Shown here piece by piece: positions 1-64,000 of a stretch of DNA of 64,000 nucleotides; position 1 is the stretch's first letter; every line of letters starts with the position of its first letter. Source of the stretch: the human T2T-CHM13v2.0 reference genome, Homo sapiens; assembly GCF_009914755.1 (NCBI RefSeq), contig NC_060926.1. One strand, given 5' to 3'. The notes under the pieces were generated by a model. It did no database searches. It was not told the DNA's origin and saw only the letters and a program-made list of their open reading frames with translations. Both the position numbers and the translations under genes were made by a program.

Positions 1-318
1 TCTGGAATGACATTGAAGGGGATTGAAATAAATAGATCATGCCAATACTTGTTAAATTTCCCTTTCTTCCCCAGCCCCTACAACCCTTCTACCCCCTACT
101 GAAAAATCCCATCATCAGCCCAGTGGGCCTTTATTCCCCTCCTCTCTCATACCTTCGATTACCACGTGATGTCCATCAGCTGAGCCTCTAGGTCACAGGT
201 CTTTCATTGTAGAAAGGGATCAGCTGTGAACATTCTGGTGCTCATAGGAGGCACGTGATAAATGGAGGGCTCTCCTTTCATCGTATCCTATCTTCATCCT
301 CTCTCCTCCTCTTCCCAG

Positions 319-846
319 GACCAGCTGCAGGCCCAGGACTTTAGCAAGTTCCAGCCGCTGAAGAGCAAGCTGCTGGAGGTAGTGGACGACATGCTGGCCC
401 ATGACATTGCCCAGCTCATGGTGCTAGTGCGCCAGGAGGAGTCACAGCGGCCCATCCAGATGGTGAAGGGCGGAGCGTTCGAGGGCACCCTGCACGGCCC
501 CTTTGGGCATGGCTATGGGGAGGGGGCTGGAGAAGGTATCGATGATGCTGAGTGGGTGGTGGCCAGGGACAAGCCCATGTACGACGAGATCTTCTACACC
601 CTGTCACCGGTGGATGGCAAGATCACAGGCGCTAATGCCAAGAAGGAGATGGTGCGCTCCAAGCTGCCCAACAGTGTGCTGGGCAAGATCTGGAAGCTGG
701 CCGACATTGACAAGGATGGCATGCTGGACGACGACGAGTTTGCACTGGCCAACCACCTCATCAAAGTCAAGCTGGAGGGGCACGAGCTGCCCAACGAGCT
801 GCCTGCCCACCTCCTGCCCCCGTCCAAGAGGAAAGTTGCCGAGTGA
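319..846 (+). CDS. EHD3: EH domain-containing protein 3, terminal coding exon (C-terminal helical region, GPF linker and EH domain)
   Basis: Polypyrimidine tract plus AG acceptor (ctctcctcctcttcccag, AG at 317-318) followed by DQLQAQDFSKFQPLKSKLLEVVDDMLAHDIAQLM...GPFGHGYGEGAGEG...EWVVARDKPMYDEIFYTLSPVDGKITGANAKKEMVRSKLPNSVLGKIWKLADIDKDGMLDDDEFALANHLIKVKLEGHELPNELPAHLLPPSKRKVAE, TGA at 844-846. EF-hand loop DIDKDGMLDDDEF; the KRKVAE C-terminus is that of EHD3. Confidence 0.97.
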   Translation, partial: DQLQAQDFSKFQPLKSKLLEVVDDMLAHDIAQLMVLVRQEESQRPIQMVKGGAFEGTLHGPFGHGYGEGAGEGIDDAEWVVARDKPMYDEIFYTLSPVDGKITGANAKKEMVRSKLPNSVLGKIWKLADIDKDGMLDDDEFALANHLIKVKLEGHELPNELPAHLLPPSKRKVAE

Positions 847-901
847 TGGGGTGGGGGGACATTCAGACGGGCAGTGTTAGAGGAGGAGATGGGAGCGGTG
901 A

Positions 902-904
<3 letters not shown>

Positions 905-936
<32 letters not shown>
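905..936 (+). repeat. (CA)16 microsatellite in EHD3 3'UTR
   Basis: Uninterrupted CA run ~60 nt after the stop codon. Confidence 0.97.
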
Positions 937-940
<4 letters not shown>

Positions 941-1649
941 TGCACACACACATATGCATATCTTGACATTGCTCTGTAGGTGAGAGAGGACCATGACGCC
1001 CATGTTTGCAGCTGATACTTGTTTGGGCACACCTCCAAGTTCTCGGGATTAGAAGGACAAGAGCACTCCCAGGCCCCAGAGTCTAAGCCTAAGTCTCTAT
1101 CGCTCTTCCCCTCTCCTCGGCCACTCCCCAGATACCAGACCTGAGGCAATTCACTTGCCAGCACAGATGGCCAACCCACCTCCAGATTCCCCAGTGCTTC
1201 CACACCCGGGCTCTGAGCAAATGGAAAAGACTTTTCATTTAGTAGACAATTCACTTCTTTTTCTGTGCTTCCCCTATCTGCTTTGGCTTCCTAATAAGAA
1301 ATCCATTCAAGAGCTAGGAGATCTGAGGGCAGGCGGGCAGCTGCAGGGAGGAGAGGTGAGAAAGGAAGCGTCTTCTAGAGACATTGGCCCAGGAGCTCTG
1401 TTCTTTCCTAATCTAAGCCTCTGTCTTCTTCGGCAAACCTTGCTTTGAACTCTGCCAGTATTTCATTTTAAAGAATCCCAGAGCGGGAGAGAGAAGAGAA
1501 AAAAATTGATAAGAGTGAGGAAATTGTCCTGTAGTCTATTGAAAACCAGTCAAGGTGGTTTTAGTTCATAGATTTTGTTAGATGTTCTTTCCACCTGGCC
1601 TATGATGTTTAGATGTTCATACTTGACTCACATTTACCCAGCCCCTCCT

Positions 1650-1850
1650 GCGTACCAGGAGCTGTGTTAGGCACTTTATATACATTATTCTATGTGGCCC
1701 TCACTGATGCCCCAGGGAAGTATGCATTAGCCTTCCCATTTTGCAGTTGAGGAGGCTGAGTAGCCTCAAAAGGGTTTAGGCGACCTTCTGAAACTCACAG
1801 AAGTCACGTGATGGAGAGAGGATTCAAAGCCAGGGCCTCAGACCCTCACA
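1650..1850 (-). mobile_element. MIR fragment in 3'UTR
   Basis: cccattttgcagttgaggaggctgag...ctcacag...ggattcaaagccagg resembles the MIR core in reverse. Confidence 0.7.
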
Positions 1851-3498
1851 CACTTGTCTGTGCTATGATGTATGCAGGATCCCAGCATTGATACCCAATG
1901 ACAAACTATGGAGAACAAGCAAAGTATGCAGGCCCCCTGCAGCCTCCCAGGACAGGCTGGCAAGGGAGGAGGGCCGGCCAGCATTTGGTGGCCCATCAGT
2001 CTGGCCATCTGTCACGTCACAGAAGCAAACCGTGCCTTCTGGCTCTGCGCCCCATATTCCCAGCATCATAGACATCCAACAGCACCAGCAGGAGAGTGGG
2101 CTAGCCTGCTGGATGCTGTTCGTGCCTGTCCCTGCTCTGCCTCCCACCCAGTTGCCTGAATCATCCCAGCTCAGATGCAGCCACTGTCTCTTGTCAAGTG
2201 GGACCTCATACTATTCTCAGAAGGCTAACTTGAGAGGTTTGGGGCCTTGTTCCCCAGAGGGTCCCCAGGGACTCTGCAGTGTCCTTGGCAAATCCCCACT
2301 GTACTCAATGCCCTACATTCTCTTCTGTGGTCTCTCCCCTGGCTTGCTTCATGGCCACTGAACCAATCACTTTGTATGCTATGCTCCTACTGTGATGGAA
2401 AACAAAATGAGTATAACTTATTTTATATCCATATTCAGACTATATAGAGAATATTCTATGCATCTATGACGTGCTTACTACTGCAGTGCATTTGTCATTA
2501 GTCTTCATGTTAATACAGTACATTTATTCTTTGGTACCTGCCTGGCCACAGAGCATCATTCAATGGAGGCTGAGGGAGAAGGGCTGGGTTCTTACTTGGA
2601 GTTCCTGGTGAAATCTTTGGCTGGAAAGGGCTCACTGGGGCCACCCAATGGCCAGCATCCACAACCAGCTTCCCAGTGGGCTGGAGTTTGTCTAGGCTCA
2701 GTGACCAACCCAGGCACAGCTGGTGGAGCCACCGCTCCCTGCTCCTCTGGAGTGAAGATGTTCCCTAAGCCCCTGGGCTTCCTTCTGCAAATACACATTT
2801 CTCTTTCACATGAAATGAAGGGCAGACAAAGGCCAGGCAAAGAGGTCTCACCTGCTCTGGAGAAAACCCTTGAGTGCCGAGTGCAGGTTAGGGACCATTT
2901 CTCAACTCCACACCTTTCTTCAAGCTGAAGGAGAAATGGGAAGGAAATAGCAGAGGTAGGTGAAGTTCCTGTCTTTTTATTTTATAGGAAAGGGAGATGT
3001 CTGTTATCCCCTTTCTTCACTGCCACTGGACACACATGCCACTTTCCTGCCCTTCTACATATGCTGCCTCTCTTCCCTCTCTCCATCTTGAAGTCTCCAC
3101 CCAGGAGAGACCTGTGAGGTGTGGGAATTCCATGTTTGCACAGCTCCCATCTCCCTGGAAAGAGGAACTGATGTTTGAGGGGACAGATGTGGGTCACTTT
3201 CCCTGGCAGTGCCCTCTAGCCTTGCTGCCTTGGCTTTCTGACCCCTTCCAGGCTTCAGGGGCCTGGGAGATCTCATGCCTCAGCCCAGGAAACATTTAAT
3301 AGGGAAAGCAGAGACATGTCATGTCAGCCCCACAGACAAGAATTTCTAGAGCACTTGTCCTGTTGTTCCTTGCCCCGACATTACTCAGTCTGGGCCATGG
3401 AATCCATCCAATAAACACAGCAACACCCTATGCTACTGACCAAGCAAAGCTTGCCCCTGGTACCAAAGAGCTAAATCATGACCAAAGTGTGACATGAA

Positions 3499-4417
<919 letters not shown>

Positions 4418-5349
4418 TGAATATTTCCAGATGACACCACTGAACCATAGCAGGGCATGGGCCTTGGTTTGCAGAGTGATGAGTGGTTGCCCTGAGTCAT
4501 CCCCACTTCCATTTGGTTCCAAAACCTGTATTTATGAGTTAACTCATCAGAATCTGCTGAATGACCTGAAGAGAATAGGCTTGTTTATTCTTCCTATGTG
4601 ATGCTGTCTGGAGTCTATACATCCTCAATCCTTTATTTAATTTCTCCATCCATTCATCCATCGATCTTTTTTATATTCAAAAGATGCTGAGCACCTCTTA
4701 CAGAAAACATCCTGAGGGAGAATATAGAGATTCATTCCTTGAGTCATTCAAAAACACTCAATATAAAGTCTACCTGAGTGTAGAGACAATTCTATATGGA
4801 TCAAAGAGCTCACAGCCTAGTAGAGGGGATGAGGCACTTATGCAAACACTGATAATACGGTGAGGGAACATGAAAGGGGGATGCTCAAGAAAGTCAGAAA
4901 TGGCTTCAAACTGGGGAGGAGGTGGTCAGAGAAAGCCTGTAGCAGGATGGGCACTGGAACTGAGAAACCGTCTGGGGCCAACCTCTTGGGCCTGTTTTCT
5001 TCCTTCCTGATCTAAGGAAGACAGGCAGAATTTTTACATAAAACACAACACAGAGCATTCTCAGCCCACTAAATCATGACAGACTGAGAACCACTGAAGT
5101 ATTTGTGGAAAAGCATGATTAGAATTTTGCCTCTGGGGACTGTGCTGTTTTTTCATAGGCCATTTTCAAGTGAAAATTGTATCAGTATCTTTAAAGTTGA
5201 AATGTTAAGTGCCTGGAGGGAAAGAAAAATGGTGATGGAAGAATGTCAGTTATCCCGGCCGAGTGATGAGTACACTAGGGGCACGTCACGGGCACAGACT
5301 CCTCATTAGTGCTGTTTACCACAGGTCGGTTCTCCTGTCCCCGGGTTAA

Positions 5350-5670
5350 TGGGAGGACTTTGGTTTTCTCCCTTTGAAGTAAGCGAGCTGTGTGACTTGC
5401 TTTGGCTCATGAAGTAGGTGTGTAAGCAACATGTCTCTTCCTCGCAGAGACAAATGTACAATTTGCCACATTCTACTTTTCCTGCCTCTCCAGGAATGTG
5501 TGTGGGAGTGAGTGTGAAAATGGAGCCTAAGTCCTGGGTCATGCTAAAACCCCTTCCCGACCTACACTGGACAGATGCCATGAATAAGACATAAACTCCA
5601 TCATTTTACTGTTAAACCATGGATAGTCATGGGGCTGTTACCTGACATAGCCTATACCATCATGACCAGA
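5350..5670 (+). mobile_element. Old MaLR LTR fragment (MLT1I/J/K-like)
   Basis: tgtgacttgctttggc...ataaact...gttaaaccat...catagccta...catgac pattern typical of MLT1 3' halves. Confidence 0.55.
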
Positions 5671-5768
5671 GACCTGGTAAGTCTGTCAATAGTTTAGCCC
5701 ATGAAGCAAGTGAAAAGCAAAGAAAGTTTCTTGGAAACCAAGTTCCTGCCTTCCTAAGAACTGAGGTT

Positions 5769-6070
5769 GGCCAGGTGCAGTGGCTCATGCCTGTAATCCC
5801 AGCACTTTGGGAGGCCGAGGTGGGTGGATCACGAGGTCAGGAGTTCAAGACCAGCCTGGCCAATATGGTGAAACCCCATCTCTACTAAAAATACAAAAAT
5901 TAGCCGAGCATGGTGGTGCGTGCCTGTAGTCCCAGCTCCTCATGAGGCTGAGGCAGAATAATCGCTTGAACCTGGGAGGCGGAGGCTGCAGTGAGGCGAG
6001 ATTACATCACTGCACTCCAGCCTGGGCGATAGAGTGAAACTCCGTCTCAAAGAAAAAAAAAAAAAAAAAA
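5769..6070 (+). mobile_element. AluS (Sg-like)
   Basis: GGCCAGGTGCAGTGGCTC start, poly(A) tail, TSD AAGAACTGAGGT at 5756-5767 and 6069-6080. Confidence 0.95.
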
Positions 6071-8092
6071 GAACTGAGGTCACTGGAAGCTGAAGGGATG
6101 GGTGATTCACATAAAGCCCTTCAGTGTCTGAGTTGTATTCTGCCATATCCTAGCTCCACCCTTCAGTGTGACTTTTTAAGTTAGAGAACTTCCCACTTAC
6201 AGTGTCAAATGAGAACAGGACTTGCCTTCTCTCTTCAGGAATGTAGGTACTGGGGATTGACTGGGTATTTGTCTGCCTAGGGTTACACAGGGAGATATCC
6301 AGGTTGGAAAGAGTAAAACTACAATTCCCAGACTCCCTTGCAGCCAGGTTCAGGATGTGATTTTAGGTCCCGCCAACCAGATATACTTGTGGGAGACTGT
6401 GCTGTAGTAGATCATGCCAGAGGTGGACCCAGCAGCTATACAGCTGTAACAGCAGCTCTCTGGCTTTGCAGCTTCCTATACTTGCTCAAGAAGCTGGAAG
6501 TCTTGTTTGTGAGGTTGGAGAAACAATGGCAACACTGGTAGCACCGTAAGCAACCATCTGCCACTTTGTGTTTGCCCACCTACCTATGGTGCCTGAGCAC
6601 TGCTGCCATGTACAGATTGCACAGAGGGGACCTAGGCTGCAGCAGGAGAGGCTTCATGGAGGGTGTGTGTGTGTGTGTGTTTGTGCATCTCTATGTGTGT
6701 TTGGGTCAGGTTGGGACACTACACAGAGGTGGTTTTTTGCAAGATAATTGAAGATAGGAGAGGACATGACAGCGTTTCTCAGAAAGAATGCTGCGGGGGA
6801 ATTTTCAAAGCAAGAATCCCTTCCTAAGAATTAATTGGGATGAATATGTGCATGTTAGACAGTTGAGGCTATAAAATAAGGACATGTCAGAAGTAGCAGT
6901 TCTATGTCCTTCCCTTAGAATTTCATGAGGTGTAGGGTACCCTTCCCCACCCCAGGGCGCATCACTGAAGTGTAGTGGTGGCAGCCATGGCCTGAGGGCA
7001 GGTCAGCACAGAAAAACACCAACTCCACAGAGAGAGTCTGGCGGGAGCAGGTGCATGGGCATCTGGTGACCTGAGTTCCTCCAACAGAACAAGCCATGGG
7101 GCCTCTTTGTGCCTCTGTTTATTCTTTCCCCAAGTGGGGTCACTTCAGACATTTGGAGATATGAGGCAACAAGGAGATGGGAAAGTTCACCAACAATGTA
7201 AACACTCTACATGAGAGAGTTTTGTTGCCAATGTGCTAGAAGAGGCATGCTTCAGGGAAGAGGTGAGAATCCTATACATGGGAAGGAAGGAAAGAATCAA
7301 GCCCTGTAAAAGTACAAAGGAAAAAGAGACTAGAAGAGATGTGGAGTTGGGGGATCCTGCCAAGGATCTGAGTGCAGCAATGTTTACAGTGTTGAATACT
7401 TGAAAGGTGCCCAGGGGCCTGGAGATGACCTGTGGGGAACCTGCAGCCCTAGCCTACTGTGGCCACTGCCTCCTAGGTAAATGCATATCCCAAAGTCCCT
7501 GCCTGCCTTCCCAGCCATCATGATCTGGTGCTGACAAGGGGCTGTGGACACTCAAGGGGCACTCACTGGGGTGGGTTTGGGTATATTGCGGCATGACAGT
7601 CTGGTTACGATGCAGACCACCTGAGAACTCCAAGGCTGACAGCAGATCCTCCAGTGTGTTGAACGCCTGACTCTAATGGCAAATGTTTCTCTTCATTTGC
7701 AAAGTGTCAGGATCACACTATGTTGTAAAGTTTTCTTTTCTGACAGCCAGTGCTTTTTTATAGCATTTCTTAAACCTCCTTGAAGACAAGGAGCTAAGGC
7801 AGTGGCAAATGCCAGATCATTATGGAAAGGAGGGGACCCATTACTGCATCTCAGTCCCATCACAGGGCAGAACTAGGATTTGGTTCACCTTTGAAAGAAT
7901 CTCAAGCTTAGTGGCATCATAACATTGGTGAAATCTGACTTCAGTCCAGGTTTCCTTTCTCACAGGCCACCCCCTCCTGTTCTCCTGCCCATCCAGGCCC
8001 AGCTCAGGATGCCAGAGGACCACCCCTCTCCTGACTGGGCATTCTGTCCTCTCTAGGCCACTAATACATGCATACGTGCATGTGCATGCATG

Positions 8093-8094
<2 letters not shown>

Positions 8095-8140
<46 letters not shown>

Positions 8141-8185
8141 CTCTCTCTCTCTGTCTCTGTCTCTCCCTCTCTCACACACACACTC
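8095..8185 (+). repeat. Compound (CA)n-(CT)n-(CA)n microsatellite
   Basis: Long CA run, then CT/CTGT run, then a short CA run. Confidence 0.95.
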
Positions 8186-9149
8186 TCCATTCCCATCATC
8201 CATGTCTGCTCCATCCTACAGGGCTGAGTTTTGCTATGGAACAGCTGGCTGATCTGAAGAACTAAGAGGCTGTATGTGTGACCATGGGGTCAGATGCTGC
8301 AGCCCTGACTCTGGTCATGGATATGAGTCTAACAGGAGCCTCCTAAGCCCAGTGAGAGGGGTTCCTGTTAGTCTGGCAAGGAAAGCAGCAAGAGAGGAGT
8401 GTCAGGCAGGTATCTGGACCTGACACCACGTGGGCACCTGCTTATATGTGGAATTCCCCTCCAGATCATCTCTGCTTCCTAAATGTCTCCACAGCTTTCT
8501 TGGCCATACAAGGCAATTCCCCTCATTCCAGAAAAGCCTAGTCTTCAGGAATATGCAATGGAATGAAAAGATATAACTCACTGCAAAGAACTCAGCTGGT
8601 GCTTCTTGCCCTGCGCAGAGTAACTGTTTCAGCCTCAAGCAGCTGCAGCTTATCCTCTTGATACCCTGGTGCATCCAAGAGCCACAGGAATTGAGGCCTG
8701 AGATAACGATAGCGTTGAACTCTTCAGCGACATTTCCTGGAACTTCTTGAGATGAAGAGAAAACAAGAAAACTAACTCTGAGCTATAGCACTTGGCCAGA
8801 TGTTATTTATCAGCCCTGGGGATTTACTTAATGTCTAGTCTGTAATCCTGGTTTAGTGGTCTGTGTGAAAGAAGTCCTCTTCATGCACCAAGGATTTCAA
8901 TCAGGCTAATGACTAGAAAATGACAAAAATCCTCAAGCTAGGATTCTCCAAGACCCAGTGCAAATATCTCCTCCAAGCAAATGTGACACCCCACTCCCAC
9001 CATCCCTGCCATCTGCAAACCCCTACAGCTTTGGAAGTGCCACCTGCCTGATGCCACCTTATAACACTGTCACTTGCACACTTGTTTAATTCCACCTATC
9101 TAGATAATAAGCTTCTTAGGGGCACAGAATATGCTTCGCACAGAGCAAT

Positions 9150-9563
9150 ACATACCCTGCTACTTCCCTAGCTCCCCTTTGAGTGGTAAAGGACTTATTC
9201 ATCCAGCTGCTCCACTTCAAGCTGTCTCCAGAAATTTCCCTCACCTGCAGAGTTCTGCCTCCTCACTGCTTATGTCACACCCCATTCCCAGGGGCAGCTG
9301 TACCCAATGACTGATCAATGAGGGCATATGAAGGTCTGGCCCCCTTGCCCCAACCTGGAACAGTTCTGAAGGGACATCCCAGCTTCAGAACTCCTTATAG
9401 GGTCAGCTGAGCCTTTGTGATTGCATTAGAGCCCAACTGCTCCCTCTGCCCAATCTTGCTTCTCTTCCTTCCCAAGTGTAAAGCCAAAGCCACTCTCTAA
9501 TAAACGTTTTGCATGATGAACTCCATCTCAGAGTCTGCTTCCCAGGGAACATGACCTGCAACA
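9150..9563 (+). mobile_element. LTR16-type ERVL LTR
   Basis: ggacttattc..cagctgct; ctaataaac poly(A) signal; terminal ctccatctcagagtctgcttcccagggaacatgacctgcaaca. Confidence 0.75.
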
Positions 9564-11004
9564 CTGTCTATGCTCAATAAATACTTGTTGGCATTAATGA
9601 ACAATCAATTGCTCGATGACAAATCCAATCAGAGGATGGCCTGCTGGGGATTACTTAGCTGACCATGTGAATAGGTGCAGTGGTCTTGCCAGAAAATATG
9701 TACCACATGGCACCAGATCCTTGGCAGGCCACTTTGAATCACTGGGAGAAGATGGAGCCATGGAATGTGCAGGACTTCTCCTGTGAAAGTGGCCCCAAAG
9801 TTACCCCTTGGGCAGCTCCAGCCAGAGGGTCATTCTTACAGAATGATGAGAAGGACCACAGGGCTCATTCTGTGCAGAATGAGACCATTGCTCAGATTGT
9901 TCCACCTGTAGTTTCTTATTTTCTTAGAAAAGGCAAATCTCGCCTGTTATAGGACATGCCACAGCTCAGAGAGACAGAAGTTGGCAGATGAGAGAGAAGG
10001 CATCCTTTCCTGAGGTGCAGCTCCAGCCCCAGCTTTACATAAAGCAAGCATTCAAGGGAGGGACACTTCCTTAGAAATGAAATTGATGAAGATACTGCCC
10101 TTAAGCAGCAGCCTAGAACAACTGCATATAAAAACTGAGACTTTCTAACATTCAATCTAAAAGCCCTAATGACAAGGATGAGACAGTTTCAATTGCAGAC
10201 TTGTAGGATACAAAAGATCAGTGGATGACAAAGAACGATGACAACAAAAGACCTGAGGGGGGTCAGGATACCCACAGCTGGTTTCAAAATCAAAGTGACT
10301 ATGGATTGGCAGCAGGCCTGGAACACTGCTGGTGATAGGAGTCGGAGAGCAGTGCGGTTTCCATGACCAGTTGTCAGTGTCTTTCCTGGCACATACCCGG
10401 GGAACTGTGGCGCATTCACCTCAAGACTAAGGTTTCACCAGTTCCTCAGTGAAGAGGAGTCAAATTTAATATCAAACCCATATTGTATCTTATATATAGT
10501 TTATTATATACATAAATACATGCTATAAATAGTTAACAGTTTAGTAAACCACAAAGATCTTATTCCATATCCTCAATCACTTTACCATCTTTGAAAGGTC
10601 TTGAGAAAAAGAATTCTCTGCAGATACTTTTAAATGAATAACAACCTGGCCATAGTGAATTCCAACTGGTCTTCGTGGTGAGGATCCTAGCGGTTGGAGT
10701 TTGTAAGCAACACCCCTCACAGAATATGCCTTTGGAAATCTGTTCCTGATTGTGTACGGCTAGGCTACAAGACCTCAGGATCTGGGGGCCGAACACGACC
10801 CAGGAAATCATCATGTCCCCCCAAATCTCAGACAGTCACTGATGAAGTTGATGAAGTTCTGTCTCCTTGTGACGGTCCTTGGCCACTCACATGTCCAGAC
10901 CAATTACTTCTGGATGCAGTATCTTCCAGCAATGACTGTCTAGTCGTTATAATATTATGCCTTTGAAACATGCACAAAGAATTGCATCTGAAAAGCAGTT
11001 AGTC

Positions 11005-11557
<553 letters not shown>

Positions 11558-12453
11558 TTATGTTTATTAATTAAAAAAAGAAAGAAATCATGGTCCTTTC
11601 TGTCTGTACAGGTGGACTTCAATGTCTATATGTAGCAGTAAAGGAAATACTGTCTGGCATGAGCTCTGGGTCACTGGAGTTGGGCACTCTGGCTCCTTCT
11701 TTCCCATCAAAATAAAATTAAAAAATAATAAAATCAATGACTGCTGGATATCATGGTGAGAGTTTCATGTTTTGAGCTGGGGTTTGGGGCCTGATTATTT
11801 TATTAATTATCTGCTCATCTGGGGAGCCCTTGGTTTCCTTTCCTGTGAGCCCCTTCTCTGCAACCCACATCGGTTCTCTTGTTCAGAACTACCTTCCATC
11901 ATGGCTAAGCTTTGAGATCATCATGTCCTATCATTTCCTTTTGTTGTTGGTCTCATTCAATCCATGTATGGAAAAAAATAACCCAGGATGACTTATTGTG
12001 GAAAGAAAGGGAGATAAGTCACGAGAAGGGAAAGATATTTTTTTCTTCGAAGCTCAGGAAATGCAACTCTTTAGATAAGTTTTTTGTTGTTGTTTTTGTT
12101 TTTTTAATGAACACCTTAATTTTCTTCCAATGCAAAAATGAAATATCCTTTGAAAGCCGAATGTATCATTCATGTGGCCCAAACCACAGTCATTTTTTTT
12201 TAGATAAAAAGGGCATATTTGTGATGGGGGAAAGATGATCAGTTTCAGTGCACCCTCCCATCACTGTGAGCATTAATTAAGCAAGGATAAAAAGCAAAAT
12301 AATCTCCCAGTGCCCTTCCTCTGACTCTTCCCGCTGCCTGCAATGGTTTCATATGAAGTTATTTCAGTTATTGTACTTTCTGGCCCTAATCCAGCTTTTT
12401 TTTGGCCAAAGTATTGGGAACACTGCAGTGTCTACAGGGCTTCAGCATCCACA

Positions 12454-12456
<3 letters not shown>

Positions 12457-12493
<37 letters not shown>

Positions 12494-12520
12494 TGTGTGT
12501 GTGAAAAGAGAGAGAGAGAA
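12457..12520 (+). repeat. (TG)n(AG)n microsatellite
   Basis: Direct reading. Confidence 0.95.
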
Positions 12521-13762
12521 ACTCTGTGCATTTGTGTGTGTGCTTGCTTATGTGATAACTGTTTTTGTTCCATTTCTTTAGCAGTGCAACAGTTTTAAAG
12601 AGCACCTGAGAACGACTTTGCAAACCATACCTTACCACAACCTTCCTATCCTGTTTCTATTAAGCAATTCCAGTTTTGGAAAGAAGACATTGAAAAGTGC
12701 CTCTGCTTGAGCAATTCAAAGATTCTGGACAATGTTTGCATATTATTAAACAGTCCTCTCTCAAGGCCACCAAGCCCATTACCAGTGCCTCTGCAGCTTA
12801 TCACCTGGGCAGGTTATTGAACCCTTCTTTGAACCACATCTGTAAAATACAGGAAATTGAAGCCACTGTCACAGGGTTCTCATGAGAATAAAGTGAAACA
12901 ATGTCTGTAATGGACCTAGCACAGACAAGGTGCTCAATACATTACAATTGCCTTCCTCCCTTTCACCCCTTTGCAGCACTTGGGCAAAGGCATGGCACTA
13001 TCCCCTTTCCTCCTGATGTTGCCTGCCAAAAACCTCCAGCAGAAGGCAGGTAGGACACAAGCCCACTCTGATTGGTAGCACATTCCCCTCTTTTCAGCCC
13101 TGTCACAAGTCCACAGTGACCTCTCCCTTTCCTGAACTTGATGGTACCCACAAATGCAACACCAAATAACATGCAACTGAGCACTTATTAAGGGTTCAAG
13201 TGTCTTTTGTCTGCCAACAAGGCTGTAAGCTAACAGAGGGCAGCCTTATGTTTCCTAGTCCTGTCATTTCCTCCCAACTGCCTAGGCTAATCATAGGCGA
13301 TCTGCTGGTGTTTGGCGCTGGACGTGTCAGCACAGGCCCAGCAAGTGGGGTCCTAAGGGCAGCAACCTACAAAGCCTCCAGCCTTGCCCGGCTGTGCCGG
13401 TCACACACCAGAGCTGGTGAGTCTGAGATTTGGCCTTGCAGCCACGGGAGAGTCCTCAAACCTTCCCAACACGCCAAACTTCTGCCCCCTCTGCCTGCTG
13501 AAGTTGAGTCATGCAAATGGCGACAAGGACAACCCTTGAAAGGCAAAAGTGTGCCTGATGTCAACAGTTCATTTGGAGCTCCCCTATGCTTAACGGACAC
13601 CCAGAGACCTCACAAAACCTCAACTTCTGTTACCATCACTTACTCCAGAGCATGGTGAAATGTACCTCCTTGAATACTGAAGCCTTCTATTTTGCTTTCC
13701 TGAACTCTTGGTATTACTGGGACAACATTACACCATCAATTCGAGAGGTTTCTTGCAACATG

Positions 13763-14224
13763 TTCCAGCTACACGGGAGAGTGAGGTGAGAGGATTGTTT
13801 GAGGCCAGTTCCAGCTACACGGGAGGGTGAGATGAGAGATTTTTTGAGCCCAGAAGTCTGAGGTTACAGTGTGCTGTGGTCATGCCATTGCACTCCAGCC
13901 TGGGTAACAGTGTGAGGCCCTGCAAGTTAACAATGAGTTAACATAAATATTTATTGGATGGATGAATGAATGAATGAATGAATATGGGATTGCTTAGATC
14001 AGTCAGACCTGTGGAGAACCTTAACATCAGTCAGTGCTAACAATGTGGGTATAAAAACCAGGCCAAGCAGTCGCAAGTTCAAGAGCCCAGGGGAGTGGAA
14101 ATTTGAAGTGGCCCAGTCAGTGGGCATGAAGAGAGGCAAAGTGTCAGGGCCCCAGGTATGAAGCACCAGCCATAGAGGGGGCTTGACAATGGAGAAAACA
14201 CCATCACCAGTGAGAAACCTCTTG
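13763..14224 (+). repeat. Local duplicate of 19901-20317 (Alu right-arm fragment plus flanking sequence), with its first ~45 bp present twice
   Basis: Hand alignment of 13809-14224 vs 19901-20317 gives ~31 differences in ~417 bp; an extra copy of TTCCAGCTACACGGGAG...TTTGAG lies at 13763-13806. Confidence 0.93.
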
Positions 14225-14781
14225 TGTCGGGGAGGTAGAATCATCCAGAAGAAAATGCTTATTTTATAAAGTCAGTAGGCCTAATTTGGAAGCCCAAATA
14301 AACCATGTAGTAGCCTTGGTTGATTAAATATCAGGTATTTTTTTAACCTATAAAATAAAGGTAATATTACCAGAACTTGTATGAGTATTAAAGTTACTAA
14401 TGATTGCTAACATGTGTTAAGTACTTAATATATACCAGGTGAAGTCCTTCACATGCATTTCATCTGGACACCAGAACAACCCTCTAAAGTCAGCACGATT
14501 ATCATAACTCCCATTTTACAGAAAAGAAACTTAAAGGGTAAAGCTGAGATGAGGTGCAAGAGATGAAGTTACTTGCCCAAGGTTGCCATCCAATAAATGG
14601 CAGATCTAGGATTAGCAATAAGAAGTCTTTGCAAGAGTCATTGCTCTTGTGTATATCTTGTTCTTTCATCTCTAATAAAGACTTTTTAAGGATAGAGACG
14701 TATGTTTTACTGACTTTATATTCAACTCTAAAGCCTATAAAACATTCATCCAAAAAAATGCTAAAAAAGGGAAGGAAGAAA

Positions 14782-15040
<259 letters not shown>

Positions 15041-16290
15041 AAGAAATTTGTTTTAATAAAGGAGCCAAGGACACAAAATCTTTAAGGAAATAATAAAAAT
15101 TTGGAATATGTAAAATACGAGATTATTTACATGCAGCTCCACTAGAGACCAGAAGAATAAACAAATTATTCTTCACAGTCCTTTCTAGACATGTGACACT
15201 GAATACTAAAAACAGCTTAAATATTCAAGCTGTTGACCTTGTTCGTGTCTGAAATTCATGTGATCTATCTGTTCATTAGTTGCTTATCATCACGGGCTCA
15301 CTATCATGCCACACGCTGCCCCTTAATTGCAATGGAAAGATGAATGAATCTGTGATGAGTGAAAAGATTTTTATCAGCTAGAAGATTTTTTTTCCCACAT
15401 TAACGATGTTCCCAGGACTTCACTAGTTGGTTCTTATCTGTTCCCATCAAGGTCATAACTGCTCTGTGATGACCTGTGTGATTAGGAACTTGTTGATCAC
15501 CTACTGGGGGATAAAGGTGGCACAAAGTCAGGTGAGGATAAGAGCCTTCTCAACCCAATGTAAGGCCAAGAACACTTCTCCCAAGTCAAAAATGCGATAT
15601 TTCCAAAAGCTGAGTAATGAATTCTTGCGTAAGGTATAGCCAGATTTACCACTGTGCCCTTCAGTGGAAATACTCCTTTCCCAGGTTAGATCACGTATCC
15701 TCCTGAAAATTTACTTCTGATTGCAGCTATACCTCAAAAGTTGTGCACTCAAACCAAGGGTGGCCCACTCTTTTAAAAACCTGTTAAAGTAAAACCTCTT
15801 TAGATGGAGCACATACTGTCTGGTTCACTCCATCTCCATTCTAGCTTCCTAAGAGGTTGCATTGCCCACCTGACTCTTGTAGGCTTTTCCTACAGGAAAA
15901 ATCAGTGAAAGCACAGACCTAAGACCTGGGCCCTGAGGGGTGTCCCAAATGGACAGAGACAGCAGAGGCAGGGTTTACTTCCTAGATCTGAGACAGAGAA
16001 ATAGCAGCTTTAGAGATGGAAGGAGAAAATATGGTCCCAGAACCCAGTAGTGCTAAATGCAATGGAAACATTATCAAGAGGGAGGGCAAGTGAAGTTTGG
16101 TAGGAGAAAGTTTAGGAGTCCTCTAGAAGGTGAGGGACATAGTGAGAGCATGGACTACACTTGGAAGAAGTTTAGGAGTCCATAGATGAAAAAGAATTAA
16201 TAGGAGCTCAAGGGAAGCAGAATTGGTTAACAAAGAGGTGACATGGGAATGTTCACAGGTTAAGAAGGAGTCGGTGGAGGAAAAGACCTT

Positions 16291-16959
16291 TACGGTGACC
16301 AACTGTCCTAATGCCCATATTGGGGGTTTCCTGGGTCATGGGACTTTCAGTGCTTATGTCAGAGGCGTGTGAACCAGAGCAACTCCATGTTAAATAGGAG
16401 CTGGGTAAAATCAGGCTGAAACCTACTGGGCTACATTCCCAGACAGTTAAGGCATTCTAAGTCACAGGATGAGATAGGAGGTCAGCACAAAATACAGGTC
16501 ATAAAGACCTTGCTGATAAAACAGCTTGCAATAAAGGAGCCAGTCAAAACCCACCAAAACCAAGATGGCGACGAGAGTGACCTCTGGTTGTCTTCACTGC
16601 TACACTCCCACCAGTATCATGACAGTTTACAAATGCCATGGCAACATCAGTAAGTTGCCCTATATGTTCTAAAAATGGGAAGCATGAATAATTCACCCGT
16701 TGTTTAGCATATTATCAAAAAATAACTGTAAAAATGAGCAACCAGCAGCCCTAGGGCCTGCTCTGTCTATGGAGTAGCCATTCTTTTATTCCTTTACTTT
16801 CTTAATAAACTCGCTTTCACTTTGCACTGAAGACTTGCCCTGAGTTCTTTCTTGCATGAGATCCAAGAACCCTCTCTTGGGTTCTGGATGGGAAACCCTT
16901 TCCTGTAACACTTAGACCAGTAAAGTCCCAGGCAAACTGCAATGAGTGAGTCATCACTA
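16291..16959. mobile_element. MER81-like hAT MITE split by MER41A
   Basis: tacggtgaccaactgtcc...gggactttcagtgctta [LTR] gaccagtaaagtcccaggcaaact...gtcatcacta, with terminal inverted repeats. Confidence 0.7.
16357..16910 (+). mobile_element. MER41A solo LTR
   Basis: TGTCAGAGGCGTGTGAACCAGAGCAACTCCAT...TCCTGTAACA; TSD CTTA at 16353-16356 and 16911-16914; lacks the GAS-containing segment of MER41B. Confidence 0.9.
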
Positions 16960-17600
16960 CAAAACACAAAGGGGACAGGGAGAGGATGGAGTGAGATAAT
17001 TACAGGATCCTGGAGAAGGTTAACCTGGGAAAGGAAGACAGATATTTTTATATGCCAATTTTTATGACACTGAGAAGTAATATCTTGGCACACAAAGGAC
17101 AGATAGGTTTATAAATCACAGAAACACGCTCTCAGTAGCTCAATTAGCTTGGTGCAAGATTAAACTCTTGGTCTCTCTCTGCTGTGTAGAGCCTTCTGAT
17201 CACTGACCTTCAGCTGTCTGTCCTCCAGCTTAGGTCAGGCCATCACTCTGTTAGACCTCAGCCCTGACAAATACTTTGTAAAGCCAAGGCCACAGGCTGG
17301 TCTTCTGCTTTGGCTCAAAACACTTTCCCAAATGCTACAAAATCCCCTAAAGCCTACCCACAGAAATTCCCAGAACTTGCCTCTCCTCCAAGGTCCTCCC
17401 AAGCATCTTCTGACTGTGTTTCTTACTCTTCCTAACAGGTAACAGTGTTAGTACATTCATTACCACCAATTCACAGGTGGCTGCCAGCTCCTGACAATGC
17501 CCTTTTCTAAAACCTCAAGTCCTCAAGAGGGCTCCCCAGGGCCTTGGGAGGAAGCAGCCCGGTCTGCAGTATGTGCCATTGTGTGCCCCATCTTTCTCCC

Positions 17601-18156
17601 TGTTAGATATGAGTTCTAAGTTTCTTTTCAAAGAATCAATATGTCAGTATGTTCAATTCTTTGCCTTCTACTTTTAAACTTAACTTCCTCATAAAGCAAC
17701 CTTTTTCGATTACCTGCTCCACCCTGACTCATTCTGATTACCTGCTCCACCTGACTCATTCCGATTACCTGCTCCACCCTGACTCATTCCGATTACCTGC
17801 TCCACCTGACTCATTCTGATTACCTGCTCCACCTGACTCATTCCGATTACCTGCTCTGTCATAACCATTTTTCCTGCCAAACCACTCACCCTGTCACTCT
17901 CTTTAAATTAGCCAATCAGAATTATTTTAGCCTGTGCAGTCTAACCCTAACCAGTAGGGGAACGACACAGCAGCAGGGGCCACGTGTGTCAGGGATAAGA
18001 ACCCCTTCCCCTCCCTTGTCCAAGTGTGCACTCACCATTGCTCCATCTGTAAGGGTGCATCCTTCTATAGAAGTAACTTGCCTTGCTGAGAATTAAAAAG
18101 AGAATTTTGTATTCAAGTACAATTTCTTTTGTGGCATCAAAACTTTATTTATAACA
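17601..18156 (+). mobile_element. LTR10F (HERV-I family) solo LTR with internal VNTR
   Basis: TGTTAGATATGAGTTCTAA...TTTATAACA; TSD TCCC at 17597-17600 and 18157-18160. Confidence 0.88.
17708..17856 (+). promoter_or_regulatory. 27/28-bp tandem repeat carrying five AP-1 (TGACTCA) motifs
   Basis: Units start at 17708, 17736, 17763, 17791 and 17818, with a partial unit at 17845; TGACTCA at 17725, 17752, 17780, 17807 and 17834. The repeat is directly visible; the regulatory role is inferred. Confidence 0.85.
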
Positions 18157-18510
18157 TCCCCTCCCACCCAGCCACTTCCCAGTAGAGCTCACATTCTCAA
18201 ATCCCTTTGATGCCTCATCCTACCCAGCCTCCCCCCATCCTGGACCCACTTTTTGTAACAGTGATTTCTCAGGAGAAGTGCTGAGGCACACAATTTCTTT
18301 TTAGAACATCTTTTCTGAGTTTAGGAAATTCTCCAAACCTGGAAATGCCTCTCCCCTTTCAGTCAGGAGTTAGAAACGAAAAGGCATCTTGAAAAGATAA
18401 AATCAGAGGACCAGTGGATGGCTCCTGGCGCTGCTGCTATTAGCCCTGTGACTCTGAGTAGGTAACTTGAGAACTCTGAGTCTCCATCCCCTCATCTGTA
18501 AAACAGGCAT

Positions 18511-19602
18511 TGCTGTGATCTGAATGTTTGTGTCCCCCCAGAATTCATATGTTGAAACCTAATCACCAATGTGATGGTATTAGGAGGTGGGGCCTTTGGG
18601 AGGTGATTAGGCCATGAGGGTGGAGCCCTCACTAATGGGATTAGTGTTCTTATAACAGAGGCCCAGAGAGCTGCCTGGCCCCTTCCACCATGTGAGGACT
18701 ATCAACCAGGAAATGGGCCTTCACCAGGCACTGAATATGCCAGTGCCTTCTTCTTGGACTACCCAGTCTCCAGAAATGTGAGAAATAAATTTATGTTATT
18801 TATAAGCCATCTAGTCGATGGTATTTTGTTATAGCAACCCAAATGGACTATTGAGAGACAGGACTAGCTGGATTTCCTAGGCCGACTAAGAATTCCTAAG
18901 CCTAGCTGGGGAAGGGGACTGCACCCACCTTTAAATACGGGGCTTGTTACTCAGCTCACACCTGACCAGTCAGGTAGTAAAGAGAGCTCACTAAAATACC
19001 CATTAGGCTAAAAGCAGGAGGTAAAGAAATAGTCAACCATCTATCACCTGAGAGCACAGGGGGAGGGACAATGATCAGGATATAAACCCAGGCATTCGAA
19101 CCAGCGGTGGCAACCCCCTTTGGGTCCCCTCCCGTTGTATGGGAGCTCTGTTTTCACTCTATTAAATCTTGCAGCTGCACACTCTTCTGGTCCGTGTTTG
19201 TTCTGGCTCAAGCTGAGCTTTTGCTCACCGTCCACCACTGCTGATTGCCGCTGTCGCAGACCCGCCGCTAACTTCCACCCCTCCGGATCCAGCAGGGTGT
19301 ACGCTGCGCTTCTGATCAGCAAGGCGCCCATCCATTGCCGTTCCCTATCGGGCTAGAGGTTCGCTATTGTTCCTGCATGGCTAAGTGCCCGGGTTTGTCC
19401 TAATCAAGCTGAACACTAGTCACTGGGTTCCACGGTTCTCTTCCCTGACCCACGGCTTCTAATAGAGCTGTAATACTCACCGCATGGGCCAAGGTTCCAT
19501 TCCTTGGAATCCGTGAGGCCAAGAACCCCAGGTCAGAGAGCAAAAGGCTTGCCGCCATCTTGGGAGCTCTAAGAACAAAGACCCACTGGTAACACTATGA
19601 CA
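18511..19602 (+). mobile_element. MLT1A0 MaLR LTR, inserted in a MIR and interrupted at its 3' end by LTR17
   Basis: tgctgtgatctgaatgtttgtgtccccccagaattcatatgttgaaacctaatc...atagcaacccaaatggactat [LTR17] gaca; imperfect 5-bp TSD GGCAT/GGTAT. Confidence 0.85.
18852..19594 (+). mobile_element. HERV-W solo LTR (LTR17), full U3-R-U5
   Basis: TGAGAGACAGGACTAGCTGGATTTCCTAGGCCGACTAAGAAT...CTGGTAACA; TATA gatataaa ~19079; ATTAAA at 19161; TSD CTAT at 18848-18851 and 19595-19598. Confidence 0.93.
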
Positions 19603-19746
19603 GGTATATAACAGGTATATATAAGTGTTAGCCTACTTATCAAATTAGAAGGGATAAATAAAAACAGATTGTCAATTCTCAGGCCCATTCTAAGAATTCT
19701 TATGTCCATTCTATAAGTAAGTTAGCAGCACCAAAAGTAACAATGA

Positions 19747-20015
19747 GGTGGGGTGCAGTGGCTCACAACTAGCACTTTGGGAGGCCAAGGTGGGAGGACA
19801 GCTTGAGGCCAAGAGTTTGAGACTAGCCTGGACAACATAGCAAGATCCCGTCTCTATGAAATTTTTAAAAATAGCCAGGCATGGTGGTGCACACCTGCAT
19901 TTCCAGCTACACGGGAGGATGAAGTGAGAGGATTGTTTGAGCCCAGAAGTCTGAGGTTACAGTATGCTGTGGTCATGCCATTGCACTCCAGCCTGGGCAG
20001 CAGAGTGAGGCCCTG
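19747..20015 (+). mobile_element. AluJ, source of the local duplication
   Basis: Diverged Alu with AluJ-type features (gggaggacagcttgaggccaagagtttgagactagcctggacaacatagcaaga). Confidence 0.85.
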
Positions 20016-20803
20016 CAAGTTAACAATGAGTTAACATAAATATTTCTTGGATGGATGAATAAATGAATGAATGAATATGGGATTGCTCAGGTCAGTCAGA
20101 CCTGTGGAGAACCTTAATATCAGTCAGGGCTAACAATGTGGGTATAAAAATCAGGCCAAGAAGTCACAAGTTCAAGAGCCCATGGTGGTGGAAATTTGAA
20201 GTGACTCAGTCAGCAGGCATGAAGAGAGGCAAAGTGTCGGGGTACCAGGTATGAAGCACCAGCCATAGAGGAGGCTTGACAATGGAGAAAACACCATCGC
20301 CAGTGACAAACCTCTTGAATAGGAAGGAAAGGCCAGGGTGAAGGGGCATGGTAAGCATCCTAGAATCACATACACAGGGGTTGTTGGCACCAGAAGAGGA
20401 TACATGAACCATTTTGTCTGAAGATTCAAACTCAAATGGAAACAAGTGAAGTAGATGGCTCTAAGCCAACAAGCCACGCTGGACTGGTAGAACAGGAGAT
20501 CGCATGCCCTGGTAGATAAAGGCATTCAAAAATCAGCTACAGACAAAATCTTTTGCCAGCCAAATAAAATAAAGATGAAGAAACCGGTTCAGAAGTACAA
20601 GTGCCTGCCAGTTAATGACAGCCCTGTTATTGGAAGCTAGGTCTTCTGACTCCTAAGCAAGACATTGTCAAGACAATGAGGGAGGAAGCAGGGTTTGTGG
20701 AGGAGCCAGCTCCAACACAGATCGGCCCTTGAGCCTCAGAGGTGGGCCTCTGAGCACTTTCAGAACCAGCTTTGTTCTAATGCAGATTCCAAAGAAAGGA
20801 ATC

Positions 20804-21102
<299 letters not shown>

Positions 21103-22766
21103 AGGAATCTTATAAAAAGGAATGGGAGATGAAAGCCCAAAGTCGTGGAACCAACAGAAGGATGTAACTCCCAATAGGTAATTAGAAAGAGAGAGACAGA
21201 GAGAAAGAGAGAGACTAGCTCTCAGTGACACCCAACAATCAGTCCCTCAGCATTTTTGTGAAATTTGTCATCTCCGGTGTGGTGAACACTAGAAATAATC
21301 AGAAGACCACATGGGAACAGGAACAAGGAGGCCTAGCCACAGGACACTGCAGCCAACAGATCCCACACCTTCATCCTTTCATCCAGAATCTGTTTCTCAA
21401 GTGCCTGCTGTATTCCACGCACTCTGCCTGGTGTTGGGGACACAAAGGGGAGCAAAGCTGGCCTGGCCTGGGCCTCAGGGTCACTCAGAGTCTAACGAAA
21501 ACACATTTCCTCTGGGCTCCACCCTTTAGTCCTTATGTGACTTTGACCGGGTTGCTTAACTTCAGTGAGCTTCAGTTTCCACATCTGTGAGATGGAGAAA
21601 ATAATACCTGTAGGGAGAGAACATAACATGACCTACATAAAGTGTCTATCACAACAGCTTCTCCTCTATGTTCTATTACCTAGGATTTCACATAAAGTAA
21701 CACATTCTAAAGAATGAAGCTTTTCAAACCTGAAATGGAACATCTTAACTTCGCCTGAATTTGCTACTCCTTATTCCAGGACAAGACAAAAACAGGACCA
21801 TAACTTATGAGTGGAGACAATGAATATGTTATCAATAGAAATGTACATTTCAAGATAATGCAAATCCTGCTTCCCAGGGTCCAGCATATGCCTCCCTCTC
21901 TCACCCCGTGGGCCAAGGAAGGGCTGGCGCCATCTTGGACCATAAATCATTGCAGAACAGTTCCTGGAGGGCACAAACCCCCAGGGCAGAACCTTCCACA
22001 CAGCTAAAGAATTTCCTGCCAAAACAGATAAGAATTTCCTGTTTTGCTTTTCATTATTACTTTAAATAATCCCATTCAGAGTCTTGAAGGAGGATGGTGA
22101 GCAGCAGGGGCTGGAAGGAATGTCAACATCTTTTCTAGATTAACTCAGGATGATAGTAGTGGCTTTGGAAATGGCTAGTTGAGATCTGGTCAGAATACAC
22201 AAAATGACTGTTGGAAACTGAGTCCTCTCCAGAAGGAACAGTTGATGCCAGCCTAGTTATTCTACAGACCCTAAGCCTCAGGGGAGGGGGATTCCCATAC
22301 CCGTCCAGTGGAGACAGGTCCTTCAGTCACCCACAGCAGGGACTTGGAGTCAGAGCTGACTCCTCCTTTTGGCTCTTCTCCCTGTCTCTCAGAAGCCATC
22401 AGCCTCAGCATGGAGAATAGGAGACCCAAAAATGACCCTTTAGAGAGATGAACAGCTGATGAGCCCGGTCTCCTTTGTTTGGCACTGTACTTTACCCATG
22501 CCTTTGACCATGATTCTAGCCCAGAGTGTCCTCTTGCCATGGCCTTAGAGTTCAGGAGGGAGCACCACAGGCTCTCCATCTACTAGAGGGGCAGAGATAC
22601 CCTTTCCTTTCCCAAGAAGTCTCCCTTAGAAAAACGCATGCCAAGGCAGTTCCAGGCAACTCCCAAACAAATCACCCCTGCTCCTTTGGGATGCTAAGAC
22701 CACTGTGTGTATCTTTGCATGCTCAGAAAACACAGGCTGGACAACTCAAAGATCCTCTCATAGTCT

Positions 22767-23427
22767 TGTTCCTGAACTAAACTGAGGGTCAGGCTGCTTA
22801 TTCTAATAAGCTGCTTATTCATTATTTTTCTAATACTAACGAGATACACATGAACTGGGAGAAAAGGGAGTTTTTATTTCTGTAACTGGTTGTAGGAAGA
22901 AGGCCCAGAAATTCTCCCCAGACTAACTCAAAATTATAAAGTTTTCCAGAGCTTATATACCTTCTAAGTTATATGTCTAGGTGTAAGTGCGCATTCATCT
23001 AAAGACATAAGTGATTAAATTCTTTTAATATGTAACTGAGGTCTGAGTCTCGAAGACCTTTCTCTGGAGCCTCAGTAAATATACTTAATCTAAATAGGTC
23101 CAGGACTTGTCTCCTGCTAAATCATGGAGGTTTGGGGAGTTCCTTCAGACCCCCATAAATTTGTTTGTGGAGGCCTGGGGAGTTTCTTCAGACCCCCCAA
23201 AAAACTTGTCTAATTCTAAGAGGGCTCTGTTAAGAACTCCTTCATTATCTTGTCATCCTTCAAGGCCCAGGAAAGGCCTAGGCAAAATTCTTGGTGGGCT
23301 TTTGTTACATTCTAGCCTTTGTAATAGGGCACTGGCGCTTTCAGATTTTAATATTTAACTTAACCACTCAGTCAGTGCTGAAACAGTTGTTATGGAGGCC
23401 TGCCTTAGTGAGACCTGGCCTACCACA
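22767..23427 (-). mobile_element. MER39 solo LTR
   Basis: Reverse complement begins TGTGGTAGGCCAGGTCTCACTAAGGCAGGCCTCCATAACAACTGTTTCAGCACTGACTGAGTGG; TSD GTCT at 22763-22766 and 23428-23431. Confidence 0.85.
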
Positions 23428-24007
23428 GTCTCCCTAGTGGTTTTGGGGACGCTGGCTTGAATTTCATATCCAGAAGGACTGCTTCAACCCAACTACACAC
23501 TCCAGCAATCCATTCTCCTCTTCTCCACCCTCCCATGAAGAGAGGAGGGAATGAAGAAACTCAATGGTCACCTTTAGAACTCAGCACTCCTCCCCACACC
23601 CCTCATCTCAAACCAGCTCCCCATCCTGACTCCCTGCTTTCTGCAGATAGCACCCCTTTTTTCCAGGCATGCGGACTCAAATCTTCCAGCTTGTCTTCAT
23701 TCTTCCCTCCTCCTCTTTAGATACCATCAACTGGTCACCAAATTCAGGCCACATGTCAAAGGCACCAAGACCTGTGCTAGGTTCTTTCCCATGTAGTTAC
23801 TCTTGCATTTGTTCTATTTCCCCTGCTGCACCTGCCCTAAAATAAAGCATCAGGCCTTGAAGCCTTGTCACCTCTCCCCAAAGGATAGCAGTGGCCTCCT
23901 GGTCTGCATACTCCTTTGTACTCTCCTCACCTCATCTCTACAGCTGCTGGTGCCATCCCACACACTGCTTGATAAGCTCACAAACCAGCTCAGAAATTTC
24001 AGGGCCT

Positions 24008-24313
<306 letters not shown>

Positions 24314-25023
24314 TTCAGGGCCTAGCAAATGCAAATAAGCTAAACACCCCTTCAAGGCCTTTGATTGCCTTTAAGGCCCTGCATGACCTGGTGTCAGATG
24401 TCTCGCTTCTTATTCTCCCCTAGTGCACTTGTACTTCAGCGCATCTAGGCACTAGGCAGTTCCCCATTAAGTTTGCATTCTTGACGTTTGTGGCACTTCT
24501 GCTTCTGCTCCTGCCACCCCTTCTAGATTCAGTGTTTTCTGATCTCCACCTCTCAGAGTGGAGCCTTTATGAAGTCTTTCCATGAAGTTCACTGGGGCAA
24601 GTGTCTCCCACCACCCCCACCCCCACCCTCACTGATCCACATAGCTCTTTGCACCATATGGGAGGCAGGATTGTTGTCAATTATTTCTAGGGTCTTCTGG
24701 GTGCATGGTAGATGACCTCGTGACTTGCTTTGGTCAACAAAATATATGTGGAAGTGACACATGTCATTTCTGGCCAAAAGCTTTAAAGGCCAGTATACAC
24801 TTTATTATATTTTCTTCCGCATGAAATACATGATGGAAGCTGAGCTTCCATCAGCCTGGGTCCTGCCAACCCACAGGATCATAGGATGTGAATGAAAAAG
24901 AGGCCTTTGCCCTGTTGGCTGGAACTGCCATCTTCCAGTAATTTGCCAAAATAATGAACACAAAGGGAAAGAAGAGAGGCACCCGACACATGTTCTCTAG
25001 GTCTTTTAGAAAACAGAGCTGTT

Positions 25024-25321
<298 letters not shown>

Positions 25322-25876
25322 AGAAAACAGAGTTGTTCCTTTGGCCACATACAAGCAAATCTATAAGAAAGGCCATATTATAGACATCAAGGAAATGGGT
25401 ACTGTTCAGAAAGGAAGGCCCTACAAGTGTTACCATGGCAATACTGGAAGAACCTACAATGCCACCCAGCGTGTTGTTGGCATTATTATAAATAAACAAG
25501 TTAAGGCCAAGATTCTTGCCAAGAGAACCAATGTGCATATTGAGCACATTAAGCACTCTGAGAGCCAAGATAGCTTCTTGAAGCATGTGAAGAAAAATGG
25601 TCAGAAAAACAAGGAAGCCAAAGAGAAAGTTACCTGGATTCAGCTGAAGTGCCAGCCTGCTCCACTAGAGAAGCACACTTTGTGAGAACCAATGAGAAGG
25701 AGCCTGAGCTGCTAGAACCTCTTTCTTATGGATTCATGGCATAATAGGTGCAAAAAATTAAACCCCTCTGGACTGTAAAAATGTTTCTCTTCATTGAGTA
25801 GAAGCGTTGGTGTCCCCTCCCCCAAAGAAATGTTTAAAGCAAATTTTTATCGTGTCCTAATTCATTGTGTAATGTC

Positions 25877-26178
25877 TTTTTTTTTTTTTTTTTTTTTTTT
25901 TTTGAGTCAAGGTCTTGCTCTGTGACTCTGGCTGGGGTACAGTGGTGTGATCACGGCTTACTGCAGCCTCGACCTCCCATGTTCAAGTGATCCTCCTACT
26001 CAGCCTCCCTAGTTACTGGGACTGCAGGTGTGCACCATCATGCCTGGCTAAATTTTTATTTTTCTGTAGAGATGGGATCTCTCCACGTTGCCCAGGCTGA
26101 ACTCCTGAGCTCAAGTGATCTGCCAGCTTTGGCCTCCCAAAGTGTTGGCATTACAGGCATGAGCCATCGCATCTGGCC
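25877..26178 (-). mobile_element. AluJ inserted in the pseudogene 3' tail
   Basis: T27 tail; AluJ-type ctgcagcctcgacctcc...gatcctcct; TSD TAATGTCTTT. Confidence 0.9.
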
Positions 26179-26600
26179 TTATAATGTCTTTACTATTCAG
26201 ATTTAATGCTTTTCTTGCTGAAAGATGTAAGGTGGCTTATTATGCAACAAATTCCTCAATTGGTTAGAAAATGGCCAGATATTATTTATGAAATATTTCT
26301 ACTGATTTGAAGATAATCCTTCTAAATCATAAATAATTTACAAAAATAAAAAAAAAGATTTGCTTCTTAAGCCACTGAGATTTGGGGGTTCTTTGTTATC
26401 ACAGCAAAATCTAGCCTATCCTGACTATTGAAACATGAGACCAAAGAGACCATCTAGTCCCATCCCCTGTTTTACAGATGGGAAAACTGAGGCTTAAAGG
26501 AGGTGAAATGAAGTCCCCAAGGTCACATGGTAAGTAGCTGACCTAATTCTAGAATCAGGTTCTCCTAATATTCAGGCCCACACCTCTTTTATGACACCAT

Positions 26601-27331
26601 TGTAACTGCCCAATGGGTTCACCTTGCCCGCTGCCTAGATAGAGCTGATGTATCAAGAGAGGGGAATTACAATGGCAAAAGAGTAATTCATGCAGAGCCA
26701 GCTGGGCAGGAGACTGGATTTTTATTATTACTCAAATCAGTCTCCCTGAGTATTCGGGGATCAGAATTTTTAAAGATTATTTGGCTGGTATGGGCTCGGA
26801 AAGTGTGGAGTGCTGATTGGTCAGGCTTACGATAACATCATAGGGGGTCGAAGTGAGTTCTTCTTGCTGATTTCTGAATGGGATCACAGAGCTGGTTGAG
26901 CCAGATTACTGGTCTGGGTGGTGTCAGCTGATCCATCAAGTGCAGGATCTGCAAAATATCTCAAGCACTGATCTTAGGTTGTGATGTTTACCCCCAGAAG
27001 CAAGTTGGAGAGGTTCAGACTCCTGGAGCCAGAGGCTGCATGACCCCTAAATTGTAATTTCTAATCTTGTAGCTAATTTGTTAGTCCAGCAAAGACAAGA
27101 AGGGGGCCATTCTTGGGCCCGAGACAAGAAGGGGGTCTTTTTGGGAAAGGGCTGTTATCAATTTTGTTTCAGAGTCAAACTAATAACTGAATTCCTTCCC
27201 AAAGTTAGTTCGGCCTACATCCAGGAATGAACAAGGACAGCTTAAGGATGAGAAGCAAGATAGAGTCAGTTAGTTCTGATTTCTTTCACTGTCTTGATTT
27301 CCTCAGTTATAATTTTGCAAAGGGAGTTTCA
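26601..27331 (-). mobile_element. LTR8 solo LTR
   Basis: TGTAACTGCCCAATGGGTTCACCTTGCCCGCTGCCTAGA...TAATTTTGCAAAGGGAGTTTCA; TSD CCAT at 26597-26600 and 27332-27335. Confidence 0.88.
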
Positions 27332-27613
27332 CCATTCTGTAGGATTGTTGAGGCAAGAACCTAACTACAAGAGCCCCGGATCCTGGCCCTGCTTACCACT
27401 GCCGAGCTATGTGATCCTGAGTAAGTCACTCCTGCTCTCAGGTCTCAGTTTCCTCACTTCTATAAAACGAGAATGTGGGACAAAAATCTCTTCTAGGCTG
27501 TCTTGCTATGTACCCTTCTCTATGCATGATCTTCCCCCAGTACTCATTATGGTACCTTGCATACCAGGCACTCATGGTGTAGAGATGATCAACTAGCAGT
27601 CTGATAGGCACAC

Positions 27614-28313
27614 TGTAACCACCTGGTGGGTTCTTCCTTCCTGCTGCACACAATAGACCATGGCATTGCAGTAGAGAAAGAGCTTAATTGATGCAAGGCC
27701 AGCCACGCTATGCAGAAGATGGAGTTATTATTCAAATCAATCTCATCGAAGGCTCCTAGGTTAGGGGTTTTTCAAAGACAGTTTGGGGGAAGGGCTGGGG
27801 GTGGTTAGGGAATGGTGTTTGCTGCTGATCGGTTGGGGTGCAATCATAGGGGTGTGGAAAATTGTCCTTCTGTGTGCTGATTCACTTCTACATGATGCCA
27901 CAGGAGCCATTGATCAGTGGGTCCAAGTGGAGCTATGGATGTGAGACATGCAAAACACCTGAAAACGTATCTTGAAAGGCCAATCTTAGGTTCCACAAAG
28001 GAGATGTCATCTGTAGGAGTAATTTGGAAAGTGGCATATCTTGTAACTTGTTAAATAATGGCTGGCAATTGTTTATGTCTATACCTTAGCAAAATTCAGG
28101 CTCCTCTCTTCCTCTTAGCCTAGTGGTCTCTCATTAGCTTTACTAAGGCAGTTGAGGTTTGTGGAAGGGCTATTATCATTAAAACTACAACCTACATGTC
28201 TCCCAAAGCTAGCTTGGCAGCTGGAAGGCTAAAGGCAAGAAGAGGATTGGCTAGATCAGATCTCCCCCACAATGCCAGAATTTTCTGTTATAATTTTTGC
28301 AAAGGAGGTTTCA
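27614..28313 (-). mobile_element. MER4-family (MER4D/E-like) solo LTR
   Basis: TGTAACCACCTGGTGGGTTCTTCC...TAATTTTTGCAAAGGAGGTTTCA. Confidence 0.8.
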
Positions 28314-28982
28314 ATATGCCATCTTTCTCATGGGATATTATACTGCCTTCTACAGGGGAGGCAAAGGCCAGATTGAGTACAGTGACCCACTCTTGAACCA
28401 ACTTTCATACCTCCAAGTTCCTCCTTCTGTTGCTCTCAGGCATCTGAGTTCATACTTGACTCATCTATCCAGGCCCTGGCTTTAGCTGTTATCCATGCAA
28501 TTAGCATTCAGAGTCCTTAACTGGCTCCACAAGTACCTTGCCTTTGGCAATACAGTGTACCCTTACAATGAGAGGTGTGAGCTTGTTTGAGAGTGTGTTA
28601 GCTTTTTGGTTTTTATCTGGCCCCAATTCTTGAGTATTCTGAGAGCTGTCAGCCTTTCGACCTGAGTCACTGGGTTTCTGTCTATGACATGCTCCAATTC
28701 CTTTTTTTGTCTTTTGATCTCCTTTCCTTATACTGCTTCTGCATGAATAGACCAATTCTTTGGAAGTTAACAAATACATCAAAGTTTTAAAATGTGACAG
28801 GCCATCTCTCACTCCTGGACATGGTGCCAAAAGTTGAAGCTGCCTCTCAGCCATTAGCCAAATACCTGGCTTCCTTAAAGGGATGATCAACCCCACAGCA
28901 GGAAGGATCTCAGAAGGTGGGCACCCTCTTCCTTTTATTGGTGGCAGAGAGGTCAGGGGTCTGTGGCATTTATAATAGGTGC

Positions 28983-29177
28983 TGTTATGGACTAAATGTG
29001 TCTCCCAAAAAATCTTCTGTTGAAATGCTAATCCCCAATATGGTAGTATTTGGAGGTAGGGCCTTTGGGAGGTAATTAGGTCATGAGGGCAGAGCCCTCA
29101 TGAACGAGATTAATGCCCTTATAAAAGGGGACCCAGAGAGATCTCTAGCCCCACTTTTTGCCATATGAGGACTCAGC
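28983..29177 (+). mobile_element. MLT1A 5' fragment
   Basis: tgttatggactaaatgtgtctccc...ggcctttgggaggtaattaggtcatgagggcagagccctcatga. Confidence 0.8.
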
Positions 29178-29348
29178 TTGTTATTAGTACAGATGAGAAA
29201 ACTGAGGCCCTGAGATGAGAAGTTAATTTCATAAAGTCTCAGCTTCAGAGCCAGGGTTAAAGCCCAGATATCCTGCAATACTCTTTTAGTTGCACCATTA
29301 AAAGAAAATAAACAATACAAAACACTCAGTAAGTAAATAAGGTGCTGG

Positions 29349-30126
29349 TGATATGGACAGGAGACAGGGAAATACTGAGTAGAAGAGCGTCAAAATCCTC
29401 AGCCTCAAGCCTGGATACCCATGGCCCTAAATGGGAACAGGCATTCCTGGTTTTGCACCCAAAAACTTGCCTTTTCACCTGCCAAGCCCCCTATCCTGTA
29501 CTCATATAAACCCCAGACCCCAGGCTCCAGAAGCAGACGAGCAGACAAGCAGATGAACAGAAGAGCAGAAGAGCAGCAGAGAAGGACAGAAGAGAAGGAA
29601 CGTCAGGAGGAGTTCCACTAAGGATGGTCAGAGTATCAGCCGCTGGATGGCCAAACTCCAGGGGAAGATCATCTTCCCACTCCATCCCCTTTTCAGCTCT
29701 GCATCCATCCTGCTGAGATCCACCTCCACCACCCACCAAAACCCCTGCGTTCACTATCCTTCAAGTCCGTGTGTAACCCGATTCTTCCAGGATGCTGGAC
29801 AAGAGCTTGGGATACAGAAAGCTGTCACACTGGCCCTCTGCCCTTGCAAAAAAAACCAGAGGGTCCAGTGAGCTTGTTAACACTTAAGCAATCCACAGAT
29901 GGGAAGGCTAAAAGAGCACACTGTAACACATGCCCACTTGGGCTCTAGGAGTCACAGGCTCCCACCCCTGGACACTGCCATGGGGCCAGAGCCTAGCACC
30001 CTGGCTCCTGCACCTGTCCATCTGTGTGCTCCCCTTCCCATAAGGGGTTTGAGCAGAGGTGGTGACAGATGAGCCAAACCCCTGTCACATATCCTGCAAG
30101 GGAGGTCAGATAACTCTCCTATTTAA
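29349..30126 (+). mobile_element. LTR1-family solo LTR
   Basis: TGATATGGACAGGAGACAGGGAAATACTG start; TSD CTGG at 29345-29348 and 30127-30130. Confidence 0.8.
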
Positions 30127-32649
30127 CTGGTTTACACACATCTCAGACAAGAAGCTAAGGATATATTAGCAGGGTTACAAGAAAGAGTCATACAACTTGC
30201 AAGTTAAGCAAACTGGGCATTGAGGAATTTCTTGTAGTTCTCTAAGTAGGGTAGTTATTTGTGCTATGATTACAGCTCTGTGAAATCAGCTGCCCTTCTG
30301 GATAGATGCTTCTTACAGGAGAAAGGATTCCTGGAGGCTGCCAGTCATCCAGCTGGTAGTGCCTACACTAGCAGCTGCTGGATTCATTAGCTTAGCTTCT
30401 GACCTGCCTCAAGATGTTGAAAAAAATACTGATGGTAAAGAGAAAAGAGCATGAGCTCTGGAATCAAGTTGACCCAGTTCTAATTCTAATCCCAGAAACC
30501 TTCTTCAGCCTGTGCTTTCTCCTCTGTAAACTGGAAAGATGCAGCAGCTGCTGCTGTTACTTCTATTTGGGGGCTGCTGGAAAGATTGAATGGCCTGACC
30601 CATGCTAGTAAGTACCTAACACACAGTCTGGCATCAGTAAACTTTGCTTCACTCTTCTTGCTTGCTTTTGAAAATGGAGTCACTCAACTTAGGCACCACT
30701 TTTAGCCAGGGCTCTTAGTGAGTGTTACAGTGCTTCTAACCTGAGCTGTCTCTGCTTCTTAGTGAATGCCTCTGGAGCCACTGTCTAGGCTCAACTGTGA
30801 CTTGCCGTGAAGCATTCTACAAGTTCCCTAGGTGGTCTCCACAGCAATACTGTGACCTGGGGTTAGAAAGAAAACCAAGTTGGCGTGTCAAAGATCTTTG
30901 TCTCTCTTGCCATCTGGGGCCAGTCTCGGAGGGAGAGAACCCTGGGAGCAACTATTTGGAAGGAGAGCTCCTCAGTTGGGGGATAAATTTAGTGCAAGGC
31001 TTGGATACGAGAGGTCTCTCTCTCCCTGTGATATTTTTAATTCTAACATCAAGTAAAAATAGAATTTCCTGTTGATCTGATAAGAAATTCCTGTTTTCCA
31101 GGGAGCAAGGCAGCCTACACCCAGGGGGCATGGGCAGTGGGGGTTACCAACTATTTCCGAGATGGATAGTTAAAGAAAGGAGGGGTTGGATGGGCCTCGG
31201 TTCATATTTATTTATTTTTAAAGTGTGAAGCCAGCTCATACCAAGAAGAATCACAGGGCATGATTAATAATTTCCTACATACATCGAAGGCCTCGGCTGG
31301 CTTTGGAAAAGTTCTCTCTGCTGCCTCCCTGGAGCCTGGATATTTTTAGTAGCCAGATGCAGTTTGGTTCAGATTTCTCAAGCCTGAGATCTTGGATCAC
31401 ACACATTGTGCATGGTGTTTAAGGGAAGCACCTTGCACCGGCATGCAGGTAGCAGGCTCCAAACTGCACCCCAAATCCCTAGTCATTCCAAGTTGCGCTC
31501 AGCTTGAGGGTAGCCCCAGAGCCATTGGCTCGGGAGTCCCAATCTGTGCTTGCTTCTGCATGAGCAGCTCAAAGAGTACATTTTTGGTGGACAGTTTGGG
31601 GGCCTCCCAGAATCTATTCCCCCTTTCTCCTATTAATAGCTCCCTGATTTTTATTTGGAGAATCACCTCTTCCCCTGTGGTGCAACCTGGTGGAATTGTC
31701 AGTCAAGGACTTTGTCCTCCCCTAGGCAAGCAGTCCATCAATCAGACCCTTTCCTGGGATTTTGAACATTGAGTGCAGCAAAGCAAAGACAGAAAAATGG
31801 CCACCTCTCATTCACCCCAACAGTCAGCCCCTGCTCCCCGAAGCCCCAGACCTTGTCTGGTTCCTGCCCTTTGGGGCCTGATTATTCATTTCTCCTTCAA
31901 TTCTATGGGTGACACAGTAGCCTTCTGATAGGTCTCCATTTTTTTAATACTTGCAAGTAATGCACTGTGACTAACACAAAGTCTACTGATGGTGAGTCAC
32001 AATTGTCACCCTGCATGTCTCCTAACAGGGGAGTAATAGTCATAGCACAAATGTGTGATCCTTGACTGTTTAAGATTCACTCCCACATATGACAACTCCT
32101 TCAGCCTTTTAACAACTCAGTGAGAAAGGCAAGCAGCAATCACAGCACCTCTTGAAAAATGAGGAAGCTGGGGTTCAGAGCTACTCAGCTGCTACACAGC
32201 CTGGGAGTGGCAGAGCCATCTCTTAAACATCCGTCTGTCTTCTGACTCCAATCAGGGATGTTTTCCACCAGACCACACTGCCTCTCACAGGCCACATGAG
32301 CTGAATTAGAGCTACTTTCCCAGAAGGAAGGTAATCCAATCTTTATCCTCTTGCCTATGGATGTCTATGGCTCACCAGGAACAAAAATTGGGACTCTAAC
32401 TTTTTAAGTGTTATGTGAGAAAGTTTGGTTGGCCCTGGCATCCAAGCAAAGGATGCATAAAGACATTTAAAGCCACTTAAAGTCATCTTTAAGAGGTCAT
32501 CAGGACCTTCAGCTGGATACTGGCAGCCTCCAGGAGTTCTTTCCCCTGGAAGAAGCATCTATCTGTTTAGGAGGGCAGTTGCTTTTACAGGGTGTAATCA
32601 TAGCAAAAATAACCATCCCACTCAGAGAGCCATAAGAAATTCCTCCATG

Positions 32650-33100
32650 ATGTACACACATGTTCATACTGACTATTGGCAATAGCCATAATGTGAAAAC
32701 AGTTCAAATATCCACCAACAAATAAACAAAAAGTGGTACATCCACACAATGGAACATTATTCAGCCATAAAAAGTAATGAAGTAATGATGCCTGCTACAA
32801 GGTGGATGGACCTCAAAAACATCATACTAAGTGAAAGAAGCCAGATACAAAAGGTCACATATCATATGATTCCCTTTGTATGCAATATCCAGAATAGATA
32901 AGTCCATACAGACAGAAGACAAATTGGATGGTGTCTCGGGGGCTGGAGGGAGATGGGATGGTGGGGAGGGGACTGCTTAGTGAGTAGAGGTTTTACTGAC
33001 TGATGACAATGTTTTGAACTAGATAGAGGTGGTAGTCGAACAACATTATGAATGTATTAAAGGCCACTGAATTGTGAATGTCATCTCAAATTTTATAAGA
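32650..33100 (+). mobile_element. L1MB 3' end
   Basis: aagtggtacatccacacaatggaacattattcagccataaaaagtaatgaagta...ctaagtgaaagaagccagatacaaaaggtcacat. Confidence 0.85.
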
Positions 33101-35143
33101 AACTGCCATTGATAAGTAATAAAAGCAATTTGAACAAAACAAAACAAAGTTGTCATCAGGACGTAGCACTTCATTTTTTTTTCCGATTAGTCTTCTTGAC
33201 CCCTCCCCTTCTTCATTTAAACACTCACAATCGTCTATCACTACAGGGCTCCCTTTGTGTCATTTTTAATCACAATGTTTGTTCTCTCAACAATGCCCAA
33301 TGTCACCCCAGTGACTGTAGATGAAGGCTCAGTTTGATGTTCAAATTCTTCCAACCTCCACATGGAAACTGCCAGGCCTGGCCTCTGCTGTGGCCAGGCT
33401 CCTCTCTCACTGTCACTGGAGCAGATAGGCTCTTCCTGACCCCAGCCTTCAGAGAAGAGATGATCTTCATGAACTCTTGTCCTCTGTGATGGGGGATGAT
33501 GATGATGATGACGATGTTACCAAACCCCTGCTCCTACTACAAGTAACATCTATTTGTCAAGAACCTTATTTGTCCCAGCTCTATTAGGTGTTTTATATTG
33601 AGGTAAGGATGTTTCCCATCAGAATTTAGATGGCTTTCCTGAGCTCTCTGCTTAGAGAGTGGGCTCTGGTGTTAACTCTGCTCCGGTGACTATTTCTTCC
33701 ACTTTTCCTTTGCATTAAATAGCATGCAGCCTTCTCTCACTCTGTGTTTCTACCAGTGATAACCTCTGCTCCCTTTTGTTTTACAATTTCCCCTTCGCCT
33801 CTCCCCTCATTGACATGTAGGATTTGCATGGTTTTAGTATCTGTGTGACCTGCTGAGGCTGCACAATGCCATCGGAGCCAAGATATCAGGACAATCATCA
33901 TCCATCAGGAAGTCATCCATGGGGTGGTTCTGTGTGCTATAACAGGCCAAGAGGTCCTAAGAAGAAGATAAAATGAGATCTCCTAAGAACAAACATCTCT
34001 GACTTAGGGGTAAAGGTCCCACGGGCAGGCTGGCTTTCTCTCTCTGCAGCTGGATGGAGGATCAGCTTAATTAGAATAACGAAAGTGGCTGAATGTAATG
34101 TAAAGAGTTGTCAAGTGTTGCTGTGTGTGAAGGGGGTTATTTGTTTGGGGTTCTGGCTAGTTGAATAATTATTTGTTTTTCCTCCTGATTTCTATGCCTT
34201 TGTCAAACATACACCTTTGAGCTTGGCTGTAAACTACCCAGTTCAAGGTCAACAGGCATCATGGAATCAACAAAAACTCAGTTTCTGAGAGTCAAATTGC
34301 AGGGGCTATGGCTACCAAAAAAGAATGAATGTTCTGGTAACACTTTACATTTTAAAAAATATTTATAATGATCATAGCTAGAGAGAGCTATAACTGTCTC
34401 CATGTTTGAAATGGGAAAACTGAGGCTCAGAAGGGTTATCCAAATTGCCCATACCTTATGTGGAGTTTAGACCACAAAGTCCCTATTTCTCCTTCCACTC
34501 CATCCTCAATTCCCTCTCTCCTCTCCTTCCTTATCCATTCCTTGGGTTCTTCTCTGTAAGAATTAGCTGGCCTTAGACTAGCTCCCTGACATTTGGTATC
34601 CCTTTTCTGAACTCCTATGGTGCATACCAGCTTTGTTACTCACTTGAACATTAATTTCATAATCTTCTAATATATTCTAATTAACCTGATCTAATCTTCT
34701 AACATATCACTACTTGTTTCAGGCATGCATATCTTGTATCCTTAATGAAAGTCCATATTCCTTGAGGGAGGACAACTGCTCTGCTCCCTTTTCCCTGGCC
34801 CAGCCTAGCAACATGCTGATCAAGCAGGAAGTAAGAGGATCACCACCTTTCCTGAGATCTTGAAATTGAGATGGTCCTTAAAGATTTTTCTCACCCAGGT
34901 TCAGACCCCCTACAGAAATCCCTCAGTGATCATATGAGCAAGTGAACAAGGAGATATATTTTTCCAGCTGACTTCATTACCTCTCGTTCTTTCTGCCCTT
35001 AAGCAGCAGCCTGCAGTTTCCTATAGGAGAGAAGGGAGTTAATCCTATTCCTTCCAGGGTTTTGGCTCTCGCAGTTCCAGAGTTGACAGTCAATGCTACT
35101 GTAACTCCATCAGGGGACTTACTGGCTCTACTCTCAAAAGTAA

Positions 35144-35451
35144 TACAGGTTCACAATCTCTTACTGGGCATTCACTCTTGGAATCAGGAGTGTTTTGGCA
35201 TTCAGAGTTCTTCAGATTTCAGAAAGGCCATATGGTACACATACAGTATGTCATGTAACAACCCTAGTAGGGTCCAGAGTGGCACCTTATTAGTATTTCT
35301 GCAGTGAAGCATATGCATATTTATACTAAGTGGGATAAATAAAACCTAGATATAGTTGTATGACACTTCGGGACAGGTTTTACTTCCAACTGCACAATTT
35401 TCAGAGCTTTTTTTGACTTCAGCATTATAGGTAATGGACTATGGGCCTATA
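35144..35451. mobile_element. MER46C-like (Tigger) DNA transposon relic
   Basis: TACAGGTTCACAATCTCTTA ... ATGGACTATGGGCCTATA, degenerate TIRs with TA ends. Confidence 0.65.
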
Positions 35452-38400
35452 ATAGCTAATAGTTATTGAGTGTTTATTTTGTGTCAGACATTCTCATAAA
35501 TGCCCACTGTGAGTTACCTTATATAATTCACTAACAGCTCTCTAACGAAGGTTCTCATTTTACCTATATTTCGCAGATAAGGAACTGAGGCTTAAGGAGG
35601 CTAATAAGTTGCTCAAGGTCACACAGAGGGTGAGCAATAGAGCAAGATTCTATGGGCATTTATAGCATCACCTCCTCTTTCATCTCTACGGTCCCCTCTG
35701 GGGGCATATAGCATGGTGGACCTGGGAGAGGCTAGTGACTCCCCACTGACTCCAATGGGACCTCTGAGCTATAGGACTAGGCAGATCCTACCCTTGGACA
35801 TGGGGAAGCCAAGCCTTGGGTCTTGAAAACAAGAGACAAGAGAAAATCACCATCCTGAATTAATTGATGACTGGTTCAAGGACTAACTTCACCCTTGACC
35901 AGGAATGAGACAAGTGTGATGTGGAATCACCTGGCCTCAAAGGTTGATGCATAGTGCATTGGTTAAGAGCAGTAGCACTGACCATGAGGGGTCAAATCTT
36001 GTAACTAGCTGGGGATGCTGGGCAAACTTCCTCCTTGCCAGGCTTCATTCCCCTCTTCTGTAAAATGTGATTGCCTGATGCTTCTTCACAAGACTATTTG
36101 AAAATTAAATAAAACAATTCACATAAACACAGTGCCTGATGGAGTGAGCCCTCGATATTAGCTTTCAATAAAAGCACGTCATGAAAGAAAACAGGATAGT
36201 AAACTGAGATAACCAAAGAGGAAGGGAATGGAAAGTCTGATCCTTCAGTGTTCAAGTGCCCAGTCTGGATCCTTTTGCTGTAAAAAGCACCATCTTTTCA
36301 GTCTGGTCTAGTCTAGCCTCAGCCAAACTAAACTAATGGCTTTAGGAGCTCCTCTGTGAGGAAAGAGAAGCAGCACCATGGCCGTGAAGGATGTTGGGTG
36401 GGACTGCGCGCATTGGCTGGGTGGAAGGTGGGGGTGGGAGAGCGCTGTGTAGCTGGAGCATGGTGGGCTAGGCGAGCCTCTGCAAATAACTTGGACTTGG
36501 TCTGCAGACTCAACAGCTCACATCCACATAGAGAGGTTGCTACTCTTGTTAGCTCATTCTCACCAAACTCTCTGGGAAATGACCCCATGCTTTTCCTCCC
36601 ATGCCCCTGAGAGAGTCTGAAGTCATGGACAGTCCTTACAGATGCATGGTCTGCCTTTCCACCGCTAAACAAAGGACATCAGAAAATCCCACCTGGGGCA
36701 ACCAAGATTGCCCGAGAGGATGCTCACAGGACCACACCTCTTCACTGGGGTCTTCCAGGGCCATCTCTGGAGGCACCTCGGGCCTGGGTTCAAATTCTAC
36801 ACAATGCTCAAGTAGACACGGTGGCCATAAAGTCTTCTTCTGCGCGATAAACTCATGGGCAGGCACAAGCCCCTGCTGAAGGGTAACAGAGAACAAAAGT
36901 TCTGGGAAGTTCTGTGGGCGTTTGACCAATTCACCTTGTGTCCCCAGGGGAGACACAATAGGCAAACAATAAGTGCTTAATAAATGTTTGTGGAGTGAAT
37001 TAATGATAAATGTTTGTTGCATGAATAAATAAAAAGGACACACACTTTTTGGCCATTGCGACGCACAGCTCAGCTTCCCCTGAAGGGATGCCCAGCTGTG
37101 TCCTACTCCGATTCTGGCTTCAGGCTCCTCAGGGCCAGCAGTGGAGTTCTTCTGAGTTCTACCCCCCACCCCTGTGGAAAGAAAGAAAAGGAAGCCAAAC
37201 CCAGTGGATTCTGTCCCGACTGGCTGGTTCCTGTCAGTCTCAGCCTGTCAGCCTCCTTTGTAAAGCTCACAGCGTCTGCCCTTGTTCCAGGGACAGGCCT
37301 GCCATTAGGAGCTTTCCAGATCCAATCCTGGCTGCTCTGAGAGCAAAAATTAAATCAGCAGACAGTGATGTCTGCTTTCTGTTCTTTTCACACCTGTGTG
37401 CCAACAGCAGGATTACTGGCACAGCTCTAGGCTGTGCCCAGACTGGTAAGCACCCTGCAAAAACATCCCGAAGGCCTGGGGCGGGAGGAGGTCAGTCAAG
37501 TGCAGGCCAGCTTCTAAGGCCCACACAGCAGCTCACTGACATTTCTTTGGGGGCCACTGGGCTGTAGGTGGGGCTGGAATGAAAAGAAGCACACATACAG
37601 AGTCAGCCACAGGTCATCCACATCAGCCAGGAGTATCGTTTACTTGATGAGTATTTGTTGGGTGATCCCACGTGGCCGGGACTGTGGTGGCGTCTCTGTC
37701 TCTCAGATCCTTCCTTCTGTAGCCCCGGGCTTAGCAGTTTCCCAGGTTGAGGAAGGCATAGATGTGCCACAAGAGACATTTTGGGCATACTTGCAGGAGT
37801 GGGGTGACCCCCCCAGGTTAGAAGCCAGTGCTTGAGAGGCTCCGCCACCACGTCCCCCTCTTCTTTGCACAGCTCAGTGATTCCCTCTGGAAGGTGTCCC
37901 GGGTACAGGGCAACAGTCTGGGAAGAGCAGAAAAGCCTCTAGGCCCCCAAGGAAGATCAGTGTGTCACTGTCCTCTCCGAATCCACTAGGGTCTCCCATA
38001 AATATACAGCCTGGAACTCCTGCCCAGCAGATGGTGCAGGAAAAGAAAAGAAAAATCACCACAGAGCCCCGTGCCCTGTTCCCATAAACACACAGTGATT
38101 AAAAATACCTGGAGCCTTAAAAGTGCACCTTCCCCACCAGAGCCCAGTGCAGGGGGCCACAGCTCAGAGACAGGAGGAGCAGCCTCTCAGAAGAGAAAGC
38201 CGAGGCTGAGGTCATCTCCTGCTGGGGCCTGGGAGGCCTCTGCTTCGTGGGGCTTTGGCAAAAAAGAAGCTGGAAGCAGAGAAGTAGAGGCATTGCTGGA
38301 GCCTGTAAGGCCCTGGAAGAAAATTACACAGGAGGCCTCTTAATTCTACTCTGAATGAGACTCAACTAAGGCCTGTTGTGTTTTCCCTTGTAGCTGAGAC

Positions 38401-38738
38401 ATCTAATAAAATAGCAGAAAATCTTGTCACCAAGTGGGAAAGTTGTGTTTTCTTCTCCAATGGCTTTCTCAAGACTCTAACAGCCAGCCCCTTCCTTGCT
38501 TTCTCGACACCAAGGAATGGCCTGGGTTTGCTCAGGGTAGAGCAACCCCCGGAGAGGGGCTGGGGCTCAAACGGAAGTCTCAACCCTAGGTAGCAGGCTG
38601 GGGTCAAACTCTACTCCATTGCTAGTGTGTGTTTGTGAGCGTGTGCGTGTGTGTGTGTGTGTGCGTGTGTGAAAGAGAGAGAGGGAATGAGTGTGTACAA
38701 TAGGAAGCCATAGAAGTATGTAGAAAAAGGTATAAACC

Positions 38739-38973
<235 letters not shown>

Positions 38974-39299
38974 GAAAAAGGTATAAACCATGGAGAAGCT
39001 TTCAGCTCAATGTCACCTGAGCAGGGAGCACACCTGCACCTTTTCAGAATACAAGATGACTTCAGAGTCCTACTTAGGACAGTGTATTGTGCTCCCAGAG
39101 GAACCTTTCCCAAAAATGTTGTGATACACATTAAATGATGTTAGTTAAACTATTGCTGCTCCAGTCTTGAGTTGTGTGTGCAGAATCTCATCTGTGCATC
39201 CCAGGTTCCCCTTTGAAGGGGTTGCATCCCCTGTGGGTAGAATACGTGGGTCTAGAAAGCTCCACATACCATCACTCTGTGACCTTCTTGGGGAGTTCT

Positions 39300-39782
39300 T
39301 GCTTCCATTTTTGAAGCACTGAGCTCTGTGTGTTTAGAAGTCCTAGTTCTCTAAAGGGGAAGTCCTCCCAGAGATCACAGGGAGTCCCATTGAATTCTAA
39401 GCTGCAGCTGCCACCAGGGCACTTTGGGTTTTTTGTGCCAAGGGGCCAGAAATCAAGAAGTGGCTCACTACCCTGGCAGGGGTAAGTGACCCTAATCAGC
39501 AGGGAGGAGGTACGGCTGCTGTCAGTCAGGGGCAGGGAGGAGTGCCTTTGGCACCAGGTAATTTACTTGGGTGTCCCTTGGTACCCATTTAGTCAATTTT
39601 GACAGTAAATGGAAAATGAAGCAGTCATGGGGAGGAGCTGCTTCCAGAACCTATAAGAAGTGGATTTGAGTGGCACAAAAGATGGACCATTGTAGATTCT
39701 GTGATGAGCTGCCCAGATGCTCCTTCAGGACTGAAGGACTTATCCCCCAGCTACTGCAAGTGCTGCCAACTGATAGCCCTCT
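39300..39782 (+). mobile_element. ERVL-class internal fragment (HERV16/ERV3-16A3-like, dUTPase-like remnant) followed by the start of an LTR16
   Basis: 39464 onward translates LTTLAGVSDPNQQ/EEVRLL, resembling dUTPase motif III; then tgtagattctgtgatgagctgcccagatgctccttcaggactgaaggacttat (LTR16-like) from ~39691. Confidence 0.6.
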
Positions 39783-39789
39783 TGTTGTT

Positions 39790-42700
39790 GTTTTTAATCT
39801 TTTAATCTTATTTCCATAGGTTTTTGGGGACAGGTGGTATTTGGTTACATGAGTAAGTTCTTTAGTAGTAATTTGTGAGGTTTTGGTGCACCCATCACCC
39901 AAGCAGTATATATTGAAACCAGTTTGTAGTGTTTTATCCCTCACCGCCTTTCTACCTTTCCCCCCTGAGTCCCCAAAGTCCACTGTGTCATTCTTATGCC
40001 TTCACATCCTCATAGCTTAGCTCCCACCACTATGAGTGAAAACATATGATGTTCGGTTTTCTGTTCCTGAGTTACTTCACTTAGAACAATATTCTCCAAT
40101 CCCATCTAGATTGCTGCACATGCCATTATTTCATTCCTTTTTATCGCTGAGTAGTTTTCCATCACATACATACACATATATGTATGTATACATATATGTA
40201 TATATGTGTGTGTATATATATGTGTGTGTGTGTGTATATATATATATGTATATATATATATACACCACAGTTTCTTTATCCACTCATTGATTGATGTGAT
40301 ACATATATACCATAGTTTCTTTAACCACTCATCGATTGATGGGAATTTGGGTTAGTTCCACATTTTTGCAATTGTGGAACTATAAACATGCTTGTGCAAA
40401 TATCTTTTTCATGTAATGACTTCTTTTCCTCTGGGTAGATACCCAGTAGTGGGAGTGCTGGATCAAATGGTAGTTCTACTTTTAGTTCTTTAAGGAATCT
40501 CCACTGTTTTCTATAGTGTTTGTACAGTTTACATTCCCACCAGCAGTGTAGAAGTGTTCCCTTTTCACCACATCCACGCCAAAATCTATTATTTTTTTAT
40601 TTTTTGATTATGGCCATTCTTGCAGGAGCGAGATGGTATCACATTGTGGTTTTGATTTGCATTTCCCTGATCATTAGTGATGTTGAGTATTTTTTCTTAT
40701 GCTTGTTGACCATTTGCATATCTTCTTTTGAGAATTGTCCATTCATGTCCTTAGCCCAATTTTGATTGGATTTTTTGTTTGTTTTCTTGCTAATTTGTTG
40801 AGTTCATTGTAGATTCTGGATATTAGTCCTTTGTCAGATGTATAGATTGTGGAGATTTTCTCCCACTCTGTGGGTTGTCTGTTTACTCTGCTGACTGTTC
40901 CTTTTGCCATGCAAAAGCTCTTTAGTTTAATTAAATTCTGCCTATTTATCTTTGTTTTTATTGCATTTGCTTTTGGACTCTTCGTCATGAAATCCTTGCC
41001 TAAGCCAATGTCTAGAAGGGTTTTTCCAATGTTATCTTCTAGAATTTATAAAACTATAAAGTTTCAGGTCTTAGATTTAAGCCTCATTCCATCTTGAGTT
41101 GATTTTTGTATAAAGTGAGAGATGAGGATCTAGTTTCATTCTCCTACATGTGGCTAGCCAATTATTCCAGCACCATTTGTTGAATAGGGTGCCCTTTCCC
41201 CACTTTAAGTTTTTTGTTTGCTTTGTTGAAGATCAGTTGGCTGTAAGTGTTTGGGTTTATTTCTGTGTTCTCAATTCTGTTCCATTGGGCTATGTGCCTA
41301 TTTTCATACCAGTACCTTACTGTTTTGGTGACTGTAGCCTTATAGTATACTTTGAAATCAGGTAATGTGATGCCTCCAGATGTGTTCTTTTTGCTTAGTC
41401 TTGCTGTGGCTATGCACACTCTTTTTTGGTTTCATATGAATTTTAGGATTGTTCTTTCTAGTTCTGTGAAGAACGATGGTGGCATTTTGTTGGGAATTGC
41501 ATTGAATTTGTAGATTGCTTTTGGCAGTATGGTCATTTTCACAATATTGATTCTACCCATTCATGAGCATTGGATGCGTTTCCATTTGTTTGTGTCATCT
41601 ATGATTTCTTTCAGCAGTGTTTTGTAGTTTTTCTTGTAGAGGTCTTTCATATCCTTGGTTAGGTATATTCCTATTTTTTTTTTCGCAGCTATTGTAAAAG
41701 GGGTTCAGTTCTTGATTTGATCCTCAGCTTGGTTTCTGTTGGTGTATAGAAGAGCTACTGATTCGGGTACATTAATTTTGTATCCTGAAACTTTGCTGAA
41801 TTCACTTATCAGTTCTAGGAGCTCTTTGGAGGGGTCTTTAGGGTTTTCTAGGTATACATTCATATTATCAGCAAACAGCAACAGTTTGACTTCCTCCTTC
41901 CTGATTTGGATGCCTTTTATTTCTTTCTCTTGTCTAACTGCTCTGGCTAGGACTTCCAGTACTATGTTCAATAAAAGTGGTGAGAGTGGGCATCCTTGTC
42001 ATGTTCCAGTTCTCAGACGGAATGCTTTCAACTTTTACCCATTTAGTATTATGTTGTCTGTTGGTTTGTCATATATGGCTTTTATTACATTAAGGTATGT
42101 CCCTTGTATGCCAATTTTGCTGAGAGTTTCAATCTTAAAGCGATGCTGGATTTTGTCAAATGCTTTTTATGTGGCTGTTGAGATAATCATGAGATTTTTG
42201 TTTTTAATTCTGTTTATGTGATGTATCACATTTATTGACTTGTGTATGTTAAAGCATCCCTGTATCCCTGGTATGAAACCCACTTGATCATGGTGGATTA
42301 TCTTTTTGATATGTTGATGGATTCAGTTAGCTAATATTTTGTTAAGGATTTTTGCATCTATGTTCCTCAGGGATATTGGTCTGTAGTTTTCTTTTTTTGT
42401 TATGTCCTTTCCTGGTTTTGGTATTAGGGTGATACATGCTTCATAGAATGCTTTAGGGAGGATTCCCTCTTTATCTTGTGGAATACCATCAATAGGATTT
42501 GTACCAATTCTTCTTTGAATGTCTGGTAGAATTCAACTGAGAATCAGTCTGGTCCTAGACTTTTTTGTTGGTAATTTTTTTTATTACCATTTCAATCTTG
42601 CTGCTTTTTATTGTTCTGTTCAGGATATCTAATTCTTACTGATTTAAGGTAGGAAGGTTGTATCGTTCCAGGAATTTATCCATCTCCTCTAGGTTTTCTA

Positions 42701-45700
42701 GTTTTTGCACGTAAAGGTGTTCATAGTAGCCTAGAATGATCTTTTGTATTTCTGTGGTATCAGTTATAATAGCTCCCCTTTTGAGCTTATTTGGATTTTC
42801 TCTCTTCTTTTCTTGGTTAATCTTGCTAATGGTATGTCAATTTTATTTATCTTTCAAAGAATCAGCTTTTTGTTCCATTTATCTTTTGTATTGTTTTTTG
42901 TTTGTTTGTTTCAATTTCATTTAGTTTTGCTCTGACCTTGGTTATTTTCTTTCTTCTTTTGGGTTTGGGTTTGGTTTGTTCTTGTTTCTCTAGTTCCTTG
43001 AGGTGTGACCTCAGGTTGTCTATTTGTGCTCTTTCAGACTTTTTGAGGTAGGCATTTAGGGCTATGAACTTTTCTCTTAGCACTGCCTTTGCTATACCCC
43101 AGAGGTTTTGATAAGTTGTGTCACTATTATCGTTCAGTTTGAAGAATTTTTAAATTTCCATCTTGATTTCATTGTTGACCCAATGATCATTCAGGAGCAG
43201 GTTATTTAATTTCCATGTATTTGCATGGTTTTGAATGTTCCTTTAGAGTTGATTTCCAGTTTTATTCCACTGTGGTCTAAGAGAGTACTTGACATAATTT
43301 CTATTTTCTTAAACTTATCAAGACTTGTTTTGTGGCCTATCATATGGTCTATCTTGGAGAAAGTTCCATGAGCTGGTGAATAGAATGTGTAATCAGCAGT
43401 TGTTCAGTAGAATATTCTATAAATGTCTGTTAGGTCCATTTGTTCGAGGGTATAGTTTAAATCCATCGTGTTTTTGTTGACTTTCTGTCTTGATGACCTG
43501 TCTAGTGCTGTCAGTCGAGTATTGCAGTCCCTCACTATTATTATGTTGCTGTCTATCTCATCTCTTAGATCTAGTAGTAATTTCATAAATCTGGGTGCTC
43601 CAGTGTTAGGTGCATATATATTTAGGGTTGGGATATTTCCCTGTTGGACAAGGCCTTTTATCATTATATAATGTCCTACTTTGTCTTTTTTAACTACTGT
43701 TACTTTAAAGTTTGTTTTGTCTGATGTAAGAATAGCTATTCCTGCTCACTTTTGGTGTCCATTTGCATGGGATGTCTTTTTCCATCCTTTTATCTTAAGT
43801 TTATATGAGTCCATATGTGTTAGGTGAGTCTCTTGAAGGCAGCAGAGAGTTGGTTGGGAATTCTTATCCATTCTGCAATTCGTATCTTTTAAGTGGAGCA
43901 TTTAGGCCATTTACATTCAGTGCTAGAATTGAGATCCGAGGTACTATTCCATTCATCATGCTATTTGTTGCCTGTATACCTTGTCTTTTTAATTGTTCTT
44001 TTTTTTGTATTTTTATTTTATAGGTCCTGTGTGATTTATGCTTTAAAGAGGTTCTGTTTTGATGTGTTTCCAGGATTTGTTTCAAGATTTGTAACTCCTT
44101 TTAACAGTTCTTGTAGTCCTGGCTTGGTAGTGGTGAATTCTCTCAGCATTTGTTTGTCTGAAAAAGATTGTATCTTTCCTTCATCTATGAAGCTCAGTTT
44201 TGCTGGATACACAATTCTTGGCTGCTAATTGTTTCGTTTAACGAGGCTGAAGATAGGGCCCCAATACCTTCTAGCTTGTAGGGTTTCTAGTGAGAAATCT
44301 GCTGTTGATCTGACAGGTTTTCCTGTATAGGTTACCTGGTGCTTTTGCCTCACAGCTTCTAAGATTCTTTCCCTTTGTCTTGACTTTAGGTAACGTGATG
44401 ACCATGTCCCTAGGTGATAATCTTGTTGTAATGAATTTCCCAGGTGTTATATGAGCTTCTTGTATTTGGATGTCTAGGTCTCTAGCAAGGCCAAATAAAT
44501 TTTTCTCAATTATTTCCCCAAATATGTTTTCCAAACTTTTAGATTTCTCTTCTTCCTCAGGAATCTCAGTTATTCCTAGGTTTGGTTGCTTAACATAATC
44601 CCAAACTTCTTAGAGGGTTTGTTCATTTTTTCTTATTCTTTTTTCTTTGTCTGTGTTGGATTGGGTTAATTTGAAAACATTGTCTTCAAGCTCTGAAGTT
44701 CTTTCTTCTTGTTTGATTCCATTGCTGAGGCTTTTCAGGACATTTTGCATTTCACTAAGTGCGTCCTTTATTTCCTGAAGTTGTGATTGTTTTTTATTTA
44801 TGCTAGTTATTTCACTGAAGATTTCTCCCCTTATTTCTTGTATCATTTTTTTTTATTTCCTTAAATTGGACTTCAGCTTTCTCTGGTGCATTTTTGATTA
44901 GCTTAAGACTGAACTTCTAAATTCTCTTTCAGGTAAATCAGGGATTTTTTCTTGGTTTGGATCTATTGCTGGTGAGCTAGTGTGATTTTGGCAGGGGTTG
45001 GGGGGTGGCTGTTAAAGAACCTTGTTTTGTCATATTACCAGAATTGTTTTTCTGGTTCCTTCTCATTTGGTATGCTATGTCAGAGGGAAGATTTAGGGCT
45101 CAAGGCTGCTGTTCAGATTATTTTGTCCCACAGGGTGTTCCCTTGATGTAGTACTCTCCCCCTTTTCCTAGGGATGTGGCTTTCTGGGAGCCGAGCTGTA
45201 GCGATTGTTATCTCTCTTCTGGATCTATCCACCCAGCAAGTCTACCAGGCTTCAGGCTGGTACTACAGTTGTCTGCACTGAGTCCTGTGATGTGAACTGT
45301 CTTTCGGTCTCTCAGCTGTGGGTACCAACACCTGCTCCAGTGGAGGTGGCAGGGGGTGAATTGGACTCTGAGAGGGTCCGTAGTTTGGGTTGTTTAATGC
45401 ACTGTTTTTGTGCTGGTTGGCCTCCTGCCAGGGGGTGGTGCTTTCAAGAGAGCATCAGCTGTGGTAGTATAGGGAGGATCAGGCGGTGGGTTGGGGGTCC
45501 TATAACACCCAAGAGTATATGCCTTTTGTCTTCAGCTACCAGGGTGGATAGGGAAGGACCATCAAGTGGGGGTGGGGCTCGACGTGTCTGAGCCTTGGGT
45601 GGGTCTTGCTGCAGCTGCTGTGGGGGTTGGGGCTGTGGTTCCCAGGTCATTGGAGTTATGTTCCTAGGAGGATTATGGCTGCCTCTGCTATGTCATGCAG

Positions 45701-46380
45701 GTGGTCAAGGAAGTGGGAGAAATCCAGAAGTCACACTCTTCAACCAGCTTCCACATGACCCAAAAAGTGGGTCTCACTCCCACTGTGTCCCACCCAGCCC
45801 CATCAACAGCAACAGTCTGTTTCCAGCCAGCAGGTGAACAGGGCTGAGAACTTGCCCCAGGCTACAAGCCTCCCAGCTGCAAAAGCAAGTAGGGCTTTTG
45901 TGCTTCCCCACCTGTGGATTCTGCACAACAGATTCATGCCCTCCCCTGAGTTCTGGCCAGGAAACTTTGCGTTTGGTTGGAATTTTTACAAAGTTCAGCT
46001 GGAGATTTCCTTCTCCCTGTGGTCTTTTCTTAGTTCCTCCCCTCCCCAAGGACCCCTGTCAGACAAGTCTGAAATAGCTTCCCAGGAGACTCAGAGCCCA
46101 CAGGGTTTTTGCCACTGCTTCCTCTACCACTGTATTTTGCTCAGCTTTCTAAATTGACTTAGCTCCAGGTAAGGTCAGAATCTTCTCCCATAATTTAGAC
46201 CTTCAGGTTCCCCAGTGAGGGTATGTGTTTGGGGGCAGACGATCCCCCTTTCCCACCTCCACAGCTTAGGCACTCACAGTATTTGGGCTGTCTCCCGGGT
46301 TTTGCAGGGGCAATCCACTTCCTTCAGAGGGTCTGTGGGTTCTCTTGGCTTTCCTGGTTTATTCCTGCAGTATTCTGGAG
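39790..46380 (-). mobile_element. Near-full-length L1PB (L1PB1-like 3' end, L1PBa-type 5'UTR), inactivated
   Basis: Minus-strand ORF pieces: ORF1 (44271-44846), endonuclease (MIKGLVQQGNIPTLNIYAPNTGAPRF, 43404-43664), RT ([17 protein letters not shown], 41705-41971), and [19 protein letters not shown] (41162-41419); many stops and frameshifts. Confidence 0.93.
40165..40262. repeat. (TA)/(TG) compound microsatellite inside the L1 3' region
   Basis: Direct reading. Confidence 0.9.
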
Positions 46381-46470
46381 TGGTTAGTTAACACTGAGGT
46401 TTAAAACCCTACACTCTTGCCAAAACTCAAGGAAAACATGGGCAGCTCCCTCCATCTCCTCCCTTCCTAG

Positions 46471-46971
<501 letters not shown>

Positions 46972-47802
46972 GAGAGAAGGGAGTTTTAAATGTTCTTCAG
47001 TGTTTCCAAAGGGCCTTCTCCATGACCATTGCTGCTGTAAGCTTTCCCCTATAACCAGGAGGTCTGGCTACCCATGGCCCCACATCCGAAGGCTCAGTGG
47101 GTAGAAGAGCTGAGCCTTCTCTGGTGAGAAGTGAGGTGCTGGGCTTGGATCTCGGTTTTTCAGCACACTAACCCAGTTACCACCCTCTTTCCTTCTCTCT
47201 CCACTAGTCACACACCCCTGTTTTCTAGGTGTGAACCACTGACAAAGCATTTTTCATGCACCTTGCTTTGGTGGTGATGTGGCCCACATCTACATAGGCT
47301 CCAACTACTGCCAGCAGCTGGTGGAATGACTTAAGGTCTAGCAGAAGTCATATGGATAGGTCATATTGATAGAGTCATATCGCTATCCCTGGCGATTACT
47401 GCAGGTGCAGTAATCAGCTCAGACAGCACTGTGTGTCTGCTTAATCAGATGAGTGTCTGGATGATGTGTGTTATTTGAGAAGAGCACAGAGATTTGAGTA
47501 GTTCAGCCCAGATTCAAGCTCTGACTCAGCTACTTACCCACCCAGTACATGACGTGAGTGAATTAGTTAACTTCTCTGAGCCTATTTCCTTATCTGGAAA
47601 ATAGAATTAATGCTGACATCATAGGATCACTGTGAACTAAAGTGGTTAATTAAAAACAAAAGTATTTGTGAGGTATGAAAGCCTGCAGTGATATGGGACA
47701 CCATAAAGGTGGAGAACGTAGTATCTGAAGTTGAAGAGCCCGGCACTTGGGTTCCAGCTACACTGGTCACTAGTGCGGGGACCTTGAACAGATGCTGATG
47801 CT

Positions 47803-48806
47803 TTTATTTTTAATATAGACTTTTTGTTTTTCAGGCAGGGTCTCCTTCTATCACCTACGCTGGAGTGCAGTGGCATAAACATGACTCACTGCAGCCTTGA
47901 CCTCCTGGGCTCAAGTAGTCCTCCTACCTCAGCCTCCTGAGTAGCTGGGAACACAGGCACATGCCACTATGCCCAGCTAATCTTTCAGTTTTGTAGAGAC
48001 AGGGTCTTGCTATGTTGCCCAGGCCAGTCTCAAACTCCTGGGCTCAAGCAATCCTCCCGCCTCAGCCTCCCAAAGTGCTGGGGTTACAGGCATGAGCCAC
48101 TGTGCCCGGCTAGACTTTAATTTTTAGAGCAGTATTAGGTTCCCAAAAAAATTGAGTTGGAAGTACAGAGATTTCCCATATATCACCCCCAACCCCAGCT
48201 TCCTCCACTGTCAACATCCCATGCTGAAGCGGTACATTAGTTACAATTGATGAACCTACACAGACCCATCATTATCACCCAAAGTTCATACTTTGCATTA
48301 GTGTTCACTCTTGGTGTACATTCTAAGGGTCTGGACGAATGTATAATGACATGCATCCACCATTACAACATCATGCTGAGTAGTTCCACTGCCCTAAAAA
48401 TCCTCTGTTCTTCACCTGTTCATCCTTTGTTGCCCCCAGACCCCTGATAACCACTGATGCTTCTACTGTCTCCATAGTTTTGCCTTTTTCATAATGCCAT
48501 GTAGTTGGAATTACACAATATGTAGCCTTTTCAGATTGGCTGTTTCACTTAGTGACATGCATTTAAGCTTCCTCCATGCCTTTTCATGGTTTGATAGCTC
48601 ATTTTCTTTTAGTAATGAATAATACTCCATTCTCTGGATGTACCAGTTTATTTATCCATTCGCCTACTGAAGGAAATCTTGGTTGCTTCCAAGTTTTGGC
48701 AATTACAAATAAAACTGCTGTAAACATCCATGTGCAGGTTTTTTTGTGGATCTAAGTCTTCAACTCAATTGGGCAAATACCCAGGAGAATGATTGCTATA
48801 TCATAT
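47803..48806 (-). mobile_element. L1MC 3' fragment, interrupted by AluJ
   Basis: tttttagagcagtattaggttccc...gttacaattgatgaacctaca...ccagtttatttatccattcgcctactgaagg. Confidence 0.85.
47821..48110 (-). mobile_element. AluJ
   Basis: Reverse Alu; TSD TAGACTTT. Confidence 0.92.
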
Positions 48807-50222
48807 TCACTTTTCTGAGCCTCATTTTCTTCACTGGTAAAGTGGAGATAACAATAGTCCCATAGGGTGATTGTGAAGTTTAATTGAGATAATGCACATG
48901 AAGCCCTTAGCAATGCACCCAGCACATAGGCAATACTCAACTAATGGTAGCCCATCCTTGTTATCCTATTCAAGAGTAATGACAATACAAATGTGAGAGA
49001 TGGAAATTCAAGTATTGACCGAGGGATATGACACATGGAGGTGGCATAGTCATGCGTCATCTGTCCATACTCCAAGAGGGCACAGGGCAACAAGAAATAC
49101 TAGAAGACAGTCAGGGCACCACTGCTGCCATTGAGGTGGGATCTGGTCATCTCCTAGGGCCTGTGACCCTGAGTCCTGCAGTCCTGAGCTGCCAGGGTAG
49201 GGGAGGTGGAGATCAACCCATGGTCCCACAGTGAAGTGTGTCCCAGCTTTAGCAAACCAAGGTATCCTCCCACTGTGCATTCCTCTCCTCCCCAAGCCTG
49301 CTCCTCCAGCAGCTCCCCACTCCCCTCCTTTTGACTCATCTGAGCCAAGCCCTGTCCCTAACTAGAAACTCAGAGGTGATGAAAACAAAGTTTTTTCCTC
49401 GCTTCACTTACTTCCTGTGAACTCGCTTAATTGTTCCCAGATTACTAGGTCACCAGGAGGATTTGGTACCTTGGATTTTTTTTTCTTCTTCTTCCTTATG
49501 CTTTCTGGAGACAACAAGGGTCACTTGGGGTCCAGCCTTGTGTGGCAAGGGTATGCTGATCGGATTTCTCTGGAATCCATTTCTGTGGTGTTTCTTGAGT
49601 GAGGGGATGGACTGAGTGGCCTGGGTGGTGTGTGGCTTTCAGAAAGCAATGCATTATTTTCTGCAGAAGTAACTAAAGACACGTTCTCTGAGCCTCCAGT
49701 GATAGGCCATGTTAGCTGGAAACAATAATGGTGGTTGTATTTCTGTTGTTTCTATCTCAGCCTTTCTTTTTCAGGCTGCCATAGAATTATTAAATGGTTT
49801 GAGTCAAAATCAGGCCTGAGCCTTTCAGAAGCCTTTCCTTAGACAAACACCGCTGGTAACGCTTTAGTTTAGCCTTCTGACAAGTGGGTCTCATTACTCC
49901 ACCCATGTGCCCTTCCCCTCTGCTCCCATTCCCCTCTCTTGGATAAAAGCCTGGGGAGGAGTGAGAACTGCTTTGCCCTGTGCTCTTGGAGCAGGGCCTT
50001 TCTCTCAGGATACAAAGCCCTTGGGGAAGCAGGCAATTCTGCCCATGATGCTTCTGATGCTTTGGGTGGAAAAGGTTGCCACCCGAGAGCCTGGTTTAGG
50101 CACCACTCCAGCAACACCCAGGAATCAGCTGAGTGTCCCCCAGCATGTCACCTCCACAGTGAGGGTGTTGGACCTGATGACCTCTTCTAGATCCATTTTT
50201 AAACATTTCTCCAAGTGACTTT

Positions 50223-50432
50223 AGCACTACCCAGTAGAGGTTTCTACAACGATAGGAATGTTCACTAAAGGCTACCCTGTACAATAATGGCAGCCACTGG
50301 TCACGTGTTGCCTTTGAGCACTTGAAATGTGAATGGTACAGTGCAGAAAGACTTATTTCATTTAATTTTAATTAATTTAAATTTAAGGAGCCACAAGGGG
50401 CTAACGGCTACCATATTAGACAACACAGGCCT
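50223..50432. mobile_element. MER3-like hAT relic
   Basis: aataatggcagccactggtcacgtg...gagcacttgaaatgtg...ggctaccatattagacaacacagg. Confidence 0.7.
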
Positions 50433-50479
50433 AGGCTACTGGATTCTGTATGTTTAAAACTGTGTGTTCCATCCATTCT

Positions 50480-51480
50480 ATCTAGAAATTATACCACATC
50501 CACCCATGTCTCTTCATTTCCACAGTATCCACCTTAAGCTGAGCCACCAACATCTCTTTCTTAGGAAATGACAATATTTACTCCTTGGTTTCCTTTCTCT
50601 AACTTTAGCTCCCTCTGATCCGTTTGCTACAGTGAAAAGTGATCTTAAAACAAAACAAAAACAAAAATTGACCAAGTTACTCTTCTCCTCAAAATCCTTC
50701 AACAACTTCCCCACTGCAGTAAAATTGAAAACCCCTCATGAGGCCTGCAAGTGCCTGCATGCTCTGAGCCCTGCTCCCTTGAGTGTCTGCACAGTCTGAG
50801 CCCTGTTCCCTCAAGTGTCTGCACACTCTGAGCCCTGTTCCCTTCAGGCCTCATGCTGTCTCAGTCTCCCCGCTGTACCCACCACAAATTAGGCTTCTGG
50901 AAGCCATCAAACCCTTTTTCAGTTCAGGTCCTTTGCTTAAACTTCCCATTTGTTCTAGAGCTGTGCTGTCCAATACAGATGCCACTAGCCACATGTGGTT
51001 TTTAAGAAATATGTATTTTTTCATTAATTAAAATTAAACAAAATTTAAGATTTATTTCTCAGTCACACTAGACACGTTTTAAGTGCTTGCTAGTCACATG
51101 TGGCTGATGGTTACCATATTGGACAGCACAACAGTTCTTTTGGACAGCACAGTTCTGGGACATTTTTCCCCACACTTGAGCTTAGCTAATTCCTACCCAT
51201 CCTTCAAGTCCAACATTCCATAGAGGCCTTTTCTGACCCTCCACTCTAAATTAAGGGTCCCCGCTTTATTTCTCACAGAACCTGCAATTTTCCTTTTCAG
51301 TTCTTCCAACTCTTTGCAAAATTATAGTTACGTGTCTGACTGTTTAATATTCATGTTTCCTATTAAGATCTAAGGCAGTGTCTCTTTTGTCCACCTGTCA
51401 ATCCTCAGCCCCTGTCTCAGTGCCTGGCACTTAGCAGGAGCTCATTCATGTTGAGTGAATGAATGAAATAATGAATACGT
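50480..51480 (+). mobile_element. L2 3' fragment with a MER3/MER33 insertion at ~50957-51155
   Basis: Ends cagtgcctggcacttagcaggagctca...gttgagtgaatgaatgaa; internal ctgtgctgtccaata...tggacagcacag. Confidence 0.7.
50749..50844 (+). repeat. 3 x 32-bp minisatellite
   Basis: Consensus AAGTGTCTGCACACTCTGAGCCCTGTTCCCTT; units start at 50749, 50781 and 50813. Confidence 0.9.
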
Positions 51481-52094
51481 ATATAGATGGGTATAGTGGC
51501 TAAACATCATTTACTTGCCTAAAGAAACACAAAATCAAGAGTGAGAGCTTAGGAAACACATGGTCCTGAAATAAAACTCTGACTTCCATTCTTATTCTAA
51601 CCTTTGGGAGCCACTGTCTCCTCATGTAAAAAACGAATGTTATTGCCATCTTAGACTGCTGTGCTGAGGAGTGAATGGGCTGACACAGGCAAAGCCCTCA
51701 ACATATAATTATAATAGGTGTCATGTGTACATGCGTTTTTTTCTCTTTATCCCCTCTGCTATGTCCTTCTATCCTTCTCCATGGTCCCCTCCCTTCCACG
51801 CTGCATCTCTGGACCTGGCCTCTGCGTCTCTCATGCCTCAGGCCCATCCCTCTCTAAGAGATCTTTAGTTCCTGCCAACCTGTCACAACTCAAGGATTAA
51901 ACTAAACATTTCTCCAGCATAGAGCACCCCCTATGTTTGGGCATTCTTCACTGTCTTCCCTGTATGTGGCTGTATAAACCAGCCTGAACTACCTTCCCAC
52001 CCAGAGCTCATAAAGGCAGACTCCAGCCTGCAAATGCTCTCAGAATAGCAGGTGCTCTTAACACCTGGCAGAGAGCGGCCCCATTCTCTTTGGG

Positions 52095-52270
52095 CATTTT
52101 CCATCAATTTGTATCTGCAGACCACATGCATCAGAATCACCTCCAGGGCTTGTTTAAAATTCAGATTCTTGGGTCTCACTCTAGATTTATTTAACCAGAA
52201 TCTCTGCAAGGGGGGCCCTGAACCTGCATTTTCAATAACCAGCTCAGATGATTCAGAGCTCTTGTCAAGC
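52095..52270. mobile_element. MER5 hAT relic
   Basis: gcatcagaatcacctccagggcttgtttaaaattcagattcttggg...cagaatctctg...ctgcattttcaa. Confidence 0.75.
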
Positions 52271-54596
52271 CTTCTCAGGGTATAACATTTAACCCCGGGG
52301 AATACTGGGAGGATGGTTCCGATAAGCCACTCACTGATCCTCCTTTAATGTTTATACAATTTCATTTTTACATCAAAAGATCATTTACCAAACACCTACC
52401 TAGTGAGTTATTGAGTTTATTACTATTATTTGGAACTCATAAACTCACATGAGGAATTTTGTCAGGCTTAAAGGGGGTGCCAACCCACTCTTCTGCCCAG
52501 AGTTACCTGCAGCAGCAAGCCATCCTGCAGACTTCCATGGGGTAAGTGTCCACAAAAGTCACTGGAAGTCCCCATTGGTAGTCATTTAGAAGGACGCAGT
52601 GTAATCAAAGGACCATCACTGTTGTCTTGAATGGGTCGTGATTTAAAATTGCTGGTCTTTTTGGTCTTTAATGATAATTTATATTTGTTTCATCACTATC
52701 AATTTGTTTTCTATGGGTGATATGGTTCACCCTACAGTATGTAGGCAAGCAGGTTGGCATCAGTATAAACCATGGCCTACACATTCCTAATAACTAGAAC
52801 TTAAGGCACGCAGCTTGCTGTTCAAATATAAATAACCTCAAAGCCAAAGCAGATGTGTGTATACGTAATCCCTTCAAAATCTGCATGAGATTGATATTTC
52901 ATCATAGTAAGCGTGTTCATTTCCCACATGAAATTGTAAAGGCAGTGGGTAGGATAGTGGTGCCAGCAGAGACATTTAAGCAGCCCTGAGCCAGGCTCTG
53001 AGCAGAGCTCTTGTCATTTTTCCTTTTTTTTTTTGCTTTGGGAAGAAAAAGATATCTTCCCCTGGCACCCTAGGCCCACCTCCTTCAGGCAGAATTGCCA
53101 GTTCCTCTGGCCCCTGCCTCACCCCCTTCCAGAGTTCTCTCTACTTAACTCCACCCTCAGGCTCCACCCTTGAAGGGCACAGCCCAGCTGTACTGAGTTG
53201 AGGTTTTTCTGACCCTCAGAAATAAGCAGTTAGCAACATCCCCAGCGCCTGTCTTCTTTCTGCTCTTCCCAGGGGGCCCTTGACTCACCACCAACCCACA
53301 GGGGAAACCACAGAGCACAGCAGCCCAGCGCCGACTGCACCTCCCCGGAAAAGTTCCTGGAGGTTCAAGAATGGCTCCTCTATGTTGACTCCCTGTCTCA
53401 TCTCAGGTGCCATGCTGGACTTTTATATACGGGGTCTTAACCCCCCACCACAGCACAAGCCAGCAAGGTGGGGCTTCATGCAAATGAGGCGGCTGAGGGT
53501 CAAAGCAGTGTGGTGGCCACCCCTCACCAAACTGAGCCTGTTCCCAGTAACTACTCCCTTTACCGTCCCATGCTGGAGGCCAGCGCCCAGCCAGCTCCTC
53601 TCTGTGCCTTTTTTTTTTTTTTTTTTGGTTTTTATTACATCCAATCCCATTTATGTGAATGTGCACAAAAACAGCAAGATCTTGCTGGTTTGGAACTAGG
53701 ACATACTTAATTTTAAAAAATATTGAGGATTATTTACACATAGTGAAATGCATAGCTCTTAAGTGAACCATTCAATGAGCTCTCGGGTGCAGCTGGACCA
53801 AGTTAACAACAAAGCAGTACACAGGGGTTTAGCTAAGAGGCCAGGATGAAGAAACTAGGAAAGGAGCCACTCACCCTCACACAGCTGTACCACCCCAAGT
53901 TCCCCTTCGCATTCCCACTGAGGGCCTGCTGACATCCTGTTTAACATGACTGTCAAAACAACTCTTGTTATGCTATCTCAGCCATGTTTATGAGAGCAAA
54001 ACCACTTGGGAGTAAGCCAAATGTCCATTAAATAAACTACAGTGCCATCCATACAATAGAAAATACCATTGAGAAAGAACATTAATAGACACGGAAAGCT
54101 GCCTGTTAAAGGCACCTCATAAAACACCAGTGTTAACAGTTGTTCTGAGTGTCCGGATTATGGGCAACTATTATATTCTTCTTCTGATTTGCCAGTACTT
54201 TGTGCAACAAATGTAATAGTAAATAAATTTTATTTGTTGAAGGTGCTTGGCTCTACATTGTTACATCTGGAGGAACAGGGTGTACACAGGAAGTGTAGAA
54301 ACGCTACAACAGCAATCTCCCTGACAGAACTGAGATGAGCAGCGGGGAACGCCTACATGCCCTAGGACAGGAATCTGTGGCTGGCTTTCTCTGGTTCAGA
54401 AGGTCTTACTCTGTGCAAGAGCTTGCACACATATCTCATCATTTGGAGGAAACTAACTGGTTAGCACCCCAGGCAAGGCTGGCTGTTCTCACTGCCCCTT
54501 CCATGTGGTTTACTGCCTCTATGGTTTTGTTCTTCCCACTCCCTCTTGCTGAAGAGCCCTCTGGCATGGCTCAGCAGATGTAAAGTCTATCCATCC

Positions 54597-55489
54597 TGAG
54601 GCAGGATAATGGCCCCTCAAAGATGCCCCAATCCCTGCGTCTTGTAAATATATCATGTTGCATTGCAAAAGAGGCTTGGCAGATGTAATTGAGGTTACAG
54701 AATTTAAAATAGCCAGAGTACAGCTGGGTACGGTGGCTCACGCCTGTAATCCTAGCACTTTGGGAGGCCGAGGCAGGTGGATCACTTGAGGTCAGGAGTT
54801 AGAGACCAGCCTGGACAACATGGCAAAATCCTGTCTCTACTGAAAATACAAAAATTAGCCAGGTGTGATGGTGCATGCCTATAATCCCAGCTACAGGGAG
54901 GCTGAGGCAGGAGAACTGCTTGCACCCAGGAGGCGGAGGTTGCAGTGAGCCAAGATTGTGTCACTGCACTCCAGCCTGGGTGGCAGAGCAAGACTCTGTC
55001 AAAAAAAAAAAAAAAAAAAAAGCCAGAGTAGCCCAGATCATCCAGGTGCACCCAATCTAATCACATGAGCCCTTAAAAGCACAGAACTTTCTCCCGCTGG
55101 AGTCAGAAGAGAAGTGGCAGAACTCAACAGAAAGATTGGGAGCGTGAGAGGGACTTGACCCCCATTGCTGAAGGCTACGTGGAAAGCATGAGGAGAAGGT
55201 GGGCAGCCCCCAGCTAACAGCCAGCAAGGAAGTGAAGACCTTAGTCCTACAACTGTAAGGAACGGCCAACAATGAGCTTAGAAGCAGATTCATCCCCAGA
55301 ACCTCCCAAAAGGAACACGGCCCTGCCAAAACCTTGATTTTGACCTCGTGAAACTCTAAGCAGAGGACTGAGTAGAGCCACATGTACCCACACTTCTAAC
55401 CTACAGAACTGTGGAATAATAAAAATAGGTGTGATTTTAATCCATTAAATTTGTGGTCATCTGTTATGGCAGCGATAGAAAACAATACA
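54597..55489 (+). mobile_element. MLT1E-like MaLR LTR interrupted by an Alu
   Basis: ggcaggataatggcccctcaaagatg...cagctaacagccagcaagga...ttgtggtcatctgttatggcagcgatagaaaacaataca. Confidence 0.82.
54722..55020 (+). mobile_element. AluS
   Basis: Full Alu with A20 tail; TSD AGCCAGAGTA. Confidence 0.93.
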
Positions 55490-56375
55490 CTATCCTTCAG
55501 GATCAATGCAAATGCCACCTCTGTGAAACCTCCTCCAATTCCTCCCTCCATATACGTGAGCGTTCCCGTCTCTGAATTCTCCAAACACTCTTCCCCAGGT
55601 CTCTTCAGCCACCACCATGGTCCACCTGGTCTTAGGGTTATTTGTGCACATGTTGTATTTCTCCTGCTATATAGACTGCGAGCTACTTGGGGCAGTATCT
55701 GAGGCTGATTCATCTTTATTTTCCTTTTAGGGCATTGCAGAACGCTTCATACGTAGTCAGAGCTAAATTTTTGTTGGAAGGATGTCTTCCTACCAGTAGA
55801 TGGATGTTTATTGTTTAATAAAATGAATCTCTATGGCAATTAGGAATTAAAATATGGACCCCGGAAATATTTGCAAATATAGAAAAGAGTAGCCAGTGAT
55901 GGATACTGACAGCATAAGAAAAACTAGAATGTGCAAAAGTAGGATATCTAAATCTTTTTGATGCTTGGAATCTGACTGCTGTGGCAGTTGGTCCTAAGAT
56001 GTACATTAACACAAAAAATAAATAGGATTACAAGTAGGATTCTAAAATATAACCTCTTAAAACTTCTAGCAACATGGAAGTTTAAGGAAATGAATGTTCC
56101 TCTGCTGCTTCAAATAGATAGAAATGTTGTAGAAACTGTAATATAATTTTTTAATATCCAGCTGAGCTCAAAATAAAGAAAAGGAAACTCTCAGATTCCA
56201 GAGAAGAGAAAACTCCAAGTCAGACTGTCAAGAGCAATGGCTGAGCAGTCCAGTGGGCTTGGGAACAGGACATCGGTCCTCATGGCTTGGCTTAGGGATT
56301 TAACATCCACAGGTGAAGATGAGATGTTCTCAGGCTGATGGAGGTAGAAAGCTGAACTTCTATACCAAATAGTAC

Positions 56376-57130
56376 CTATAGCATAATAAGAAACTTCTAT
56401 TTGGTCTTCATCCCTGGTTCCTGATAGAGAATTCCTAAATTGCTTGGAACTTGCTAGGTGATAGGAGTATCTTTTGTTCCAATGAGGTTACTTTTGGTGG
56501 GCTTCTAGACAGCTTCAGAATGGCGACTGGTTACCAAAAGGACCAAGCCTTGATACGAAGCCTAGAATTTTTAGCATCACTCTACCCTCCCACACCACCC
56601 CATCCTCCCCAGGAGGGAAGAGGGGCTGGAGATTGAGTTAATAATAGAGTGTGCCTATGTGATCCAACCTCCATAAAAAACCTCTAAACGATGGGGTTCA
56701 GGGAGCTTCCGGGTTGAACACATCCATGTGCCAGGAGATGGGGGCACCTCAACTCCATAGAACAGAAGCTCCTGCACTTAGGACCCTTCAGACCTTTTCC
56801 TATGTTCCCTATATGCCTGGAACTCATCTGGTTGCTCATTTGCATCCTTTATAATAAGCTGGTCAATGTAAGTAAAGTGCATTCCTGAGTTCTGTGAGCT
56901 GTCCTGGCAAACTATCAAACATGAGGAGAGAGGCATGGGAACCCCTATTTATAGCCAGTTGGCCAGAAGTACAGGAGGCCTGGCACTGAAGCAGGGGCAG
57001 TCTTATGAGACTGAGCCATTAGGCTGTGAGGTCTGTGATAACTCCAGGTAGTTAGTGTCAGAATTGATCTGAACTGTTGGACACTCTGGTGTCCAGAGAA
57101 TCAGAGAATCGGTTGTAGTGTTGGAAAGCA
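56376..57130 (+). mobile_element. MER21-family LTR
   Basis: ttggtcttcatccctggttcctgatagagaattcctaaa...gaggggctggagattgagtta...ttcctgagttctgtgagc...aactccaggtagttagtgtcagaattga. Confidence 0.8.
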
Positions 57131-57689
57131 CCCTATGTAGAGTACCCATGAAGAGGGGAGAGAAAAAACTATTCATTAGCCTGTGGAAGCAGCAAGAAAG
57201 CATTGTATCTACTCAGAGTTCTTGGGAAGAAAAGAAAACAAAAAGTTTATATGAAAAATCAAAATTCCAGGTGTGGGGTCTATATTTACCCAGCACACAT
57301 GGTAGAAGCTCACCTTTGAACTGATAAAAAGGCAATAAAAGCACAGAAGACACATGTGCTCTATAGGGAATCGTTCCCCAACCCACAGAGCACAAGTTCA
57401 CCACAGGAAACGGAACACTCATTGAGAATAAGCTTATAATGAAAAAAAAATGATCTATGTGAATAAATATTCCACATTGAAGGAAAGAATTAGACTATGA
57501 GAACTTGTAAAATCTGTTAAAAATAAATTGTACTTAAAATGTTAGAAAACACTTCTGTGAAGTTCTTACTACATGGTAAGCATTGTTCTAAGCATTTTAC
57601 TTGTTTTAAAGAGATGAAAGAAGGAGTAGAACACAATGATAAAATACAATAAATGGAAAAGGAAATAGTGTCGATCATCACATACGAAG

Positions 57690-58053
57690 CACTACCAAAA
57701 TTCCCCATGCACTGGCACTTGGTAGAGCTACATGACTTGTTCTGGCCAGTGGTCTGTGGCAGGTGGTGCTGCGTGTTAATTCCAATATTGGCCATAGGAT
57801 AGCTAATGTGACATCCTCCAGATGTCCGTTTCCCTGTTGCAGACACCCAGTAAGCCTCATATTCCAGGTAGTGCAACTGCTAGATGATGGAGCCTCTTTC
57901 TTCCTTGGTCTCTGAGTGACCGTGTAGAACAGACCCCACCAAAATCCACTGGGTACAAAGGAGTGAGAAATAAACTATTGCTGTATTCAATCATGGAGAT
58001 TGGGAAATTTGGGATTATTTTCTTTCTGTAGCATAACCTAGTCTGTACTAACT
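57690..58053 (+). mobile_element. MLT1J-like LTR
   Basis: catgacttgttctggccagtgg...gagtgagaaataaact...gtagcataacctagtctgtactaact. Confidence 0.65.
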
Positions 58054-58059
58054 CAAGTG

Positions 58060-59390
58060 AATGTGAAAAAAAATCAGAATGTATGAAAATAAAAGTAAAG
58101 AAACTAAGACTAAAAACTCGATTTACTTAAACATGAAAATAGACAGAGTTGAAGAGATCATTAAATAATTGAAATGTAGACCTAGGAAATTACCCAGAAA
58201 GCACCACAGAGATAGAGATGAGAAATATGAGGCCTAAAGATACATGGAGGATAGAATTAGAAGTTTCAGTACAAATCTATTTAGAAGTTAAGGAAAGAAA
58301 GGATAGAGAGAATGGAGGAGAAATAATGTTGCAATAAATAAGGGCTTAGAATTTTCCAGACTTGAAAACAAGTTCTCAGGATAAAGAAGCATGGTGAATT
58401 CCAAGAATAATAGGTAAAAAGTTAATCCATGCCTAGACAACAGAACACCTTAAAATAGAATACTTTAACAGAAGAAAAACAGCCAGAGAAGAGATAGTGC
58501 CTGCAAAAGAAAGACAATTACGCTGGCATCAGAAAAATACATTCCAAGGGTTTGGGAAATATAACTACTCAGCTAAATCAATAGCAGCTAATTCAGCGAA
58601 ATCATCATTTATGAATGAGGGCAAAATAAAGCCTTTTTTTTAACAAAAAGAGACAGAGCTTGCCATTCACAAACTCTGGCTGAAAAACTATGAAAGCGTG
58701 TGTTTCTAAAAGAAGGAAATTGAAGCCAGAAGGAGGGAGTGGAATAAAAAAGCAATAACGAGAAAAACAAAGGTAAGCGTATGAGTAAAACTAAATATTT
58801 GCCTGTACAAGAATAACAACAATGACTAATCAGAGTGTTAAAGTGAAACTGAAACACTTGATTATAGCCACACGGAGGAAGAGAGGGGAAAATCAATTAA
58901 TGCATTCTAAGCTTCTCATCCTGTTTGGTGACAACATAGAAATATTAATTAAACATAGGCTTTGCTGAATCAAGTGTGCATGCTAAAAATACAGAGATGA
59001 CTTCTAAAAGAATAGAAATAGGATGTAGAAGCACGAAACTCATATAAAGAATGAGGTGGGGAGAATGGTGGGGCAGGGGAAGGGTCGGGGGACAGGGATG
59101 CTTGATTAAGCCAACAGCAGACAATGAGAAAAAGAGAAAGAACATGGTCAGTAGTGACACACCAAATGAGATGATAGAAATGTCAAAATAGGCTATTAAT
59201 CACAATTAATGTAAACACATTGTTTTGCCAGTTAAAAGAGAAATATCCTTAGATTGCATTTAAACACACACGTCCATCATGCATGCTATTCATAAGAGGC
59301 CAAACCATACACAAACTATGTGTATTATTTATTAGAGACTCAATAAAACGTGACACGAACAGTTGAAAATAAAGAAATGGGGAAGGTATG
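58060..59390 (+). mobile_element. Ancient L1M ORF1/ORF2-start remnant
   Basis: A-rich, with ggaaattacccagaaagcaccacagaga...atggaggataga...gagagaatggaggagaaataat...aattttccagacttga. Confidence 0.55.
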
Positions 59391-59968
59391 CTCCAAAATT
59401 CCAGTGTGGGCTATGTGCCTTAGAGGAAAGCTCTCATGCATTGCAGAAGGAGGCATGTTCAAAATTGTTCGCTACATTGAAAAGGGAAGATGATAAACAG
59501 CATAAACATCCAATGGTATGGGGATAAAAAAATTAATGTTGGCATGTAATAAAGCACCATGTAATGGATAAATGGCTAAACCAGATCAAATGGGCCCAGA
59601 TGAATAAATATTAGAAGCATAACATTGAGTAGAAACAAGGAATTGCAGAAGGCTATCACAATATGATATCATGAATGTAGATCTTTTCCAAAGGAAACTT
59701 TTTATTGAAGAATGATATATATACATACATACTTACCTAAAATGTACAAATCATAATGAACAGTTCAATGAATTATTGAAAAGTGACCTGGCCTGGTAAC
59801 CTGCACTCACATAAATAGAACATGACCAAGCCCTCCCAGAGGCTCTCCCCGAGTACTACATACCTCCAAAGGTAACCACGATCAAACTTCTAACCCTAGA
59901 GGTTGGTTTTGCCTGTTTTTGAAATGTATATATATGTGATCATACAGTGTGAACTCTTTGCGTCTGGG

Positions 59969-60606
<638 letters not shown>

Positions 60607-61840
60607 TTATGTTTGTGAGATGCATCCTAATGGAAGTATGAAGCTGGATTTTATTTATTTTCTTTGGTATGCTGGTATTCTATTGTATGGATATGCTGCA
60701 ATTAATTTATGAACTCTGTTGGTGATCTACATTTGGGAATTTTGGGGGACTATTACAAGCAGTGCTTCTATGATCGGTCTTGGACTTTTCTTCTGGTTCA
60801 TATGTGCAAGCATTTCGCTTGGGTATATGCTCAGCAATTGCTGGGTCAGAGGGTATGCATACTTTCAGCTTTAGTAGAGACTCATAAACAGTTCTCCAAA
60901 TTGGGTGTACCATTTTACTACCTTAGCAGTGTGTGAGAGTTCCAGTTCCTTCACCTCTTATTCACACTTGATATTTTTAGTCTTTTTAATGTTAGTCATT
61001 GTGGTGGTTAATGGGTGTGAATTTTAAAACACATACGCTGTGCACTGCTTAGGATATGTTCACATGCATTAAAATATAAAAACATGGATGGGAATGTTTT
61101 ACATCAACCTTAGGATGGTAATTACCTCAAGGCAGAGGGCAAAATCTCAGAGTGGGGTGATAAAATGGGAAGCTTCAACTGTACTTGTAACATTAATCTT
61201 TTACCATGGGAAACAAATATGGGCAAACAAACATTTTTTTAGAACCAGGTGGGAAGTATATATGTGTATTTTATCGTTCTCTATATTACTTATGTTTGGT
61301 TCATACTGTAATTTTCTTTTTATTTAAGAAAAATGTTTTTAAAGGCAAAAATAGACCCTCCACAAGGAAGAAGCAAATTCACAAATGTACCTGGTTGTAA
61401 ACACATTTGAAACATGACTAACAAACCAGATAGTCCACTCCTGGGTATAATTTCCCCAATACATAGAACGATGTTAAGGAACTATAGTTCAAACAAAACA
61501 CATAATTATGTGCTCTGATAAGGGATTAGAAGCAAATATCAAAGTTAAATATCATCATTTATGATTCTTTTGCAGGGAGGGTAATTCACTATGCTGGAAT
61601 GGATACCGTATGAGTGTCCATTTACAAATAAGAATTTCTTGGTACGTTCTTGCGCTAGAAAATTTCTATTTTGTAGAGAGATTGCTATCACACACTTACT
61701 ACAAAGGACCGACGTTATCGTAATGAAACAACTAAATCAGTAGAAAGAATAGCTAAGGAGACTTGGCTTTTAATTCTGCCACAGCCACCTCCAGAATCCT
61801 CCGTTGCCTCCTCCCCACCATCCAGGTGGTAGGCTAGACT

Positions 61841-62059
61841 CAGCTTTCTCCACCTCAGTTCTACTGACATTTTGGGCTGAATAATTCTTTGTTGCAGTGG
61901 GCTGCCCTGTGCAATATAAGATGTTTAGCGGCATCCCTGCACTCTACCTGCCTGATTCCAGGAGCCACCACCCCTCCCTGAGTTGCAGCAACCAAAGAGA
62001 TTTCCAGACATTGCCTAATGTTCCCTAAAGGTAAAATCACCCCCAGTTGAGGACCACTG
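61841..62059. mobile_element. MER20 hAT element
   Basis: tttctccacctcag..ctactgacattttgggctgaataattctttgttg...tccagacattgcc...cccagttgaggaccactg. Confidence 0.85.
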
Positions 62060-62847
62060 GGGATTGTCCCTTCCAACTCTAAAATGTTATGCAATCCTTT
62101 GAGCAATACACATAGTTTTCTCAGAGCTTAGGTAAACGAAGTATGAAGAGCCAACAATGGCCAGGCAGACAGCTCAGGTCATGTGTGTGGCTACTCAATT
62201 GCTATCTCAAGAAAAGAGGAGCATTTGATGGAGCAATAGAGGAAACTGATAATGCTTTGACCAGGGATGTTATCTACTGTGAGAATGGGGCAAGTGGCTA
62301 TGGAAAATGATTGAGGCTCCGGAGAAATTGAACGTATTGTCAAGATCAACCAAGCACACACACTTTACCTCACTACACTGGGTCTCAGCTCCCAATAGAT
62401 TGGGAATTCCCAGCCACATATTACATTATAGCAGAGTGAGGATTCCCAGCCATACAATACCCAGAGAGTAGGGAGGGAAGAATGTGATTTGTTAGTAAGT
62501 TATGCAAGTAGAAAATGGTATATATCCTGTCATAGGGTGGTTCCCAAGAAGCAAAGCCTTAAAAGATGGTATAAACTCCCAGATGAGGGGACTTCTGTTT
62601 TAGCTGAGGGCAATTCTCAAGATAATAGGCAGATGTGTACTGTCAGCTGCCAACATTTAGAGGAACTAGTAACTCCCAGCCAAGGAAAAGGATTTGCAAT
62701 AGTGTCTACTACAAGTGTATAGCATAAACATGTTTGGACACTAAATTTACAAAATTGTTGTACATAGGCTTGGAGAATCTTGGAACAGCAAGGGATTGAC
62801 ATTTATTGAGCACCTAACAACAGGTGTCAGATGCTGTGCTGAGTGTC

Positions 62848-63072
62848 TTTGTTTTCTTTTATTTTCTTTCTTCCTTTTGAGACAGTCGCTCTCTGTTACC
62901 CAGGCTGAAGTGCAGTGGTCTGATTTGAGGTGCACTGCAGCCTCAAACACCTGGGCTCAAGAAATCCTCCCGCCTCAGCATCCCAAGTAGCTAGGACTAC
63001 AGGTGCACACCACCGAACACGGCTAATTAAAAATTTTTTTAGAGACGAGGTCTCACTATGTTGCCCAGGCTG
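62848..63072 (-). mobile_element. 5'-truncated AluJ inserted in a MIR
   Basis: TSD TGTGCTGAGTGTCTTT/TGTGCTGGGTGCCTTT; MIR core (acaaatgaggaaactgaggctcagagggtgagt) resumes at ~63140. Confidence 0.85.
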
Positions 63073-64000
63073 TGCTGGGTGCCTTTCATTGACTATGTCA
63101 TTTAACTTCACCACACTGACAACAGGTCTTATTCTCCTCCACTTACAAATGAGGAAACTGAGGCTCAGAGGGTGAGTAATGTTCCCAAGAGAAGAGAACT
63201 TATGAAAATACTGGAGCTGAGTAGAGCGTTTGCTGGCAGCCCTTGCTCTTTACACTTGAGCCCCTAGCTTAGCCCAGCATCTGGCCTTTTAAAAGGAACA
63301 CATGGCATATATAGTTGAGGAAGGAGAAAACCTGATTTTGGGACTTAGGAACATGCATACCGAGTGCCTTGCAAGCCAATCTCCTCATCAGCTGAAGGCC
63401 ACAAATTACCAACAACTTTACTACAGCCACATCTCCCAGAGGCACAGCACTCCTGGCCCCCAGCAGTGGGGATGGAGAATGGGGGGTGTTTCCAGATTAA
63501 AGTAGTGCATAGGAGAGCCCAGAGCTCCACACTACTACAGAACCACCACGGGACCATTGTCACCAATCCACAAAGGCCTATAAAGTACACAGGGTCCTGG
63601 CAGGAAGCCCTTGGCCCACTCCAAGAAGACAAAGAATACTTTCACTTGATAAGACTGATGGCTCTCAGGAGGATGGAGAAAGGGTCCAAGACCCCATACA
63701 TTCTGCCATACATTCTGTACCCTGGGAAAGGCTTATCATTAAGCAACAATCAGGACTCCCTGGGGTGTGGAGGAAATGACCTTTGGGCCATTATCAACAA
63801 TGCCTCCCAACCCCCTCGCCTTCTGGAGCTGCCTCCCACTCTGAAGTGACTGTTCTGGGTTTGGAAAGAGAAGCAGGGAGTCTGATTCCTAAGGCAGGTG
63901 CTTTTCTACTGACAATGAGCCAGGCATGTCCTTTCCCCTGGATTCTGAGACCAAGATGGAGGGATGGAAGAGAGTGAACAGGTAGAGAGATGGTTGTGAT

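What the first reader, a model, noticed from the sequence alone, without database searches (positions are those of the whole stretch)
17708..17856. LTR10F carrying a VNTR of five tandem AP-1 sites: candidate copy-number-tuned, MAPK-responsive enhancer
Seen: five 27/28-bp units (28,27,28,27,27) plus a partial unit, each with a perfect TGACTCA, inside an intact solo LTR ~17 kb downstream of the EHD3 stop. Established: LTR10A/F elements carry AP-1-motif VNTRs and can act as FOS/JUN-dependent enhancers in epithelial tumour cells. Inference: this copy may be an inducible enhancer for neighbouring genes (EHD3, and from recalled gene order XDH or CAPN14), with strength varying by repeat number. The 28/27 alternation suggests expansion by a 55-bp dimer.
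Basis: partly seen in the sequence, partly recalled or inferred. Interest (0 to 1): 0.75.

Follow-up and report, generated by a model that had tools for sequence, protein, structure and literature searches.

The report
Old solo retroviral LTR with AP-1 repeats
This is an ordinary, roughly 25-40-million-year-old solo LTR of the known LTR10F/HERVIP family whose built-in tandem repeat carries five AP-1 sites, and nothing available here shows that this copy regulates a gene.

Summary
Window 17708-17856 holds five units of 28, 27, 28, 27 and 27 nt plus a 12-nt partial unit. Each full unit has a perfect TGACTCA. The array lies inside a full-length solo LTR (17601-18156, + strand, TG...CA ends, 4-bp target-site duplication TCCC).

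The LTR is LTR10F-type. It is 81-91% identical over its whole length to many copies in the same genome, and only 68-77% identical to LTR10A-type copies. All five motifs sit in the context that Ivancevic et al. 2024 print for LTR10F. Four proviral relatives carry a tRNA-Pro-like primer-binding site, which fits the HERVIP (HERVIP10F) group, a class I gamma-like ERV.

Divergence (K2P about 0.10 to other copies; 0.109 and 0.122 between the LTRs of two related proviruses) dates the family to about 25-45 My. Print gives 30-40 My.

One locus-specific point emerged. The 27-nt unit is almost unique to this locus (3 of the 4 such motif pairs in the genome). This array is also the most uniform of the 26 arrays compared. 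So units were copied in place after insertion. The 55-nt dimer model is possible but not needed.

Enhancer activity, target genes and human copy-number variation could not be tested. No RefSeq functional element overlaps the LTR, and no paper searched links LTR10 to EHD3, XDH or CAPN14. This is a known kind of element and of low interest.

The parts
17597..17600 (.). Left copy of the 4-bp target-site duplication (TCCC)
   Evidence: The same four bases follow the LTR. Other solo copies in the set also show 4-bp duplications (for example L002, L012, L013, L017, L019 and L029).
17601..18156 (+). Full-length solo LTR of the LTR10F type (HERVIP/HERVIP10F group, class I ERV), 556 nt, with TG...CA ends
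   Evidence: other copies in the genome align to positions 1-556 of 556 at 81-91% identity. LTR10A-type copies are only 68-77% identical; the motif context matches the one printed for LTR10F; no second copy in the window.
17708..17856 (+). Tandem array in the inferred U3: units of 28, 27, 28, 27 and 27 nt plus a 12-nt partial unit
   Evidence: The 12-nt partial end unit is shared with most of the other copies compared, so it is the ancestral end of the array.
17725..17731 (+). AP-1 consensus TGACTCA, unit 1
17752..17758 (+). AP-1 consensus TGACTCA, unit 2
17780..17786 (+). AP-1 consensus TGACTCA, unit 3
17807..17813 (+). AP-1 consensus TGACTCA, unit 4
17834..17840 (+). AP-1 consensus TGACTCA, unit 5
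17912..17916 (+). CCAAT motif downstream of the array (promoter element by inference only)
   Evidence: The surrounding 8-mer is kept in 20 of 29 other copies.
17981..17986 (+). CACGTG E-box
   Evidence: kept in 14 of 29 other copies. PMC466953 lists USF1 ChIP-seq among the factors shown over LTR10A/F. That USF binds CACGTG is recalled.
17994..17999 (+). GATAAG, a possible TATA-like element (inference)
   Evidence: the surrounding 9-mer is kept in 17 of 29 other copies. Its function was not tested.
18092..18097 (+). ATTAAA, a likely polyadenylation signal near the R/U5 border (inference)
   Evidence: present in 21 of 29 other copies. There is no AATAAA in the LTR.
18157..18160 (.). Right copy of the 4-bp target-site duplication (TCCC)

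Best explanation
The feature is the U3 enhancer repeat of a solo LTR10F. A HERVIP-group (HERVIP10F, class I, gamma-like) provirus inserted here about 25-45 million years ago. It was later reduced to a single LTR by recombination between its two LTRs. The tandem 28-nt unit with an AP-1 site is a family trait carried in by the virus. At this locus a one-base-shorter (27-nt) unit arose and was copied to three of the five positions by slippage, unequal exchange or conversion. That copying left an unusually uniform array with all five AP-1 sites intact. By analogy with the family, this copy is most likely silenced in normal tissue and has only latent AP-1/MAPK responsiveness. The identity, age, family and in-place turnover are shown. 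The silencing and the latent responsiveness are inferred.
For: Structure: TG...CA ends, a 4-bp duplication, and a full-length match to many copies. Family: 81-91% identity to F-type copies against 68-77% to A-type copies (12 loci). All 5 motifs sit in the context printed for LTR10F in PMC466953. There are 193 adjacent pairs of that context in the genome and 0 in the reversed-pattern control. HERVIP link: Vargiu 2016 and Kojima 2018 pair LTR10F with HERVIP10F. Four related 5' LTRs are followed by a primer-binding site that matches tRNA-Pro at 14-17 of 18 positions, the best of 51 tRNA genes compared. Age: the K2P distance outside the array is 0.10 on average to 28 copies (range 0.073-0.139). 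It is 0.109 and 0.122 between the LTRs of two related proviruses. Print gives 10-19% LTR divergence and 30-40 My for the group, and about 30 My. Turnover: 27-nt motif spacing occurs 4 times in the genome, 3 of them here. The array has the lowest between-unit divergence of 26 arrays, 0.6 substitutions against 1.6-5.0. Silencing and latent activity: PMC466953 reports H3K9me3 and KRAB-ZNF binding in normal tissues and AP1/MAPK-dependent activity in tumour cells for the family.
Against: No Dfam or Repbase library was available, so the subfamily name rests on similarity to unlabelled genomic copies plus an 11-nt motif context quoted in one paper. The search of the window's own genome scored only 40 of 787 first-look candidates, so the distances come from the closest relatives and may understate family diversity. 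The insertion itself was not dated by presence or absence in other primates, because no primate genomes can be reached here. Uniformity of the array could in part reflect selection rather than turnover. Nothing here measures the chromatin state of this copy.
Confidence: 0.85

Rival explanations
1. One reading: this copy is an active, AP-1/MAPK-inducible enhancer for EHD3, CAPN14 or XDH, and its strength varies with unit number between people.
For: Five intact AP-1 sites, against three in the family reference sequence as described in PMC466953 and PMC10113160. The paper reports that motif number correlates with H3K27ac and FOSL1 signal, and that LTR10A/F arrays are polymorphic. The array shows turnover in place. 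The EHD3 and CAPN14 start sites lie about 49 kb away and the XDH 3' end about 50 kb away.
Against: There are no data on this copy. No RefSeq functional element overlaps it. Neither EHD3, XDH nor CAPN14 appears in the main text of either LTR10 paper. Zero papers hold LTR10 together with any of the three genes. Only 71 of 649 LTR10A/F elements were predicted enhancers in HCT116. JUN binding is reported as weaker on LTR10F than on LTR10A in trophoblast stem cells. Five motifs is common: 7 of 30 copies have five. The supplementary tables that list the individual elements were closed.
Confidence: 0.1
2. The array is uniform because selection has preserved the AP-1 sites (exaptation), not because units were copied in place.
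For: All 5 sites are intact, and there are no non-CpG differences between units. Across 115 units of other copies the 7 core positions differ from the window's unit less often (3.2%) than the other positions do (6.1% without the CpG positions; Fisher p = 0.0017).
Against: That contrast comes mostly from three positions where variant units are shared between copies. Without them the non-core share is about 3.9% against 3.2% (hand sum of the columns). Units are not independent. In other copies 91 of 115 units keep the motif, so five of five is unremarkable (about 0.3 by hand). Selection does not explain why the same one-base deletion sits in three units, and uniformity extends over the whole unit, not just the motif.
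Confidence: 0.07
3. The LTR belongs to LTR10A or another LTR10 subfamily rather than LTR10F.
For: LTR10A also carries an AP-1 tandem repeat. No reference library was available here to name the subfamily directly.
Against: Copies picked by the printed LTR10A motif context are 68-77% identical to this LTR. Its own group is 81-91% identical. None of the five motifs has the A-type context, and all five have the F-type one. Other LTR10 subfamilies are reported to lack the AP-1 motifs.
Confidence: 0.03

Closest known systems
LTR10F, the LTR of HERVIP10F (HERVIP group, supergroup HERVIPADP, class I gamma-like ERV)
   Same: Full-length similarity to the multi-copy family. The printed LTR10F AP-1 context is present in every unit. 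There is a tandem AP-1 unit of about 28 nt, a 4-bp target duplication, and divergence in the published 10-19% range.
   Different: Five AP-1 units instead of the three described for the family reference sequence. Three of the units are 27 nt, a length found almost only at this locus.
LTR10A (sister subfamily, also paired with HERVIP10F/FH in Repbase)
   Same: Homologous LTR with a tandem AP-1 repeat in the same position. It is reported to bind JUN/FOSL1.
   Different: A different motif context and a unit of about 29 nt. Only 68-77% identity to this LTR.
CRISPR-tested LTR10 enhancers in HCT116 cells, such as LTR10.ATG12 and LTR10.XRCC4 (PMC466953)
   Same: The same family, and the same AP-1 array as the presumed active part.
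   Different: Those copies have measured H3K27ac, FOSL1 binding and effects on genes. This copy has none that I could see, and it is not named in the main text.
VNTR of SVA elements
   Same: A tandem repeat inside a retroelement that changes length and may change regulatory output. PMC466953 draws this comparison itself.
   Different: A different element class and unit, with no AP-1 sites. SVA is still mobile in humans, while LTR10 insertions are all reported as fixed.

Membership tests
LTR10F (HERVIP10F LTR, ERV1) | LTR ends TG...CA with a short target-site duplication | tested here: met
   the ends read TG...CA, and TCCC lies on both sides. Other solo copies in the set also show 4-bp duplications.
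LTR10F (HERVIP10F LTR, ERV1) | Full-length similarity to the other copies of the subfamily, and clearly less to the sister subfamily LTR10A | tested here: met
   81-91% identity over positions 1-556 (52 matches listed; 40 of 787 candidates scored); 68-77% identity to 12 A-type loci. The labels F and A rest on the motif contexts printed in PMC466953.
LTR10F (HERVIP10F LTR, ERV1) | AP-1 motifs in the LTR10F-specific context, inside a tandem unit of about 28-30 bp | tested here: met
   5 of 5 motifs have the printed F context. The units are 27-28 nt, one base below the published 28-30 range in three units.
LTR10F (HERVIP10F LTR, ERV1) | Best match to the curated LTR10F reference sequence (Dfam/Repbase) | not testable with these tools
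   No repeat library is on hand. The soft-mask track carries no family names.
LTR10F (HERVIP10F LTR, ERV1) | Proviral copies with this LTR carry HERVIP10F internal genes | not tested
   Internal regions were not fetched, to avoid taking in an envelope gene. Indirect evidence only: related 5' LTRs are followed by a tRNA-Pro-like primer-binding site, and related 3' LTRs are preceded by a purine tract.
AP-1/MAPK-dependent LTR10 enhancers | Multiple AP-1 consensus sites | tested here: met
   five perfect TGACTCA.
AP-1/MAPK-dependent LTR10 enhancers | FOSL1/JUN occupancy, H3K27ac and open chromatin at the copy in MAPK-active cells | not testable with these tools
   No epigenomic data can be reached. 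No RefSeq functional element overlaps the LTR. The supplementary element tables of PMC466953 are closed.
AP-1/MAPK-dependent LTR10 enhancers | Linked expression of a target gene | not testable with these tools
   Zero papers hold LTR10 together with EHD3, XDH or CAPN14.
VNTR (length-polymorphic tandem repeat) | Tandem head-to-tail units | tested here: met
VNTR (length-polymorphic tandem repeat) | Unit number differs between individuals | not testable with these tools
   Reads and other assemblies are switched off. Only evolutionary turnover in place is shown.

The most novel reading that the evidence does not exclude
This copy is a length-variable, AP-1-dependent enhancer that is switched on in MAPK-active epithelial or trophoblast cells. 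It acts on the shared EHD3/CAPN14 promoter region or on XDH. Its locus-specific 27-nt units mark recent and perhaps ongoing array turnover that changes its output between people.
Probability: 0.08. Interest if true: 0.4.

Novelty: already known. Interest (0 to 1): 0.18.

Why it matters
LTR10A/F arrays are a documented source of AP-1-dependent, length-variable enhancers in cancer and placenta. If this copy proved active, it would add one more locus (EHD3/CAPN14/XDH) to that list. The only observation here that goes beyond print is small. A 27-nt variant unit, almost unique in the genome, has spread through this array. That gives a clear single-locus example of the unit turnover the published work infers from population data.

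Tried and rejected
Tests that led nowhere or argued against a reading:

- **Chance cluster of AP-1 motifs: rejected.** The motif is not enriched across the window. The five sites come from one tandem array that is a family trait.
- **55-nt dimer expansion: neither supported nor excluded.** TRF scores period 55 only slightly above period 27 (279 against 268). The last three units are 28, 27, 27. The C/T states at the unit ends (T, C, C, T, C) do not repeat with period 55. Both T states are at CpG sites. The closest relatives already have five units (L002, L003 and L004), and the fourth unit ends in T in L002, L003, L005 and L006. By my own event count, a five-unit ancestor plus spread of the one-base deletion needs no more steps than the dimer model.
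- **Selection on the AP-1 core: no convincing signal.** See the second rival explanation.
- **tRNA-Ile primer site, as the name HERV-I would suggest: not found.** tRNA-Pro is the best fit of the 51 tRNA genes compared, and no tRNA-Ile gene is among the top 12.
- **Rfam scan of the window: no family at gathering score.**
- **Literature link between LTR10 and the neighbouring genes: none.** Searches found 0 papers each. In one search, 15 of 28 papers were listed, all with 0 occurrences of LTR10.
- **The T2T epigenome preprint:** it discusses only HERVIP10FH-int and does not mention LTR10.

Not done:

- Naming from a core gene. Fetching proviral interiors risked taking in an envelope gene, and the LTR plus print sufficed.
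- Presence or absence of the insertion in other primates, human unit-number variation, and chromatin or binding data. None of these sources can be reached here.
- The supplementary tables of PMC466953 (element lists, motif counts, predicted targets) were closed. They may well list this copy.

How the papers were read: PMC466953, PMC10113160, PMC5753468, PMC4724089 and the bioRxiv preprint 10.64898/2026.03.19.712972 were read as passages returned by 'find'. All other papers were seen only as search listings.

Full report
**What is there.** Reading window 17400-18400 shows a tandem array at 17708-17856. It has five full units of 28, 27, 28, 27 and 27 nt and a 12-nt partial unit. Tandem Repeats Finder reports the same stretch as period 27 x 5.5 (94% matches) and period 55 x 2.7 (96%). 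It is the top-scoring tandem repeat of the whole window. Each full unit holds a perfect TGACTCA, at 17725, 17752, 17780, 17807 and 17834. Across the window the motif is not enriched: 21 found against 13.5 expected, and 7 of 100 shuffles reach 21. So the cluster is the product of tandem duplication. The units differ only in a CCC/CC run and in a C/T at the last base, which sits in a CpG with the next unit's first G.

**The element around it.** A search of the window's own genome with 17601-18156 returned 52 listed matches (787 first-look candidates, 40 scored). Many of them cover query positions 1-556 of 556 at 81-91% identity.
- The LTR begins with TG and ends with CA, and it is flanked by TCCC on both sides.
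- Other solo copies in the set also show 4-bp duplications.
- A blastn of the LTR against the window finds no second copy, so it is a solo LTR.
- It lies on the + strand. Relatives that are 5' LTRs of proviruses are followed by a primer-binding site at the end that corresponds to 18156. Relatives that are 3' LTRs are preceded by a purine tract.
- Downstream of the array lie CCAAT (17912), CACGTG (17981), GATAAG (17994) and ATTAAA (18092). This places the array in U3, upstream of the promoter. That layout is inferred, not tested.

**Family.** No repeat library is available here, so I named the element from the LTR and from print.
- Ivancevic et al. 2024 (PMC466953, passages read) print the AP-1 motif contexts of the LTR10F and LTR10A reference sequences.
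- All five motifs here have the F context. That context occurs as adjacent pairs 193 times in the genome, against 0 for the reversed-pattern control.
- Copies picked by the A context (16 pairs, control 4) are only 68-77% identical to this LTR (12 loci).
- Frost et al. 2023 (PMC10113160, passages) state that only LTR10A and LTR10F carry AP-1 motifs, three in each family reference sequence.
- Vargiu et al. 2016 (PMC4724089) and Kojima 2018 (PMC5753468) pair LTR10F with HERVIP10F. This is the HERVIP group, supergroup HERVIPADP, class I gamma-like.
- I compared the 35 nt after four related 5' LTRs with the 3' ends of 51 annotated human tRNA genes. tRNA-Pro fits best (17, 15, 14 and 14 of 18), and no tRNA-Ile gene is among the top 12.
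- This fits HERVIP better than HERV-I in the strict sense, although PMC466953 uses the name HERV-I for all of LTR10.

**Age.** Distances were computed outside the array.
- The K2P distance from this LTR to 28 other copies averages 0.10 (range 0.073-0.139), or 0.087 without CpG sites.
- All 406 pairs among the 29 aligned copies average 0.115.
- The two LTRs of each of two related proviruses differ by 0.109 and 0.122.
- With the rough rule used by Vargiu et al. (percent divergence x 2.5) the pairs give about 27-30 My. By hand, at 2.2e-9 per site per year they give about 25-28 My, and at 1.2e-9 about 45-50 My.
- Print gives 10-19% LTR divergence and 30-40 My for HERVIP, and about 30 My in anthropoids for LTR10.
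- These figures date the family. The age of this insertion was not checked by orthology, because no primate genomes can be reached.
- The sample is the closest 29 of several hundred candidates, which may understate diversity.

**History of the array.**
- In the 29 other copies the units are almost always 28 nt, and they carry several unit-private substitutions.
- This array has the lowest between-unit divergence of the 26 arrays with three or more full units: 0.6 substitutions per unit pair against 1.6-5.0.
- By hand: at about 0.044 non-CpG substitutions per site since insertion (half of 0.087), about six private changes would be expected in the array. None is seen.
- A 27-nt motif-to-motif spacing with both contexts intact occurs four times in the whole genome, three of them here.
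- So a one-base deletion arose here and was copied to three of the five positions. Units were duplicated or converted in place after insertion.
The closest relatives already have five units, often with a T-ending fourth unit. A five-unit ancestor with spread of the short variant is therefore at least as simple.

**Is the AP-1 site protected?**
- Across 115 units of 28 nt from the other copies, the seven core positions differ from the window's unit in 3.2% of cells. The remaining positions differ in 6.1%, leaving out the CpG positions (Fisher p = 0.0017).
- The excess comes largely from three positions where variant units are shared between copies. Without them the figure is about 3.9% (hand sum).
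- Units are not independent, and the way unit starts were found biases the first 12 positions towards similarity.
- In other copies 91 of 115 units keep the motif, and 7 of 30 copies have five motifs. Five intact sites are not unusual.
- I see no convincing sign of selection on this copy.

**Function.** What is established for the family comes from passages of PMC466953.
- LTR10A/F are bound by FOSL1, JUND and other AP-1 factors and carry enhancer marks in HCT116 and in tumours.
- They respond to MEK inhibition and to TNF-alpha.
- They are H3K9me3-marked and bound by KRAB-ZNF/TRIM28, with ZEB1/2 signal, in normal tissues.
- Their AP-1 array is length-polymorphic, and motif number correlates with H3K27ac and FOSL1 signal.
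- Only 71 of 649 elements were predicted enhancers of AP1/MAPK-dependent genes.
- In trophoblast stem cells JUN binding is weaker on LTR10F than on LTR10A.

For this copy I could test nothing beyond sequence.
- No RefSeq functional element overlaps it.
- The main texts of both papers do not mention EHD3, XDH or CAPN14.
- No paper in the library holds LTR10 together with any of the three genes.
- The supplementary tables that list the individual elements were closed.
The EHD3 3' end is 14.0 kb upstream. The EHD3 and CAPN14 start sites, 195 bp apart, are about 49 kb upstream. The XDH 3' end is 50.5 kb downstream and its start site 131 kb downstream.

**Verdict.** The enhancer interpretation is a reasonable but untested extrapolation from a known family. 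From the published share of active copies and the five intact motifs, I put it at roughly one in ten that this copy regulates a neighbouring gene. The feature is already known in kind. The one added point is the spread in place of a nearly locus-unique 27-nt unit.

Noticed in passing
window 17711-17853 (six sites, one per unit): Every unit also contains TACCTG (reverse complement CAGGTA). From recall this resembles a ZEB-type E-box. PMC466953 shows ZEB1/ZEB2 ChIP signal over LTR10A/F and names ZEB2 as a predicted repressor. So each unit may pair an activator site with a repressor site.
   Followed up: partly
window 17981-17986: A CACGTG E-box lies in the LTR downstream of the array. It is kept in 14 of 29 other copies. 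USF1 is among the factors shown over LTR10A/F in PMC466953.
   Followed up: partly
L003, L004, L008 and L014 (first 35 nt after the LTR): The primer-binding site of F-type proviruses fits tRNA-Pro (14-17 of 18), not tRNA-Ile. Yet the cancer paper calls the whole LTR10 family HERV-I.
   Followed up: yes
G000 C1:73024998-73026002; C5:116441270-116443056; C6:162673599-162674386; C2:241341223-241342046: Other F-type copies in the reference carry much longer arrays, seen as many overlapping matches to the unit region. They illustrate expansion of the same repeat elsewhere.
   Followed up: no
G000 C4:136136170-136136207: The only other place in the genome with a 27-nt spacing between two intact F-context motifs. 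It appears to be an independent one-base loss.
   Followed up: no
window 17925-17960 and 18112-18156: The soft-mask track covers 17599-17924 and 17961-18111 only. Other copies show that the LTR runs to 18156. The last 45 nt and a 36-nt internal stretch are left unmasked.
   Followed up: partly
window 13743-13853; 40176-40341; 50749-50844; 8096-8136; 12457-12503: Other tandem repeats in the window: a 46-nt unit x about 2, 24- and 45-nt AT-rich units, a 32-nt unit x 3, (AC)n and (GT)n. None was examined.
   Followed up: no
window 53166-53235: RefSeq lists a 'silent region_11330' functional element here. It is the only functional element in the window.
   Followed up: no
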